Source: an uncultured delta proteobacterium
GTDB lineage: Bacteria > Desulfobacterota > Desulfobacteria > Desulfobacterales > Desulfosalsimonadaceae
Assembly: GCA_963826785.1 (NCBI GenBank)
Contig: CAWGYD010000001.1
Location: 736,001 to 800,000 of the forward strand
Direction: 5' to 3'
DNA length: 64,000 bases
Below, piece after piece: positions 1 through 64,000 of the stretch; the stretch's first letter is position 1; the number at the start of each line of letters is the position of its first letter. Under the pieces are notes generated by a model. That model had not been told where the DNA came from. It was given only the letters and a program-made list of their open reading frames with translations, and ran no database searches. The position numbers and the translations under genes are program-made.

Positions 1-30
1 ATGAAGGACAAACTCGAGCATCTTGTTCAT
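1..30 (-). CDS. Probable CusA/CzcA-family heavy-metal RND transporter, N-terminal fragment (runs off the window)
   Basis: ATG at 30 preceded by AAGGAG and reading MNKMLEFVLH. It lies directly downstream of the TolC and adaptor genes, so the call rests on context. Confidence 0.6.
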   Translation of the reverse strand, partial: MNKMLEFVLH

Positions 31-43
31 GGCCGCATCTCCT

Positions 44-1447
44 TTAGTGATCGGCGCAGGATGCGCCGAGGCGCGCCTTGAGCAATTCGGATTTAAGGGC
101 AAATGCCTGGGCGGACACGACTTCCTCGGCAGGAGAAATTCCGTCGAGAACCGGGATCATTTCGCCGGATGCGCCCCCCTTTTCGATGCGCCGCAGTTCG
201 AAAAGGTCATTTTCCATGCGCACGAAAAGATACGGGGCGCCGTCAATGTCCTGGACCGCGTCCGCCGGCACCGCGGCAACCGGTTTCTGCTTTTCATCGA
301 TGAAACGGACCCGGCCGTACATGCCGGCCTTGAGCGCATGATCCGGATTGGGAATCTCGGCCAGGACCTTCAGGGTGCGGCTTTTTTCATCCAGCGCCGC
401 ACCTGACTGGAAAATCCGGCCGGTGAACACCTGTCCCGGCAGACCGTCGAATTCGGCCTCCACCAGGCCTCCCGGGCGGGCCTGGTAGATCCGGGTTTCA
501 GGGACAAAAACGGCGATCCAGAGGGGGTCCGGATCGGCGATGGTGAACAGGTGGGTCCCGGGGCCGACGAATTCGCCTGCCGCGATATTGGTTTCGGAAA
601 GCAGCCCGGCAAAGGGGGCGCGCACCGGCAGCGCGGAGCGGCTCTTGCCGTCCCGCAGGAAATCATCGATGTCGCCCGAAGACAGCCCCATGTCCATAAG
701 CTGGCTGCGGTACTGATCCGCCGCGCTCCGGGCGGACCGGTATTCGGCTTCGGCAGCCAGGTATTCCTGGCGGGAAGTAATCCCTCGGCCCAGAAGATCC
801 TTTTCCCGCTGGTAGGCTTCCTCGGTCTGGGACTGGCGGGCCAGGGCCGCAAGGAGGCTTGCCGAAAGGGCGCTTACCTCCGGGGTGGCGATCTCCGCCA
901 GGAGGTCCCCCTTGGCGGCGCGTTGTCCAGGCGTCATGAACACCCGCTGTACCGTACCCTGGGCCCGGGGGGTGATCCGCGCCAGGCGGGAGCGATTGAA
1001 TTCGGTCCGGCCGGGCAGGGGCGCCCCGACGGGCAGCAGAACCATGTTTGGCCTGGAAACTGAAATTCCGGCTTTTTCCCCGGCATCCGGGGACGACAGG
1101 CGGATCTTCAACCCCTGCCCCGGCTCAAGCCGGGAAACCGCGTCGGGGTGGCACAGCGCGTCTTCGTCTTCTAAGAGCCGGTGCTCCGTGCAGAATTCGC
1201 CGTGCGCCCCGGCATCGGCATCCGTATCAGCATCAGCATTTTTGTTTTGTCCGGCAGCCGAAATTTCCCCGTGCCCGTGGGCATCGGGTTTATCTGCGCA
1301 CGACCCCTCGGTTTCGGATGCGGTATCGGTTATGGACAGCGCACTTCCGGTTCTGTCGGGGATCGGATTAAATCCCAACACATTGAACAAGACGCCCGAT
1401 CCCACTGCCAGCAGGATCCAGCCGATGATGGATATGGCTCTTTTCAT
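44..1447 (-). CDS. czcB: Heavy-metal efflux RND periplasmic adaptor subunit (CzcB/CusB-like)
   Basis: N-terminal TM, His/acidic linker, lipoyl-like halves (ITPRAQGTV, VRAPFAG), LKAGMYG, and C-terminal GASCADH. Confidence 0.85.
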   Translation of the reverse strand: MKRAISIIGWILLAVGSGVLFNVLGFNPIPDRTGSALSITDTASETEGSCADKPDAHGHGEISAAGQNKNADADTDADAGAHGEFCTEHRLLEDEDALCHPDAVSRLEPGQGLKIRLSSPDAGEKAGISVSRPNMVLLPVGAPLPGRTEFNRSRLARITPRAQGTVQRVFMTPGQRAAKGDLLAEIATPEVSALSASLLAALARQSQTEEAYQREKDLLGRGITSRQEYLAAEAEYRSARSAADQYRSQLMDMGLSSGDIDDFLRDGKSRSALPVRAPFAGLLSETNIAAGEFVGPGTHLFTIADPDPLWIAVFVPETRIYQARPGGLVEAEFDGLPGQVFTGRIFQSGAALDEKSRTLKVLAEIPNPDHALKAGMYGRVRFIDEKQKPVAAVPADAVQDIDGAPYLFVRMENDLFELRRIEKGGASGEMIPVLDGISPAEEVVSAQAFALKSELLKARLGASCADH

Positions 1448-2769
1448 GATTTTTTTCCTTTCGGGTCATATTGGCCCAGGACGTTTTCCATCCGGGCATA
1501 CAGCTGGTGATAGGCGGTGAGCACGTCGATGTATCGGCTTTTGGCCCCAAACAGCGACTGTTGCGCGGTAAGTACTTCCAGATATCCGAATTTGCCGGAG
1601 CGGTACCCGTAGCTGACCGCATCAAATGCGCTCATTTCGGCCGGAAGGATTTCATCACGCAGGGTGGCGGCTTCCAGGGCCAGGGCCTCCAATCGGTGAA
1701 ATTGCGCAGACAACAGGGTGTGCACTTCCTGCCGGATGCGGCGTTCGTCTTCCCGCGCCCTGTCGAGCCGGGACCGGGCCGAGTCGACGGCCCCCTGGTT
1801 ACGATTAAACAGGGGCAGGGGAATGGAAATTCCGGCCATTGCGGCATTATCCCCGGTTTCACGGAAATTTTTGATCCCCAGGCTGACGGTAAGATCCGGA
1901 ATGCGGCCGGCCCGGGCCAGTTCAAGTGCTTGTTTTGCAGCAGAAGCGCCGCTTGCCGCGGACTGGGATGCCGGAGTCGTTTTGATCCGCTGCGCAAGTT
2001 GTCCCCATTGCGGCAGGACCGGCAGGGTGTTGAGTTCTCCTGTGACCGAGGCGAAATCGGGCGGCGCATCCCCAAAGCTCAGGGCCAGGGCCGTGCGGGC
2101 CGCGGCCAGTTCCTGAAGGGTGCTTTCCCGGCGGATGCGGCTGTCGGCGAGAAGACTTTTGAATCGGACGGCCTCGACCGCCGGGGATTTTCCCGAATCG
2201 ATGCGCTGCTTGACCGTATCCAGGATGCTTATATCCAGGTCGATCTGTTCTTCTGCCAGGGCCAGTCTTTCCTGGGCCGATAAGACCGCGTAAAACCGTT
2301 CCACCGTGCGGGAAAGGACCTCGTTTTTGAGAACGGCCCATTCTTTTTGAGCGCTCAGGTGATTTTTCTCCCCCAGCTTGCGGCGCAGTTCCCGCTTTTT
2401 TCCCAGTTCGATCCGCTGGCTGAGCAGGAGAGCGGATTCGGCGTTGTCGAGGCCTGAAAAGTCGCCGCTTCCCGCGAAATTTTCCATCTCCAGGGATAGT
2501 TCGGGGTTGATGCGCAGGCCGGCCTGGCGGCTTTCGGCTTCCATCGCCTTGACTTCGTGCGCAAAAGCGGCCAGTTCGGCATTGCCGGAAAGGGTCCGGG
2601 AAATGGCCTCCGCCTTCGTGAGCGGGCTTTCGACCGGCTCCGGCAAGGCGGATGGAATGGGTGCTGCCGGGTCCATATTGCCGGCGCTGCCGGCGAATGC
2701 GGCGCCGCCGACGAGCAGCAGCAGGCCGCACGCGATCACGGACCCGGCGGTAATCAGGGCATTGTGCAT
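1444..2769 (-). CDS. czcC: TolC-family outer membrane efflux protein (CzcC-like)
   Basis: Signal peptide; LSQRIELGKKR, GISIPLPLFNRNQG and YRSGKFGYLEVL are OEP motifs; ATGA overlap with the adaptor gene. Confidence 0.88.
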   Translation of the reverse strand: MHNALITAGSVIACGLLLLVGGAAFAGSAGNMDPAAPIPSALPEPVESPLTKAEAISRTLSGNAELAAFAHEVKAMEAESRQAGLRINPELSLEMENFAGSGDFSGLDNAESALLLSQRIELGKKRELRRKLGEKNHLSAQKEWAVLKNEVLSRTVERFYAVLSAQERLALAEEQIDLDISILDTVKQRIDSGKSPAVEAVRFKSLLADSRIRRESTLQELAAARTALALSFGDAPPDFASVTGELNTLPVLPQWGQLAQRIKTTPASQSAASGASAAKQALELARAGRIPDLTVSLGIKNFRETGDNAAMAGISIPLPLFNRNQGAVDSARSRLDRAREDERRIRQEVHTLLSAQFHRLEALALEAATLRDEILPAEMSAFDAVSYGYRSGKFGYLEVLTAQQSLFGAKSRYIDVLTAYHQLYARMENVLGQYDPKGKKS

Positions 2770-3001
2770 GGTTGTCCCTCCAGGTGCCTGAACGAAAAGG
2801 CGTCTTTGGGGTCCAATACGGGCGTTTTAGGACTCTTCCTCCGCAAGACAGCTGCGGCTGCGCCTGGGGTCGGAAAAATTCCTGCGGCCCGGCTTTGACC
2901 TAAAAAGCCGTGCATGTCGTTTAGGCACGATTTAGAAATTTGAAAAAACGGGGTTGTTCGGGAAATGGAATTCAGGCGTCAGCGCCTGATAAAGGATGTG
3001 A

Positions 3002-3438
3002 TCAAATCAGGAGGATAGTGGTTTGCAGGGCGCAAAAAGTGTCGGAATACAGCGGGTGAGGGGTATCGGCGGCGGCGAAATTTTTCAGATTTACCGCCAC
3101 ATCCGGAAAAAGCGGGCCTTGTATCCATGTGAACAGGAAATAATGGCCGGTAAAATGGTCCTGGAAGCGTCCGCTGTTGGAAACGGATTCAGAGATAGGG
3201 GAAAGTTCAGGCATCCGTTTGAGGGGCTTCCGGTGGAGAAGCGGTCGGCGGCCTGGACCGTTTCAATCTGTTCCCGGGTTTCCGGGCAGGCGGCCAGGCA
3301 TCTGCTTGAGCAGTCGGAAACAGAATAGCCGGTTGTGCCGGTGCAGCAGAACACGGTCTGGGCCCATGACTGCACGGCAAGAACGGCAATGAGCAGCGCG
3401 ATAGAAACCACGCCGGATGGTGATGAGTTTTGCTTCAT
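3002..3438 (-). pseudogene. Small exported Cys-rich protein upstream of czcC, apparently split by a 1-nt frameshift
   Basis: The frame 3438-3091 gives a signal peptide and a Cys-rich body. The overlapping frame ending at 3002 gives ...LQTTILLI*. The total span is 437 nt, one base short of in-frame. Confidence 0.45.
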
Positions 3439-3510
3439 GGCTGTGTACGGTAATCGAAGGTTCAAGCGAATTCAAGTGAAAAAGGATATCACCCCTGCAG
3501 TTTGTTGCAT

Positions 3511-4740
3511 TTAATCTTCTTTTCCGCCGATAATCGTCTGTTTCTTTTCCTCCAGGTTCAGGTAAATCGCCATTGCCGCGCCGGACAGGATCAGCACACC
3601 GGTGACGCCCACCCCGGCGGAGAACCTTCCGGCATCTCCCATCATGCCGATCAGGGCGGGGATCATTCCGCCGCCGAACATAAATGCCAGCGGAACCGTG
3701 AAGGATACGGCAATATTGCGCATTTCCGCGGGCACGATGGAGGAAAGGGCGGTAAAGCCGGCGGGGAAAAAGAGAGTGGACAGGAATGCCTGCAGAAAGA
3801 CCATTAAAACAGCGAAAGAATCGGAGTTCGCGGCTCCCAGAAGGATAGTGGCCGCACCGGAGAGCAAAAACGCATATCCAATGGTCCGCTTTGCCCCGAA
3901 CCGGTCGGTGGCCAGGCCGCCGGCCAGGGCGGTAAGCAGGCCTGTAGCCCGTGAAAACGCGATGATCAGGTTGGCGGTCCGGCGGCTCATCCCGATATCC
4001 TCCACCAGAAACAGGGGGAGCATGGAATAAATTCCCATATTGGCGCTGATGGCCAGCCCGAACAGGGCCACCATGATCCAGAAGGCCTTTCTGGCGGCAA
4101 GCTGCTTGAAAAACAGAAAATGGGGCGGCTTGCCCAAAAATTCGCCTCCACGGCCGAATCGGGCAAACAACAGTCCCATGGCGATGGACACCATGCCGAT
4201 TATGGCCATAATGTGGCGCCAGGGCATGAACGCCAGCAGAATTTCGGAAACCAGCGGTGCGGCCATATAGGCCATGTTGGGGGCGATTTCATGGAGGGCC
4301 AGGGCCTTTCCCCAGTTCCGGGGGTGGGTCATGGAGGTCAGCGAGGCAATGCCCGAGGGCAGATAGATGCCGGCGGATAAGCCCAGCAGAATTACCGCGG
4401 CCGACAGCTGGAGGTAAGATCGGCACCAAGCGATGGCGCAGAGGGATACGCCCACCATGATGACGGAGACGACCACGGTGCTGCGGTGGGACACACGGGC
4501 GGACACGAATCCCGAACCGGTCAGGGCGATGAAATACCCGATGGAAATGCACAGAAACAGCGAGCCGGCCTGGCTGTGGGACAGCCTGAGATCGGATTCG
4601 ACAGACGGCATGAGCGGAGAGAGGATGACCCGGGCGATGAAGGTCAGGAAGAAAATGGCCGCAAGAAAAAGGATCGGCGTCAGCTGAGCGCGGCTGTAGA
4701 AAGGCATGTCGGGCATTTCGGGCGGATGATGATCGGTCAT
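3511..4740 (-). CDS. MFS transporter
   Basis: About 12 hydrophobic segments and an MFS motif-A-like GLATDRFGAK. The start codon is uncertain (ORF open to 4824). Confidence 0.85.
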   Translation of the reverse strand: MTDHHPPEMPDMPFYSRAQLTPILFLAAIFFLTFIARVILSPLMPSVESDLRLSHSQAGSLFLCISIGYFIALTGSGFVSARVSHRSTVVVSVIMVGVSLCAIAWCRSYLQLSAAVILLGLSAGIYLPSGIASLTSMTHPRNWGKALALHEIAPNMAYMAAPLVSEILLAFMPWRHIMAIIGMVSIAMGLLFARFGRGGEFLGKPPHFLFFKQLAARKAFWIMVALFGLAISANMGIYSMLPLFLVEDIGMSRRTANLIIAFSRATGLLTALAGGLATDRFGAKRTIGYAFLLSGAATILLGAANSDSFAVLMVFLQAFLSTLFFPAGFTALSSIVPAEMRNIAVSFTVPLAFMFGGGMIPALIGMMGDAGRFSAGVGVTGVLILSGAAMAIYLNLEEKKQTIIGGKED

Positions 4741-4951
4741 GCAAAGCACCTGTTTTTTCCGGATTTTGACGGAGGCATCCTGTTTATGATAACCTTTCTG
4801 AAACGATTTTTCATAAAAAGACACGCCGCTTGCCCGGCAACGGCCGAAGGTATATCATTTCGCCCATGATCACAAGGGTTTTGATATTTAAGGCCTTTTG
4901 CGGATTTATCCGGTCGCGGCAACATTATACTTTTTTTGCGCAGGAGAACCC

Positions 4952-7480
4952 ATGAAGCGGCTCCAATTGTATACAAACGTACTGATTTTTGCCATTAGCG
5001 CACTGGTGCTGTCCGGATGCAGTTCCTTTCTTGATTTTGCATTGAGGGATACGGTCCCCCCGGACTCCGGCTCGGCTTCACTTACCGGGCTGGAAGCAGA
5101 GGTCGTGGTCCGGCGCGATGAACTGGGGATTCCGGTCATCGAGGCGAAAAATGATCATGATCTGGCTTTTGCCGCCGGCTATGTGATGGCGTCGGACCGG
5201 CTGGCCCAGATGGTCTCCTACTCGCTGCTGGGCCAGGGCCGGCTGTCGGAGATGGTGGGGGAATTCGGCCTGGACATGGACGTTTATATCCGAACACTGG
5301 GCCTGCCCGGGGCGGCGAAAAAAGAGTTTGAAGCACTGGATGCGGACATGGCCGCCCTGCTGGAGGCATTTTCAAGCGGGGTAAACGCCTACCTTGCATC
5401 CCACCGGGACCGGCTCCCCCTGGAATTTGGCCTCACCGGCTATACCCCGGAACCCTGGCAGCCGGTGAATTCATTTTACATCGCCTATCTCCTCAATCTG
5501 GGCCTGTCCATGAATTTCCGGGAGGAGGCCGCCTACCTGGGGCTGGCCAGAAAAGTCGGTGCGGTCAAGGCCGCCTGGCTGGTCCCGGTGTATCCGGATG
5601 AACCCCTTCCGTTTGAAAAGGCATCCGTGCTGGCAGACCTTGATTTGAAGGACATGGGTGAATCGGTCAAAAACCTTTCGGAAGTCTGCGCCAAAATGGA
5701 GAAGATCATCATGCCCGCGGGGGTTTGCGCTTCCAATAACTGGGGGATCATGCCCGATCGTACGGCAAAAGGGGGGAGCATCATCGCCAATGACACCCAC
5801 CTTCCCCTGATGCAGCCGCCCATCTGGATGCTGATGCATCTTCGATCCCCGTCCCTCGATGCCGCGGGAGTCGCCATGCCCGGCGTTCCCGGGATCGTGG
5901 CCGGATACAACGGGCGCCTGGCCTGGGGGGAGACCATTGTCATGGGAGACAGCCAGGACGTGTTCATCGAGAAATTAAGGCAGTCCGGCGGAAAAACCTT
6001 CTACCTGTATGAAGGAAACTGGCTTCCCGTCCAGACCCGGCGGGAAGTGTTTCTGGTCAAGGGGAAGGACCCGGTGGAGAAAACCATCTTATCCACCCGC
6101 CATGGTCCTCTGGTCAATGATGTGATTAAAAAGCGCCCCAAGCACTTCGCGTTTCCCCCCCAGGTGGAGCTGCCCTATGGGATCGCTCTCCAGACGGGCC
6201 TGGACCGGACCGGCCAGTCGGTTGCCGCCATGTTTCACCTGGCCCGGGCCAAAGACATGAAGGAAGCCCGCGACCTGATGATGCAGGTTGACTTGATGGC
6301 GTTGAATTTTGTCTACGGGGACAAGGATCATGTGGCCTGGCAGGTGAGCGGGACCTATCCGCTGCGCAGGTCCGGCAGGGGGCATCTCCCGTCGCCGGGA
6401 TGGAGCGGTGAATACGACTGGACCGGATTTCTGGACGCCGAAAGGCTCCCCCACGTTTCCGATCCCGAATCCGGGTTCGTGTATACGGCCAATAACCGGG
6501 TGATCCCGCCGGATGCGGACATCATTTTGAGTTCATCCTGGTATTCCCCGGAACGATCCCAGCGAATCCATGAACTCCTGGTATCTAAAGACCCCCACAC
6601 CTGGATTTCGTCGGTGGAAATGCAAAATGACCGGCATGACCTGTTTGTCCGGAAGGTCAAAGAAGTCCTGTTCAATTCGGATCTTCACGAAAAAATCACC
6701 GAAGCCATCGCCGGGCTGCCGGATGCGAAACAGCGGCGCCAGGCAAAAGAAGCCCTGGATATGATCTTTACCTTCGACGGGAACATGGAGGCTGATTCGT
6801 CAAAGGCCGCGGTGATGGGAATCTTCCGGCAGGTGTTTATTAAAAACACCTTTTTGGACGAACTGGGGCCGGAGGACTCAAATGCGTGGGACAGCTTCAT
6901 TTCCCTGATTCAGGCATTCTATCCGGCGGACCAGGATCACCTGCTGGGAAGACCGGACAGCCCGTTCTGGGATGATGTGAACACAGCACCCATCGAGACC
7001 AAGGCGGACATCATCGCCGCATCGCTGGCCGACACCATCTGTTTTGCCGTCCGCGAAATGGGGCCGGACCGCTCCACATGGCGATGGGGGAGGCTCCACC
7101 AGTACCGCTGGGAAACCGCTTCCTCCCAGGCAAAGCCGTTTCTGGCCTTCTGGCAGCGCCCGGCCGTGTCGCTTCTGGGCCTGTATACCGACCGGGGGCC
7201 GTATCCCGCCGGCGGCGATTACAACACCTTGAATGTGGCGGGGTATTTCAGGGGGCAGAATTTCAATGTGTGGCTGGTTCCGGCCATGCGGATGGTGGTC
7301 GATTTCGCCCTGGAGGAGCCGATGTTCATCATCAACAGCGGGGGGCAGTCGGGAAACCCGGCCAGTCCGCATTATGATGACGGCATCCGCGTGTGGCGGG
7401 AAGGGGGGATGCGGTCCATGCCGTTTGACCCGGAGCGGATCAAGGCCGGTTATCCCCGGGTCTTTTACCTGATGCCGTGA
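4952..7480 (+). CDS. Penicillin acylase / acyl-homoserine-lactone acylase family Ntn-hydrolase, probable lipoprotein
   Basis: RRDELGIP, nucleophile motif ASNNWG, ANDTHL and GQSGNPASPHYDD; lipobox LSGC; AGGAG RBS. Confidence 0.9.
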   Translation: MKRLQLYTNVLIFAISALVLSGCSSFLDFALRDTVPPDSGSASLTGLEAEVVVRRDELGIPVIEAKNDHDLAFAAGYVMASDRLAQMVSYSLLGQGRLSEMVGEFGLDMDVYIRTLGLPGAAKKEFEALDADMAALLEAFSSGVNAYLASHRDRLPLEFGLTGYTPEPWQPVNSFYIAYLLNLGLSMNFREEAAYLGLARKVGAVKAAWLVPVYPDEPLPFEKASVLADLDLKDMGESVKNLSEVCAKMEKIIMPAGVCASNNWGIMPDRTAKGGSIIANDTHLPLMQPPIWMLMHLRSPSLDAAGVAMPGVPGIVAGYNGRLAWGETIVMGDSQDVFIEKLRQSGGKTFYLYEGNWLPVQTRREVFLVKGKDPVEKTILSTRHGPLVNDVIKKRPKHFAFPPQVELPYGIALQTGLDRTGQSVAAMFHLARAKDMKEARDLMMQVDLMALNFVYGDKDHVAWQVSGTYPLRRSGRGHLPSPGWSGEYDWTGFLDAERLPHVSDPESGFVYTANNRVIPPDADIILSSSWYSPERSQRIHELLVSKDPHTWISSVEMQNDRHDLFVRKVKEVLFNSDLHEKITEAIAGLPDAKQRRQAKEALDMIFTFDGNMEADSSKAAVMGIFRQVFIKNTFLDELGPEDSNAWDSFISLIQAFYPADQDHLLGRPDSPFWDDVNTAPIETKADIIAASLADTICFAVREMGPDRSTWRWGRLHQYRWETASSQAKPFLAFWQRPAVSLLGLYTDRGPYPAGGDYNTLNVAGYFRGQNFNVWLVPAMRMVVDFALEEPMFIINSGGQSGNPASPHYDDGIRVWREGGMRSMPFDPERIKAGYPRVFYLMP

Positions 7481-7639
7481 AAGGGCAAAAATCGGATTTT
7501 TATGGTCTGATCGATGGGCATGCCCCGAAAATGCGCGCAGGTAAAGCAGCGGTATCGCAGGCCACGGGTTTTTTAAATGGCATTTGGCCTCAAAATTGAC
7601 TATATCTCGATGAAATCAATAAAATCAGGAAAATGTTAC

Positions 7640-8656
7640 ATGGCACAAAACAAGCAAGAATTATCCCTGAAAGGTGCGGGAGTCGAGCGGATCGACGGCA
7701 AAACGGTCGAGATCTGCTGGGAGCCGCCGGAAGCAGCTCCCGAAATTCATGTGAGGGCAAAAAGTCCGGCTGAATCTGCGCAGCGCGTTATTTCGGCAGA
7801 TGAATCGAATGCCGGCTGTATCCGCATTTCCGGTCTGGATCCGGTGGTCCGGTATTTCTTTGAGATCCGGGAGGAAAACGGCCCTTCTTTTCTGGCGGCC
7901 GAGCGGCGGATCTGCATGGATGGTGCGGTGAATTTCAGGGATCTGGGCGGATACCCCGCAGAAGACGGCCGGCGGGTGAAATGGGGCCGGATATTTCGTT
8001 CCGACGGCCTGGCGAGATTGAGCGATCGCGATCACCTGCGGTTTGAACAGATGGGGATCCGCCATGTTTTTGATTTCAGGACCATTTCCGAGGCCGAGAA
8101 TTCACCGGATCGCCTGCCGGATAACGGCATCCGGCGGATTCACCTGCCGGTGATCCATGGGGAATTTGATTTCGTGGTGGCCATGGAGCGGTTGAAAAAA
8201 GGGGATGCCAGCTGGCTGACCCCCGATTTCATGGTGAACGGGTACATCAACAACCTGGAGGAATATGCCGGCGTCTGGGGTGATGTCATCAACCACATGG
8301 CAAACGGGGATCGCCGGCCCATCCTGTTTCACTGTACCGGCGGCAAGGACCGCACCGGAACCTGCGCCGCACTGATCCTGCTGATGCTGGGGGTGGACCG
8401 GGAAACCGTGATCGCGGATCATCAGCTGTCCAATGTTTACATCGCGGACCTGCTGCCCAAGATTCACGAAATGATCGCAGCCTACGGGGTCGATCCGGAC
8501 ATTTTATTCCCGTATCTGACTGCGCCGAGGGAATGTATCGACGCCGTCCTCGATTATATCGAAAAAAATTATGGGACCCCCTCGGACTACCTGGCCGAGA
8601 AGGCGGGGGTGGATCGGCCCACACAGAAACGATTGAAAGAAGATCTGCTCGGTTAA
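7640..8656 (+). CDS. Tyrosine-protein phosphatase (PtpB/IphP-like)
   Basis: NFRDLGGY and catalytic loop HCTGGKDRTG. Confidence 0.88.
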   Translation: MAQNKQELSLKGAGVERIDGKTVEICWEPPEAAPEIHVRAKSPAESAQRVISADESNAGCIRISGLDPVVRYFFEIREENGPSFLAAERRICMDGAVNFRDLGGYPAEDGRRVKWGRIFRSDGLARLSDRDHLRFEQMGIRHVFDFRTISEAENSPDRLPDNGIRRIHLPVIHGEFDFVVAMERLKKGDASWLTPDFMVNGYINNLEEYAGVWGDVINHMANGDRRPILFHCTGGKDRTGTCAALILLMLGVDRETVIADHQLSNVYIADLLPKIHEMIAAYGVDPDILFPYLTAPRECIDAVLDYIEKNYGTPSDYLAEKAGVDRPTQKRLKEDLLG

Positions 8657-8691
8657 TTTGAGGGCAACCCGAGGCGTGTTTCGGTTGTTGC

Positions 8692-9258
8692 TTACTCGGT
8701 GACCTCCTTGATAACCACGTCATCCAGCCAGACCGTGCCGTTGGTGAACAGGAAATCAAGGGTGATGACATCTGCGTTGGGGGGGGCGGTCCCGGTCAGG
8801 ACCAGGTTCTTCCATTCCGTTTCCCCCTTCATGGTAAACATCAGGTCGACTACGGGGACCGGTACGAGGCGGTCCGGACGAAAATTGAAGCGGATGGCCG
8901 GGGCGATGAAATTGGGGCTGTATCCCAGGTTTTTCGCTTTCACCCAGACGCTGACCTGGTAAGTTTTGCCGGGCTTGATGTTGCCGATAAAATGTTCCGG
9001 GTACAGCAGGAAACTGCCGCCCGGTGCGTTCAGCTTTATCCGGTAGGAATAGTCGCCCGAATGCTTCTCCGCATTATCGAATCCGAACTCCGCGGATGTT
9101 CCCCGGTACTGCTTGATTTCCCACCCTTCCGGAATATTGTCCGTCTTTTTCTTTTCAAATCCGCCATTGTATAAGAGATTATCCGTTTGAGGCAACGCCG
9201 GGGCGGCGCAAAAGAGCAGGCAGAAAAACAGGATGGCAACCGATAGCAGTCTTTTCAT
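8692..9258 (-). CDS. Secreted carbohydrate-binding (CBM4/9-like) domain protein
   Basis: Signal peptide, NLLYNGGFE, GKTYQVSVWVK and VWLDDV. Confidence 0.7.
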   Translation of the reverse strand: MKRLLSVAILFFCLLFCAAPALPQTDNLLYNGGFEKKKTDNIPEGWEIKQYRGTSAEFGFDNAEKHSGDYSYRIKLNAPGGSFLLYPEHFIGNIKPGKTYQVSVWVKAKNLGYSPNFIAPAIRFNFRPDRLVPVPVVDLMFTMKGETEWKNLVLTGTAPPNADVITLDFLFTNGTVWLDDVVIKEVTE

Positions 9259-9680
9259 CGACTCCCCCTTTCATCAGAAGAACCAGGTGGACGTGACCTT
9301 CCATCTCTTTGAAATCGCTATGGACGGGCACTAACAAAATTCAACTTATATGAGCGAACAGGGTTAGGCAAGAAAAATTATTTCAGGCGGGTAAAAAAAT
9401 ATGCTTTATTATCAGCTGTTAAAAATTGGAAGCGGAAACCGGGGCGCGTCAATCCACTATCGCCGAGAATCTGCCCCGATTTTTTGCAACTGCGGCATGC
9501 GGTCAGGCTGATAATTTCTGATAATTTGTATTGACACATGAGGCTTTATTATGTTTGATAATTGATGATAATTATTAAGGAAATACATTAGAAAACATAG
9601 GGTTGAAAAGTATAGATGCGAACATGCGGTCGTTGCGGTAATTGCCTGTTGCAGAAATACGCCACCAAAGGAGTAAATTT

Positions 9681-10118
9681 ATGAAAGTTTCGATCAAACC
9701 GGCAGTTCTGGTTCTGTCCATGGTCATCATCGGCCTTTTTCTGTTTTCCTGTGGTCAGAAAAAGGAAGGAAAAGTCGTGGTATCTGAAAAGGAATTTGTT
9801 CTGCGGCAGGATACGGACCATTCATACGTGATCGATGCCAAGGGGAAGATAAAGAACGTGGGAAATGTGGATCTAAAGAAGATCGTGGTCACCGGCTACT
9901 GCCGATCCTGCGGAGAGATTCTGGTCAACGGCAAATGGTTTATTTCCGATTACGAAAAGACGCCCGATCAGAAGGACATCATCAGCTACCTGGCCGTTGG
10001 GGGAGAGGAAGACTTCAGCTTCCGGGGCGTTGCATTTCTGATGGACCAGAGCGGCAATGCGCCGGAATTGCCGGATAATATGGAAATCAATATCGTATCG
10101 TTTGAAGTGGCGGAATAA
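9681..10118 (+). CDS. Hypothetical lipoprotein with a CxxC motif
   Basis: AAGGAG RBS, lipobox LFSC and internal CRSC. Confidence 0.75.
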   Translation: MKVSIKPAVLVLSMVIIGLFLFSCGQKKEGKVVVSEKEFVLRQDTDHSYVIDAKGKIKNVGNVDLKKIVVTGYCRSCGEILVNGKWFISDYEKTPDQKDIISYLAVGGEEDFSFRGVAFLMDQSGNAPELPDNMEINIVSFEVAE

Positions 10119-10121
10119 AGA

Positions 10122-11361
10122 TCAACCCGTTTTTTTTTCTTTCAGGCGGATAATCACCGGCACCCCCGCGGTTTCGCACAGGCTGTCTGCCGCCCGATGA
10201 ATCAGCCGTTCCAATCCTTTTATTTCATCTGAAAATATCTGGTCGGAAACCGGAATCCACACTTCCAGGCAGCTGCGGTCATCCTGGCGGATGATGCCGC
10301 AGCGGGCGGTTTCCGGATCAATGCCGAGCAGCTGGCGCAGGCTGCTCCGGATCTGCTGCTCATGGACATTGACGCCGTCAATTGTGAACATGTCATCCGT
10401 CCGCTCCCCCGCCCATTCGATCCGGGCCAGGTCCCTGCCGCAGGGACAGGGTTGATCCATCCGCCGGGCCCGGTCTCCTGTTTTAAATCGTATCAGGGGA
10501 AAGGCACGTGTGGTCAGGGAGGTCAGGACCAGTTGGCCCCATTGTCCTTCCGGCAGGACATCTCCGGTGCCGGGATCGACGATTTCGGCCAGGAAATGGT
10601 CCTCATGGATGTGGAGCCCCCTGTGGTGTTCGCACTCGAATGCGATGGCCGGCCCGGGCACCTCTGAAAGTCCGTAGTGCATCCACACGGAAACCCGGAA
10701 CTGCGCTTCCATCATTTCGCGCGTCTGTTCATCTATGGCCTCTCCGGCAAGAATCAGGGTTTTTAAATGAAGCATGTCGAGATCCATCCGGTTTGCGCTG
10801 ATGTGCTCCAGGAGATGGCGTGCGGAGGCCGGGGTGGTGACCAGGACGGAGGTCTTGTAGTCCCGCAGGACCATCAGTTTTTTTTCTGTGGAAAGGGGGG
10901 TATTGGGGATGACGCCGGCTTCAATGCGTTCGGCCCCGTCCTTGTAGTCCCGGCCCCAGTTGGCCAGCCCGGGATTGAAGCTGATCTGCAGGATGTCATG
11001 GGGGGTGACGTTGGCGGCGGTGAGCGACCGGGCCAGGATCGATTTCCATGAAGAAAGGTCCTGCAGGGTGTACCCGCTGACGGTGGGATTGCGGGTGGTC
11101 CCGGGGGCGGTGTGGATGCGCACGATATCCCGCAGGGGAACGGCAAACAGGTCATAGGGGTAATTTTCGCTTAAGTGTTCCCGTTCCATGAAGGGGAGGG
11201 AGGCGATGTCGGACAGGTGCTCGATCCCGGAGGGGTCGATGCGCATTTCCATCAACCGATGCTGATGAAACGGGACATTGCGGTAGGCCCGGTTCAGGGT
11301 GCTCTGCAGCCGCTCCAGCTGCAGCTGCTGTTTTTCCTCCAGGTCCAGATCTAAAAAACCG

Positions 11362-11375
<14 letters not shown>
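10122..11375 (-). CDS. Phenylacetate-CoA ligase family protein (divergent paralog)
   Basis: Colinear with the PaaK at 16710 (YPYDLFAVP, YGLSE, FPLIRFKTGD) but with an altered P-loop HTAPGTT. Confidence 0.85.
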
Positions 11376-12102
<727 letters not shown>

Positions 12103-12110
12103 GGCTTAAG

Positions 12111-12884
12111 CTATTTTTTCGTTCCCAGATATGCCGCCATCACGGCCTCATTTTCCTGAATTTGCCGGGGCGGACCTTCCGCGATCTTTTTTCCCTGGTC
12201 CAGGACGACGATGGTGTCTGAAATATCCATGGTCAGGCTCATGTCATGCTCCACCAGCAGGATGGTCACGCCGCTTTCGCGGATTTTTCGGATCAGGCCG
12301 CCCAGTTTCCGGGTTTCCACCATGTTCAGCCCGGCGGCCGGTTCGTCCAGCAGCAGCAGTTCGGGCTTCGATGCCATGGCACGGGCAACCTCCAGAAGCC
12401 GCTGCCAGCCGAAGGGAAGATCGCCGCTTCTTTTATCGGCGTGGTCGGCCAGTCCGACAAAGTCCAGGTATTCGAGCGCTTTTTTCCGGGACCGGCGTTC
12501 CTCCCGGGCCACACCGGGGGGGCGCAGGATGCTTCCCCACATGCCGCAGCGGGTTTTCGTATGCTGGCCCACCAGGACGTTTTCCAGCACGGTCATGCTT
12601 TCAAACAGCTCCACGTTCTGGAAGGTCCTGGCGATGCCCAGCACAACCAGTTCATAGACTTTTTTCCGGTTGATGAGCAGTCCGTTTAAATGAATGGTGC
12701 CCTGATCAACCGGGAAGATGCCGGTAATCAGGTTAAACAGGGTGGTTTTGCCCGCACCGTTGGGGCCGATCAGCCCGGTAACGGAACCCCGGGCAATTGC
12801 AAAACTGACATCCGTCAGCGCGGCAACCCCGCCAAATGATTTGCTGACACGGCCGACGTTTAGAATTTGCGCATCAGGCGGCAT
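12111..12884 (-). CDS. livG: Branched-chain-amino-acid-type ABC transporter ATP-binding protein
   Basis: GPNGAGKTT, ARTFQN, LLLDEPAAG and VEHDM. Confidence 0.92.
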   Translation of the reverse strand: MPPDAQILNVGRVSKSFGGVAALTDVSFAIARGSVTGLIGPNGAGKTTLFNLITGIFPVDQGTIHLNGLLINRKKVYELVVLGIARTFQNVELFESMTVLENVLVGQHTKTRCGMWGSILRPPGVAREERRSRKKALEYLDFVGLADHADKRSGDLPFGWQRLLEVARAMASKPELLLLDEPAAGLNMVETRKLGGLIRKIRESGVTILLVEHDMSLTMDISDTIVVLDQGKKIAEGPPRQIQENEAVMAAYLGTKK

Positions 12885-13836
12885 GCTTTTTCACCATCCG
12901 TTCGAAAAGGTCTATGATGCCCCGGAAGAGCCCCCGGGGCATGAAAATCATCACCACCATGAGGATCAGTCCGTAGACCACCATTTCAAATTCGGAGAAC
13001 GCATGGAGCCACTCCGGCAGCAGCGTCAGAAGGGATGCGCCTAAAATCGCCCCCCAGATGCTGGCCATGCCGCCGATAACCACCATGGTGACGATGCGGA
13101 TCGAAGAGAGAAACCCGAAAGTCCCCGGGCTGATGAAGTAGACCAGGTGGGCATAGAGAAAGCCGGCCAGGGCGCTGATGGCGGCGCTGAGCACAAATAT
13201 CTGGAGTTTGAGCTGCTGGGTGTTGACGCCGACTGCGGCCGCCGCGGATTCCCCGTCATGGATGGACCGCAGCGCACGTCCCACGCGCGAATTGATGATG
13301 CGCCGGCACATGATGATGTTGAGCAGAACACATCCCCACACCAGGTAGAGGTAATTTCGAGCCGACACGAAGGAGATCGGCCCCAGTTCCAGCGGGGGGA
13401 TGCCCACGAATCCGGACGCCCCTCCGGTAACGCTGCTCCACTCCCTGAAGGCGATATTGACGATCATGCCGAAGCCGAGCGTCCCCATTCCCAGGTAGTA
13501 GCCGGACAGCTTCAGCGTGGGGATGCCGACGATGCAGGCGACCAGCATGGCCGCCAGGATGCAGGCGGGCAGCGCCAGCCAGGGGGATATGCTGTAGTGC
13601 ACCGTCAGGATGGCCGTGACATAGGCGCCGATACCATAGAAGGCGGCATGCCCCAGGGAGATCTGGCCGGCGTACCCCATGAGCATGTTGAGCGCAAGTG
13701 CCAGCAGGGTATTGATCCCGATGAAGATCAGCAACTGGATATTGTACAGATTGTCGACGAACGTACCGGTCAGCACGACAGCGAGAATAAACAGCCCGTA
13801 TCCGATCCGGATTGGCCAAACGGAATCATTTACCAA
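12874..13836 (-). CDS. livM: HAAT ABC transporter permease
   Basis: GYAGQISLGHAAFYGIGAY and VVIGGMASIWG. Confidence 0.9.
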   Translation of the reverse strand: MVNDSVWPIRIGYGLFILAVVLTGTFVDNLYNIQLLIFIGINTLLALALNMLMGYAGQISLGHAAFYGIGAYVTAILTVHYSISPWLALPACILAAMLVACIVGIPTLKLSGYYLGMGTLGFGMIVNIAFREWSSVTGGASGFVGIPPLELGPISFVSARNYLYLVWGCVLLNIIMCRRIINSRVGRALRSIHDGESAAAAVGVNTQQLKLQIFVLSAAISALAGFLYAHLVYFISPGTFGFLSSIRIVTMVVIGGMASIWGAILGASLLTLLPEWLHAFSEFEMVVYGLILMVVMIFMPRGLFRGIIDLFERMVKKHAA

Positions 13837-13854
13837 GTGCGGGGCATCCTTAAA

Positions 13855-14730
13855 TTAAAACCGGTTGACATTGGCAGAACTGATCAGTCCGCCGGGGCGG
13901 ACGTACAGGATCAGCAGCAGGAGCAGAAAGGCCGTGGCGTCCTTTAATCCCGAAGAAACCAGACCGACGCCCATGGCCTCTAAAATGCCCAGCAGAAAAC
14001 CGCCCAGCAGGGATCCCCACAGGCTGCCCAGCCCACCCAGCATGGCCGCACAAAATCCTTTGAGGCCCAGCATGGTTCCCATGTCATAGCTGGACATGGT
14101 GATGGGCGCGATGATCACCCCGGCCAGTCCCCCCAGACCGGTACTCAGGCCGAACGCGAACAGAACCATCAGTTTAGCGGGGATGCCCACGATCCATGCG
14201 GCCCGCCGGCTGATGGCGGTTGCGGTCATGGCCTTTCCGGTCAGGGTCTTTTTGAAAAACAGGTGCAGGCCGGCCGTGACGCAAAAGACGATGACCAGGA
14301 TCCAGATGCTCTGGGCCAGCAGCTTGGCGCCGGCCACATCGACGGGGGGGTGGGCGGAAAAAGGGGGGATGGTATGGGCGTCCTTTCCCCAGACCAGCAT
14401 TCCGATTCCCCGCAGAAAGATGGAGGCCCCCACCGTAATGATGATCAAGACGATGGGCTGGGGCTCTGCCACGGTCCGGATGGCCAGCCGCTCAAACACC
14501 AGCCCGGCCGCCCCCACCCCCAGTACGGTGATGAGAAGGGCGGCCGGGACCGGGAATTTAAACGCGCTGGTCAGGGTCACCATGGAAAGCGCCCCCAGCA
14601 TGACGAATTCGCCGTGGGCGAAATTGATCAGCTCGGTGGAGCGGTACAGCATGGAAAACCCGATGGCGATGACCGCGTAAATGGCGCCATTGGTGATTCC
14701 GGAAAAAAAATACTGGAGAAGTTCCTGCAT
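13855..14730 (-). CDS. livH: HAAT ABC transporter permease
   Basis: INFAHGEF and KGFCAAMLGGLGS. Confidence 0.9.
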   Translation of the reverse strand: MQELLQYFFSGITNGAIYAVIAIGFSMLYRSTELINFAHGEFVMLGALSMVTLTSAFKFPVPAALLITVLGVGAAGLVFERLAIRTVAEPQPIVLIIITVGASIFLRGIGMLVWGKDAHTIPPFSAHPPVDVAGAKLLAQSIWILVIVFCVTAGLHLFFKKTLTGKAMTATAISRRAAWIVGIPAKLMVLFAFGLSTGLGGLAGVIIAPITMSSYDMGTMLGLKGFCAAMLGGLGSLWGSLLGGFLLGILEAMGVGLVSSGLKDATAFLLLLLILYVRPGGLISSANVNRF

Positions 14731-14815
14731 ACGTATCCGACAGATGGCTTTGATAAAACAGGTTATGGTCGCCGATCTATCCCAAAATCATGTCAAATTC
14801 CGGGAATAGGGGAAA

Positions 14816-14888
14816 TGGAATAATGGAATGTTGGAATCATGGGCGGTGAAAGTCGAATCCGTCCCAAGCCCATCATTCCATTATTCCA
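14816..14888. repeat. REP-like imperfect inverted repeat built from 8-bp TGGAATNN units
   Basis: Left arm TGGAATAA-TGGAATGT-TGGAATCA-TGGGC; right arm GCCCATCA-TTCCATTA-TTCCA; lies between livK and livH. Confidence 0.7.
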
Positions 14889-14943
14889 AATATTTTAGTC
14901 AAGCCAAATATGACAAGATCAACTGCACTTTGGGGTATCTGGG

Positions 14944-16113
14944 TTATTCCACGAGTTCCCATGTGCCGTTTTTGATTCTGACCATCACGAAGGCATCCGG
15001 GCCCAGACCGTTGTGCTCTGTCTTGCTGAAATTGAAGATGCCGCTGATCCCCACGTGATGATTGATGCTTTCCAGGCCGTCGCGGATTTTCTGCTTGTCG
15101 CCGTTGCTCCCCTTCAGTGCTTTGGCCAGCAGATGGACTCCGTCATAGGCATATCCGCCGAAGCCTGAAACCGGGGTGTTGAATTTCTTTTCATAAGCGG
15201 AGATGTAATCGATGAGCACCTTCTTCTGGGGATCGCTGTCGGGCAGAAGATCGGCGACCAGGATCTTGCCGGTGGGCAGCAGGATGCCCTCGGCCGCGTC
15301 TCCGGCCAGTTCGATGAATTTCGGGGAGGCCACGCCGTGACTCTGATAGAGGGGGATCTTGATGTCGAGCTGCTGGGCGTTTTTGGCCACCACGGCCGGA
15401 CCGGGATTGGTCCCCCAGCAGACGATGGCATCCGGATTCTGCTGCCGCAGCTTGGTCAGCTGGGCGGTCATGTCCGTGTCGCTGGCGCCGAAGGTCACTT
15501 TTTCAGCGATGTTCAGCCCGAAGTCCGGGGCCTGCTTGATCAGTTGCTCACGGCCGCTTTCACCAAACGCATTTTCCACGGTGATGATGCCGACATTTTT
15601 GATGCCGGCAGACTTCATGTGGTTGTAAATAGCGGATACCGCCAGGATGTCGCTCTGGGCGGTTTTGAACACCCAGGGGTTCACCGGTTCAACGATCTTG
15701 TTGCCGGCCGCGCAGCTGACGAAGGGGATCTGGGCTCTTTCCACCATGGGTTTGACCGCAAGGGTGGTGGGGGTCAGGCTGGGGCCCACGATGGCGATGA
15801 CGCCGTCCTTGTTGATGAGCTTGCCCGCATTCAAATTGGCCTTGGCCGGATCCCCCTCGGTATCATAAATCACCGCCTCCAGCATGTGCCCGTCCACACC
15901 CCCGGCCTTATTGATTTCATCGACGGCCATTTCCATTGATTTTTTTTCCGGGTCGCCCAGAAATGAGGCCGGCCCGGTTACGGCAAAGATCCCGCCGATC
16001 ACATAGGGTTTTTTGTCGGATTCGGCGCCGGCAAAGGACACCAGCAGCATGCACAGGGCCGCGGCCAGACAGACGGCCGTCAGGAGCGGACGTAAACGGG
16101 TGTTTGAAATCAT
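14944..16113 (-). CDS. HAAT ABC transporter substrate-binding protein (LivK-like)
   Basis: Signal peptide, TGPASFLG, EINKAGGVDG and GYAYDG. Confidence 0.9.
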   Translation of the reverse strand: MISNTRLRPLLTAVCLAAALCMLLVSFAGAESDKKPYVIGGIFAVTGPASFLGDPEKKSMEMAVDEINKAGGVDGHMLEAVIYDTEGDPAKANLNAGKLINKDGVIAIVGPSLTPTTLAVKPMVERAQIPFVSCAAGNKIVEPVNPWVFKTAQSDILAVSAIYNHMKSAGIKNVGIITVENAFGESGREQLIKQAPDFGLNIAEKVTFGASDTDMTAQLTKLRQQNPDAIVCWGTNPGPAVVAKNAQQLDIKIPLYQSHGVASPKFIELAGDAAEGILLPTGKILVADLLPDSDPQKKVLIDYISAYEKKFNTPVSGFGGYAYDGVHLLAKALKGSNGDKQKIRDGLESINHHVGISGIFNFSKTEHNGLGPDAFVMVRIKNGTWELVE

Positions 16114-16209
16114 GGCTTTTCTCCTTTTAAGGAAAGTTCATGGTCTGTTTATGCGATCGGCCCCAGCGGCCGTAATCGAACTTGTGCGGCCCTGCGGGCC
16201 GATGTTTCG

Positions 16210-16641
16210 CTACAACGTATACAGGTTGGCGCCGTTGATCACGGATATGTTGTTGGCGGACAACACGCGGATGGCCTCGTCGGTCTGGTCGAACCTGAAG
16301 ATCATGATGGCGTTGTCCCCGCTCTGCCGGACAAACGCGTACATATATTCGACATTGATCCCGGAATTTTTGAGGGTTTCCAGAATGTTGTGGAGCCCGC
16401 CGGGGCGGTCGCTGACTTCGACGGCCACCACCTTGGTTTTTCCCACGGTAAAGCCTTCCTTCTTCAGGGCGGCTTCGGCCCTGGCATTGTCATCGACGAT
16501 CAGCCGGAGCACCCCGAAATCGGAAGTGTCCGCAAGCGCCAGTGCCCGGATGTTCACGCCGGCCTGCGCAAGAATGCCGGTGACTTCGGACAGGCGCCCG
16601 GCCCTGTTTTCGAGAAAAATGGAGATTTGTTCCGCTTGCAT
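16210..16641 (-). CDS. Double ACT-domain protein (PaaK-associated)
   Basis: QISIFLENRAGRL, DRPGGL and INVEYMYAF. Confidence 0.88.
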   Translation of the reverse strand: MQAEQISIFLENRAGRLSEVTGILAQAGVNIRALALADTSDFGVLRLIVDDNARAEAALKKEGFTVGKTKVVAVEVSDRPGGLHNILETLKNSGINVEYMYAFVRQSGDNAIMIFRFDQTDEAIRVLSANNISVINGANLYTL

Positions 16642-16709
16642 GAATCCCTCCTTGGCTGAAAAATTCTGTGATGGCCTGCGGCCGCTTGCTTCATACAAAA
16701 GGTGCCACG

Positions 16710-18011
16710 TCAGATCTTGCGATTATCGATCACCCGGGCGGCTTTCCCTTCGCTTCGGGCGATGGTCTTGGGTTCAACCAGTTTGATTCTGGCGGAGACG
16801 CCCAGGGTTTCCTTGATGTCATACTCGATGCGCTTCTCGAAATCCTGCAGTTTCTTGACTTCGTCCGAGAACAGATGTTCCCCCACCTCCACCCGCACGG
16901 TGAGCGTGTCGAGATTGTCATGGCGGTCCACGATAATCTGGTAATGGGGTTCCACTCCCTCGATCTGCATGAGCACGGATTCAATCTGGGACGGAAAGAC
17001 ATTGACCCCCCGGATGATGAGCATGTCATCGGTGCGGCCGCTGACCTTGTCCATCCGGACCAGGGTCCTGCCGCAGACACAGGGCTCCGGATTGAGGACG
17101 GTAATGTCCCGGGTGCGGTAGCGGATCACCGGGAATGCCTCCTTGGTCAGAGAGGTGATCACCAGTTCCCCCTTTTCACCATAGGGGAGGGGGGTTCCGG
17201 TAACCGGATCGATAATCTCCGGCAGAAAATGATCCTCGAACATGTGCAGACCCCGTTTGGCCTCATGGCATTCCACGGAGACGCCCGGGCCGATCACTTC
17301 GCTGAGCCCGTAGATATCGATGGCATTCATGTGAAGCTTGCGTTCGATCTCCGCACGCATATCCTCGGACCAGGGTTCGGCCCCGAAAATGCCGCACTTG
17401 AATTTCAGGTCCGCAAAGGAAACCCCCATCTCATCGGCCGCTTCGGCCAGGTGGAGGGAATAGGAGGGCGTGGCGGTGAGCACGGTGGGGCCGAAATCCT
17501 TCATGATGATCACCTGGCGCTTGGTATTGCCGCCGGACACGGGAATGACCGAGGCGCCGAGTCTTTCAGCGCCGTAATGCACCCCTAGTCCGCCGGTGAA
17601 CAGCCCGTAGCCATAGGCATTGTGGATGATATCCCCCCGGGTTGCGCCGCCCGAGGAAAGGGCCCTTGCCATGAGCTCGGCCCAGGTATTGATGTCGCGG
17701 GCCGTGTAGCCCACCACCGTCGGCTGCCCGGTGGTGCCGGAGGAAGCATGGATGCGGACCACGTTGTCCATGGGAACGGCGAACATGCCATAGGGGTAGT
17801 TGTCTCTCAGGTCCTGCTTGGTGGTGAAGGGGACGCTTTTAAGATCGCCCAGGGTCCGGATGTCGCCTGGACGGATGCCCCCCTTTTCGAACTGCTTCCG
17901 ATAGAAGGGCACGGTGGCGTAAACCCGGGACAAAGTCGCCTGCAGGCGCTTTAATTGTATGGCCTCAAGGGCTTCCCTGGGCATGGTTTCGTATTCGAGA
18001 TTGAAAATCAT
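16710..18011 (-). CDS. paaK: Phenylacetate-CoA ligase
   Basis: [27 protein letters not shown] and [16 protein letters not shown]. Confidence 0.93.
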
Positions 18012-18047
18012 GGCACATTTCCTCCTGTTCTGCGGTCAATTCGCACC

Positions 18048-18087
18048 AAAAAAAGGGCCGTGCGGTCATATCGACCCCACGGCCCTT
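18048..18087 (-). terminator. Intrinsic terminator (attenuator) in the paaK leader
   Basis: Minus strand reads AGGGCCGTGGGGTC-GATAT-GACCGCACGGCCC followed by T7. Confidence 0.85.
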
Positions 18088-18178
18088 GAAAAATGCAACC
18101 ATGGGGCGCAATTGAGCCGTCTCCCCATGGGTATAATCAGAAAATCCTTCTTTGTTCTAAATCCGATCCATGGGAAGA

Positions 18179-18235
18179 CTATTGAAAAAAGAAACCGTTC
18201 CCGGAGATCGAAAATCCCGTGTTCATCCGATTCAT
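18179..18235 (-). CDS. Phe-rich attenuation leader peptide MNRMNTGFSISGNGFFFQ
   Basis: 18 codons with 4 Phe (three in tandem) just before alternative hairpins and a terminator. TTGACA lies upstream at 18306-18301. Confidence 0.75.
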   Translation of the reverse strand: MNRMNTGFSISGNGFFFQ

Positions 18236-18460
18236 CTGCTTAGTATCGCCATAGAATGATTCATTAAAGTTTTTATGGCATAAACCGTAACGCGCTTGTC
18301 TGTCAAGAAAAAAAACATTATGCGTTGCCCTTCAAACCCTCATCCAAAGACTGCCGGGAGGGCTGCAGGCCGCTTCGGATGCGCAAACACGGGCGGTATA
18401 ATGCGCTTTTTCCCCGGCCTGCTTCGTGACGCTGTACTATCCGGAATTTCTAATCCATTT

Positions 18461-19252
18461 CTATCCGTTTAGCTTTCCTTTGAATTCGGGCTTCCTTTTT
18501 TCCAGAAAGGCGCTGGTGCCTTCCCTGGCGTCTTCACTGGCCATGCACAGGGAAAAAGCGTCAATTTCCATGTCACAGGCCGTTTTTAGATCAACATTCA
18601 GTCCATTGTTGATGGCCTGCTTTGCCGCATTGAGAGAGACCCGGCCCTTGGCGGCGATGGTTTGGGCCGTTTTGACCGATTCGGCCATCAACTGGTCGGG
18701 CGCGAAGACCTGGTTGACGATGCCTGCCCGAAAAGCCTCTTCTGCGGACAGGTGTTTACCGGTAAAGATCAGTTCTTTGGCCATATTTTTTCCTATGATC
18801 CGGGCCAGCCGCTGGGTGCCGCCGAATCCGGGAATGATCCCCAGGTTGATTTCGGGAAGGCCGAACCGGGCATTTTCCGATGCGTAGATGAAGTCGCAGG
18901 ACAGGGCCAGTTCAAGCCCGCCCCCCAGGGCAAATCCGTTGACGGCGGCAATCACCGGGATGGGCAGCTGCTGAAGCCTGTTCATGGCCCGATGGCCGTT
19001 TTGCGCAAATTGCCTGGCTTGCAGGGTGTTGAGCCGGTTGAGTTCGGTGATGTCCGCCCCGGCCACAAAGGCCTTTTCCCCCGCGCCGGTAATGATCATC
19101 ACCTTTATATCCGGGTGCTTTTCAATCTGTTCGAATGCATCATAGAGTTCTTCTATCACCTGGGTATTGAGTGCATTGAGTGATTTCGGACGGTTCACCG
19201 TAATAGTGGCAATGGATTGATCCTCAACCATCAAGATGTGTTCAAATGGCAT
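18461..19252 (-). CDS. Enoyl-CoA hydratase (crotonase family)
   Basis: AFVAGADI, GFALGGGLELAL and PEINLGIIPGFGGTQRL. Confidence 0.92.
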   Translation of the reverse strand: MPFEHILMVEDQSIATITVNRPKSLNALNTQVIEELYDAFEQIEKHPDIKVMIITGAGEKAFVAGADITELNRLNTLQARQFAQNGHRAMNRLQQLPIPVIAAVNGFALGGGLELALSCDFIYASENARFGLPEINLGIIPGFGGTQRLARIIGKNMAKELIFTGKHLSAEEAFRAGIVNQVFAPDQLMAESVKTAQTIAAKGRVSLNAAKQAINNGLNVDLKTACDMEIDAFSLCMASEDAREGTSAFLEKRKPEFKGKLNG

Positions 19253-19544
19253 GGCCGACTCCTTGTGTGATTATATCAATTGGATGAAGGACGGCAGGAT
19301 CTGCCGCCGGATTTTAAAAATCTGCCGGAAATTGAACCGACAGGCACCGTCTCATGGGATGGATGATCTCAGGCACTAAATAAATGTTCTTGCGCGATTT
19401 GTCAAACAACCGGTCCTTTTAACACTAAAATGACGCAGATAAACCCCGGATAATCGGATCGCGGCCACTTTTCATATGAGCGGCGGCCGGCTGGCGCAAA
19501 ATGGAATCGATGCTGTTCGAATCATTTCTAAATCACATTTTAAC

Positions 19545-19573
19545 TTGACACTGATGCATCTTTTAAATAATAT
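19545..19573 (+). promoter_or_regulatory. Candidate sigma-70 promoter
   Basis: TTGACA-N17-TAATAT in an AT-rich intergenic region upstream of the methyltransferase. Confidence 0.5.
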
Positions 19574-19878
19574 TATTCATTTGTACTTTTAGAAAAGTCA
19601 TTGATTTTATTGGATGTCCGAAAAGATCATCTGCTGAATGAAATACCTGATGCACGTCGGCACGATGAAACCGGAAAATCCGGTGCAATGCAAATCGCCC
19701 TGAAAAATAGCAGCACGGGGAGACCACTGGCGGATGCCGGTAATTTTCTGCTGTCATTTATTATCAGGGAGGTTATTCTTTTTAACGTATGTGTGCCCGG
19801 CGGGCAGTATACGGGTTCGAATTCTCCGAAAATTTCGTTTTTTCATTTGTTGTGCGGATACAGGACGGAGGCAGTTCA

Positions 19879-20589
19879 ATGCTGGATGAATCTTCAATAA
19901 AGACGACATACAAACGTTACGCGAAAAATTATGATCTGTTATTCGGCAAGATATTTGAGCAGGGCCGGCGGCGGGTCGTCGAAATTATGAATTGTCAGCC
20001 CGGGGAGCTGGCCCTGGATGTGGGCGTCGGAACGGGACTGGCGCTCAATTTCTACCCGCAGCACACCAGGGTGGTGGGAATCGATCTTTCCTGCCACATG
20101 CTGGAGATGGCCAAAAAGCAGGTGGCCAAAAGATGCGACGATCAGGTGTGCCTGCTGAATATGGATGCGCAGAACCTGTGTTTCCCGGACAACACTTTTG
20201 ACAAGGTGGCGGCCATGTACGTGGCTTCGGTGGTGCCGCATCCCAAGGAGATGATCGACGAGATCAAGCGCGTGTGCAAGCCGGGGGGGGATATTTTCAT
20301 CCTGAACCACTTCAGCAACCATCACTTTATCCCCAAAATCGTAGAGACCATTCTGATCCCGCTGGAACGGGTCATCGGATTCCGTCCGCGTTTTCCACTG
20401 GAGGCATTCATAGAGGAAACCCGGATTCAGGTGATCGGGACGTATCCCGTCAATCTTTTCGGGTACTGGACGCTGCTGCATGTCAAAAATTCAGGAAATG
20501 GCTCGGGGGCGAAAATAGAGCACCGTATCGGAGTCGCCGCCCCGCACGCCGAGGTGGTGGAGCAAAGAGAAAAGCGGGCCTGCCATTAA
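19879..20589 (+). CDS. Class I SAM-dependent methyltransferase, PmtA-like phospholipid N-methyltransferase
   Basis: LDVGVGTG, YDLLFG, MYVASVVP and ILNHFS. Confidence 0.78.
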   Translation: MLDESSIKTTYKRYAKNYDLLFGKIFEQGRRRVVEIMNCQPGELALDVGVGTGLALNFYPQHTRVVGIDLSCHMLEMAKKQVAKRCDDQVCLLNMDAQNLCFPDNTFDKVAAMYVASVVPHPKEMIDEIKRVCKPGGDIFILNHFSNHHFIPKIVETILIPLERVIGFRPRFPLEAFIEETRIQVIGTYPVNLFGYWTLLHVKNSGNGSGAKIEHRIGVAAPHAEVVEQREKRACH

Positions 20590-20726
20590 ATTCGGCAGCA
20601 ACGAGGCGGAGGGCGGGCCGGGATCAAAAAAGGATGCCGGCCTGCCCCTTATGGGCCTTCCGGCGGATTTTTCCCGGTGAAAAGTCAAAAATGATTTCGA
20701 TACGCATCGATTTCACTTTTGGATTT

Positions 20727-20803
<77 letters not shown>

Positions 20804-21015
20804 TTTTAAAAAGAAAAAGGTAGTTAGCATGCTTTCTGTTCTTTGTCCATTATAAATATGGTATAAGGGTAAGTCAGGTTGCAAATTTTACCATCAATGA
20901 AGGTTTGTCCCAAAGGGATTAAGGCCTTATGTTTTTTAAAATGGTCCGTTAGGGCGCCTGCAGGCATCCTGGCCCGCTGACCGTGGTAAAAGCACGAAAA
21001 CAGACGATCGGTATT

Positions 21016-21960
21016 ATGGATAAAGACAAAAAAAATAAAAATAAAGATGAAAATAAAAACGGATTTCAAGTCGACAACAGGGTAAAGGCCGGTGCGGATT
21101 CCGGGAGAAGCCTGGTCGAATATGATCCGCTCCAGCGTTACCTGTCGGAGATATCGCGCTACCGTCTGCTGACCCGGGAAGAGGAAGTCGAACTGGGAAA
21201 ACGGGTCCAGGAGCGGGAGGATTCCGATGCGGCTTACATGCTGGCGACTTCGAATCTCCGGCTGGTGGTGAAGATCGCCCTGGAGTTCCAGCGGGTATGG
21301 ATGCAGAATCTTCTGGATCTGATCCAGGAGGGAAACATCGGCCTCATGCAGGCGGTGCAGAAGTTCGATCCATACAAAAACGTGAAGTTTTCATATTATG
21401 CCTCTTTCTGGATAAAAGCCTATATCCTGAAATTCATCATGGATAACTGGCGGCTGGTGAAGATCGGGACCACCCAGGGGCAGCGCAAGCTGTTTTTCAA
21501 GCTCAAAAAGGAAAAGCAGAAACTCATCGATCAGGGATTTGATCCCAGCCCCAGACTTCTGTCCGACCGGCTGGGCGTTTCCGAGCAAGAAATCACTGAA
21601 ATGGATCAGCGTTTAGACAGCTGGGACGTTTCCTTGGATGCCCCCCTCAAGGAGGATTCCGATACAGAAAGGGGCGAATTTTTGAGTTCGGAAGAGGAAT
21701 CCATCGAAGGCCAGATGGCCAAAAAAGAAATCGAAAATCTGCTGCAGGAAAAGGTCGATCTTTTCAGAAAGAAGCTCTCTGAACGGGAGCTGGATATTTT
21801 CGATCACCGGGTTTTTACCGACTCCCCCTTGACGCTTCAGGATTTGGGCGATAAATACCAGATATCCCGGGAGCGGGTCCGCCAGTTGGAAAAAAATATC
21901 CTTAAAAAAATGAGGGGCTATTTCAAAGACGAAATTCCGGATTTTGAGCTTTATGAATAA
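21016..21960 (+). CDS. rpoH: RNA polymerase sigma factor, sigma-32/RpoH-like
   Basis: NLRLVVKIA, DLIQEGNIGLM, RpoH-box-like QRKLFFKLK and ISRERVRQLE. Confidence 0.85.
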   Translation: MDKDKKNKNKDENKNGFQVDNRVKAGADSGRSLVEYDPLQRYLSEISRYRLLTREEEVELGKRVQEREDSDAAYMLATSNLRLVVKIALEFQRVWMQNLLDLIQEGNIGLMQAVQKFDPYKNVKFSYYASFWIKAYILKFIMDNWRLVKIGTTQGQRKLFFKLKKEKQKLIDQGFDPSPRLLSDRLGVSEQEITEMDQRLDSWDVSLDAPLKEDSDTERGEFLSSEEESIEGQMAKKEIENLLQEKVDLFRKKLSERELDIFDHRVFTDSPLTLQDLGDKYQISRERVRQLEKNILKKMRGYFKDEIPDFELYE

Positions 21961-22068
21961 ATTTTGTCCGCCCGGCCTGAAGATGGCCGTAAGGACGTCA
22001 TTTCCGCCAGATTTCCGATTTCTCATCCGGATGCAGCCGGAGTCATCCTGATTGCACCTTGCCCTTTT

Positions 22069-22113
22069 AATGCATCTTTTGCTATTGCATCTCTTGCTAA
22101 TGCATCTCTTGAA
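22069..22113. repeat. 15-bp tandem repeat, three copies
   Basis: AATGCATCTTTTGCT-ATTGCATCTCTTGCT-AATGCATCTCTTGAA. Confidence 0.7.
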
Positions 22114-22237
22114 GACTTTGACCTGCCTGCGCAAACCGGCTTCGAAAAAAGCACTTGAAATCTTTACTCCTCTTTATCATCATGGCCATGATAAGAACCC
22201 GAATGATCCAATATAAATGTAAATCAAGGCACCACTT

Positions 22238-24010
22238 ATGACAAAACAACGATCTGCCCTGTACCCCCTTTTGATCATCATCATTATTTTTTCCGGGTGT
22301 GCGCCCATGAAGAGCATGCCGAGTGCGAAAAATTCCAGCATGCAAAAGGCCGCCCCTGTGGTTTCCGAAATCGGAAACGCCGACAGGGAAGTTGAAAAGG
22401 CCATATCCGATGATTCCTTAAACAGTTATTATCTCTTTCTGGAATCCCAGATCCAGAAGAACGAAGGCCGCATCAGCAATGCGGTCATGCTGCTCAAAAA
22501 AGCGGTGGAACAGGATCCGGGATCGATTTTCCTGAAAAAGGAACTCGCGGTTTTATACCTGCACCAGGAGGACAATGAAAAAGCCCTTCAAGTGGTGGAG
22601 GATATTCTCAAGCAGGACCCCGACTCGGTGGATGCGCTGATCCTGGCCGCGACCATTCAAAAGACGCTGAACAAGGATGCCGACACCAAGCAGATCTATG
22701 AAAGGGTGCTGAAAAATGACCCCCAGCGCAAAAACGTTTATAAACTGTTAGGCAAGCTCTACCTGGATGAGGGTGACCTGGACAATGCATTTCGCATTTT
22801 TGAACAGATGACGCAGGTTTTTCCCGACGATTATATCGGCCATTATTATGTGGGCAAGATTCACCTGATGCGCAAAGAAACCGCCGAAGCGGAAGCCGCG
22901 TTTTTAAAAACGCTGGATATAGCCCCCACACTCATCGAACCCCGGCTGGATTTGATCCAGATTTATCAGGCCGAAAACAAGAAAGAGAAGATCATCTCCC
23001 TGTACGAGGAAATCCTTTCCCAGTATCCCGGCAATTCGGCCGTGGAGATCGAGCTTGCCCTGCTGTACCTGGATAACGGCAGAATCGATGAGGCCAATGA
23101 GATGCTAAAGGCGCTGGGGGAGCGCGCCGCCACAGACCGCGATGTGATCCGGGCGGTGATCCAAAATCTGATTCTACAGGGCCGGAACAAAGAAGCGGTG
23201 GTGGTTCTAAGCACCATGGCCCAGGCGGCGCCCGAGGATGCCGACATCCATTATGCCGCCGGACTGGCCCAGTTCAATCTGGAGGATTTTGAGGCCGCTT
23301 ACCAACAGTTCAGCCAGGTCGACCCGGAAAGCGAACTTTACCCCAATTCGGTCATCCACATGGCCATTATCGACTACAAGAACGAGGATATCGAAGGGGG
23401 CATAAAGCTGCTGGAAACGGCGATCAATCAGGTTCCCGAAGCGGTCAAGCCGGAGCTGATCCCCTACCTGAGTTCATTTTACAAGAGCCGGGAGGAATAT
23501 GACAAGGCATTGGCAATTGTCCAGCAGGGGCTCGGCATCGAACCGGAAAATCCGGACCTGCTGTTCGAACTGGGCGTTATCTACGACAAACTGGGGAATA
23601 CTGAGGCCGCCGTCGGGCAGATGCAAAAAGTCATCGTGCTTAAACCCGATCATGCCGATGCCTTGAATTATATCGGCTACACCTATGCGGACAAGGGAAT
23701 CAACCTGGACGAAGCGGAGCAGTTGATCACAAAGGCGCTCAATGCCGACCCCGAGAACGGATATATCCTGGACAGCCTGGGGTGGCTTTATTACCGTAAA
23801 GGCGAGCATGAAAAGGCGGCATCCACCCTTGAAAAGGCGGTTGCCCTGGTGCCGGACGATCCGATTCTGCTGGAGCATTTGGGAGATGTGTATGCCGCAC
23901 TCAACAATGATCAAAAGGCGCTGGAATTCTACGACCGCGCCCTGTCCCGGAAGAAGGACGATGCCGCCCAACTCCAGGAGAAAATCAATCTGTTCCGCAA
24001 GCAGCCGTAA
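22238..24010 (+). CDS. Tetratricopeptide-repeat lipoprotein
   Basis: Lipobox FSGC, many TPRs, ALNYIGYTYAD and ILDSLGWLYY. Confidence 0.88.
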   Translation: MTKQRSALYPLLIIIIIFSGCAPMKSMPSAKNSSMQKAAPVVSEIGNADREVEKAISDDSLNSYYLFLESQIQKNEGRISNAVMLLKKAVEQDPGSIFLKKELAVLYLHQEDNEKALQVVEDILKQDPDSVDALILAATIQKTLNKDADTKQIYERVLKNDPQRKNVYKLLGKLYLDEGDLDNAFRIFEQMTQVFPDDYIGHYYVGKIHLMRKETAEAEAAFLKTLDIAPTLIEPRLDLIQIYQAENKKEKIISLYEEILSQYPGNSAVEIELALLYLDNGRIDEANEMLKALGERAATDRDVIRAVIQNLILQGRNKEAVVVLSTMAQAAPEDADIHYAAGLAQFNLEDFEAAYQQFSQVDPESELYPNSVIHMAIIDYKNEDIEGGIKLLETAINQVPEAVKPELIPYLSSFYKSREEYDKALAIVQQGLGIEPENPDLLFELGVIYDKLGNTEAAVGQMQKVIVLKPDHADALNYIGYTYADKGINLDEAEQLITKALNADPENGYILDSLGWLYYRKGEHEKAASTLEKAVALVPDDPILLEHLGDVYAALNNDQKALEFYDRALSRKKDDAAQLQEKINLFRKQP

Positions 24011-24014
24011 GCAG

Positions 24015-24791
24015 ATGTCGGCGGGGTGGAAATATGGTGTGCTGATCATTCTGGCCGGGCTTTTTTTACCCGCCTGCGCCACGCTTTTGCCCAAAGGGGG
24101 TGAACCCTGCGGCGGGCCGCCCGGGATTGCCCGCAAACAGCTGCTTGAAATAGAAAGCCGCTATCGGCCGGCGTCGACGTTCAAGGGGATCGGTCACATC
24201 CGGATGTGGAATTCGGAGGGATCGCTGAGCGCCCGGATGGCGTTTGCCGGTACAATTGACGGGAAAATCCGGGTGGAGATCCTGGGCCCTGCCGGCCAGC
24301 CGATGGCCACCCTCATTTATAATGGAAAACGATATTTTTTCATTTCGCACACGGATCAGCAGACGTTTGAAAAGACCGCTTCGGGTTCAGCCATAAAGCG
24401 GCTGATCGGAGTCGAGATCACCACGGATGAACTGACGACCCTGCTGGCGGGGGGGCTTCCGGTCCGGGAACACGAGGCCGTGTGCATACAATCAGATCCT
24501 TCTGGTGTCGAATCGATCATAGCGCTCAGAAACGGCTGGTGGGAACGCACAGTGGAGAAGCTGTTTATTGACCCCCGCACGGGTCAGGTCCGCCAGATCG
24601 AGATGTATGACAGCAGCGGCCTGCAATATCGTATATCTTACCAGGAGCAGCGCCCCACGGAGGGGTTCCTGATTCCCTTTCAGTTTGAACTCTCCGACGA
24701 TCAGGGCAATGGCCTGCGTATCCGGATGGACCGGTACTGGCCAAATGCAAAGATCAAGGCCGACCTGTTTACCCATGAGGAATTTCAATAA
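24015..24791 (+). CDS. LolB-like / DUF4292-like lipoprotein
   Basis: Lipobox LPAC, beta-rich body (IRVEILGPAGQP), and position after the TPR gene. Confidence 0.6.
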   Translation: MSAGWKYGVLIILAGLFLPACATLLPKGGEPCGGPPGIARKQLLEIESRYRPASTFKGIGHIRMWNSEGSLSARMAFAGTIDGKIRVEILGPAGQPMATLIYNGKRYFFISHTDQQTFEKTASGSAIKRLIGVEITTDELTTLLAGGLPVREHEAVCIQSDPSGVESIIALRNGWWERTVEKLFIDPRTGQVRQIEMYDSSGLQYRISYQEQRPTEGFLIPFQFELSDDQGNGLRIRMDRYWPNAKIKADLFTHEEFQ

Positions 24792-24908
24792 TTTCAATTT
24801 TCTCTTAATCGCTGCCCCGGCTGTCGGCACCATCGGCATCCTCGACTCAGGACTGCTGGTCCTTCTTCTCCTTGCCGCCCGGATCCACTGTTGAGCGTGA
24901 AGACCGGT

Positions 24909-25679
24909 ATGGTTATTGCCCTGGAAAACCGGCTGCGGCGCTGCAGCAATGTCATGACGCTTGGGGTCAAGCCCGATTTTTCGGATTATTCCCCGGAGGC
25001 GGCGGGTCAGATCCGGCAGGCAGCCAAAATCTATTATCCTTCTTCACTATACGCACCGATCTTTGGTGCCATGGGAAAGCCGGTATTTCCCAGCGTGCAT
25101 ACCTACCATTTTGCACAGGACAAGATCCGCCAGACCGGGTTATTCATGCTGCAAAACATCCCCTGCCCGAAAACGCGTATTTTTTATGGCAAGGAGAGAG
25201 AAAAGGAGGTCAGGTCGCAATTTGCCTTTCCCCTGATTGCAAAGATCCCCAGGGGTTCGGCTCTGGGGCGCGGCGTTTTTCTGGTCCGCAACCGGGAGGA
25301 ACTGGCGCAATACTGCGCTTTGACCCATGCCGCTTACATCCAGGAATTTCTGCCCATTGACCGGGATATCCGGGTGGTGGTCATCGGCGACCGGGTGGCG
25401 CTGGCCTACTGGCGGATCGCAGCGCCGGGGGAGTTCAGGTGCAATGTGGCCCGGGGCGCCGCCATCCGGTTGGATGGCGTACCGCGTCAGGCACTGGAAC
25501 TTGCCCTTTACACCGCCGGCAAATGCGGCTGGAATGATGTGGGGATCGATATCTGCGAGCATAAAGGAAATTTTTTCGTGCTGGAGGGGAATATGAAATA
25601 CGGCCGGGAGGGATTTGCACGGGCGGGCATCGATTATACCCGGTTGATGGAGAACATGATCGACCATGGACAGATATGA
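24909..25679 (+). CDS. RimK-family ATP-grasp ligase
   Basis: YIQEFLPIDRDIRVVVIG, FRCNVARG and VLEGN. Confidence 0.85.
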   Translation: MVIALENRLRRCSNVMTLGVKPDFSDYSPEAAGQIRQAAKIYYPSSLYAPIFGAMGKPVFPSVHTYHFAQDKIRQTGLFMLQNIPCPKTRIFYGKEREKEVRSQFAFPLIAKIPRGSALGRGVFLVRNREELAQYCALTHAAYIQEFLPIDRDIRVVVIGDRVALAYWRIAAPGEFRCNVARGAAIRLDGVPRQALELALYTAGKCGWNDVGIDICEHKGNFFVLEGNMKYGREGFARAGIDYTRLMENMIDHGQI

Positions 25680-26835
25680 TATCAAATCGTTGGAGCAGCT
25701 GGGGGCGGTTCTGGACCAGCAGGAATCCGGCCGGCTGTGCATTGGGGCGGCCAGAAGCAGTTCTGGCGTTCGGCGTCTGGCCGAACCCCGGCTTCAATCG
25801 GAATACCGCCAGCATTTTGCCGTGGACGTGGATCGAATCCTTCATTCCCTGGCCTACTCCCGCTACATCGACAAAACCCAGGTATTCTACCTGATCGAAA
25901 ACGATCACATTACCCACCGGATCCTGCACGTTCAGCTGGTATCGCGCATCGCCCGAACCATCGGCCGCTACCTGAAATTAAACGAGGACCTGATCGAGGC
26001 GATTGCCATCGGCCATGATATCGGCCATCCCCCTTTCGGCCACGACGGAGAGCGCTTTTTGACCCGCATCTGCCGCCGTCACGGCATCGGCGCCTTTCAT
26101 CACAACGTGCAAAGCGTCCAGTTTCTGGAAAAAGTGGAACGAAAAGGCCGGGGATGGAATCTGTGCCTGCAGACCCTGGACGGAATCCTCTGCCATGACG
26201 GAGAAGTCCACAACCGGCGGCTTTCCCCCGACCGGGAAAAGAATTTTGATATCTATTCGTCTGAAGTCGAGGCTAAAAAATCCGTCGGAAAGGCGGCCCT
26301 GGTGCCCATGACCCTGGAGGGGTGTGTGGTCCGGTTTGCCGACACCATCAGCTATATCGGCCGGGATGTCGAGGATGCCATCCGGTTGAACCTGATCGAC
26401 CGGGCGGAAATGCCTCAGCAGAGTGTCCGCTGCCTGGGCGACACCAACGGCTCCATTGTTTTCTCCCTGGTGTCCGATGTGATCGTCAACAGTTATGGAC
26501 AGCCGTTTGTCGCATTCAGCCCGGAGATTTCAGAGGCTTTGAAGGTATTGAAAGATTTCAATTACCGGCGGATCTACATGAATCCGGCCATCAAGCAGCA
26601 TCTGGACCGCATCGGCGACCTCTACGAGATGATGTTCGATCGATTCCTGGGCGATATCGATCACCGGAAATCCGATTCGCCCATCTACAAAAATTTCATT
26701 AACGGCATGGCCGATGAATACACCGCCGGTCACCGACCCGAGGAAATCGTCCGGGATTTCATCGCCGGCATGACCGATCAGTATTTTCTGCGCCTGGTTC
26801 CGCCCGAATTGCGCCCCAGGCAAAGGGCCATGTGA
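25666..26835 (+). CDS. HD-domain dNTP triphosphohydrolase-like protein
   Basis: DKTQVF, THRILH, GHDIGHPPFGH and RDFIAGMTD. Confidence 0.88.
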   Translation: MDRYDIKSLEQLGAVLDQQESGRLCIGAARSSSGVRRLAEPRLQSEYRQHFAVDVDRILHSLAYSRYIDKTQVFYLIENDHITHRILHVQLVSRIARTIGRYLKLNEDLIEAIAIGHDIGHPPFGHDGERFLTRICRRHGIGAFHHNVQSVQFLEKVERKGRGWNLCLQTLDGILCHDGEVHNRRLSPDREKNFDIYSSEVEAKKSVGKAALVPMTLEGCVVRFADTISYIGRDVEDAIRLNLIDRAEMPQQSVRCLGDTNGSIVFSLVSDVIVNSYGQPFVAFSPEISEALKVLKDFNYRRIYMNPAIKQHLDRIGDLYEMMFDRFLGDIDHRKSDSPIYKNFINGMADEYTAGHRPEEIVRDFIAGMTDQYFLRLVPPELRPRQRAM

Positions 26836-27590
26836 AAAAAATGAGCCCATTTGACACACCCATGCATCAGCCCAGAACCTACAGGCAGCATATCACCAGC
26901 GATCATCTGGTCTCCTTCGGGGTGAGAGTCCGGGAAACCGATCTGTGGGTGCAGGCGAAAGCCCCCCTTGAGGTGCAGACGCGGGAACGGGTTTTGAAAT
27001 ACCGCGCGCACATCGAATCCTATATCGAATCCCGCCCGGAGTTTGCAAAAAGCCATGCGCCCATTGCCCAATCCGGTTTTGCCCCGCCCATCGTTTCAGA
27101 CATGATCAACGCCGGCATCGCCGCAAATGTCGGGCCCATGGCGGCGGTGGCCGGCGCGGTGGCCGAATACGTGGGACGGGATCTGCTGGAAATTTCTGAT
27201 GAAATCGTGGTGGAAAACGGGGGCGATCTGTTTATCCGGCTCAACCGGCCGTTTGTTTTTGCCGTTGATGCGGGGAAATCACCGCTGAGCATGCGGGTGG
27301 GGCTTCGCCTGGACTGCGGCTTGTCCCCGGTTGCCCTGTGCACCTCTTCAGGGAGCATGGGCCATTCCTTCAGCCGGGGCAGGGCGGATGCCGCGTGCGT
27401 GGTCTCGCCATCCGGCGCCGTAGCCGATGCGGCGGCGACGGCTGTCTGCAACCGGGTGGGTTCGGAAAAAGATATTGCGACGGCTATCGAATTTGGGAAG
27501 ACCATTGACGGGGTGACCGCAATCGTGGTGATTATCGGTGACCGCATGGGATTATGGGGCAACGCCGAACTGGTCCCGCTATCCAACTGA
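26832..27590 (+). CDS. UPF0280 (ApbE-superfamily) protein
   Basis: VGPMAAVAGA, VENGGD, TSSGSMGHSFSRG and ADAAATA. Confidence 0.85.
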   Translation: MKKMSPFDTPMHQPRTYRQHITSDHLVSFGVRVRETDLWVQAKAPLEVQTRERVLKYRAHIESYIESRPEFAKSHAPIAQSGFAPPIVSDMINAGIAANVGPMAAVAGAVAEYVGRDLLEISDEIVVENGGDLFIRLNRPFVFAVDAGKSPLSMRVGLRLDCGLSPVALCTSSGSMGHSFSRGRADAACVVSPSGAVADAAATAVCNRVGSEKDIATAIEFGKTIDGVTAIVVIIGDRMGLWGNAELVPLSN

Positions 27591-27929
27591 AGCGGCGCAG
27601 TTCAACGGCCGCAGGTTCCTTTCTATTCTTTCAACGCATATCCCAAACTTTCAGACCGATCATATCCCCCGGTCACCCGATACCTGCCATTCAATTGCTT
27701 TTCACATCCCGAAATACTTGGCATACCGGCGCCCCTTCATCCGTAAAGCTTCGAAAAAACGGTTGAGTTTTTATCCAAAAAACGTCAATATGACCCCCAT
27801 CCATTATCAGTACCCTATATCTGTATTGTCCAGGAAAAGTTTTTTGTGAAATACCGTGACCAAATGTGCGGGCCCCAAATTTTTGTCAAATTTCTGAAAG
27901 TACCGGCATCAGGAGCAAGGGAGAATTTC

Positions 27930-28274
27930 ATGAACAAAGTAAAACTGGTTTTTGGGCTGATTGTTCTGGCTTTGATCGGGACGGCTTTGTATCAGAATCG
28001 GGGTTTTCTTCTGGTCCAGGACACGGTCAGCGTCAATTTCGGCTGGCAGACGTATTCCCTGACCACGTGGAATGCGGTATACCTGCTGAGTTGTTTTCTG
28101 GCAGGCGCCTTGATTTCCTACTTTTTCAGCCTGTCGCATCGGTTTAGAACCCGAAAATCCGGTCGCCTGTTATCGGAAGAACTGGCTGATGAAAAAAAGC
28201 GCACGGCGGATCTTACCGCCCGGCTGGCAAATCGGGAAAGTGCAGTTAACCCTCCGGAGCAGATAAATGAATAG
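27930..28274 (+). CDS. LapA-like small membrane protein
   Basis: Two TM segments (…LYQN…) and a C-terminal coiled coil; GGGAG RBS. Confidence 0.65.
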   Translation: MNKVKLVFGLIVLALIGTALYQNRGFLLVQDTVSVNFGWQTYSLTTWNAVYLLSCFLAGALISYFFSLSHRFRTRKSGRLLSEELADEKKRTADLTARLANRESAVNPPEQINE

Positions 28275-28310
28275 ATTCGGGATTTACTTGAAATCAGATC
28301 GCCGGGATGA

Positions 28311-30976
<2,666 letters not shown>

Positions 30977-30980
<4 letters not shown>

Positions 30981-33013
30981 GGGGTCGGAAGGGTTTGACG
31001 AGTTTGCGGTTCCTACAACATGATCTCAAGCGATTGCCGGCGCGAAGAATATCCTTTTTCGTGTTTTTTTGCACCTTGATGACCGTCTTCTGGTCATGCG
31101 CCTCCTATGGGACACCGGCAAAAAGCCAGTATTTCAAGGCGGAAAGCTGTTATCGAAATTTAAAAAACAGTCCGGAGAAACAAAAATACCGAAGCTACTG
31201 GCTGGATTGCATCGGACAGTTCGAGGCGGTGGGCCGGGAGTATCCTTCCGATCCCTGGGCCCCGGCGGGACTGTTCAAGGCGGCCAACCTCTATGAAGAG
31301 CTGTACGGGCATTCCTATAAAGACGATGATATCCGGGAAGCGGCAGGCCTGTATCGCCAGGTCATCGAAAAGCATCAGTACAGCGTATACAAGGACAGGG
31401 CCGCCCAGGCCCTGACCCGTCTTCCGGATATTGCGCCCGCAAAAGGGCAGGGGGACACGGCGGCCGCAAAGAAAGCGTATATGGAGGCCGAGTCTTCTTA
31501 TGCGGCCCTTCGGGGCAGTCCGGATCAGCGTAAATTCCGGTCGCACTGGATGGAGGTGATCCGTGGATTCGAGAAGGTGCATCAGCTGGATCCCCAAGGT
31601 CCGTGGGCGGCGGCCGGGCTGTACATGACGGCGGTGGTTTATTCCGAACTCTACCGATATTCCTATCGTGATTCGGATCAGCGGGCGGCCCGTGAAATTT
31701 TTCAGCGGGTGGTCAAGGATTATCCCGACAGTGCCTACCGGAGCAAAGCGGAGGCGCAACTGGCGGATGAGCCGAAAAATCCGGTGGAGACGGCGGGCTT
31801 AAATGAAATCATTTCCGGTGAACTGGGGGAGCAGGCGCCGGAGGAAAATGCGACAGGCGATGATCAGGCCCGTGATGCCTCGGGATTGACCACGGTGACC
31901 GGCATCCGATACTGGTCCAATCCCCAGTACACCCGTGTGGTCATCGATGCGGACGGCGAAACCGAGTTTCAAAATAACCTTTTGAAAAAAGATCCGGATC
32001 ACAACAAGACCCGTCAGCGGCTGTATGTGGATCTGCAGAAAAGCCGCCTGGGGGATCTTCAGCGGCAGATCCCGATCAATGACAGCCTGCTGGAATCCGC
32101 CCGGGCCGGGCAGTACACACCGGAAATCGTACGGGTGGTGGTGGATATCAAGTCATTTGAAAACTACAATATTTTCTCCCTTAAAAATCCCTTTCGCATC
32201 GTCATCGATGTCCGCGGCGAATCCGACGGAAAAAAAACGCCTGCCCCGCAAGAGCAGGTTGAAACGGCCTCAGGCGCTGGGTGCGGCAACGTCTCCATTG
32301 CCCGGCAGCTGGCTCTCGGGGTCGGCCGGATTGTGATCGACCCGGGGCACGGAGGAAAAGATTACGGCGCCCCCGGTTACCTGAAGGGAATTCATGAAAA
32401 GCATGTGACCCTGGCTATTGCCAGAAAGCTGGCCGAAAGCATCCGCCGTCAGCTCAACTGCGAGGTGATCCTGACCCGGGACAAGGATACCTATCTGACC
32501 CTTGAGGAGCGGACCGCCATCGCCAATACCCACAGTGCGGACCTGTTTATCTCCATTCATGCCAATGCCTCCAGAAACAACCGGGCCAGGGGGATCGAAA
32601 CCTATTTTCTGAACCTGACCGCCGACGATGAATCCATCAACGTGGCGGCCCGGGAAAACGCCACCTCCCGGAAAAACATCAGCGAACTGCAGACCATTTT
32701 AAACGACCTGCTCCAGAACGCCAAGATCAATGAATCCAGCCGGCTGGCCACCTATGTGCAGAATTCATTGTTCGGCCACATGTCCGGCAAATACCAGCAG
32801 GTGAACAACAAAGGAATCAAGCAGGCCCCCTTCTATGTCCTTTTAGGCGCCCAGATGCCCGCCATCCTGGTAGAAACCGCGTTTATCAGCAACAAGCAGG
32901 AGTGCCAGCGGCTGATGGATGCGGATTATCAGGATGCTTTGTGCGACGGCATCATCAGGGGCATACGGCAATATATGACGGAAAACAAGGCCACGGCTTT
33001 CCTGGATCGGTAG
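30977..33013 (+). CDS. N-acetylmuramoyl-L-alanine amidase with duplicated TPR-like and AMIN domains
   Basis: IDPGHGGKD, FISIHANA, LVETAFISN and AMIN-like TRVVID/RVVVD. The start codon is uncertain. Confidence 0.9.
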
Positions 33014-33115
33014 TCCAGATGACGCATTCGGGTCTGCTTCAGTTCAAAAACCATTGAAATGACGGCGCATACATGCGCAATCGCTTAACCAAACAGCATA
33101 AACGGGACGAACGCA

Positions 33116-34486
33116 ATGGAACCTCTGCAAGCCATATCGGTGATAGACGGCCGGTATCTTCGCTATACCAAAGAACTGACGGACCTTTTTTCGGAATACG
33201 GGCTGATCCGGCATCGGGTACATGTCGAGGTGCAATGGCTGAAATTTCTTTTCAGCGAATTAAAGCTGGAGGCGGTCAGTCCCGCGGACATCGAACAGAT
33301 CGAATCCATCGCCAGCACATTTGATCCGACCGCCGCGCATCGGGTGAAACAGATCGAAGCCACCACCAACCACGATGTCAAGGCGGTGGAATACTATATC
33401 AAAGAGGAATTGCGCCGCATGGGGCTTGCGGACCTCAGTGAGTGGGTCCACTTTGCCTGCACGTCCGAGGATATCAACAACACGTCCTATGCGCTGATGA
33501 TCAAAGCCGGCAAGGACCTGGTCCGCCGCCAGGCCGCCGAAATGCTTGACCGGATCGAATTCCTGGGGGATCGGCACAAGAACCTGGCCATGATTTCAAG
33601 GACCCACGGCCAGCCGGCAACTCCCACCACGGTGGGAAAGGAGATGATCAATTTCGCCTGGCGGCTGCGACTGGAAATGGACCATCTGGATGCCCAGTCC
33701 ATCCAGGCGAAAATGAACGGCGCGAGCGGAAATTACAATGCCCATGCCTTCGTCTTTCCCGAAATCGACTGGATCGAGGCCAGCAGGCGGTTTATTACCG
33801 ATTATCTCGACCTGGCGCCGGGACTGTATACGACCCAGATCAATTCATACCACTATATTTCCCAATTGCTGCACATCCTGATCCGCATCGCCTCCACGGT
33901 CATCGACCTGGACCGGGACATGTGGGGATACATCTCCATCGGGTATTTCAAGCAAAAACCCGTGGCCGGCGAAATCGGCTCCTCCACCATGCCCCACAAG
34001 ATCAACCCCATCGATTTTGAAAACAGTGAAGGCAATATGGGGGTGGCCATCTCATTGATGGAACATCTGGCGGTCAAGCTGCTTAACTCCCGTTTTCAGC
34101 GGGACCTGACCGATTCCACCGTGCTGCGCAACATGGGCGCGGTGTTCGGCTACCTGATGATCGGATTTAAAAGCGCCGTCAAGGGGCTGGGCAAAGTCGA
34201 TGTCGATCCCGATGTCATCGGAAAAGACATCGAGGCCAATCCGGAACTGCTGGCCGAGGCGATTCAGACGGTGATGCGCGTGTACAAGGAGGAAAACCCC
34301 TATGAGAAGCTCAAGGAACTCACCCGGGGACACAAGATCACCCGTGACGATATCGACCGGTTTGTCGATTCGCTGCAAAAGGTGCCCCCCGCCGTTCGGG
34401 CGCGCATGAAAGCAATCACGGTGGGGAAATATACCGGTCTGGCCGCGCAGCTGGTGGAATTATACTGCAAAAGTATCAATCGGTGA
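33116..34486 (+). CDS. purB: Adenylosuccinate lyase
   Basis: SRTHGQPATPTT and GSSTMPHKINPIDFENSEGN. Confidence 0.95.
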   Translation: MEPLQAISVIDGRYLRYTKELTDLFSEYGLIRHRVHVEVQWLKFLFSELKLEAVSPADIEQIESIASTFDPTAAHRVKQIEATTNHDVKAVEYYIKEELRRMGLADLSEWVHFACTSEDINNTSYALMIKAGKDLVRRQAAEMLDRIEFLGDRHKNLAMISRTHGQPATPTTVGKEMINFAWRLRLEMDHLDAQSIQAKMNGASGNYNAHAFVFPEIDWIEASRRFITDYLDLAPGLYTTQINSYHYISQLLHILIRIASTVIDLDRDMWGYISIGYFKQKPVAGEIGSSTMPHKINPIDFENSEGNMGVAISLMEHLAVKLLNSRFQRDLTDSTVLRNMGAVFGYLMIGFKSAVKGLGKVDVDPDVIGKDIEANPELLAEAIQTVMRVYKEENPYEKLKELTRGHKITRDDIDRFVDSLQKVPPAVRARMKAITVGKYTGLAAQLVELYCKSINR

Positions 34487-34803
34487 TCATCAATTCACGG
34501 TGGCGATGTTCAGATGCCGCCCACGTCTCTTTCCGGCAGTTGATATTTCAAAATACTGAATCGTAAGTTAAATAAGAAACATACCCTGCAGAGTGAAACG
34601 GTATCCCCATACGAGAAAGAACCCTGAATCAGCCCCCTTAAATAATCGCTAATTTATTTTTTTTATTTGATTTAAGTTTTGGAATACGTTAAAGGTGGAG
34701 TACGTTTATCTTCAAAACATGGGTTCATTTCACGGATTGACCATTCAGAATCATGCATTTCCGGTAAAAAGCATAATCAGATGATGTGAAGGGGTATGGC
34801 TAA

Positions 34804-35196
34804 ATGGATTTTACGATTGAATTTGACAAGCAGCAGATAGAAGCAATCGAGAATATCCTTCAGGAAGAATTGATCGATCTTGGTGTTCAGAGCGTCATAT
34901 TGATGGACCTGGCCGGAAATGTGATTGTGAATCTGGAAAGCGGCGAAACCACTCATGACGTATATTCTCTGGCGGCGCTTGCCGCCGGCAATTACGGCGC
35001 CGTCAGCGCCATGGCAAACATCATCGGTGAACAGGAATTTTCGCTTCTCTTCCACAAGGGTGAGGAAGAGAGCATTCATTTCAGCAAGGTGGTGGAAGAC
35101 CTGCTGCTGCTGACAATCTTCAACAAGAATGTCTCCCTCGGCTTCCTGCGTCTCAAAGTGGCGGAGGCGGTCAAACGCATCCAACTTCTGGTCTGA
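34804..35196 (+). CDS. mglB: Roadblock/LC7 protein, MglB-like GAP
   Basis: SLAALAAGNYGA...IGEQEFSLLFHKG, adjacent to mglA. Confidence 0.82.
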   Translation: MDFTIEFDKQQIEAIENILQEELIDLGVQSVILMDLAGNVIVNLESGETTHDVYSLAALAAGNYGAVSAMANIIGEQEFSLLFHKGEEESIHFSKVVEDLLLLTIFNKNVSLGFLRLKVAEAVKRIQLLV

Positions 35197-35304
35197 TTTT
35201 TTCAATGCATTGCTTCAATACCTGCTTTTCTCAACCTATGCTGCCCGGTCGTCTGGAATGGATATCGGCTTGCTGTTAACCAATTAGTGCTGGAGGTAGA
35301 GGAT

Positions 35305-35910
35305 TTGGCATTAATCAATCCGAAGAAGAAGGAGGTTCAGGTTAAGATTGTTTATTATGGCCCGGGCCGCGGTGGAAAAACAACCAACCTTGAATATATC
35401 AACCGCAAGTTTAAAAAGCGGATACAAAATGAAATGGTGACGGTCAAAACCTATGGCGACCGCACCCTGTTTTTCGATTTTCTGCCCTTTGACATCGGTG
35501 AAATCAAAGGACACAGCATCAAAGTCCAGTTGTACACCGTCCCCGGACAGGTCAAATACAACGCCACCCGCCGCCTGGTGCTCCGGGGGGTGGACGGATT
35601 GGTCTTTGTGGCCGACTCCATGGACCTGCGGCGGGAGATGAATATTCGTTCCCTTCAAAACCTGAAAGAAAATCTGGAAACCTTCAACAAGAACATTTTC
35701 AATATCCCCCTGGTTCTGCAGTACAATAAACGGGACCTGGAAGAGGAGGGGATTCCGATTCTGTCCATGGACACCATGCAGAAGGATCTGAACAGCCGCT
35801 TGAAAGCGCCCTATTTTCCCGCCAGTGCGGTCCGGGGAGACAATGTGGCCGCAACCATGAAAAAGATCATCGCACTAACGGTCAGTTCCTTAAGAAAGAA
35901 ACTCGAATAG
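35305..35910 (+). CDS. mglA: MglA-family small GTPase
   Basis: KIVYYGPGRGGKTTNL, DRTLFFDFLP, LYTVPGQ and QYNKRD. Confidence 0.92.
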   Translation: MALINPKKKEVQVKIVYYGPGRGGKTTNLEYINRKFKKRIQNEMVTVKTYGDRTLFFDFLPFDIGEIKGHSIKVQLYTVPGQVKYNATRRLVLRGVDGLVFVADSMDLRREMNIRSLQNLKENLETFNKNIFNIPLVLQYNKRDLEEEGIPILSMDTMQKDLNSRLKAPYFPASAVRGDNVAATMKKIIALTVSSLRKKLE

Positions 35911-35922
35911 GAGGGCATTACA

Positions 35923-36657
35923 TTGGCGACGATTGAAGATGATGGCAGCCTCAACGCCGAGGTTTCCAACCGGCTTGATGAATTATTCGGTGACGAGGAT
36001 CCCAATGCGGGTTCACCACCCTCCCCAAAGAAAAGCGCCGCTCCCGTTGATCGTTCCCGTGCCGCCGCCAAATCCGATGTGCATATGGACGAATCCGCAT
36101 TCGATGATGACAAGGATTCCCCCATCAAAAACCTCAAGGCGCTCGTGTTTTCCATCGACTGGGAAATCACCGACGAGACCATGGTGGCCTTCCTGAAGGA
36201 GATCAAGCACCTTCAGCAGATCTATCAGAATGACAAGATCCTTTCCCTGTTTTTAAAACTCCATGAATCCATCGGAAAATACATCAAGGCGAAAAAAGCC
36301 CGAGCCAATCCGGATTCCATTAAACTGGCGGCCTCTTTTTACAAGAATTTTGAAAAGGTGCTGCTGACGCCGGGCATGAACGAAGTCCAGAAGAAAAAGC
36401 TGCTCTCCGGAGAGGTGAAGAAGTTCAAGGAATTCAAACAGCGGGTGCTGATGCGCGAAGGGGCCATGCCCCAGCGCGAGGATTTCGATGCGGCCGATGA
36501 GCGGATGGATGTCCGGGTGATCGAAAAGGCCGCGGCGGGCCCGTCCATGTCTTCGGATTCTAAAGAATTGGCTGATTACATCATCGAGGAGATCAGAAAG
36601 ACGATCAAGGCCGAGTTCCACACCCTGCGTCAGATCATCAAAAATCTGGGCGCTTGA
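35923..36657 (+). CDS. Hypothetical helical cytoplasmic protein
   Basis: GGAGG RBS, TTG start 12 nt after the mglA stop, and a 244-aa ORF. Confidence 0.75.
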   Translation: MATIEDDGSLNAEVSNRLDELFGDEDPNAGSPPSPKKSAAPVDRSRAAAKSDVHMDESAFDDDKDSPIKNLKALVFSIDWEITDETMVAFLKEIKHLQQIYQNDKILSLFLKLHESIGKYIKAKKARANPDSIKLAASFYKNFEKVLLTPGMNEVQKKKLLSGEVKKFKEFKQRVLMREGAMPQREDFDAADERMDVRVIEKAAAGPSMSSDSKELADYIIEEIRKTIKAEFHTLRQIIKNLGA

Positions 36658-36699
36658 GTCTGATCTTTCGGAAATAGATTTTTAATCGGAGGCGGGTTT

Positions 36700-37170
36700 A
36701 TGGATGTGTTTGCAGGCGATGTTTCCAAGCTGGTGCTGAAAAGGACCGTGCGGGCCGATCTGGGCGAAGTTTCTCTGGATAGTGAAATGCTGCAGGTTTT
36801 GATGGAACTTGATGGAACCAAGACCCTTGGCCAGGTGTCCCGATCATTGAACATGAACATGAAGCATCTGCGATCCATTTTAGGCAGACTCCACAAGCTC
36901 AACCTCTGCGAAGCCGCAAAAGACTCCGTTCCCAAACTCAGCCGGGATTTCTTTAATTATCTGTCTTCTGAACTGTCCCGGGCTATGGGACCCATCGCCG
37001 ACGTGGTGATCGAGGACGAGGTCAGCGAAATGGGAGAAGACATGGCCCGGTTTCCCGCCCACCGAGCGGCCGAGCTGGTTGACCTTCTGGCCCGCCAGAT
37101 CCTGCGAGAGGAGCGTAAAGTGGCCTTTCAGCAGGCCATGGTCAAGAAGCTGCGCGACATTAAAACATGA
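36700..37170 (+). CDS. Hypothetical protein with a winged-helix-like N-terminal domain
   Basis: VLMELDGTKTLGQVSRSLNMNMKHLRSILGRL resembles a wHTH; GGAGG RBS. Confidence 0.7.
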   Translation: MDVFAGDVSKLVLKRTVRADLGEVSLDSEMLQVLMELDGTKTLGQVSRSLNMNMKHLRSILGRLHKLNLCEAAKDSVPKLSRDFFNYLSSELSRAMGPIADVVIEDEVSEMGEDMARFPAHRAAELVDLLARQILREERKVAFQQAMVKKLRDIKT

Positions 37171-37241
37171 GAAAGACGCCGTCATCTGATCTGCTGAGGC
37201 GATAGGATCAAGCTGCCAACATATAACAAGGAGGCTGTACT

Positions 37242-38420
37242 ATGACAGTGATTTGTGAGGAATGTGGGAAGGTTTACCATATCGATCCGGATAAGCTCGG
37301 TCGATATAAAGGTAAGGCCATCCGCGTTCGGTGCGGTGAGTGCGGGCACGTCACCCAGATTGCCAAGCTGCTGGAAGCAGCGGAAGAGCCTGAAGATGAT
37401 TTTGCCGAAGCGGCAGATGAGCATATGCCGTCCGCAGAGCCCGATATCGCCGAAGCCGAGGAACCCCCCGCCCCGATCGACACCCGGTCCGGATACGGCG
37501 TCCCCGAGATGAAGCGGGGCGGATTGCTGGGCATCCGGGGCAAAATGATGATCCTTTTTCTGGTGGTTCCGATTGTCATCATTGCGGGAATCGGTTTCTA
37601 CTCGCAAATGCAGTTAAACACACTGGCCAATGATATTACCGCCAAAAGTACGGAACTGGTGCTGCAGGAAGGCAAGGAAAAGCTGATGCAGAAATCCAGG
37701 GACGTGGCGCTGCAGTGCGAGATTTATCTGCGCAGCCATCCGGATCTTGAACGGGAAGATTTCAATTATGATCCTGAATTCAGGGGAATTGCCGTTCAGA
37801 CTGTCGGCGAGTCCGGATATACCTGTTTAATCCAGCAGCCCGAGCCCGACACCGGCCAGAACTGGACCATCTGGGCGCACCCCAATCCCAACATTATCGG
37901 CATTGATGACATCGACATGATCCGCAAGGCGCTGGGGCCGTATTTTGACGATTTCTTCGCCGTGCTGACCGCCTCAATGGGTATGAAAGAGGCCCAGGGA
38001 TTCTACCACTGGAAAGACCCCGATGGAAAAGTCCGTGAGAAATACATGGCCATCGCCCCTGTCCACCTGGAAGGCAAACCCTTTTTGTTGATGAGCACTG
38101 ACTATATTGCTGAATTTACGCAAAGAACTGAAGACCTGAAGGAAAATGCCGCGCAGTTGACCACAAGAACCCGCAACATCAATCTGGGTATTCTCATCGG
38201 CGCCATCATCCTGATCGGTCTGTGCATCACCATTTACGGCTATCGCTTGACCCGGAACATCCAGTACCTGACGGAAGCGGCCGACCGTATCAGCGTCGGC
38301 GATCTCGAAGCGGAAATCGAGGTCAAAAGCAAAGATGAAATCGGAAACCTGGCCGACGCGATTTCCCGGATGCAGGACAGCCTCCGGTTCTCCATTGAGA
38401 GATTGAGAAGAAGACGATAA
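37242..38420 (+). CDS. Membrane sensor: Zn-ribbon, TM, Cache-like domain, TM, HAMP, no output domain
   Basis: CEEC..CGEC at the N-terminus, two TMs, IWAHPNP/GFYHWKDPDG, and HAMP SKDEIGNLADAISRM ending at RRRR*. Confidence 0.82.
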   Translation: MTVICEECGKVYHIDPDKLGRYKGKAIRVRCGECGHVTQIAKLLEAAEEPEDDFAEAADEHMPSAEPDIAEAEEPPAPIDTRSGYGVPEMKRGGLLGIRGKMMILFLVVPIVIIAGIGFYSQMQLNTLANDITAKSTELVLQEGKEKLMQKSRDVALQCEIYLRSHPDLEREDFNYDPEFRGIAVQTVGESGYTCLIQQPEPDTGQNWTIWAHPNPNIIGIDDIDMIRKALGPYFDDFFAVLTASMGMKEAQGFYHWKDPDGKVREKYMAIAPVHLEGKPFLLMSTDYIAEFTQRTEDLKENAAQLTTRTRNINLGILIGAIILIGLCITIYGYRLTRNIQYLTEAADRISVGDLEAEIEVKSKDEIGNLADAISRMQDSLRFSIERLRRRR

Positions 38421-38443
38421 CGAGACGGATGCGTTTGAACAAC

Positions 38444-38487
38444 ACAAACAGGCAATGCACTTGATATCGGGTGCATTGCCTGTTTGT
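38444..38487 (+). terminator. Long perfect hairpin, probable terminator or mRNA-stabilising stem
   Basis: 17-bp stem ACAAACAGGCAATGCAC / GTGCATTGCCTGTTTGT. Confidence 0.7.
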
Positions 38488-38696
38488 TTCAAAAGCGCAG
38501 CAGATAAATTCGCTCGGTATAGGGTTGAACCTCGGTGGCCGGCCGGCGGCAAATGCACATGGTCAATCAAATTATAGATTAAAAGGGTTCAAATCGTCGA
38601 CGTTTAAGTTGAAACTGAAAAATGCCGGGTGGGGGCATCCGCTGCAGGAGCGGCGATGGACGGAGGGGGAGAGCCGAAGAAAGAGATGGCCTTAAA

Positions 38697-39764
38697 ATGA
38701 TTGTGATCCCAAAAGAACAGCCGGTAATAGAGGATTTAAACAGCTATTACCTGAGAATTGAAAAATTGTTTGAGCATTGTCAGGGGGCAATCGGTACGGG
38801 CGGTGTCTACTTCAAGGCGCCCACGGCGGAAGCGGCGGTTTTTTTTGATGAGGACAACCTGCTCAATGCCTATTATTCGGATAAATCAAGCCGATCCGCC
38901 GGTTCGGTGGCCTTCAAAAAGATTATCGAGACCGCCGAAACCAATAATTACCGAGTTTCCGTATACCAGATCATTCCGGAGAGAGTTTATTTCTGGGCTT
39001 ATCTGAATAATTCCGAAACCCTCTATGGCGATTTGAGCTCCGAGTTCACGGACCTGGAAAGCCTGATCAAAAAACTGGAGACAGAGCGGCTCACCGGTTA
39101 TCTTGAGGTGAAACTCCAGGAGAATGCCCATGGCGGGGTGCTGTTTTTTTATAACGGGGAAATCATCGGCGGTTCATCCGCCGCAGCCGAGGGAACGCTG
39201 GACCGGTCCAGAGAATACCGCGAAGTCCTGATTGCCAAGTCCCGCGAATCCAAGGGGACCTTTCATGTATCCAAAATCAATCTCGCCTCCCAGACGCCCC
39301 TGTCCAAAGCGAAAACCATTAACCTGGAAGTGCCGGCGGCAAAACCGGCCAGGGTTTCGCCGGGCAAGGCTCAACCCGCCAAATCGCCCCCCGCTGCCGG
39401 ACAGCGTTTAGCCGATCCGGCAAGAACGCTGGAGATGCTGCAGAATCTTTTCGGAATGCTGGATAAGATCATCCGTTCCAACAAGAAGATCAAGGCTGAT
39501 TTTGAAACCCTGCTGAAACAAAAATGCATGGAAAAAGCGGATAAATATGAGTTTCTGGATCCGTTTGCAGGGGAATTTGTCTATTCCAATGGAAAGATCA
39601 TCTTCACCGGGAAGGCATCCCAGCAGCAGTTGGTCACCTCCACTGTCGAGTGCGTCAAGGAGATTGTGGCCGGTCTGGGCATCACTTCCAGTTTCAGCAG
39701 GTATCTCGATTCCTGGAGAAGGGGTTTTGCCCGGGAAATCATCGATTTTGACATTGAAATATGA
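38697..39764 (+). CDS. Hypothetical protein with DUF4388/PatA-like segments
   Basis: LIKKLETERLTGYLEV...GVLFFYNGEII pattern and a Pro/Ala linker. Confidence 0.65.
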   Translation: MIVIPKEQPVIEDLNSYYLRIEKLFEHCQGAIGTGGVYFKAPTAEAAVFFDEDNLLNAYYSDKSSRSAGSVAFKKIIETAETNNYRVSVYQIIPERVYFWAYLNNSETLYGDLSSEFTDLESLIKKLETERLTGYLEVKLQENAHGGVLFFYNGEIIGGSSAAAEGTLDRSREYREVLIAKSRESKGTFHVSKINLASQTPLSKAKTINLEVPAAKPARVSPGKAQPAKSPPAAGQRLADPARTLEMLQNLFGMLDKIIRSNKKIKADFETLLKQKCMEKADKYEFLDPFAGEFVYSNGKIIFTGKASQQQLVTSTVECVKEIVAGLGITSSFSRYLDSWRRGFAREIIDFDIEI

Positions 39765-39794
39765 TTTTGCAACTGAAGTTCAAGGATCGGCAAC

Positions 39795-40943
39795 ATGACA
39801 CCCATTGTATTGATTGTAGATGATGACTCCGCCTGGCTTCGCCTGATTCAAAAAGAGTTGGAACCCTTTTCGGATACCTTCAAGATGCTCACAGCGGAGA
39901 ATGGCAGCGCCGCTATGGAAATATTGGGCAAAACCAATATCGGCGTGGTGGTATCCGATATCCGCATGCCCGGGATGGACGGGTTTGATCTGCTGTCCAA
40001 TGTTTTGAATCTTTATCCTGATATTCCGGTTTATATGGTCACCGCCTATGACAAGCCCAAAACCCAGGACGTGGTATTTAAAAGCGGCGCCTCCGGCTAT
40101 ATGAAAAAGCCGTTTTCCGGAGCCGAACTGGCCCGGGAGATTATGCGGGCTTTGAATAAAAGAGCCGAAGGCGGCAACCTTCATAATGTTTCGCTGGATA
40201 CCTATCTGCAGCTGGTCGAAATGGAGCAGCAGACCTGCACGCTAAGGATCATCGAAAAAAAGCGAAAAAAATCGGGCGTCCTGTTCTTTCGGGAAGGTGA
40301 CATCGTCAATGCCCGGGTGGGAAACCGTCAGGGCATAAAAGCCGCTTACGATATTTTATCCTGGACCAGTGTTTCCCTTTCCATTGAAAGCGACTGCGTG
40401 ATCAAGGACAAGAAGATCAAGGGGGATCTCCAGGCCATCTTGCTGGATGCCATGCGCTCCAAAGACGAGAGTGTATCGGATGAAACCATAACCGAGGAGG
40501 CGACCGTCAGCAGTGAAATTCTGCTCGATACCCCAATTTCCGGCAATCCCAATGCAAATGGAGAAAAGCCGCCGCCCCAGCCGCAGGCAACTGCGCCAAA
40601 GCCCGATGTCGATCGTGTGCGACTCAAACCCGCGGCCAAGCCGAAGATTACGGAGCCGGATTTTGCTTCCATGACGCCGGTGGAGGCGGCCCGGGCGAAA
40701 ATCGCCAATGCGATGGGAAATAAAAGCGGAATTATCGCCGTCGATACCGATACGCACTGGGATGGTTTGATTTATCAGGCATCGGGACTGGGCGACACTT
40801 TTGATTTCGGTCAATTGAACGGACTTTTTATCAACAGAAGCGCCGATGAGCAGCTGGTGATCATACCCGGCAGTCAAACCGTGGTGGTTTCTATCAAACC
40901 GGAATCACCGCGGGACCGGATCATCAATATACTGATGGAATAG
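39795..40943 (+). CDS. Response regulator receiver plus DUF4388-like domain
   Basis: IVDDD, SDIRMPGMDG, VTAY, KPF, then LQLVEMEQQTCTL...GVLFFREGDIVNA. Confidence 0.85.
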   Translation: MTPIVLIVDDDSAWLRLIQKELEPFSDTFKMLTAENGSAAMEILGKTNIGVVVSDIRMPGMDGFDLLSNVLNLYPDIPVYMVTAYDKPKTQDVVFKSGASGYMKKPFSGAELAREIMRALNKRAEGGNLHNVSLDTYLQLVEMEQQTCTLRIIEKKRKKSGVLFFREGDIVNARVGNRQGIKAAYDILSWTSVSLSIESDCVIKDKKIKGDLQAILLDAMRSKDESVSDETITEEATVSSEILLDTPISGNPNANGEKPPPQPQATAPKPDVDRVRLKPAAKPKITEPDFASMTPVEAARAKIANAMGNKSGIIAVDTDTHWDGLIYQASGLGDTFDFGQLNGLFINRSADEQLVIIPGSQTVVVSIKPESPRDRIINILME

Positions 40944-40958
40944 TGATACGGAAAATCA

Positions 40959-41327
40959 ATGAAAGACATATTCGAGGATATTCTGGGAATTGACGGTGTA
41001 CACGGCGCGTTCGTGATTTCAGGAGAGGGCGGGGTGACCATGAGCCGATTTTCTGCATCCTTTAAGGAAAAGGAAACCCGGATCGGACAGGCAAACTGGA
41101 GTCCTTTGATCATCGAACTGGAGGGCATTGCCGAGGCCGAGTTGATTTATGAGACCGCCCGGCTCTACGCGCGCAAGGCAGAAGCGGGATATCTTTTTAT
41201 TGTCATGGGAGATGCCGCCCCGATTTCGCTGATTCGCCTGAACTGCGATGTGCTGATCCCCGCCCTCGATCGGATGAAGCCGGCCGGAAAACGCATCAGC
41301 GCGCTGCTGAGGAAAAAAATATTCTGA
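40959..41327 (+). CDS. Second roadblock-like protein
   Basis: ILGIDGVHGAFVISGEG...ISLIRL pattern in a 122-aa protein. Confidence 0.6.
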   Translation: MKDIFEDILGIDGVHGAFVISGEGGVTMSRFSASFKEKETRIGQANWSPLIIELEGIAEAELIYETARLYARKAEAGYLFIVMGDAAPISLIRLNCDVLIPALDRMKPAGKRISALLRKKIF

Positions 41328-41756
41328 TTCCCGAATCGGTTTTTCAGGAAAAGCAGCACTTATTTTCTGGATTTATGGGACGGGAATGCCACGCGTTGTT
41401 CGGCGGACGTCCTGATTTTTTAGCAACCGCAGGCCAAAGAAAAGCGCTGTGTCTGGCGGCGGTTTTGCGTGTTTAAAAAGGCATGTGATGCGGCCGGCGG
41501 GTCTTGGAAGGGTTTTTTCTTCCTTTTTAGAAACTTTTGACCGCCAGTTCGGCGCTCCTGCCGGTCGCCCTCGGTATCGAGTCCTGCAAACACCTGATTT
41601 ATGTGCGCAAGTTGGCTTCTTGTGCCGTCGGTCCCCTGCCTGTTTTGCCCCATTGTTTTTTTTCATTGAAGTCTTTTGCCAAATTATTTATCATTCCCGG
41701 GATATTCTTTAGCCAACGCTCTGGGATACAAGCAAATAAATATTGGGAGCCTTATA

Positions 41757-44147
41757 ATGGCAGAATTGCAGACACCTGTGGATAAGATCGACGCCAGGAT
41801 CAAATCGGCCGAAGCCTATGAAGCCCATGGCCTGCATAGTGAAGCGCTGGTGGTCTACCAGAATATCTTAGCCGAAATTTCAGATATTGACGATGAGCGG
41901 CGCCGGCAGGTCCAGGAAAAGATTAAGGATCTGGGCAGGGAAATTGAAGATCAGGACCAGGACAGTGCGTTTGAAATTTCCTCCGAGCAGGTCAACCACA
42001 TCAAAACCGGACTTTCCATCGGGGAAAGCGCCCCCGAGATTTATGACAGCGCCACCGCATTTCGAGAACTCGGCCTCTTCAAGGAAGCCATAGCGGAATA
42101 TCAAAAGCTTTTCCGGACCGACTTTCAGATAGATGACTTTCTTTCTGATTATCTGGAATGCCTGCTGGTGGTGTACGCGCCTTCTGAGGTAGTGGAAGAT
42201 GTGGAAAGAATGATCGGTGAGAATCAGATCGATGAAAAAGCCAGTGCCCACATCAAGTTTGCCCTGGGCGCGGAACTGGACCGGCGGGACTATAAAAAAC
42301 TGGCTGTCCAATGTTACGAGGCGGTTCAGAAGATCGACCCCATCTATCCCAAGCTCAAAGAAACCATCGAATCGGTCCAGCCGGAAAAAAGATTCGATTC
42401 CCGTTATGATTATCTGCTGAGAAACAACATCGTCAACACCGAACAACTCCAGAGTGCGCTGACGCTTTCCAAAAAAATCAGGAAAAGCGTCGAAGCCGTG
42501 CTGATGGAGCAGTTCAAAATCTCCAAGGAGGACATCGGCAAATCCCTGTCCGCCTATTACAACTGCGAGTTTAAAACTTTTAGCGAGGGCATGGAAGTCC
42601 CCTATGAGCTGATCAGCAATCTGAAAAAACCGTTTCTGCTCCAGGATGTGTGGGTTCCGATGAGCTGGGAAGTCGATCATATTGAAATCCTGATGGATGA
42701 TCCCAAGGACCTGCGTAAGCTTGACCATGCCAAGGCCCTGTTCAATACCAATAAATTTGTCTTTTCGGTGGGGATCAAGGAAGACATCGAATCGATTATC
42801 AACCATTTCTTTTCGGAAAAGAAGGCCCAGGCAAAATCTGCAGATTCCTCTCGCCAGATGGATGATTTCGATGGCATGCCCGACATCGCCTTTGAAGAGG
42901 AAGAAGAGGATGATCACGAACAGGAGGTGGGCGACTACGACGAAGCCTCCGGCAAGATCGTCCGTCTGGTGGATCAGGTCCTGATCACCGCATACCGCAA
43001 GAATGCATCAGATATTCATATTGAGCCGCAACCCCAGACCAAACGGACCAAAATCCGGTTTCGCATCGACGGCGTCTGTCAGGAATTTTTAGAAGTTCCG
43101 ATCTCATTTTCCAATGCCATCATTTCGCGTATTAAAATCTTGTCCAATCTGGACATTGCGGAACGCCGCATGCCCCAGGACGGCAAGATCAAATTCAAGC
43201 GCAAAGGCGTTCCCGGATTTGAACTGCGTGTGGCCACGTTGCCCACATCCGACAGCATGGAGGATGTGGTCATGCGAATCCTGGCCACCAGCGGGGCCAT
43301 GAAAATTGAAGACCTGGGGCTGACCGAGCGCAACCTGGCGGTGTTGAAAAAAGCCGTTTCAAAACCCTACGGCCTGGTCCTGTGTGTAGGGCCCACCGGA
43401 TCGGGGAAAACCACTACCCTGCATTCGGCACTCCATCACATCAATACCCCGGAGCGCAAGATCTGGACGGCGGAAGACCCGGTTGAAATTTCTCAGTTGG
43501 GACTGCGCCAGGTGGAGATCAAGAACAAGATCGGGCTTGATTTCGCCCGGATTATGCGGGCATTTCTGCGGGCGGACCCGGACGTCATCATGGTGGGTGA
43601 AATGCGGGATTACGAAACGGCATCCATCGGCATCGAGGCCTCCCTCACCGGTCACCTGGTGTTTTCCACCCTGCATACCAACAGCGCGCCGGAAACGGTT
43701 ACCCGGCTTCTGGATATGGGACTCAACCCCTTGAATTTCTCCGATGCGTTCCTGGCGGTGCTGGCCCAGCGCCTGCTCCGGAGATTGTGTAAAAAATGCC
43801 GGCAGGAATATCATCCCACCCGCGAAGAATTTGACGAAATGGTCCAGGACTATGGGGAAGCGGATTTTGCGAAACTGGGGATTTCGTATTCGAGCGATCT
43901 GAAGCTCCATGCGCCTGCCGGATGTGATCAATGCAGCGGTTCGGGTTACAAGGGCCGGATGGGCATCCATGAACTCATGGATGGGACCAAGGAAATCAAA
44001 CGGATGATCAAGAAGCAGGCCAGTGCAGAGGAACTGTTCATCCAGGCCAAAAAGGAAAACATGACCACCTTGATGCAGGACGGCATCATCAAGGTCTTGG
44101 CCGGGCATACCGACATGAGTGAAGTCCGGCGCGTTTGTATTACTTAA
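41757..44147 (+). CDS. GspE/PilB-family secretion/pilus ATPase with a TPR-like N-terminal extension
   Basis: ASDIHIEP, GPTGSGKTT, TAEDPVE, MVGEMRD, STLHTN and Zn motif CKKC..CDQC. Confidence 0.92.
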   Translation: MAELQTPVDKIDARIKSAEAYEAHGLHSEALVVYQNILAEISDIDDERRRQVQEKIKDLGREIEDQDQDSAFEISSEQVNHIKTGLSIGESAPEIYDSATAFRELGLFKEAIAEYQKLFRTDFQIDDFLSDYLECLLVVYAPSEVVEDVERMIGENQIDEKASAHIKFALGAELDRRDYKKLAVQCYEAVQKIDPIYPKLKETIESVQPEKRFDSRYDYLLRNNIVNTEQLQSALTLSKKIRKSVEAVLMEQFKISKEDIGKSLSAYYNCEFKTFSEGMEVPYELISNLKKPFLLQDVWVPMSWEVDHIEILMDDPKDLRKLDHAKALFNTNKFVFSVGIKEDIESIINHFFSEKKAQAKSADSSRQMDDFDGMPDIAFEEEEEDDHEQEVGDYDEASGKIVRLVDQVLITAYRKNASDIHIEPQPQTKRTKIRFRIDGVCQEFLEVPISFSNAIISRIKILSNLDIAERRMPQDGKIKFKRKGVPGFELRVATLPTSDSMEDVVMRILATSGAMKIEDLGLTERNLAVLKKAVSKPYGLVLCVGPTGSGKTTTLHSALHHINTPERKIWTAEDPVEISQLGLRQVEIKNKIGLDFARIMRAFLRADPDVIMVGEMRDYETASIGIEASLTGHLVFSTLHTNSAPETVTRLLDMGLNPLNFSDAFLAVLAQRLLRRLCKKCRQEYHPTREEFDEMVQDYGEADFAKLGISYSSDLKLHAPAGCDQCSGSGYKGRMGIHELMDGTKEIKRMIKKQASAEELFIQAKKENMTTLMQDGIIKVLAGHTDMSEVRRVCIT

Positions 44148-44198
44148 TCATTTATTTAATCATCCCGACATCCGGCAGGCTGCCGGATTGAGTTTACT

Positions 44199-44639
44199 AT
44201 GGAATCAGCAGCGCACATGTTTTCATCCCGAAACCGGATAACGGATCTTTTAAAACGATTTTTCAGGCGGCAGCCGAATTCATCCGCGCCTTCAGATCGG
44301 TGCCAGCGGAATTATGACCGGTTTCCCATAGAGTTTCGCCTGGAGGCCGCCTTCCTGGATGAAAACGGCCAGGAGCAGACGGACCGTGCGGAATTGCATG
44401 ATATTTCCGCCAGTGGGGCGCTGTTTAAAACCCAATTATACCGGCAATATTCCCCGGGTCAGCGAGTGCGGGTAACCGTATTTCTGGCCGGGACCGACGA
44501 CGTCAAGGCCAATCTGCACACTGAGGCGACGGTGGTGCGGATCCATTCGCTGGAGCAGGACCCGGAGCATACCGGCGTGGCCGTCAAGTTCGACAAATCC
44601 TTTGAATTCCAAAGGGTAAATTCCCACAATTGGCGATAG
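44199..44639 (+). CDS. PilZ-domain protein
   Basis: RxxxR (RNYDR) and DxSxxG (DISASG) motifs, plus GVAVKF. Confidence 0.85.
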   Translation: MESAAHMFSSRNRITDLLKRFFRRQPNSSAPSDRCQRNYDRFPIEFRLEAAFLDENGQEQTDRAELHDISASGALFKTQLYRQYSPGQRVRVTVFLAGTDDVKANLHTEATVVRIHSLEQDPEHTGVAVKFDKSFEFQRVNSHNWR

Positions 44640-44644
44640 GGCAG

Positions 44645-45787
44645 ATGAAAGCTTCATATCGGGGAGAATATAATACCATCGGCGGCAAAGTGCTGATCGC
44701 CTTTGTGCTGATGGCCGTTATTCCCTATCTTATACTCATTTATCTGGTGGTATACGCCCAGATTAATATCAGTCAGACCCTGATCTTGTCGGCACCCGTC
44801 GTGCTCTTTTCCATTCTGGTGGGATTTATGATGATCAGGCGGTCTGCCGACCAGATCGTCCATCTGAGCCGGGAAACCAGCATGCTCGAATCAGGGGAAA
44901 AGCACGGCCCCATCGAGATCCAGGGGGACAGGGAATTGACCGAGATCGCGTCTCATTTTAATTCGCTGTATAACAAACTGGAGCGGATGAACCGGAAAAG
45001 CCAGGAGCAGGCGACCCAGCTGATGGTCTATTCCCGCGATCTGGCCCTTTCATACCAGAAAACCAAACAGGAAGAGGAGCTTCGAAACCGCCTGAGCCGG
45101 TATGTGGGAAACAACCTGGTGGAAAAGCTGGTGAATTCAAAAGACGGCGTTCTGGTGGAAACGGAGCGGCGTGAGGTGACGGTCCTGTTTGCAGACATCC
45201 GCTCCTTTACCATGATCGCCGAAAGAATGTCCGCAGAAGAGGTGGTTCTGATGCTGAATCAGTACTTTAGCGTGATGGTGGACATCGTCTTTAAAAATAA
45301 TGGATTGCTGGACAAGTTCGTCGGCGATCAGCTGATCGCTGTTTTCGGCCTGGTGGACGCATCCGGGAATGCAGCCGAAAACGCCATTCGCACGGCCATC
45401 GAGATGCAGGAAGCCATCGAGGACATGATGCGCAAACGGGCCAAGGCGGTCCAGGAAATATTCGAAGTGGGGGTCGGCATCAATACCGGAGCAGCCATTA
45501 TCGGCAATATCGGATCGTCCAACCGGATGGACTATACGGTCATTGGAGATTGCGTCAATACCGCCGCACGCCTGGAGCAGATGGCCCTGGGAGGCGAGAT
45601 CATCATCGGAGAGCAGACCTTCCTTCAAAACACGGAGGATTTCATTATCGAAAGCCGGGGGGAGGTCCATGTGAAAAACAAAATGGAACCCGTGGTCTGC
45701 TACAATGTTTTGAGAAATCAGATCCAGTCAGATGAATTTTCATCCCCGGACCTGATGGCCGCCCCGCTGAAAAGAAATATCCCTTGA
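44645..45787 (+). CDS. Membrane class III adenylate cyclase with a HAMP-like linker
   Basis: Two TMs, VLFADIRSFT, DKFVGD and DYTVIGDCVNTAARL. The Lys/Asp pair indicates ATP specificity. Confidence 0.9.
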   Translation: MKASYRGEYNTIGGKVLIAFVLMAVIPYLILIYLVVYAQINISQTLILSAPVVLFSILVGFMMIRRSADQIVHLSRETSMLESGEKHGPIEIQGDRELTEIASHFNSLYNKLERMNRKSQEQATQLMVYSRDLALSYQKTKQEEELRNRLSRYVGNNLVEKLVNSKDGVLVETERREVTVLFADIRSFTMIAERMSAEEVVLMLNQYFSVMVDIVFKNNGLLDKFVGDQLIAVFGLVDASGNAAENAIRTAIEMQEAIEDMMRKRAKAVQEIFEVGVGINTGAAIIGNIGSSNRMDYTVIGDCVNTAARLEQMALGGEIIIGEQTFLQNTEDFIIESRGEVHVKNKMEPVVCYNVLRNQIQSDEFSSPDLMAAPLKRNIP

Positions 45788-45862
45788 ACAACATACGCAA
45801 TAGCCCGGTATATATTAATTTTAAGTTTGCATAACGGTTTTATTTCTGAAGGGAAACTGAAG

Positions 45863-46222
45863 ATGAAAAAGCAAATCATCGTATTTTTATGGAGCATGCT
45901 GGCGGCCGGAATTCTGATGGTCGGCCTGTGCGTGAACGGGATTTGCGCTGAAGGGATCGTCGTCAAGAACATCAGCGCCCAGATTGCTGAAAAGGGCGCG
46001 GACACCTATTCGATTACGGTAAGCGCATTTGTAACCAACCAGACGTCGCCCCTTGATGATGTCATCGTCGACATTATCGCCGTGGACAAGCAAGGCTATC
46101 AGCTTGAGAGCATCTCCCTGAGGGGAAAGGTCAAGCCGGGAAAGACCCGGGTGCTGATGGACATGATGAAAATTTCAACCGCTGTCTACGGTCAGATCGA
46201 CCGGTGGGAAGTAAAGCATTGA
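45863..46222 (+). CDS. Small secreted beta-sandwich protein (FxLYD-like)
   Basis: Signal peptide and VTN...AVDKQGYQL...VKPGKT. Confidence 0.65.
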   Translation: MKKQIIVFLWSMLAAGILMVGLCVNGICAEGIVVKNISAQIAEKGADTYSITVSAFVTNQTSPLDDVIVDIIAVDKQGYQLESISLRGKVKPGKTRVLMDMMKISTAVYGQIDRWEVKH

Positions 46223-46240
46223 TCGGCTGACCGTCTTTGG

Positions 46241-46276
46241 GGGCCCTTTTTTCCTGACGGATAAGGGCCTTTTTTA
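46241..46276 (+). terminator. Intrinsic terminator
   Basis: GGCCCTT...AAGGGCC followed by T6, between convergent genes. Confidence 0.7.
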
Positions 46277-46353
46277 TCATCCCCAATTTTTTCCCGAAAA
46301 ATTAAAAAATTCTTGTCCGACGGCATTCATCCAATCCCGGCTGCAAAAATGGT

Positions 46354-48159
46354 TTAATCGATGAAATGGCCGGTTTCTGCTTCCAGGGTGGGATACGTGC
46401 TGCTCGTCAGCCGTTTGGAGAGTCCTTCTATCTTTGGCAGCTCATACTGGTAGAAGTATTCGCAGGTCAGGCGTTTTCCCTGAAAAAATTGAGTGTCCCT
46501 CAAGGTTCGGGCGCCGGATACGCCCTGTTGTGCGGCGATTGCCTGTTTCAGCCATTGCCAGGCAACGGCAATGATTCCGAAAAATTCCAGATACAGGGTG
46601 GCATCCGCCAGGTAAGCCTCCGGGCCGTGTGTCTGTGCGACATCGATCAGATGCAGGGTCACTTTTTCAAGCAGGGCAAGACTTCCCTCCAGTGTTCCGG
46701 CAAGGTGCGAGACTTCGTTTTTCCCGGCGGCGGTTTCAATTGTTTTTCGCACCTCTTCAAGATAAAGGCGCAGTGCTTCCCCTTTTTCCATGATGACCTT
46801 TCGGCCGAGCAGGTCTATCCCCTGGATGCCCGTGGTCCCCTCGTGGATGGGGTGAATCCGGACATCCCGGTAATATTGCGCCACCGGGAAATCGTCGCAG
46901 TAGCCGTACCCGCCGAGGCACTGAATGGCCGCGCTGGTGGAAAGAACGCCGGTTTCAGACGGATAGGATTTGGCCACCGGTGTCAAAACATCCAGCAGGA
47001 GCCGGGCCCTTTCTTTTTCCGCTTCTTTGCCGGCATGACGCATATCCCGGTAAAGGCAGCATTGCAGCAGTAGCGACAATGAACCCTCCACTACGGCACG
47101 CTGGAACAGCAGCATCCGTTTGATATCGGCGTGTTCGATAATCGATACCTGGGGCTTCAGCGGATCCTTTGATGATATTTTCCGGCCCTGGGGACGGGAT
47201 TTGGCATAATCGAGGGCCGCGTAATAGGCCGCAGAGGCAATGGCTGCCGCCCCCATGCCCACGCCGATGCGCGCTTCATTCATCATCTGGAACATGTACT
47301 TGAGTCCCTGGTGAGGTTCCCCGATTCGATATCCCCGGCAGTCATCTTTATCCCCGATGACCAACTCGGTGATGGGCGCACCCCGATAGCCAAGCTTGTG
47401 ATAAATCTGGCTGACAATGACGTCATTGCCGGTCAATTTCCCGTTTTTCTCCGGTCGCAGCTTGGGAACCACAAACAAAGAAATCCCTTTGACGCCCGCA
47501 GGTGCGCCTTCCACGCGGGCCAGCATGAGGTGAACCACATTTTCCACCCCGTCGTGGTCGCCGGCGGAAATGAAAATCTTTTGCCCCTTCATCCGGTAAG
47601 ATCCGTCTTCAAGCGGCGTTGCCGTAGTGGTAATATCGGATAGAGAACTGCCGGCCTGGGGCTCGGTCAAAGCCATGGTTCCCTGCCATTTCCCGGAAAG
47701 CATATTGGGCACATAGGTGTCGAAGAGTTCCCGACTGCCGAAAGCGGCAATCAGGTGGGCCGCACCTGCAGAAAGATGGGGGTAAACCGATGTGGAATAA
47801 TTCGCCGCGGCAAAAATAAAGTAGCATGCGCCACCGATGACGGACGGCAATTGCTCGCCCCCGTCTTTTTCGGGAAATTCCAAGCCGATCCATCCGCCTT
47901 CACCGGCTTCCTTCATAATCCGTTTGACTGCCGGATGCACCTTGACCTGCCCGTCTGTGAGTTCAGGCTGCAGGCGGTCCATCTCTTCAAGCAGGGGCCT
48001 GTGAAAATCCCTGGCCAGCCTGATGCAGGCATCGATTACCATATCGAACATTTTCCGGTTATGCTGATGAAATGGATCAAATTGGGTGACCCGCTCGGAA
48101 TCAAGCACGTCATAGAGCAAAAACTTCAGGTTCCGTTCGCTGAAAAATTTATCCGTCAT
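46354..48159 (-). CDS. Acyl-CoA dehydrogenase (long, ~600-aa type)
   Basis: GTMALTEPQAGS, GQKIFIS, MMNEARIGV, GGYGY and IHEGTTGIQ. Confidence 0.93.
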   Translation of the reverse strand: MTDKFFSERNLKFLLYDVLDSERVTQFDPFHQHNRKMFDMVIDACIRLARDFHRPLLEEMDRLQPELTDGQVKVHPAVKRIMKEAGEGGWIGLEFPEKDGGEQLPSVIGGACYFIFAAANYSTSVYPHLSAGAAHLIAAFGSRELFDTYVPNMLSGKWQGTMALTEPQAGSSLSDITTTATPLEDGSYRMKGQKIFISAGDHDGVENVVHLMLARVEGAPAGVKGISLFVVPKLRPEKNGKLTGNDVIVSQIYHKLGYRGAPITELVIGDKDDCRGYRIGEPHQGLKYMFQMMNEARIGVGMGAAAIASAAYYAALDYAKSRPQGRKISSKDPLKPQVSIIEHADIKRMLLFQRAVVEGSLSLLLQCCLYRDMRHAGKEAEKERARLLLDVLTPVAKSYPSETGVLSTSAAIQCLGGYGYCDDFPVAQYYRDVRIHPIHEGTTGIQGIDLLGRKVIMEKGEALRLYLEEVRKTIETAAGKNEVSHLAGTLEGSLALLEKVTLHLIDVAQTHGPEAYLADATLYLEFFGIIAVAWQWLKQAIAAQQGVSGARTLRDTQFFQGKRLTCEYFYQYELPKIEGLSKRLTSSTYPTLEAETGHFID

Positions 48160-48382
48160 CCGTTTCTCCTTCGTTGTCTTCGCAAAATATACTGTCTTTG
48201 AACTCACATAAACACTTCACCCGCAATCCCATTTGAATCCTCCGGGGCGGGAAATACATTTTTGAATTTTTGGAGGAGTCGTGTAAGGTGATCATGCGAT
48301 GTGTTCTTCGGTTGCTTTTGCAAATTCAATTTAGCAGAATCCGGCCGCGCGTTCAACAATGCCTTATTGAATATTAAAATAG

Positions 48383-50110
48383 ATGCAACCTTCGAATTTA
48401 AAATTGAATCCGCCCAACCCCCTGCAGTCGGCAGACGGCGTTGTCGTTCTTTCTCCAACATTGGCCATCATGAGCGCCAATCATGTCATACGTTGGATCA
48501 TCGGCCGCGAGCCAAAGCCGGGAAAACCATTTCCTTTAGACAAGCTGTTCAGGGAACCCGAATTGACCCGGATGCGGGCGTCCATTCAGTATACCATCGA
48601 AACCGGCCAGCCGCAGACCCGCCGCGAGACTGAAATTCTCTGCGATGCCGGGTTTGCCCATCATTGTACATATTCGGTTTATCCCCTTTTCGGGACGGGC
48701 CAGGCGATCATCGGAGGACTTCTGTCCTTTCAGAACCTGCCGGAAATGCCATTTGAGCGGGGCGTCCCCCAGAGCCGGCTGTCGCAGCGGCACAGCGCGT
48801 TTGAAAATGATCTGCTGATCGAGAGGCTGCCGGAAGCCGTCTTTACGATAACGACCCACTGGCGGATATCCTCCTTTAACCTGATGGCGGAAAAACTGAC
48901 CGGATACCGGCGGGAAGAGGCCATCGGCAAGTACTGCTGGGAAATTTTCCGCTCGGATAAATGTAAACTGTCCTGCCCCTTGCGCACGGCCCTGGAGAGC
49001 GGGCAGGGGACCATGGATCAGGAAGTGCGGATATTGAACAAGCAAGGGGCGCGGCAGGTGATCCTGGTCAACACCAATGTGCTGCGTGATGGTACCGGAC
49101 TGGTAATGGGTGCAGTGGAAACATTCAGGCCGATCACCGGCGAGGTGCATCCACCCGAAGGGGTCCATTACAACTTTTCGTTTGACAACATTGTGGGAAA
49201 GTCAAAAGGGATGCGGCGCCTCTTTGAAATGGTGCCCGACCTTTCCGCAAGCGACGTCAACGTGCTGATCACCGGTGAGAGCGGTACCGGAAAAGACCTG
49301 TTTGCACGGGCGATTCACAACCATTCCCTCCGGGCCAAGGGGCCCTTTGTGGCGGTGAACTGTTCGGCCCTTGCGGAAACGCTGCTGGAATCGGAACTGT
49401 TCGGTCACGAAAAGTCCGCCTTTACCGGTGCGGACCGGGTGAGGATCGGCCGTTTCGAGATGGCCAAGGCCGGCACCATTTTCCTGGATGAAATCGGGGA
49501 TCTCAAGACCGACCTGCAGGTCAAACTTCTCCGGGTGATCGAGCAGCGGGAATTTGAGCGGGTGGGCGGAAGCCGGCCCATCCCCATGGATGCCCGCGTC
49601 ATCAGCGCCACCAACCGGAACCTGGCCGAGTCCATCCGCAGCGGAACCTTCCGGGAGGATTTTTATTACCGGCTGCGCACCGTGCCGCTGAACCTGCCGC
49701 CCCTGCGGGAAAGAAGGGAAGACATCCCGCTTCTGGTCAGTTATTTTATCAAGCGCTTCAACCAGAAATACCATAAAAGCGTACGTGCCGTGGATGTGAA
49801 GGTGAGCCGGTTTTTCCAGAATTATCATTTTCCGGGCAATGTCCGGGAACTGGAACGGACCCTGGAACATGCATTCGTCTTTGTCAAAGGTCCGGTAATA
49901 TTCATGAGCAATCTCCCCGATCCTGAAGAGTTCGATCTGGCGGAAAGGGCCGATTTAAAAACGACTCCCCCCATGTCCGATACCCGGAGCAGGGATGCAG
50001 TTCTCTGGGCACTGGCCCAGAGCGGGGGCAAACGCGTTCAAGCCGCCGACCTGCTGAAAATGAGCCGGACCTCCTTCTGGCGGCTGATGAAAAAGCATGG
50101 AATCGAATAA
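48383..50110 (+). CDS. PAS-domain sigma-54-dependent transcriptional activator
   Basis: Two PAS-like domains, [30 protein letters not shown] and a C-terminal HTH. Confidence 0.92.
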
Positions 50111-50464
50111 ATACCAGGCGTTCGGAAGCCGGAATGTCATGATGCGCTTTTTTCTCATATTTTGACATCCATTGAGCAACCGCGCATGAATCCCTTCTTC
50201 CATCGAAATAGCGGATCAATTAAGCCGGATTTGTTTCAAAGCGTTTCAATCGTTTCATCTGTCGTTTCATCTCCCTGAAGGCAAGATCTGACATAGTTTA
50301 CGGCATCATACATACCAAAACAGCGCTTTTGTCCCCCGTATTGGAACAATTTTCCTTTTGAATTTGCGTTTCCTTTCCACCGTTTCACCTGCCCCCCTGC
50401 GCACGGTGTCTTTCCCGATGTCCTGCTTCATCTAATTATTTTTAAATTCAGCTAATTACTCACT

Positions 50465-50479
50465 TGGCACGCTAATTGC
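50465..50479 (+). promoter_or_regulatory. Sigma-54 (-24/-12) promoter
   Basis: Consensus TGGCAC-GCTAA-TTGC 60 nt upstream of the nuoE-like gene, preceded by an AT-rich tract. Confidence 0.88.
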
Positions 50480-50538
50480 CTTAGAAACTGCCTCCATCTG
50501 GACGAATATTAACCGACGACGACACAGGAGGACAGATT

Positions 50539-51003
50539 ATGATTCATCAACCCGAATTCTTAGAAGATATTCTGGAGCGATATCCGGCCAAACCCGAATA
50601 TCTGATTTTTCTGCTCCAGGACATCCAGTCCGATTGCGGCTACATCTCCTCTGAATCCATGAAGCGGGTGTGCGACCACACCGGCGTCCCCCTCACCCAG
50701 GCGTATTCGGTGGCCACCTTTTACCAGTCCTTCCGCCTGGAACCCCAGGGCGAGCATGAAATCCGGGTATGCCTCGGCACCGCCTGTCATCTGAAGGGCG
50801 GGCAGCGAATCGTGGAGGCCCTGGAAAGGCGCCTGGGCATCAGCGCCGGTGAAACATCGGAGGACCTCATGTATACGCTGGATACGGTCAATTGCGTGGG
50901 CGCCTGTGCGCTGGCGCCGGTGATGGTGGTGGATGATGAATATGAATCCAATGTCACCGCCGGGAAAGTGGAAAAAATGATCAAAAGGCTTCAGCCGCAA
51001 TAA
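50539..51003 (+). CDS. NuoE/HydC-like [2Fe-2S] subunit
   Basis: VATFY, VCLGTACH and NCVGACALAP. Confidence 0.92.
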   Translation: MIHQPEFLEDILERYPAKPEYLIFLLQDIQSDCGYISSESMKRVCDHTGVPLTQAYSVATFYQSFRLEPQGEHEIRVCLGTACHLKGGQRIVEALERRLGISAGETSEDLMYTLDTVNCVGACALAPVMVVDDEYESNVTAGKVEKMIKRLQPQ

Positions 51004-51027
51004 TTTCTGCCACGGAAGGAAGATAAA

Positions 51028-52926
51028 ATGAATCCGAGCACAGCATTGAAGATCGACACCCGGCGCCTGAATTCTGCCGAGGATGTAAACGCGCTGAGAC
51101 AACAGATTCTTGGAAGCCGGGACCCGGACCGGCTCGAAATCGTTGTCTGCCATGGAACCGGGTGCATGGCCAACGGCAGCGCCAGGGTGGCCCGCTCCTT
51201 AAAAACCGCCCTGGAAGCCGCGGGAATCGATGCCAAAGTCATGCCGGGAATCAAGACCACCGGCTGCCAGGGGTTCTGCTCCCGCGGGCCGCTGGTGCTG
51301 ATCAAGCCGAAAGGCTTGTTTTATCAGCGCGTAAAGCCCGAGGATGCCGAGGAAATCGTCGCAAAAACCATTGTGGAAAATGAAACAATCAAACGGCTGC
51401 TGTACAAGGACCCCCATACGGGCGACACCATCGAGACCGAGCAGGAGATCCCGTTCTATCATCTCCAGGAGCGGATTGTATTGCATAACATCGGCAAGAT
51501 CGATCCCACCGATATCGAGGATACCATCGCCGCCGGTGGATACCAGGCACTGGCCAAAGCCCTGTCCGCGATGACACCGGAACAGGTGGTGGCGGAAATT
51601 GAAAAATCGGGCCTCCGGGGCCGGGGCGGCGCGGGTTTTCCCACCGGCCGCAAATGGCGCGGAGCGCTTGCGGCCGTGAAGAAAAAGGGGCGGCCCGTGT
51701 ATGTGGTGGTCAACGGGGACGAGGGGGATCCGGGCGCCTTCATGGACCGCACCATCATGGAAGGCGACCCCCATGCCGTGCTCGAAGGCCTGATTCTGGG
51801 CGCCTATGCCCTGGGCGCCGAAAAAGGGTATCTCTATGTGCGGGCGGAATACCCGCTGGCCATCAAGCATCTGGAGATGGCCATGGCCCAGGCCCGGGCA
51901 TACGGACTGCTGGGAGAAAACATATTAAATTCCGGGTTTTCCTTCGATGCCCAGATCAACCGCGGGGCCGGCGCTTTTGTGTGCGGTGAATCCACCGCCC
52001 TGTTTACTTCCATCGAAGGAAAACCCGGCAATCCGAGACCCAAATATGTGCGCTCCGTGGAAGAGGGCCTCTGGGGCCGGCCCACGGTGCTCAATAACGT
52101 GGAAACCTGGGCCAATGTCCCCCTCATCATCGACAGGGGCGCGGACTGGTATTCCGGCCTGGGCGTGTCCACCTCCACCGGCACCAAGGTCTTTTCCCTG
52201 GTGGGCAAGGTCAACAACGTCGGCCTGGTGGAAGTGCCCATGGGAACGCCCCTGGGTAAAATCGTGGAAGATATCGGCGGTGGGCTGCCTTCCGGCAAAC
52301 CGTTCAAGGCGGTGCAGACCGGCGGCCCTTCCGGCGGATGCATCCCCTATGATTTGAAGGATCTGCCCGTTGATTTCGATTCCCTCACCAATGCCGGTTC
52401 CATGATGGGCTCGGGCGCCATGATCGTCATGGATGACCGGGACTGTGTTGTGGACGTGGCCCGCTATTTTCTGCGGTTTCTGGAGGAGGAATCCTGCGGC
52501 AAGTGCCTTCCCTGCCGTTTGGGGCTTACCCGGATGCGGGAAATCCTGGACAATTTTTCACATGGCTGCGGCAGCGAGCAGGACATCGACGACCTGACCA
52601 GCCTGGCCCAGGCCGTTCAGGATGGGGCGCTGTGCGCCCTGGGCAGCAGTGCGCCCAACCCCTGTCTCACCACCATCAAGTTCTTCAAGGACGAATATAT
52701 CGCCCATGTGCAGGATCATAAATGCCCGGCCGGCGTCTGCAAGGATTTGATTACCTACAGCATCGATCCCGAGGCCTGCACCGGATGCCGCAGCTGCGCG
52801 CGCCAGTGCCCCCAGGGATGCATCAGCGGTGAAAAGAAAAAGCCGCATCAGATCGATGCGGATCAGTGCATCCGGTGCGGCATCTGCATGGAAAGCTGCA
52901 AGTTCGACGCTGTGCGCGTAATTTAG
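51028..52926 (+). CDS. NuoF/HydB-like NADH- and FMN-binding subunit with an N-terminal [2Fe-2S] domain and C-terminal 2x[4Fe-4S]
   Basis: GLRGRGGAGFPTG, DEGDPGAFMDR, GGPSG, ESCGKCLPCR, CTGCRSC and CIRCGIC. Confidence 0.93.
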   Translation: MNPSTALKIDTRRLNSAEDVNALRQQILGSRDPDRLEIVVCHGTGCMANGSARVARSLKTALEAAGIDAKVMPGIKTTGCQGFCSRGPLVLIKPKGLFYQRVKPEDAEEIVAKTIVENETIKRLLYKDPHTGDTIETEQEIPFYHLQERIVLHNIGKIDPTDIEDTIAAGGYQALAKALSAMTPEQVVAEIEKSGLRGRGGAGFPTGRKWRGALAAVKKKGRPVYVVVNGDEGDPGAFMDRTIMEGDPHAVLEGLILGAYALGAEKGYLYVRAEYPLAIKHLEMAMAQARAYGLLGENILNSGFSFDAQINRGAGAFVCGESTALFTSIEGKPGNPRPKYVRSVEEGLWGRPTVLNNVETWANVPLIIDRGADWYSGLGVSTSTGTKVFSLVGKVNNVGLVEVPMGTPLGKIVEDIGGGLPSGKPFKAVQTGGPSGGCIPYDLKDLPVDFDSLTNAGSMMGSGAMIVMDDRDCVVDVARYFLRFLEEESCGKCLPCRLGLTRMREILDNFSHGCGSEQDIDDLTSLAQAVQDGALCALGSSAPNPCLTTIKFFKDEYIAHVQDHKCPAGVCKDLITYSIDPEACTGCRSCARQCPQGCISGEKKKPHQIDADQCIRCGICMESCKFDAVRVI

Positions 52927-52956
52927 GAACCTCAACAGAACGGGAGATCTATCAAA

Positions 52957-53562
52957 ATGATCAAATTCCATATCAACGGATCTGAAGTCGAAGCGGAACC
53001 GGGCTGGACGGTGCTCGAAACTGCGCGCCATTACGGGATTGAAATCCCCACGCTCTGTTACCATGAAGCGGTGTCCGCCAGCGGCGCCTGCCGGCTCTGC
53101 ATGGTGGAACTCAGAGAAGGCAAATGGTCGAAGCTGGTGGCGTCCTGTATCTACCCGGTCAAGGACGGCATCGAGATCCACACGGAAACCGAGCGTGTCA
53201 GCAACGTCCGCCGCTGGATATTCGAAATGCTGCTGGCCCAGTGCCCGGCAAGCCCTGAAATCCGGGAGATGGCCAAAAAATACGGCGTGGTGTCCACCCG
53301 CTTTTCGGCGAACAACCCGGATGAGGACTGCATGGTCTGCGGTCTGTGCACCCGGGCCTGCGAGGAAATCGTGGGCCTGTCCGCCATTTCCGTCATGGAC
53401 CGGGGCGTGTACAAAAAAATCGGTGCGCCCTTTTCAAGGCCCACTGAGATCTGCGTGGCCTGCGGCTGCTGCGTGACCATCTGCCCCACCGGCGCCATGC
53501 GCCGGCTGATCGAGTCGGTCCGTGAAACCCCGGCCGTTAAACTGACCCCTTTGGCCCTGTAA
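52957..53562 (+). CDS. Short NuoG/HydA-N-terminus-like Fe-S subunit ([2Fe-2S] plus 2x[4Fe-4S]), no catalytic domain
   Basis: IPTLC...GACRLCMVE...ASC, CMVCGLCTRAC and CVACGCCVTICP; 201 aa. Confidence 0.88.
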   Translation: MIKFHINGSEVEAEPGWTVLETARHYGIEIPTLCYHEAVSASGACRLCMVELREGKWSKLVASCIYPVKDGIEIHTETERVSNVRRWIFEMLLAQCPASPEIREMAKKYGVVSTRFSANNPDEDCMVCGLCTRACEEIVGLSAISVMDRGVYKKIGAPFSRPTEICVACGCCVTICPTGAMRRLIESVRETPAVKLTPLAL

Positions 53563-53576
53563 ATAAGGAGAGAGCC

Positions 53577-56012
53577 ATGAGCAATCCCAGAATCGGCGTA
53601 TTTTTGTGCAGATGCGGAGAAAAGATCGAACCCTTGGTCGATCTGGCCGCATTCAAGGAAAAAGTGAAAAAAGATCCGGCGGTCGCCTGCTGCGACATCC
53701 TGCCGTATCCCTGCCTGGAACCCGGCATGGACCACATATTGAAGCAGATCCGGGAAAAGGGCATCAACCGGCTCATCGTGGCCGGGTGTGAAAACCGGCT
53801 GATGCTGAAAAAATTCGAGCGGAAAATGGAACCGGAAGGAATCAAAAAAGGGCAGGTGGATGTGATCAATATCCGGGGCCATGTGGCCGCGGTCAGCGAT
53901 GAAACCCCGGCCCGGAAAGCGGAGAAGGGCGCCAAGCTGGTCCTCGCCTCGGTGGCTGAAATGGCCGCCATGCAGCCGAGCATCCAGAAATCCGTTTCCG
54001 TAACTTATCCGCCCCTCATCGTGGGCGGCGGCATCGCCTCGTTCAGCGCGGCCCAGGAACTGGTCCGCCAGGGGATCGACTGCCTGATCTCAGTTGAAGA
54101 AACAGATCCGGAGGTCATCCTTCAGAATCTGTACAGGACCTATCCAGGGGAGCGCATCAATTACGGCCGTTTGAAGAGCCTGATCTCTACTGTGGTTGAA
54201 AATCCCCATGTCACCATCCTTCCGCCGGGGCAGCTGTCCGGGCTGGCCGGAGTGACCGGGGACTATGCCCTCACCTTTTCGGATGCAGAGACCATGACCG
54301 GCCGGACATACAGGGCCGGCACCGTTATCGCCTGTCTGGACGGCGAATTGTCGTCTCCCGGCCCGGAATTTGGATATGACGGAAAGACGGTGGTGTGCCA
54401 GACAGAGTTTGAACACAGGGTTTTCAATCAGCAGCTTCCCGAAGGAAACACGGTTTTCTGGATCAATGACTACGAGCACGGCCAGCCGGAAAACGCCCAG
54501 CTTTCGGGCCGGACCGCCTGGAACATCGGGAGGCACATCCTGGAAAATTCACCCAAAGCCCGGGTGGTCATTTTGTACAACGAGCAGATGGCCCTTCCCA
54601 TCAGCACGGCGGAGCGCAACATCAGCCGAAAACTCGGGATGATCTGGGTTCCCTATGATAAGTCGGTCCAGCCGATCCTCCAGGCCGGGTTTATCAATTT
54701 CGGGGGCATCAACGATCACCTGGAGCATGAGCTGCCCTGGGATCACCTGGTGCTCTCCCCCGTGCGCAAGATCGGCCCCGCGGCCATGAAGACGGCCCGG
54801 ATACTGGGCATCGTCCATGAGGACAGCCAGTTTCTGGGCATCCACCATGCCCGGGTGCGGCCGGAAATGGTCGGCCGCGAAGAAACCTACCTGGCCGGCA
54901 GTGCCCGGTATGCCTGTGATCTGACCGATGCGCTCGGCCAGGGGAGAAAAGCCGGAAAAAAGAACGCGGAAATGATCGAAAAATCGAAAGCCGGCAATTT
55001 ATTTGCGCCCCGGGTGGTGTGCGTGGTGGATACGGACAAGTGCGTGGGGTGCGGACAGTGCCAGGAGCTGTGCGACTGCGGCGGCATCGGCGTGGCCGAA
55101 GGGAACGGCGGCGGCCTGCCCCGGGTTGTGGACCCCATGGTCTGCACCGGCGGGGGCACCTGCGCGGCGGCCTGCCCGTACAATGCCCTGACGCTTCAAA
55201 ACAATACCAATGACCAGCGGGAAGCCCGGGTGGCCGCCCTGGCCAGGCAGATGGCCGATGATGAGTTCGTGGCCTTTGCCTGCTCCTGGGCGGGACTCCC
55301 GGCGGCGGACAATGCCGGAAACCGGGGCATGAAATACAACCCCCGGATTCACATGATCGGGGTGCCCTGCCTGGGGCAGATCGATCCGAGCGTCATGGCA
55401 CGGGCTTTTGTGGAAGGAGCACCGGGGCTGCTGCTGGTGGGGTGCGTACCCGAGGACTGCCATCATTCCTTTGGCATCGACCATGCCTGGAGCCGGGTCA
55501 ACCTGATGAAAAAGCTTTTCCTTTTGTGCGGGTTTGACCGGAACCGGATCACCATCGCCCATGCCGACCTGAACCAGCCGGAGGAATTCATCAAGACCGT
55601 GGACAGCTTTTCCAAGATGATCACCGCCCTGGGGCCCATTGAAAAATCTCCGGCCAATCAGGAGAAGCTGGAAAGCATCTACCGTCTGGTCAAATACAAC
55701 TCGCGCATCCGCCTGCTGCTTTCCGCCGGACTGCGGCGGCCCTGGGAGAATACCTACCGGGGGGATCAGCGGTTTGCGCTGCAGTACGACCGGGAGGATT
55801 TCATCACCGCAGTCAAGGAGGAACTGGTCAAGTCCCGCCTGGAAGGGATCTTCCTGACATCGAAAACGCAGCCATTCGACATTGATCACCTGAAGGAACT
55901 CATCTGCGAAGAAAAGCAGCAGGTGCTTTCACAGCTGTCGGAAATGGTCTCGGAAGGCACGATCAGCGTCCGATATCAGAAGGGCAAACCCTACTACCTG
56001 TGGCCCAATTAG
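53577..56012 (+). CDS. HdrA-like / ferredoxin / MvhD fusion (QmoB-like layout) with a C-terminal extension
   Basis: IGVFLCRCG, IVGGGIAS, CVGCGQC, CTGGGTCAAACP, and MvhD-like FACSW...PCLGQID...GCVPEDCH. Confidence 0.82.
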   Translation: MSNPRIGVFLCRCGEKIEPLVDLAAFKEKVKKDPAVACCDILPYPCLEPGMDHILKQIREKGINRLIVAGCENRLMLKKFERKMEPEGIKKGQVDVINIRGHVAAVSDETPARKAEKGAKLVLASVAEMAAMQPSIQKSVSVTYPPLIVGGGIASFSAAQELVRQGIDCLISVEETDPEVILQNLYRTYPGERINYGRLKSLISTVVENPHVTILPPGQLSGLAGVTGDYALTFSDAETMTGRTYRAGTVIACLDGELSSPGPEFGYDGKTVVCQTEFEHRVFNQQLPEGNTVFWINDYEHGQPENAQLSGRTAWNIGRHILENSPKARVVILYNEQMALPISTAERNISRKLGMIWVPYDKSVQPILQAGFINFGGINDHLEHELPWDHLVLSPVRKIGPAAMKTARILGIVHEDSQFLGIHHARVRPEMVGREETYLAGSARYACDLTDALGQGRKAGKKNAEMIEKSKAGNLFAPRVVCVVDTDKCVGCGQCQELCDCGGIGVAEGNGGGLPRVVDPMVCTGGGTCAAACPYNALTLQNNTNDQREARVAALARQMADDEFVAFACSWAGLPAADNAGNRGMKYNPRIHMIGVPCLGQIDPSVMARAFVEGAPGLLLVGCVPEDCHHSFGIDHAWSRVNLMKKLFLLCGFDRNRITIAHADLNQPEEFIKTVDSFSKMITALGPIEKSPANQEKLESIYRLVKYNSRIRLLLSAGLRRPWENTYRGDQRFALQYDREDFITAVKEELVKSRLEGIFLTSKTQPFDIDHLKELICEEKQQVLSQLSEMVSEGTISVRYQKGKPYYLWPN

Positions 56013-56513
56013 CCTTGTGCCGGATTCGATGCATGCCCCGTCCTGCTGCAGATTTCATGTTTGGTTTCGGAAGGTGCATGCATCAGCCAGGCATTTCGGT
56101 TTTGTTTTTCCGGAGAAATTCGTGTGAACATATTTTCAAAAGATCTCGTAACGTATTTTCACGTCATGCCTGGGAAGGCAGCCTTTCGTAAATACCCGTC
56201 ATCACGGTGTTCCCGTCTTAACGGGAATGGCGGCAGCCAGGCTTTCCATGCTTTTTACGATTTTATCAAATTTATTATTGCAAAAAGAAGGTGTTGATTA
56301 TAAAAAATGCAGTTCCGTGCGGAACGCCATCATCTCAAAGGCCGATATTGTTCGAATATCAACGCCTGTGAATAAGTTCTTGATGCAAATAAGTCCCACA
56401 GTGTGGTATAAGATTTTTTAAAAAGTTTATCAAACACTGGCGAAAATTTCATGGAACCGCCGTTTTATTTATTAGGCTGCACCCCTGGTCGGTGGGTTCC
56501 TGGACGCATTCAA

Positions 56514-56560
56514 CGGCTTCCTGCCCGCGGATATCTCACAGGCAGGAAGCCGCAATTTTA
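56514..56560 (+). terminator. Perfect 12-bp hairpin with an AT-rich tail in the hmcA upstream region
   Basis: CGGCTTCCTGCC / GGCAGGAAGCCG followed by CAATTTTAATT. Confidence 0.55.
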
Positions 56561-56904
56561 ATTATTTGAAAAGTAAGCATGGAGCCTGCCCGAGATCATT
56601 TGCACCGCTCGATGGATCGGTTTTTCCGCCAGGGGCGATGGGACATCTGTTTTCCTGTCCGGCAAAAGCACACCCGCTGCCGGACAGAGGCGCTGAAGCG
56701 CAAGATGTATTCAATGCGTTTCAGTCCGCCTGTCCTTTATTCAAAACACATTTACGGGCGCAGGGTTTTCCTTCCATATATTTGTCATCCAGATCACAAA
56801 ACTTCATTGCTGCCCTTCCTTTTGTCCGGAGGCCATATCTTTCCGGATGTGCGATTTGGGGCAGGCTTGAACCGTTTGTAATATTTTTGAAGGATTAGTG
56901 GAAT

Positions 56905-58494
56905 ATGAAGAGGAGAAAACATCTGGTGGGTTTGGCCTGTATGTTATCGATTGCCAGTGTCGGTATTTTTTGTACCCACCTGTACGGGGTGCAGCAGAAT
57001 TTGACGGATTCTGCCCGGTCCCGTACCGACCTGATCAAAATTGACGGCATGAGTGCTTTCGGCCCGCTTGAAAAATCGCCTGTCGAATTTCTCCATGACG
57101 CGCACACCAAAGCCCTGTCCGGGAAGAACAAGGACTGCAGCGTCTGCCACCTGAAAGACAATGAGGGCATGTCCGTAAAGTTCCTGCGAATCAAGGATAC
57201 GGACCGGATCGAGGTGATGAACGTTTACCATAAAGGATGCATTTCCTGCCACGGGGAAATGAAACTGGCCAACGAGAAGGCCGGGCCCACCGAATGCGAT
57301 GAATGTCATCGGGACAAATCAGAATATTCATCCGCGCAGCAACCCATGGGTTTTGATAAATCCCTGCACTTTCGCCACGTGGAGGCACAGCAGAAGAAAT
57401 GTGAACGGTGCCATCACGAGTACGATGAAAAGCAGAAAAAGCTTTTTTACGCCAAGGGAAAAGAAGGGACCTGCCGCTACTGCCATCTGCCGGAAACCCG
57501 AGACAATGTTATCTCCATGCGCCTGGCATCCCATACGGCCTGCGTCAACTGCCACAGCAAAAATATTTCGCAGAATCTGAGCAGCGGCCCGGTAACGTGC
57601 GCGGGGTGCCATGATCGGGCGGCCCAGGCAAAAATCAAAAAAATATCTCCCGTGCCGAGAATGGATCGAAACCAGCCGGATATGGTCTTGATCAAGACGC
57701 AGGCGAAAGCGGCGGCTGCCGATGTCAATCAAGAGCCAAACCGGATGAAATTCGTTCCTTTTGATCACAAATTGCACGAACAATATAACGAAACCTGCCG
57801 GGTCTGCCACCATGAAAGCCTGCAGCCGTGCAATGAATGCCATACCCTTGCCGGAAAAAAGGAGGGCGAGGGCGTCAATCTCGAAAATGCCATGCATCGG
57901 GTTGACGCATCAGAAAGCTGCATGGGATGCCATGAGATCCGGCAGGCATCGCAGGACTGCGCGGGCTGCCATGCCCCCATGGGCAGGACCCGCGTAAAAG
58001 AAGACGATTCCTGCCAAAGCTGCCACATGATGCCGGTGCCTGAAACGAAACAGGGGATGAGCCCCGATCAGGAAAAATTGCTGGCATCGGCAATGCTGAA
58101 GAACAGAAAACCGGTAAGCGGCACATACCCGGAAAATGATATACCGGAAAAGGTGACCGTCGGGCATCTTTCCAAAGAATATGAACCGGTTGAGTTTCCG
58201 CACCGCAAAATCGTTCATGCCCTTGCCGAAAGAATCAAGGATGACAAGCTGGCCGGCTATTTTCACAGCGGGGAAGGGACCCTCTGCAAGGGATGCCACC
58301 ATCACAGCCCGGCCGCCAAAAAGCCGCCGCAATGCAGAAGTTGTCATGGCCAGTCCTTTGATGAAACCAATCCGTTAAAACCCGGGATCATGGGCGCCTA
58401 TCACCAGCAGTGCATGGGTTGCCACCAGGAGATGGGCATCAAAAAACCCGCCGGGTGCACTGAATGCCATCAAAAAAAGACGAATCAATTGTAG
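56905..58494 (+). CDS. hmcA: High-molecular-weight 16-heme cytochrome c
   Basis: Signal peptide and 16 CxxCH motifs counted in c3-like blocks. Confidence 0.95.
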   Translation: MKRRKHLVGLACMLSIASVGIFCTHLYGVQQNLTDSARSRTDLIKIDGMSAFGPLEKSPVEFLHDAHTKALSGKNKDCSVCHLKDNEGMSVKFLRIKDTDRIEVMNVYHKGCISCHGEMKLANEKAGPTECDECHRDKSEYSSAQQPMGFDKSLHFRHVEAQQKKCERCHHEYDEKQKKLFYAKGKEGTCRYCHLPETRDNVISMRLASHTACVNCHSKNISQNLSSGPVTCAGCHDRAAQAKIKKISPVPRMDRNQPDMVLIKTQAKAAAADVNQEPNRMKFVPFDHKLHEQYNETCRVCHHESLQPCNECHTLAGKKEGEGVNLENAMHRVDASESCMGCHEIRQASQDCAGCHAPMGRTRVKEDDSCQSCHMMPVPETKQGMSPDQEKLLASAMLKNRKPVSGTYPENDIPEKVTVGHLSKEYEPVEFPHRKIVHALAERIKDDKLAGYFHSGEGTLCKGCHHHSPAAKKPPQCRSCHGQSFDETNPLKPGIMGAYHQQCMGCHQEMGIKKPAGCTECHQKKTNQL

Positions 58495-58509
58495 GCTGAG
58501 GTATTTCGT

Positions 58510-59550
58510 ATGTCCATATCACGAAGAAAGTTTCTATGGTGGATCGGCGCAGCGGGCCTGGGAACCACCGTGGGCAAATCGGCGATTGCCGGCGGCAATA
58601 AACATTTCGAGGGATACCCCGACAGTTTCGGCGTTCTGCACGACATCACCCAGTGCGTCGGATGCCGGAGCTGCGAGGCGGCCTGTGCCCGGGTCAATGA
58701 CCTCCCCACGCCGGACAGGCCGTTTACGGATCTTTCCGTTCTCAAGGAGAAAAGAAGAACAACGGCTTCTTCCTATACAGTGGTCAATAAATTTGAAGTC
58801 CCGGGTCAAAAATCACCTCTGTTTGTCAAAAAGCAGTGCAATCACTGCCTGGAGCCCGCATGTGCATCGGCATGTTTTGTGAGGGCTTTTCAAAAAACGG
58901 AAACCGGGGCGGTCACCTATGATCCCGGCGTATGCGTAGGGTGCCGGTACTGCATGATTGCCTGCCCGTTCGAGATCCCGACCTATGAATATGATGAGGC
59001 GTTTTCCCCCCGGGTCATGAAATGCACCATGTGCTATCCCCGGGTGATCAAGGGGGAGCTTCCCGCATGTGTCGCGGCCTGCCCGAAAGAGGCGCTTACC
59101 TTCGGACGGCGGGAAGATCTGATCACCATCGCCCGGTCCCGGATCCGCAAATACCCGGACAGGTATGTCGATCACATCTACGGCGAAACCGAAATGGGCG
59201 GGACCAGCTGGCTGTATCTTTCGAGCGTGCCGTTTTCTCAAATCGGCATGCGCGAGGACCTGGGCATTACGCCGGCGCCCGAACTGACGTCCGGCGCGCT
59301 GTCGGCGGTTCCCGTGGTGGTCGGGCTGTGGCCGGTCCTGTTGATGGGATTGTTCGCCGTGTCCAAACGCAAGGAGAGCATTGCGCGGCAGGAAGTTGCC
59401 GAGGCGGTCCGGGCGGCTTCCGAAGATGCAGATTTAAAACTGGAAAAAGCCCTGGCAGATGCCGAACGCGAAAAAGCGGCGGCGGTTGAAAAAGCGGTTA
59501 AAAACGCACTTGGAAAAGATGACCGGCCCCGGAACAAGGAGGAAAACTGA
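58510..59550 (+). CDS. hmcB: Hmc complex Fe-S subunit
   Basis: Tat signal SRRKFL, four Cys clusters (CVGCRSC, CNHC, CVGCRYC, CTMC) and a C-terminal TM. Confidence 0.92.
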
Positions 59551-60722
59551 TGTCCGACAGCTCTGCCCTGGCGGCCAGATCATGGCTGACCCCTTTTAAT
59601 ATCGTGGCCGGCGCCATCATCATCCTGGGGATGATTCTCACCGTCATGAGATTCACCATGGGATTGGGGGCGGTCACCCATCTGTCCAATGACAACCCCT
59701 GGGGAATATGGATCGGGTTTGATCTGATGGTGGGCGTGGCGCTGGCGGCCGGCGGCTACGTCACATCGGCGGCCGTCTACCTTCTGGGAATGAAAAAATA
59801 TCACAGCGCGGTGCGGCCGGCGGTGCTGACGGGGTTTCTCGGTTATTCCCTGGTGGTGTTCGCGTTGACCTACGATGTGGGGCGGCCGTGGCGTCTGCCG
59901 TATCCATTTCTCGTACAGCAGGGGACCACCTCCTTTTTGTTTGAAGTGGCCCTGTGTGTTGCGCTCTACCTGACGGTTTTGTTCCTCGAGTTCATGCCGG
60001 CTCCCCTGGAATGGCTGGGCCTGAAAAAAGTAAGACAACTTGCCGTCCGGCTGACGCTGGCGCTGACGGTTTTAGGGGTTGTGCTTTCCACCCTCCATCA
60101 GTCTTCCCTGGGCGCCCTTTTCCTGATCGCGCCGTCAAAGCTTCACCCCCTGTGGTACTCGCCCTACCTGCCCGTATTTTTCTTCATCTCCAGCATCATC
60201 GCCGGATTGTCCATGGTGATCTTCGAGAGCACGCTTTCACATCGGTATTTCGCGGACAAAATGGATGCGGCGCATGAAAAGGAACATGAAGGCGTGACTC
60301 TTGGTTTCGGAAAAGCCGCGTCTTTGGTGCTTGCCGGCTACTTTTCCATAAAGGTGATGGGGATTGCCGGTTCAAATACCTGGAACCTGCTGACCACCCC
60401 CTATGGGCTCTGGTTTCTGGTCGAGTTGATGGGGTTCGTGGCCCTGCCTTCATTTTTGTATGCGGTCGGGGTTCGAAACCGGGATATTAAACTGATAAAA
60501 TGGACCGCCGCCTGGACGGTGCTCGGCATTGTCGTCAACCGGCTCAATGTCAGTCTGATTGCGTTCAACTGGCAGCTTCCGGCCAGCCAGCGATATTTCC
60601 CCAGCTGGATGGAAATCGCCACCTCGGTTTTTATCGTCACCGTCGGCATCGTTGTTTTCCGGTTTATCGTGACGCGAATGCCGATTTTCTATGCGCACCC
60701 GGATTACAAGGATACCCACTAG
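59550..60722 (+). CDS. hmcC: Hmc complex NrfD-family membrane subunit
   Basis: PWGIWIGFD, DVGRPWR and STLHQSSLG. Confidence 0.92.
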   Translation: MSDSSALAARSWLTPFNIVAGAIIILGMILTVMRFTMGLGAVTHLSNDNPWGIWIGFDLMVGVALAAGGYVTSAAVYLLGMKKYHSAVRPAVLTGFLGYSLVVFALTYDVGRPWRLPYPFLVQQGTTSFLFEVALCVALYLTVLFLEFMPAPLEWLGLKKVRQLAVRLTLALTVLGVVLSTLHQSSLGALFLIAPSKLHPLWYSPYLPVFFFISSIIAGLSMVIFESTLSHRYFADKMDAAHEKEHEGVTLGFGKAASLVLAGYFSIKVMGIAGSNTWNLLTTPYGLWFLVELMGFVALPSFLYAVGVRNRDIKLIKWTAAWTVLGIVVNRLNVSLIAFNWQLPASQRYFPSWMEIATSVFIVTVGIVVFRFIVTRMPIFYAHPDYKDTH

Positions 60723-60788
60723 CCGCATGGGCGAGGAAACCGGAAGGGGCAAGGCACCCAAAAAAGAATTCAAGGAGTCATTTTTCTG

Positions 60789-60929
60789 ATGGAAACCGTT
60801 TATTTCACTTCTCAGGACTTTTATACCCATACCAAAGGGGTTCTGTATCTGTTGATGTTTGCGGCTGTGATCGGGACTGCATTTTTCTGGAAATTCCTGT
60901 CCGGAAAGGATGACGAGGAAGCATCTTGA
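60789..60929 (+). CDS. hmcD: Small single-TM Hmc subunit, 46 aa (not in the ORF track)
   Basis: AAGGAG RBS; METVYFTSQDFYTHTKGVLYLLMFAAVIGTAFFWKFLSGKDDEEAS; position after hmcC. Confidence 0.85.
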   Translation: METVYFTSQDFYTHTKGVLYLLMFAAVIGTAFFWKFLSGKDDEEAS

Positions 60930-60988
60930 ACCCGCATAAACGCAATCTGTCCGCTCACGGAAAAGGAATCTAAAAGGAAATCCGACAC

Positions 60989-62500
60989 ATGTTTTACAAC
61001 GTCATCCTGTACATGGCCCTGGCCGTTTTCGGGGTTGGTCTGATCTATAAAATTTCAGGCTGGTTCCGTTTCAGCATCGGTGTCAACCCCTGGAACGAAA
61101 ACAGGCCGGCAAGGTTTCGGACCGCCCTGAAAGGCATGCTGTCGGCCGTCTTCAGTAAAAAAGGCAAGGTGCTGGTCCGGGTGTTTATCACGGACGTGCT
61201 GCTGCAGCTGCAGATACTGAGAAAAAGCAGGCTGCGCTGGCTCATGCACATGCTCATTTTTGCGCCTTTCCTGTTCCTCTTGTTTACGCATGCCCTGGCC
61301 AAAATCATCCCGGTTTCGTTTTATGGCCGCTATTATCTGAAGCCCAATCCCTTCCTGCTCCTTGCCGGATGCATGATACTGGCCGGGCTGGGCATCGCCC
61401 TATACCGCCGATTCGTTTTGAAAGTGCCGCGGCTTCAGACCCGTTCCATGGATCTTTCCATCATCGTCATACTGGCCGTTATTATCGTTTCCGGCATCGC
61501 CATGGAACTGACCAAGCTCACCTCCTACAACCATTATCAGCCGATCTGGAACATTCATGTCCTGACCTGCTTTTTCGGGCTTGCCTATGTGCCGTTCAGC
61601 AAAATGCTGCATGTGTTCACCACGCCGGCAAGCCTGCTCTCCAATGCCGTCATGGATCAAAACGCCGCTCCGGGCAACATCATGACCCGTCAGGCAATGG
61701 AACTGGACGCCTGCACCCGCTGCAGCACCTGCAGCCTTCAGTGCTCCGTTGCAACTGCCGCCGACAGCATCGGAAACCCGCATATCCTGCCGTCGGAAAG
61801 AATGATGTTTCTGAAGGATTATATCGCGGACAAGCGGATCAGCGCGCGGGGTCTTGCCGCGATTCAGCAGGGAATATACCTCTGCACGAATTGTGATCGC
61901 TGCACCGTGGCCTGTCCTGCGGGAATCAATCTGCGGGACCTGTGGTTCAATGTCCGGGAAGAAATGATTCAGCGCGGGGGGGGCGTTCCCCTGATGCTGA
62001 CGCCCTTTTCGTTTTACCGGGGACTCAAGCAGGACAAACTGGATCGGCAAGCATATGACCATCCGCTGGACATCACAGAAAAAGCCCTGACCGGGCACTT
62101 TGAACTGCTCAACCAGACCGATGCCGTCATCGAGCTGACATCCGCCGGCCGGGAATTCAAGACATCAGCCGGACTTTCGCTCCGGGCACGCACCAGTTCC
62201 TATTGCTTCACCTGTGAAAACTGCTCGACCGTGTGCCCGGTGGTCGGCAATTATGACGACCCGAAGGCGCATCTCGACCTGCTGCCGCACCAGATTATAC
62301 GGTCCCTGGGTTTTGGCCTCAAAGACCTGGCGCTGGGTTCCCGGATGCTGTGGTACTGTCTGACCTGCTACCAGTGCCAGGAGCACTGCCCCCAGGGTGT
62401 GAAAGTGACGGATGTCTTCTATGAACTGAAAAACCTTGCGGTAAAAAAGGCCAATCCTTCCCCCCAGAACATCGCAATGGATGAACGCGCTGTAAATTAG
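60989..62500 (+). CDS. HmcE/NarI-like diheme-b membrane domain fused to two HdrC-like 2x[4Fe-4S] domains
   Basis: His pairs WLMH...FTH and NIH...SKMLH; CTRCSTC, CTNCDRC, CFTCENC and CLTCYQC. Confidence 0.85.
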   Translation: MFYNVILYMALAVFGVGLIYKISGWFRFSIGVNPWNENRPARFRTALKGMLSAVFSKKGKVLVRVFITDVLLQLQILRKSRLRWLMHMLIFAPFLFLLFTHALAKIIPVSFYGRYYLKPNPFLLLAGCMILAGLGIALYRRFVLKVPRLQTRSMDLSIIVILAVIIVSGIAMELTKLTSYNHYQPIWNIHVLTCFFGLAYVPFSKMLHVFTTPASLLSNAVMDQNAAPGNIMTRQAMELDACTRCSTCSLQCSVATAADSIGNPHILPSERMMFLKDYIADKRISARGLAAIQQGIYLCTNCDRCTVACPAGINLRDLWFNVREEMIQRGGGVPLMLTPFSFYRGLKQDKLDRQAYDHPLDITEKALTGHFELLNQTDAVIELTSAGREFKTSAGLSLRARTSSYCFTCENCSTVCPVVGNYDDPKAHLDLLPHQIIRSLGFGLKDLALGSRMLWYCLTCYQCQEHCPQGVKVTDVFYELKNLAVKKANPSPQNIAMDERAVN

Positions 62501-62507
62501 GAACTCG

Positions 62508-63371
62508 ATGATGAAATATGCCTTATTTCTCGGATGTAATATTCCGGTCAGAGTCGCGCAGTATGAACTTTCCGCCAGAGCCGTGTTGAATCATCTCGGC
62601 ATAGAGGCGGCGGATAACGCTGAATTCAAGTGCTGCGGCAATCCCATCCGGAATACGGACAACAAGACATTTGTCCTGATGGCCGCCCGGAATCTTGCGC
62701 TGGCGGAGCAGCAGGGGCTGGAAATGATGGTGCTTTGCAAATGCTGCTACGGCAGCCTGAAAAAAGCGGCCCACCTGATGAATCAAGACCCCGGCCTGAA
62801 AGAAGAAGTCAACGCGGTGCTTGCCCGGGAGGGATTGCAGTACACGGGGGATGCCAGGGTGAAGCATTTCCTTTCCGTCCTGTATCATGACATGGGGTTG
62901 GATGTCATTTCAGAAAAAGTGACCCGGCCCTTCAAAGGGCTGAAGATCGCCACCCATTACGGCTGTCATGCCCTGCGGCCCAGTGATGTCACCGAATTTG
63001 ACGACCCGGTCGCACCGGTATTGTTTGACAAACTGGTCTCCGCCACCGGTGCCCAGAGCATCAACTGGCCCATGAAGCTGGAATGCTGCGGCGCTCCGCT
63101 CACGGGTGTCAATGACCGTCTGGCCATGGATTTGACCGAAAAAAAACTGGCCGATGGAAAACGGGCCGGGGCCGACTTTCTGTGTGTCGCCTGCCCCTAT
63201 TGCCAGATGCAGTTCGACCGGGTCCAGCAAATGATGCCACCTGCCGGTATGGGCCTCGCCAGCATGGTTTTTCCCCAGCTTCTCGGGCTTGCCATGGGCA
63301 TCAGCGGGGATGCCCTGGGGATCGCCATGAACAAAATTAATAACAACAGTATTGAATCCTTTCTGGAGTAA
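62508..63371 (+). CDS. hdrB: Heterodisulfide reductase subunit B
   Basis: Two CCG domains: LGC..CCG..CKCC and HYGCH..CCG..CPYC. Confidence 0.92.
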
Positions 63372-63379
63372 GAGGAAAA

Positions 63380-64000
63380 ATGTCTCAAAAAGAAATTGGC
63401 GCTGTGATGGTTGTCGGCGGCGGCATCGCCGGCATGCAGGCGGCCCTGGATGCGGCTGATTCCGGTTATTACGTCTATCTGGTCGAAAGGTCGTCTTCCA
63501 TCGGCGGGGTGATGTCCCAACTGGACAAGACCTTTCCCACCAATGATTGCGCCATGTGAGTCATCTCGCCCAAACTGGTCGAGGTCGGCCGGCACATCAA
63601 CATCGAGTTAATGACCCTGTCCGAAGTTTCCAGCATTTCCGGCGAACAGGGAAATTTTGCGGTCTCCCTGCGGCAGTATCCCCGCTACGTGGATCTGGAG
63701 AAATGTATCGCCTGCGGGCTGTGTTCGGACAAGTGCCCCAGGCGGGTCAAAAATGAATATGACGGCAGCCTGAGTGAACGCAAGGCCATTTACGTCAAAT
63801 ATGCCCAGGCGGTTCCCCTCAAATACGCCATTGATCCGACCCAGTGCCTTTTTCTGACCAAGGGAAAATGCAAGGCGTGTGAAAAATTCTGCCCCGCCGG
63901 CGCCATTAATTATGACGAGCAGCCCAAAGACATCGACCTGAATGTGGGCGCCGTCATCCTGGCCGGCGGCTGCACCCCGTACGATCCGAAGATGCATGAC
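63380..64000 (+). CDS. hdrA: Heterodisulfide reductase subunit A-like flavoprotein, selenocysteine-containing, partial
   Basis: [12 protein letters not shown]...[11 protein letters not shown][TGA 63557-63559]-VISPKL...CIACGLC; the frame stays open to the window end. Confidence 0.92.
63560..63595 (+). promoter_or_regulatory. Bacterial SECIS-like stem-loop
   Basis: CTGGTCG-AGGT-CGGCCGG hairpin starting 16 nt after the UGA, with a G-containing apical loop. Confidence 0.75.

Follow-up and report, generated by a model that had tools for sequence, protein, structure and literature searches.

An RNA leader upstream of a paaK-like gene in an uncultured delta proteobacterium is, with high confidence, a real and conserved attenuator for phenylalanine (or phenylalanine and tyrosine). 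We further judge it probable that this attenuator opens the paaK-ACT-ABC importer operon to transcription at low levels of charged tRNA-Phe, and that the operon serves to build phenylalanine from scavenged phenylacetate-type acids. The switch would follow the classical attenuation scheme; its six-segment family, found here on a paaK operon, is not part of Rfam 15. The window, as the term is used below, is the whole stretch of 64,000 nt that was analysed, and every feature given for it lies on its minus strand.

The predicted -35 box of the leader promoter, TTGACA, lies at 18301..18306, while the -10 region (about 18283-18277) matches its consensus poorly. Among relatives, TTGAC[AT] is conserved and sits 99-223 nt upstream of the first pairing segment of the initial annotation, S1, in all 30 copies with enough sequence. 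The leader uORF at 18179..18235, when cut and translated, gives MNRMNTGFSISGNGFFFQ* as that annotation had claimed, in a frame which relatives conserve. It holds a second in-frame ATG at 18226, one Phe codon at 18214-18212 and three tandem Phe codons, TTC TTT TTT (codons 15-17), at 18185..18193. No strong Shine-Dalgarno sequence is clear before it. A further short ORF, MNHSMAILSR* (window 18232-18264), has a stop which overlaps the uORF start (ATGA) and, given the weak Shine-Dalgarno sequence, could aid initiation there.

Downstream of the Phe codons, the five segments named S1 to S5 agree with the minus strand letter for letter, and the four pairings proposed for them are all possible, with local fold energies of -20.0 (S1:S2), -15.5 (S2:S3), -18.1 (S3:S4) and -29.0 kcal/mol (S4:S5). 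The description of a complete five-segment attenuator was nonetheless an undercount, as an overlooked sixth segment, A (18193..18202), lies inside the uORF and pairs with S1 across the family. We therefore letter the segments from A, with B (18168..18179), C (18119..18130) and D (18099..18106) standing for S1, S2 and S3. Segment E (S4, 18073..18087) is the 5' arm of the terminator as well as the antiterminator partner of D, and F (S5, 18053..18067) is the 3' arm. The T7 tract of this intrinsic terminator, at 18048..18054, takes the last base of S5 as its first T and lies some 36 nt upstream of the paaK start. Translational control of paaK was considered and ruled out, the terminator ending about 30 nt upstream of the paaK ribosome site.

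Taken alone, the window copy is only suggestive, for three reasons. Firstly, the 241-nt leader folds with a modest z of -2.43, and 3 of 200 shuffles fold equally well. Secondly, Rfam 15 at gathering level places no leader family in the window, its sole match there being a tRNA gene (20730-20803), and none of the seven weak matches at E<=10 is a leader family; the leader does not reach the gathering threshold of the Phe family, which is the pheL attenuator, or of the His and Trp families. Thirdly, a strict scan for promoter and terminator patterns returned nothing at the leader, which has a long loop, an internal mismatch and a non-consensus -10 region. What lifts the leader above chance is conservation, seen at paaK loci, in the covariation of four helices and in a kept reading frame.

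The initial annotation had suggested that conserved Phe-rich uORFs be sought before paaK in this phylum, and they are present. In a sample of 80 loci with a PaaK orthologue, mostly from Desulfobacterales, the element lies directly upstream of the orthologue in 37 and is missing from the other 43; 30 of the 37 were selected with a short motif, the profile built on these 30 then added seven more, and a search with this profile revealed no further full copy elsewhere within the 80 loci. One locus, L005, carries only a TTGACA promoter-like site followed by a terminator-like hairpin before paaK (L005:5750-5850), and the uORF and segments A to D are absent from it. A metagenome scan started from the motif instead of the gene, with a pattern that constrained the final T run together with portions of S1 and S2 but left the ATG and the codons upstream free. 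Among the 63 loci obtained, the downstream gene was paaK in 57, an ABC binding protein in three and nothing identifiable in three, these last being two contig ends and one antisense match. An in-frame ATG was found in 59 of the 61 loci with enough upstream sequence, and the 36 distinct leader peptides hold 3-12 Phe codons each, with Tyr codons in 29 and Trp codons in none.

The reading frame was analysed in an alignment of 31 de-duplicated rows, namely the window copy and 30 of the 37 loci, from which near-duplicates and the truncated L065 were excluded; the frame was set by RNA segment B, not by the ORF. An open in-frame ATG occurs in 28 of the 31 copies, against 5 and 2 in the other frames, and the frames hold 48, 18 and 5 TTC codons, 28, 5 and 6 Tyr codons and 6, 25 and 35 stops. 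Relatives carry 3-10 Phe codons, often with Tyr codons, and the window copy has four. Non-conservation of the tandem Phe codons had been named in advance as a finding that would tell against attenuation; the Phe-rich frame is kept across the 31 copies. These figures bear on a reading to which we give very little credence, in which the operon is catabolic and the leader either induces at plentiful Phe, by a TnaC-like logic, or owes its Phe run to a U-rich RNA element. A U-rich run does yield some Phe codons in any frame, as is apparent from TTT (138, 82 and 100 occurrences per frame), but the bias of ATG, TTC, Tyr codons and stops towards one frame indicates that the Phe run is a coding feature and not a mere U-rich stretch.

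Both sets of helices required by the proposed switch are maintained in the same 31 copies. In the read-through state (B:C with D:E), 93% of cells are paired and 8 of 20 pairs have changed on both sides; in the termination state (C:D with E:F), the figures are 90% and 12 of 20. By helix, such two-sided changes affect 5 of 12 pairs in B:C, 3 of 8 in D:E, 5 of 10 in C:D and 7 of 10 in E:F. The antiterminator D:E, 88% paired, shares segment E with the terminator E:F, and the two are mutually exclusive. Slid controls drop to 27-56%, and none of 500 shuffles reaches the observed paired fraction or covariation score, although such counts are not probabilities since the sequences are related and the structure was taken from the window copy. 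A U-rich stretch 3' of C:D, with 6 U of 9 in the window copy and 6-8 of 9 in most relatives, may together with this helix form a first terminator or a pause.

The A:B hairpin, the stem and loop of which contain the Phe run, is the minimum free energy structure of its stretch in almost every one of the 31 copies. In 24 of them its best register is either 15 or 18 nt, values one codon apart, and 23 of 29 copies form it when no ribosome is present. It beats shuffled controls at p<0.05 in just 8 of 31, and is weakest of all in the window copy (-4.7 kcal/mol). In the A-F scheme of the his leader, A:B, C:D and E:F terminate while B:C and D:E allow read-through. The paaK leader has this his-type six-segment topology, with an A segment in the uORF that pairs with B, weakly so in the window copy. 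It resembles the his operon leader of Salmonella and E. coli, the general mechanism of which is described in PMC3896937, in its chain of mutually exclusive helices, and differs from it in that Phe (and Tyr) would be sensed and that C:D with its U-rich tract may be a second terminator.

The resulting model is one of starvation-dependent read-through. When Phe is ample, the ribosome would reach the stop, in the window copy, or run through B, in most relatives, and so mask B; C:D would then form, E would stay free and E:F would terminate transcription. When Phe is short, the ribosome would stall on the Phe run, cover A and leave B free, so that B:C, followed by D:E, can fold and RNA polymerase continues into the operon. 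The assignment of S1:S2 plus S3:S4 to read-through and of S2:S3 plus S4:S5 to termination, made in the initial annotation, draws support from frame conservation, covariation and the folding of the family. The idea that a ribosome at the stop masks S1 applies to the window copy and three others of 29, in which the uORF stop falls right before B; in the other 25 it falls 9-37 nt after the start of B, and the ribosome thus translates into or through that segment.

Folding with and without S1 masked, as had been proposed, was performed on 29 copies, leaving out L035, the ORF of which runs into C, and L051, in which no start was found. The ribosome mask extended up to 13 nt past the P site, and equilibrium was taken just before F is made. 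Masking switches the fold from D:E to C:D in 27 of the 29 copies, the exceptions being L046 and the window copy itself. In the latter, D:E is at least as stable as C:D, and at equilibrium S3:S4 (D:E) still wins with S1 masked once S4 exists, so that termination relies on C:D forming first. Stepwise folding with a stop-bound ribosome has C:D present from 18095 to 18080, and conversion of C:D into D:E must overcome a barrier of 11.4 kcal/mol, whereas closure of the terminator requires 2.7 kcal/mol from C:D and 7.5 kcal/mol from B:C plus D:E. As E:F is the final fold of greatest stability under all scenarios, read-through must likewise be kinetic. Only two codons separate the last Phe from the stop in the window uORF, and the ribosome footprints of the two states consequently differ by just 6-12 nt. 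On paper, then, the modelled switch of the window copy works only kinetically, and this copy may be leakier than its relatives.

Such features could also mean that the family works while the window copy has degenerated and is now leaky or close to constitutive, mostly read through or, if the uORF is poorly translated, mostly terminated. We consider this improbable. It would account for the weakest A:B of the family, for a D:E no less stable than C:D and for a ribosome-free fold in which B:C forms and which, unlike that of most relatives, is the read-through one; a weak first U tract, few Phe codons and a weak Shine-Dalgarno sequence would fit as well, and decayed copies are known among relatives (L003, L005 and L035). 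Yet all 12 B:C, 8 D:E, 8 core C:D and 10 E:F pairs are intact, the ATG, tandem Phe codons and stop are placed as in L004, L016 and L033, and the barrier that protects C:D far exceeds the cost of closing the terminator from it. Overall, the leader fits a classical ribosome-mediated attenuator in its conserved tandem-codon uORF, its intrinsic terminator and its exclusive antiterminator; in silico, the position of the ribosome would select read-through on starvation in 27 of 29 copies at equilibrium, and in the window copy only through the order of folding.

The same type of leader recurs elsewhere in this genome and phylum. A covariance model built from the 31-copy alignment matches only four sites in the genome (G000), the paaK leader and three leaders of aromatic amino acid biosynthesis, all three on the minus strand: a Phe-rich leader before a DAHP synthase-prephenate dehydratase (G000:C5:200160-200400), a WWW (Trp) leader before anthranilate synthase (G000:C5:294660-294890) and a Tyr-rich leader before an operon of aldolase and DHQ synthase II (G000:C9:17017-17235). 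The Phe and Trp leaders each contain two tandem terminator-like hairpins, and a 96-aa ORF, which presumably resembles a GIY-YIG nuclease, lies between the Trp leader and trpE (G000:C5:294022-294660, minus strand). A WW leader is also seen before a second DAHP synthase (G000:C3:213130-213340, minus strand); the gene behind it (G000:C3:212131-213110, minus strand) has a frame change near codon 36, a pseudogene or an assembly error. That the model's other sites precede aromatic amino acid biosynthesis operons places paaK in a biosynthetic regulon, and the same architecture before aroF-pheA, trpE and the AroA'-like operon of this genome lends sequence-level support to Phe-sensing, ribosome-mediated attenuation, as initially put forward.

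Across the phylum, the model finds matches in 72 of 151 sampled genomes. The best 29 non-self matches precede DAHP synthase (12), an AroA'-like aldolase (7; a label inferred from Pfam DeoC and context), class I/II aminotransferase (3), PaaK (2), ABC binding protein (2), a PLP enzyme behind a WWW leader (1) and unassigned proteins (2). An aromatic-rich ATG uORF accompanies 27 of these 29, the best such ORF having been picked by script. Phe/Tyr-rich leaders stand before class I/II aminotransferases in L177, L180 and L181, which are candidates for the aromatic aminotransferase of the phylum; an aminotransferase of this genome (G000:C4:174153-175328, minus strand) is 53% identical to a leader-controlled one. 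Phe-rich leaders also stand directly before a binding protein 67% identical to that of the window in L106, L133 and L143, before a PF13458 binding protein in L171 and L179 and before an unassigned protein in L168.

The first gene under the predicted control (16710..18011) encodes a PaaK-like AMP-forming aryl-CoA ligase of 433 aa. It matches TIGR02155 with 619.7 bits over 8-431, below the curated cut-off of 646.3, and is therefore called PaaK-like and not an equivalog; its best PDB matches are the phenylacetate-CoA ligases 2Y27 (E 1.5e-151), 2Y4O and 4R1L. Behind it follow an ACT-domain-pair protein (16210..16641; PF19571, with PDB 2F06 as the sole match at E<=1e-6), an ABC substrate-binding protein (14944..16113; PF13458) nearest to aromatic-acid binders, and LivH-, LivM-, LivG- and LivF-like permeases and ATPases spanning 11362..14730 (13855-14730, 12874-13836, 12111-12884 and 11362-12102). 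With the binding protein, these components make up a LivKHMGF-like ABC importer. At 10122..11375 a further PaaK-like protein is encoded, divergent from the first (41% identity) and uncertain in its start codon. The fold neighbours of the binding protein (model with mean pLDDT 95) include complexes with p-coumarate (4F8J), 3-phenylpyruvate (4DQD) and caffeate, and aromatic-acid binders rank above Leu/Ile/Val binders among them, at 27-29% identity. Upstream of the leader lies a crotonase gene (18461-19252), which is syntenic with paaK in 55 of the 80 loci; where the leader is missing, the two genes adjoin in many cases, which suggests co-transcription.

Making Phe from imported phenylacetate-type acids is the function that we consider most likely for this operon, given that the genome has IorAB and no ring-cleavage marker. 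In the proposed route, the importer would take up an aryl acid and PaaK would activate it to the CoA ester; IorAB would reductively carboxylate the ester to phenylpyruvate, transamination would yield Phe, and the ACT protein would add feedback control. An AMP-forming ligase favours the direction of activation. IorA (above cut-off), IorB and an aminotransferase homologue are all encoded in the genome, and a search of this assembly, 88% complete, for genes of ring attack found no Oah/BamA above cut-off and no PaaA; missing markers are not proof of absence where genomes are incomplete. Among the 37 leader-bearing genomes, Oah occurs in one and IorA in 34. IorA is equally common in the leaderless paaK genomes used as a control (40 of 43), and so travels with the PaaK clade and not with the leader. 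Methanogens are reported to take phenylacetate into their metabolism with phenylacetyl-CoA ligase and Ior, the step being a reductive carboxylation (PMC6737245, PMC4162585), and rumen microbes to make Phe from phenylacetate (PMC7356843).

The usual annotation of PaaK as catabolic speaks for the catabolic reading introduced above, in which a TnaC-like leader induces. Against it, a ribosome that translates as far as B or through it promotes the terminator and not the antiterminator, the other sites of the covariance model in the genome all belong to biosynthetic aromatic operons, and neither Oah nor PaaA was detected there. Compared with the catabolic PaaK (TIGR02155) of the aerobic paa and anaerobic benzoyl-CoA pathways, the ligase is a close relative in sequence, yet it falls below the cut-off, occurs without PaaA or Oah in the genome and is predicted to be Phe-repressed.

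A different doubt concerns the substrate. The attenuator could be real and Phe-repressed while the operon handles other aryl acids (phenylpyruvate, hydroxyphenylacetate, cinnamates) or Phe itself, with no flux from PaaK to Ior; we think this unlikely. The p-coumarate, caffeate and phenylpyruvate complexes near the binding protein would be expected under it, as would the Tyr codons in 29 of 36 metagenome peptides, the three loci in which the leader directly precedes a binding protein and the score of PaaK below the TIGR02155 cut-off. So would the position of iorAB, which is unlinked to the paaK operon and not co-regulated with it in this genome, no leader being seen before iorA; the third paaK-like gene of the genome likewise shows none. 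Salvage to Phe is nevertheless favoured by the place of paaK as first gene in 57 of the 63 motif-first loci, by solved relatives of PaaK which are phenylacetate-CoA ligases, and by the adjacency of iorAB to paaK in other lineages: of the 80 loci, four, none of which has the leader, carry iorB immediately upstream of paaK, three of them together with iorA.

Several known systems resemble parts of this one. Like pheL-pheA of Gammaproteobacteria, as covered in the consulted portion of PMC3082878, the paaK leader has a short uORF with a Phe run, alternative antiterminator and terminator structures, a U tract and, by prediction, read-through on Phe limitation. It differs from the 1:2, 2:3, 3:4 scheme given there for pheL in having two more segments, six and not four; for Desulfobacterium autotrophicum, a possible pheL upstream of pheA is mentioned in the same source (PMC3082878). 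The paaK leader also departs from pheL-pheA in that its Phe run occupies the end of segment A while its ORF usually extends through B, and in that it controls an operon of aryl-CoA ligase and importer, not pheA, and has no Rfam match. The work of Lopatovskaya et al. (2010) is said to cover attenuators in delta-proteobacteria and may list some aro, phe or trp leaders. As for an attenuator before paaK, we found no description in the openly readable literature, and the accessible parts of PMC11304471, PMC2700814 and PMC4833913 hold nothing on it. The aryl-acid route of methanogens and rumen bacteria shares a PaaK-like ligase, IorAB and an aminotransferase, going by extracts of the reports (PMC6737245, PMC4162585, PMC7356843). 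In the Desulfobacterota considered here, the de novo pathway is present as well, and the enzyme set comes with its own importer and with a leader-peptide attenuator, a form of regulation which we did not find in the literature searched.

We lean slightly towards a broader view, namely that uncatalogued six-segment and possibly double-terminator aromatic attenuators extend throughout the Desulfobacterota, and that their targets trace a complete route of aryl-acid salvage (importer, PaaK-ACT, IorAB and aminotransferase) regulated as biosynthesis. If this is true, a family absent from Rfam 15 is gained, the switching principle itself being that of textbooks, and the leader reveals a direction of the pathway which annotation hides, with genes of "phenylacetate catabolism" placed under the type of control used for amino acid biosynthesis. 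An anabolic role would follow for many paaK genes of sediment anaerobes that are now labelled "catabolic": their hosts would make Phe and Tyr by adding CO2 to phenylacetate and hydroxyphenylacetate taken up from their surroundings. Metabolic reconstructions of sulfate reducers, where paaK and ior are often read as degradation of aromatics or peptides, would be corrected, and the cross-feeding of aryl acids in sediments would become directly testable.
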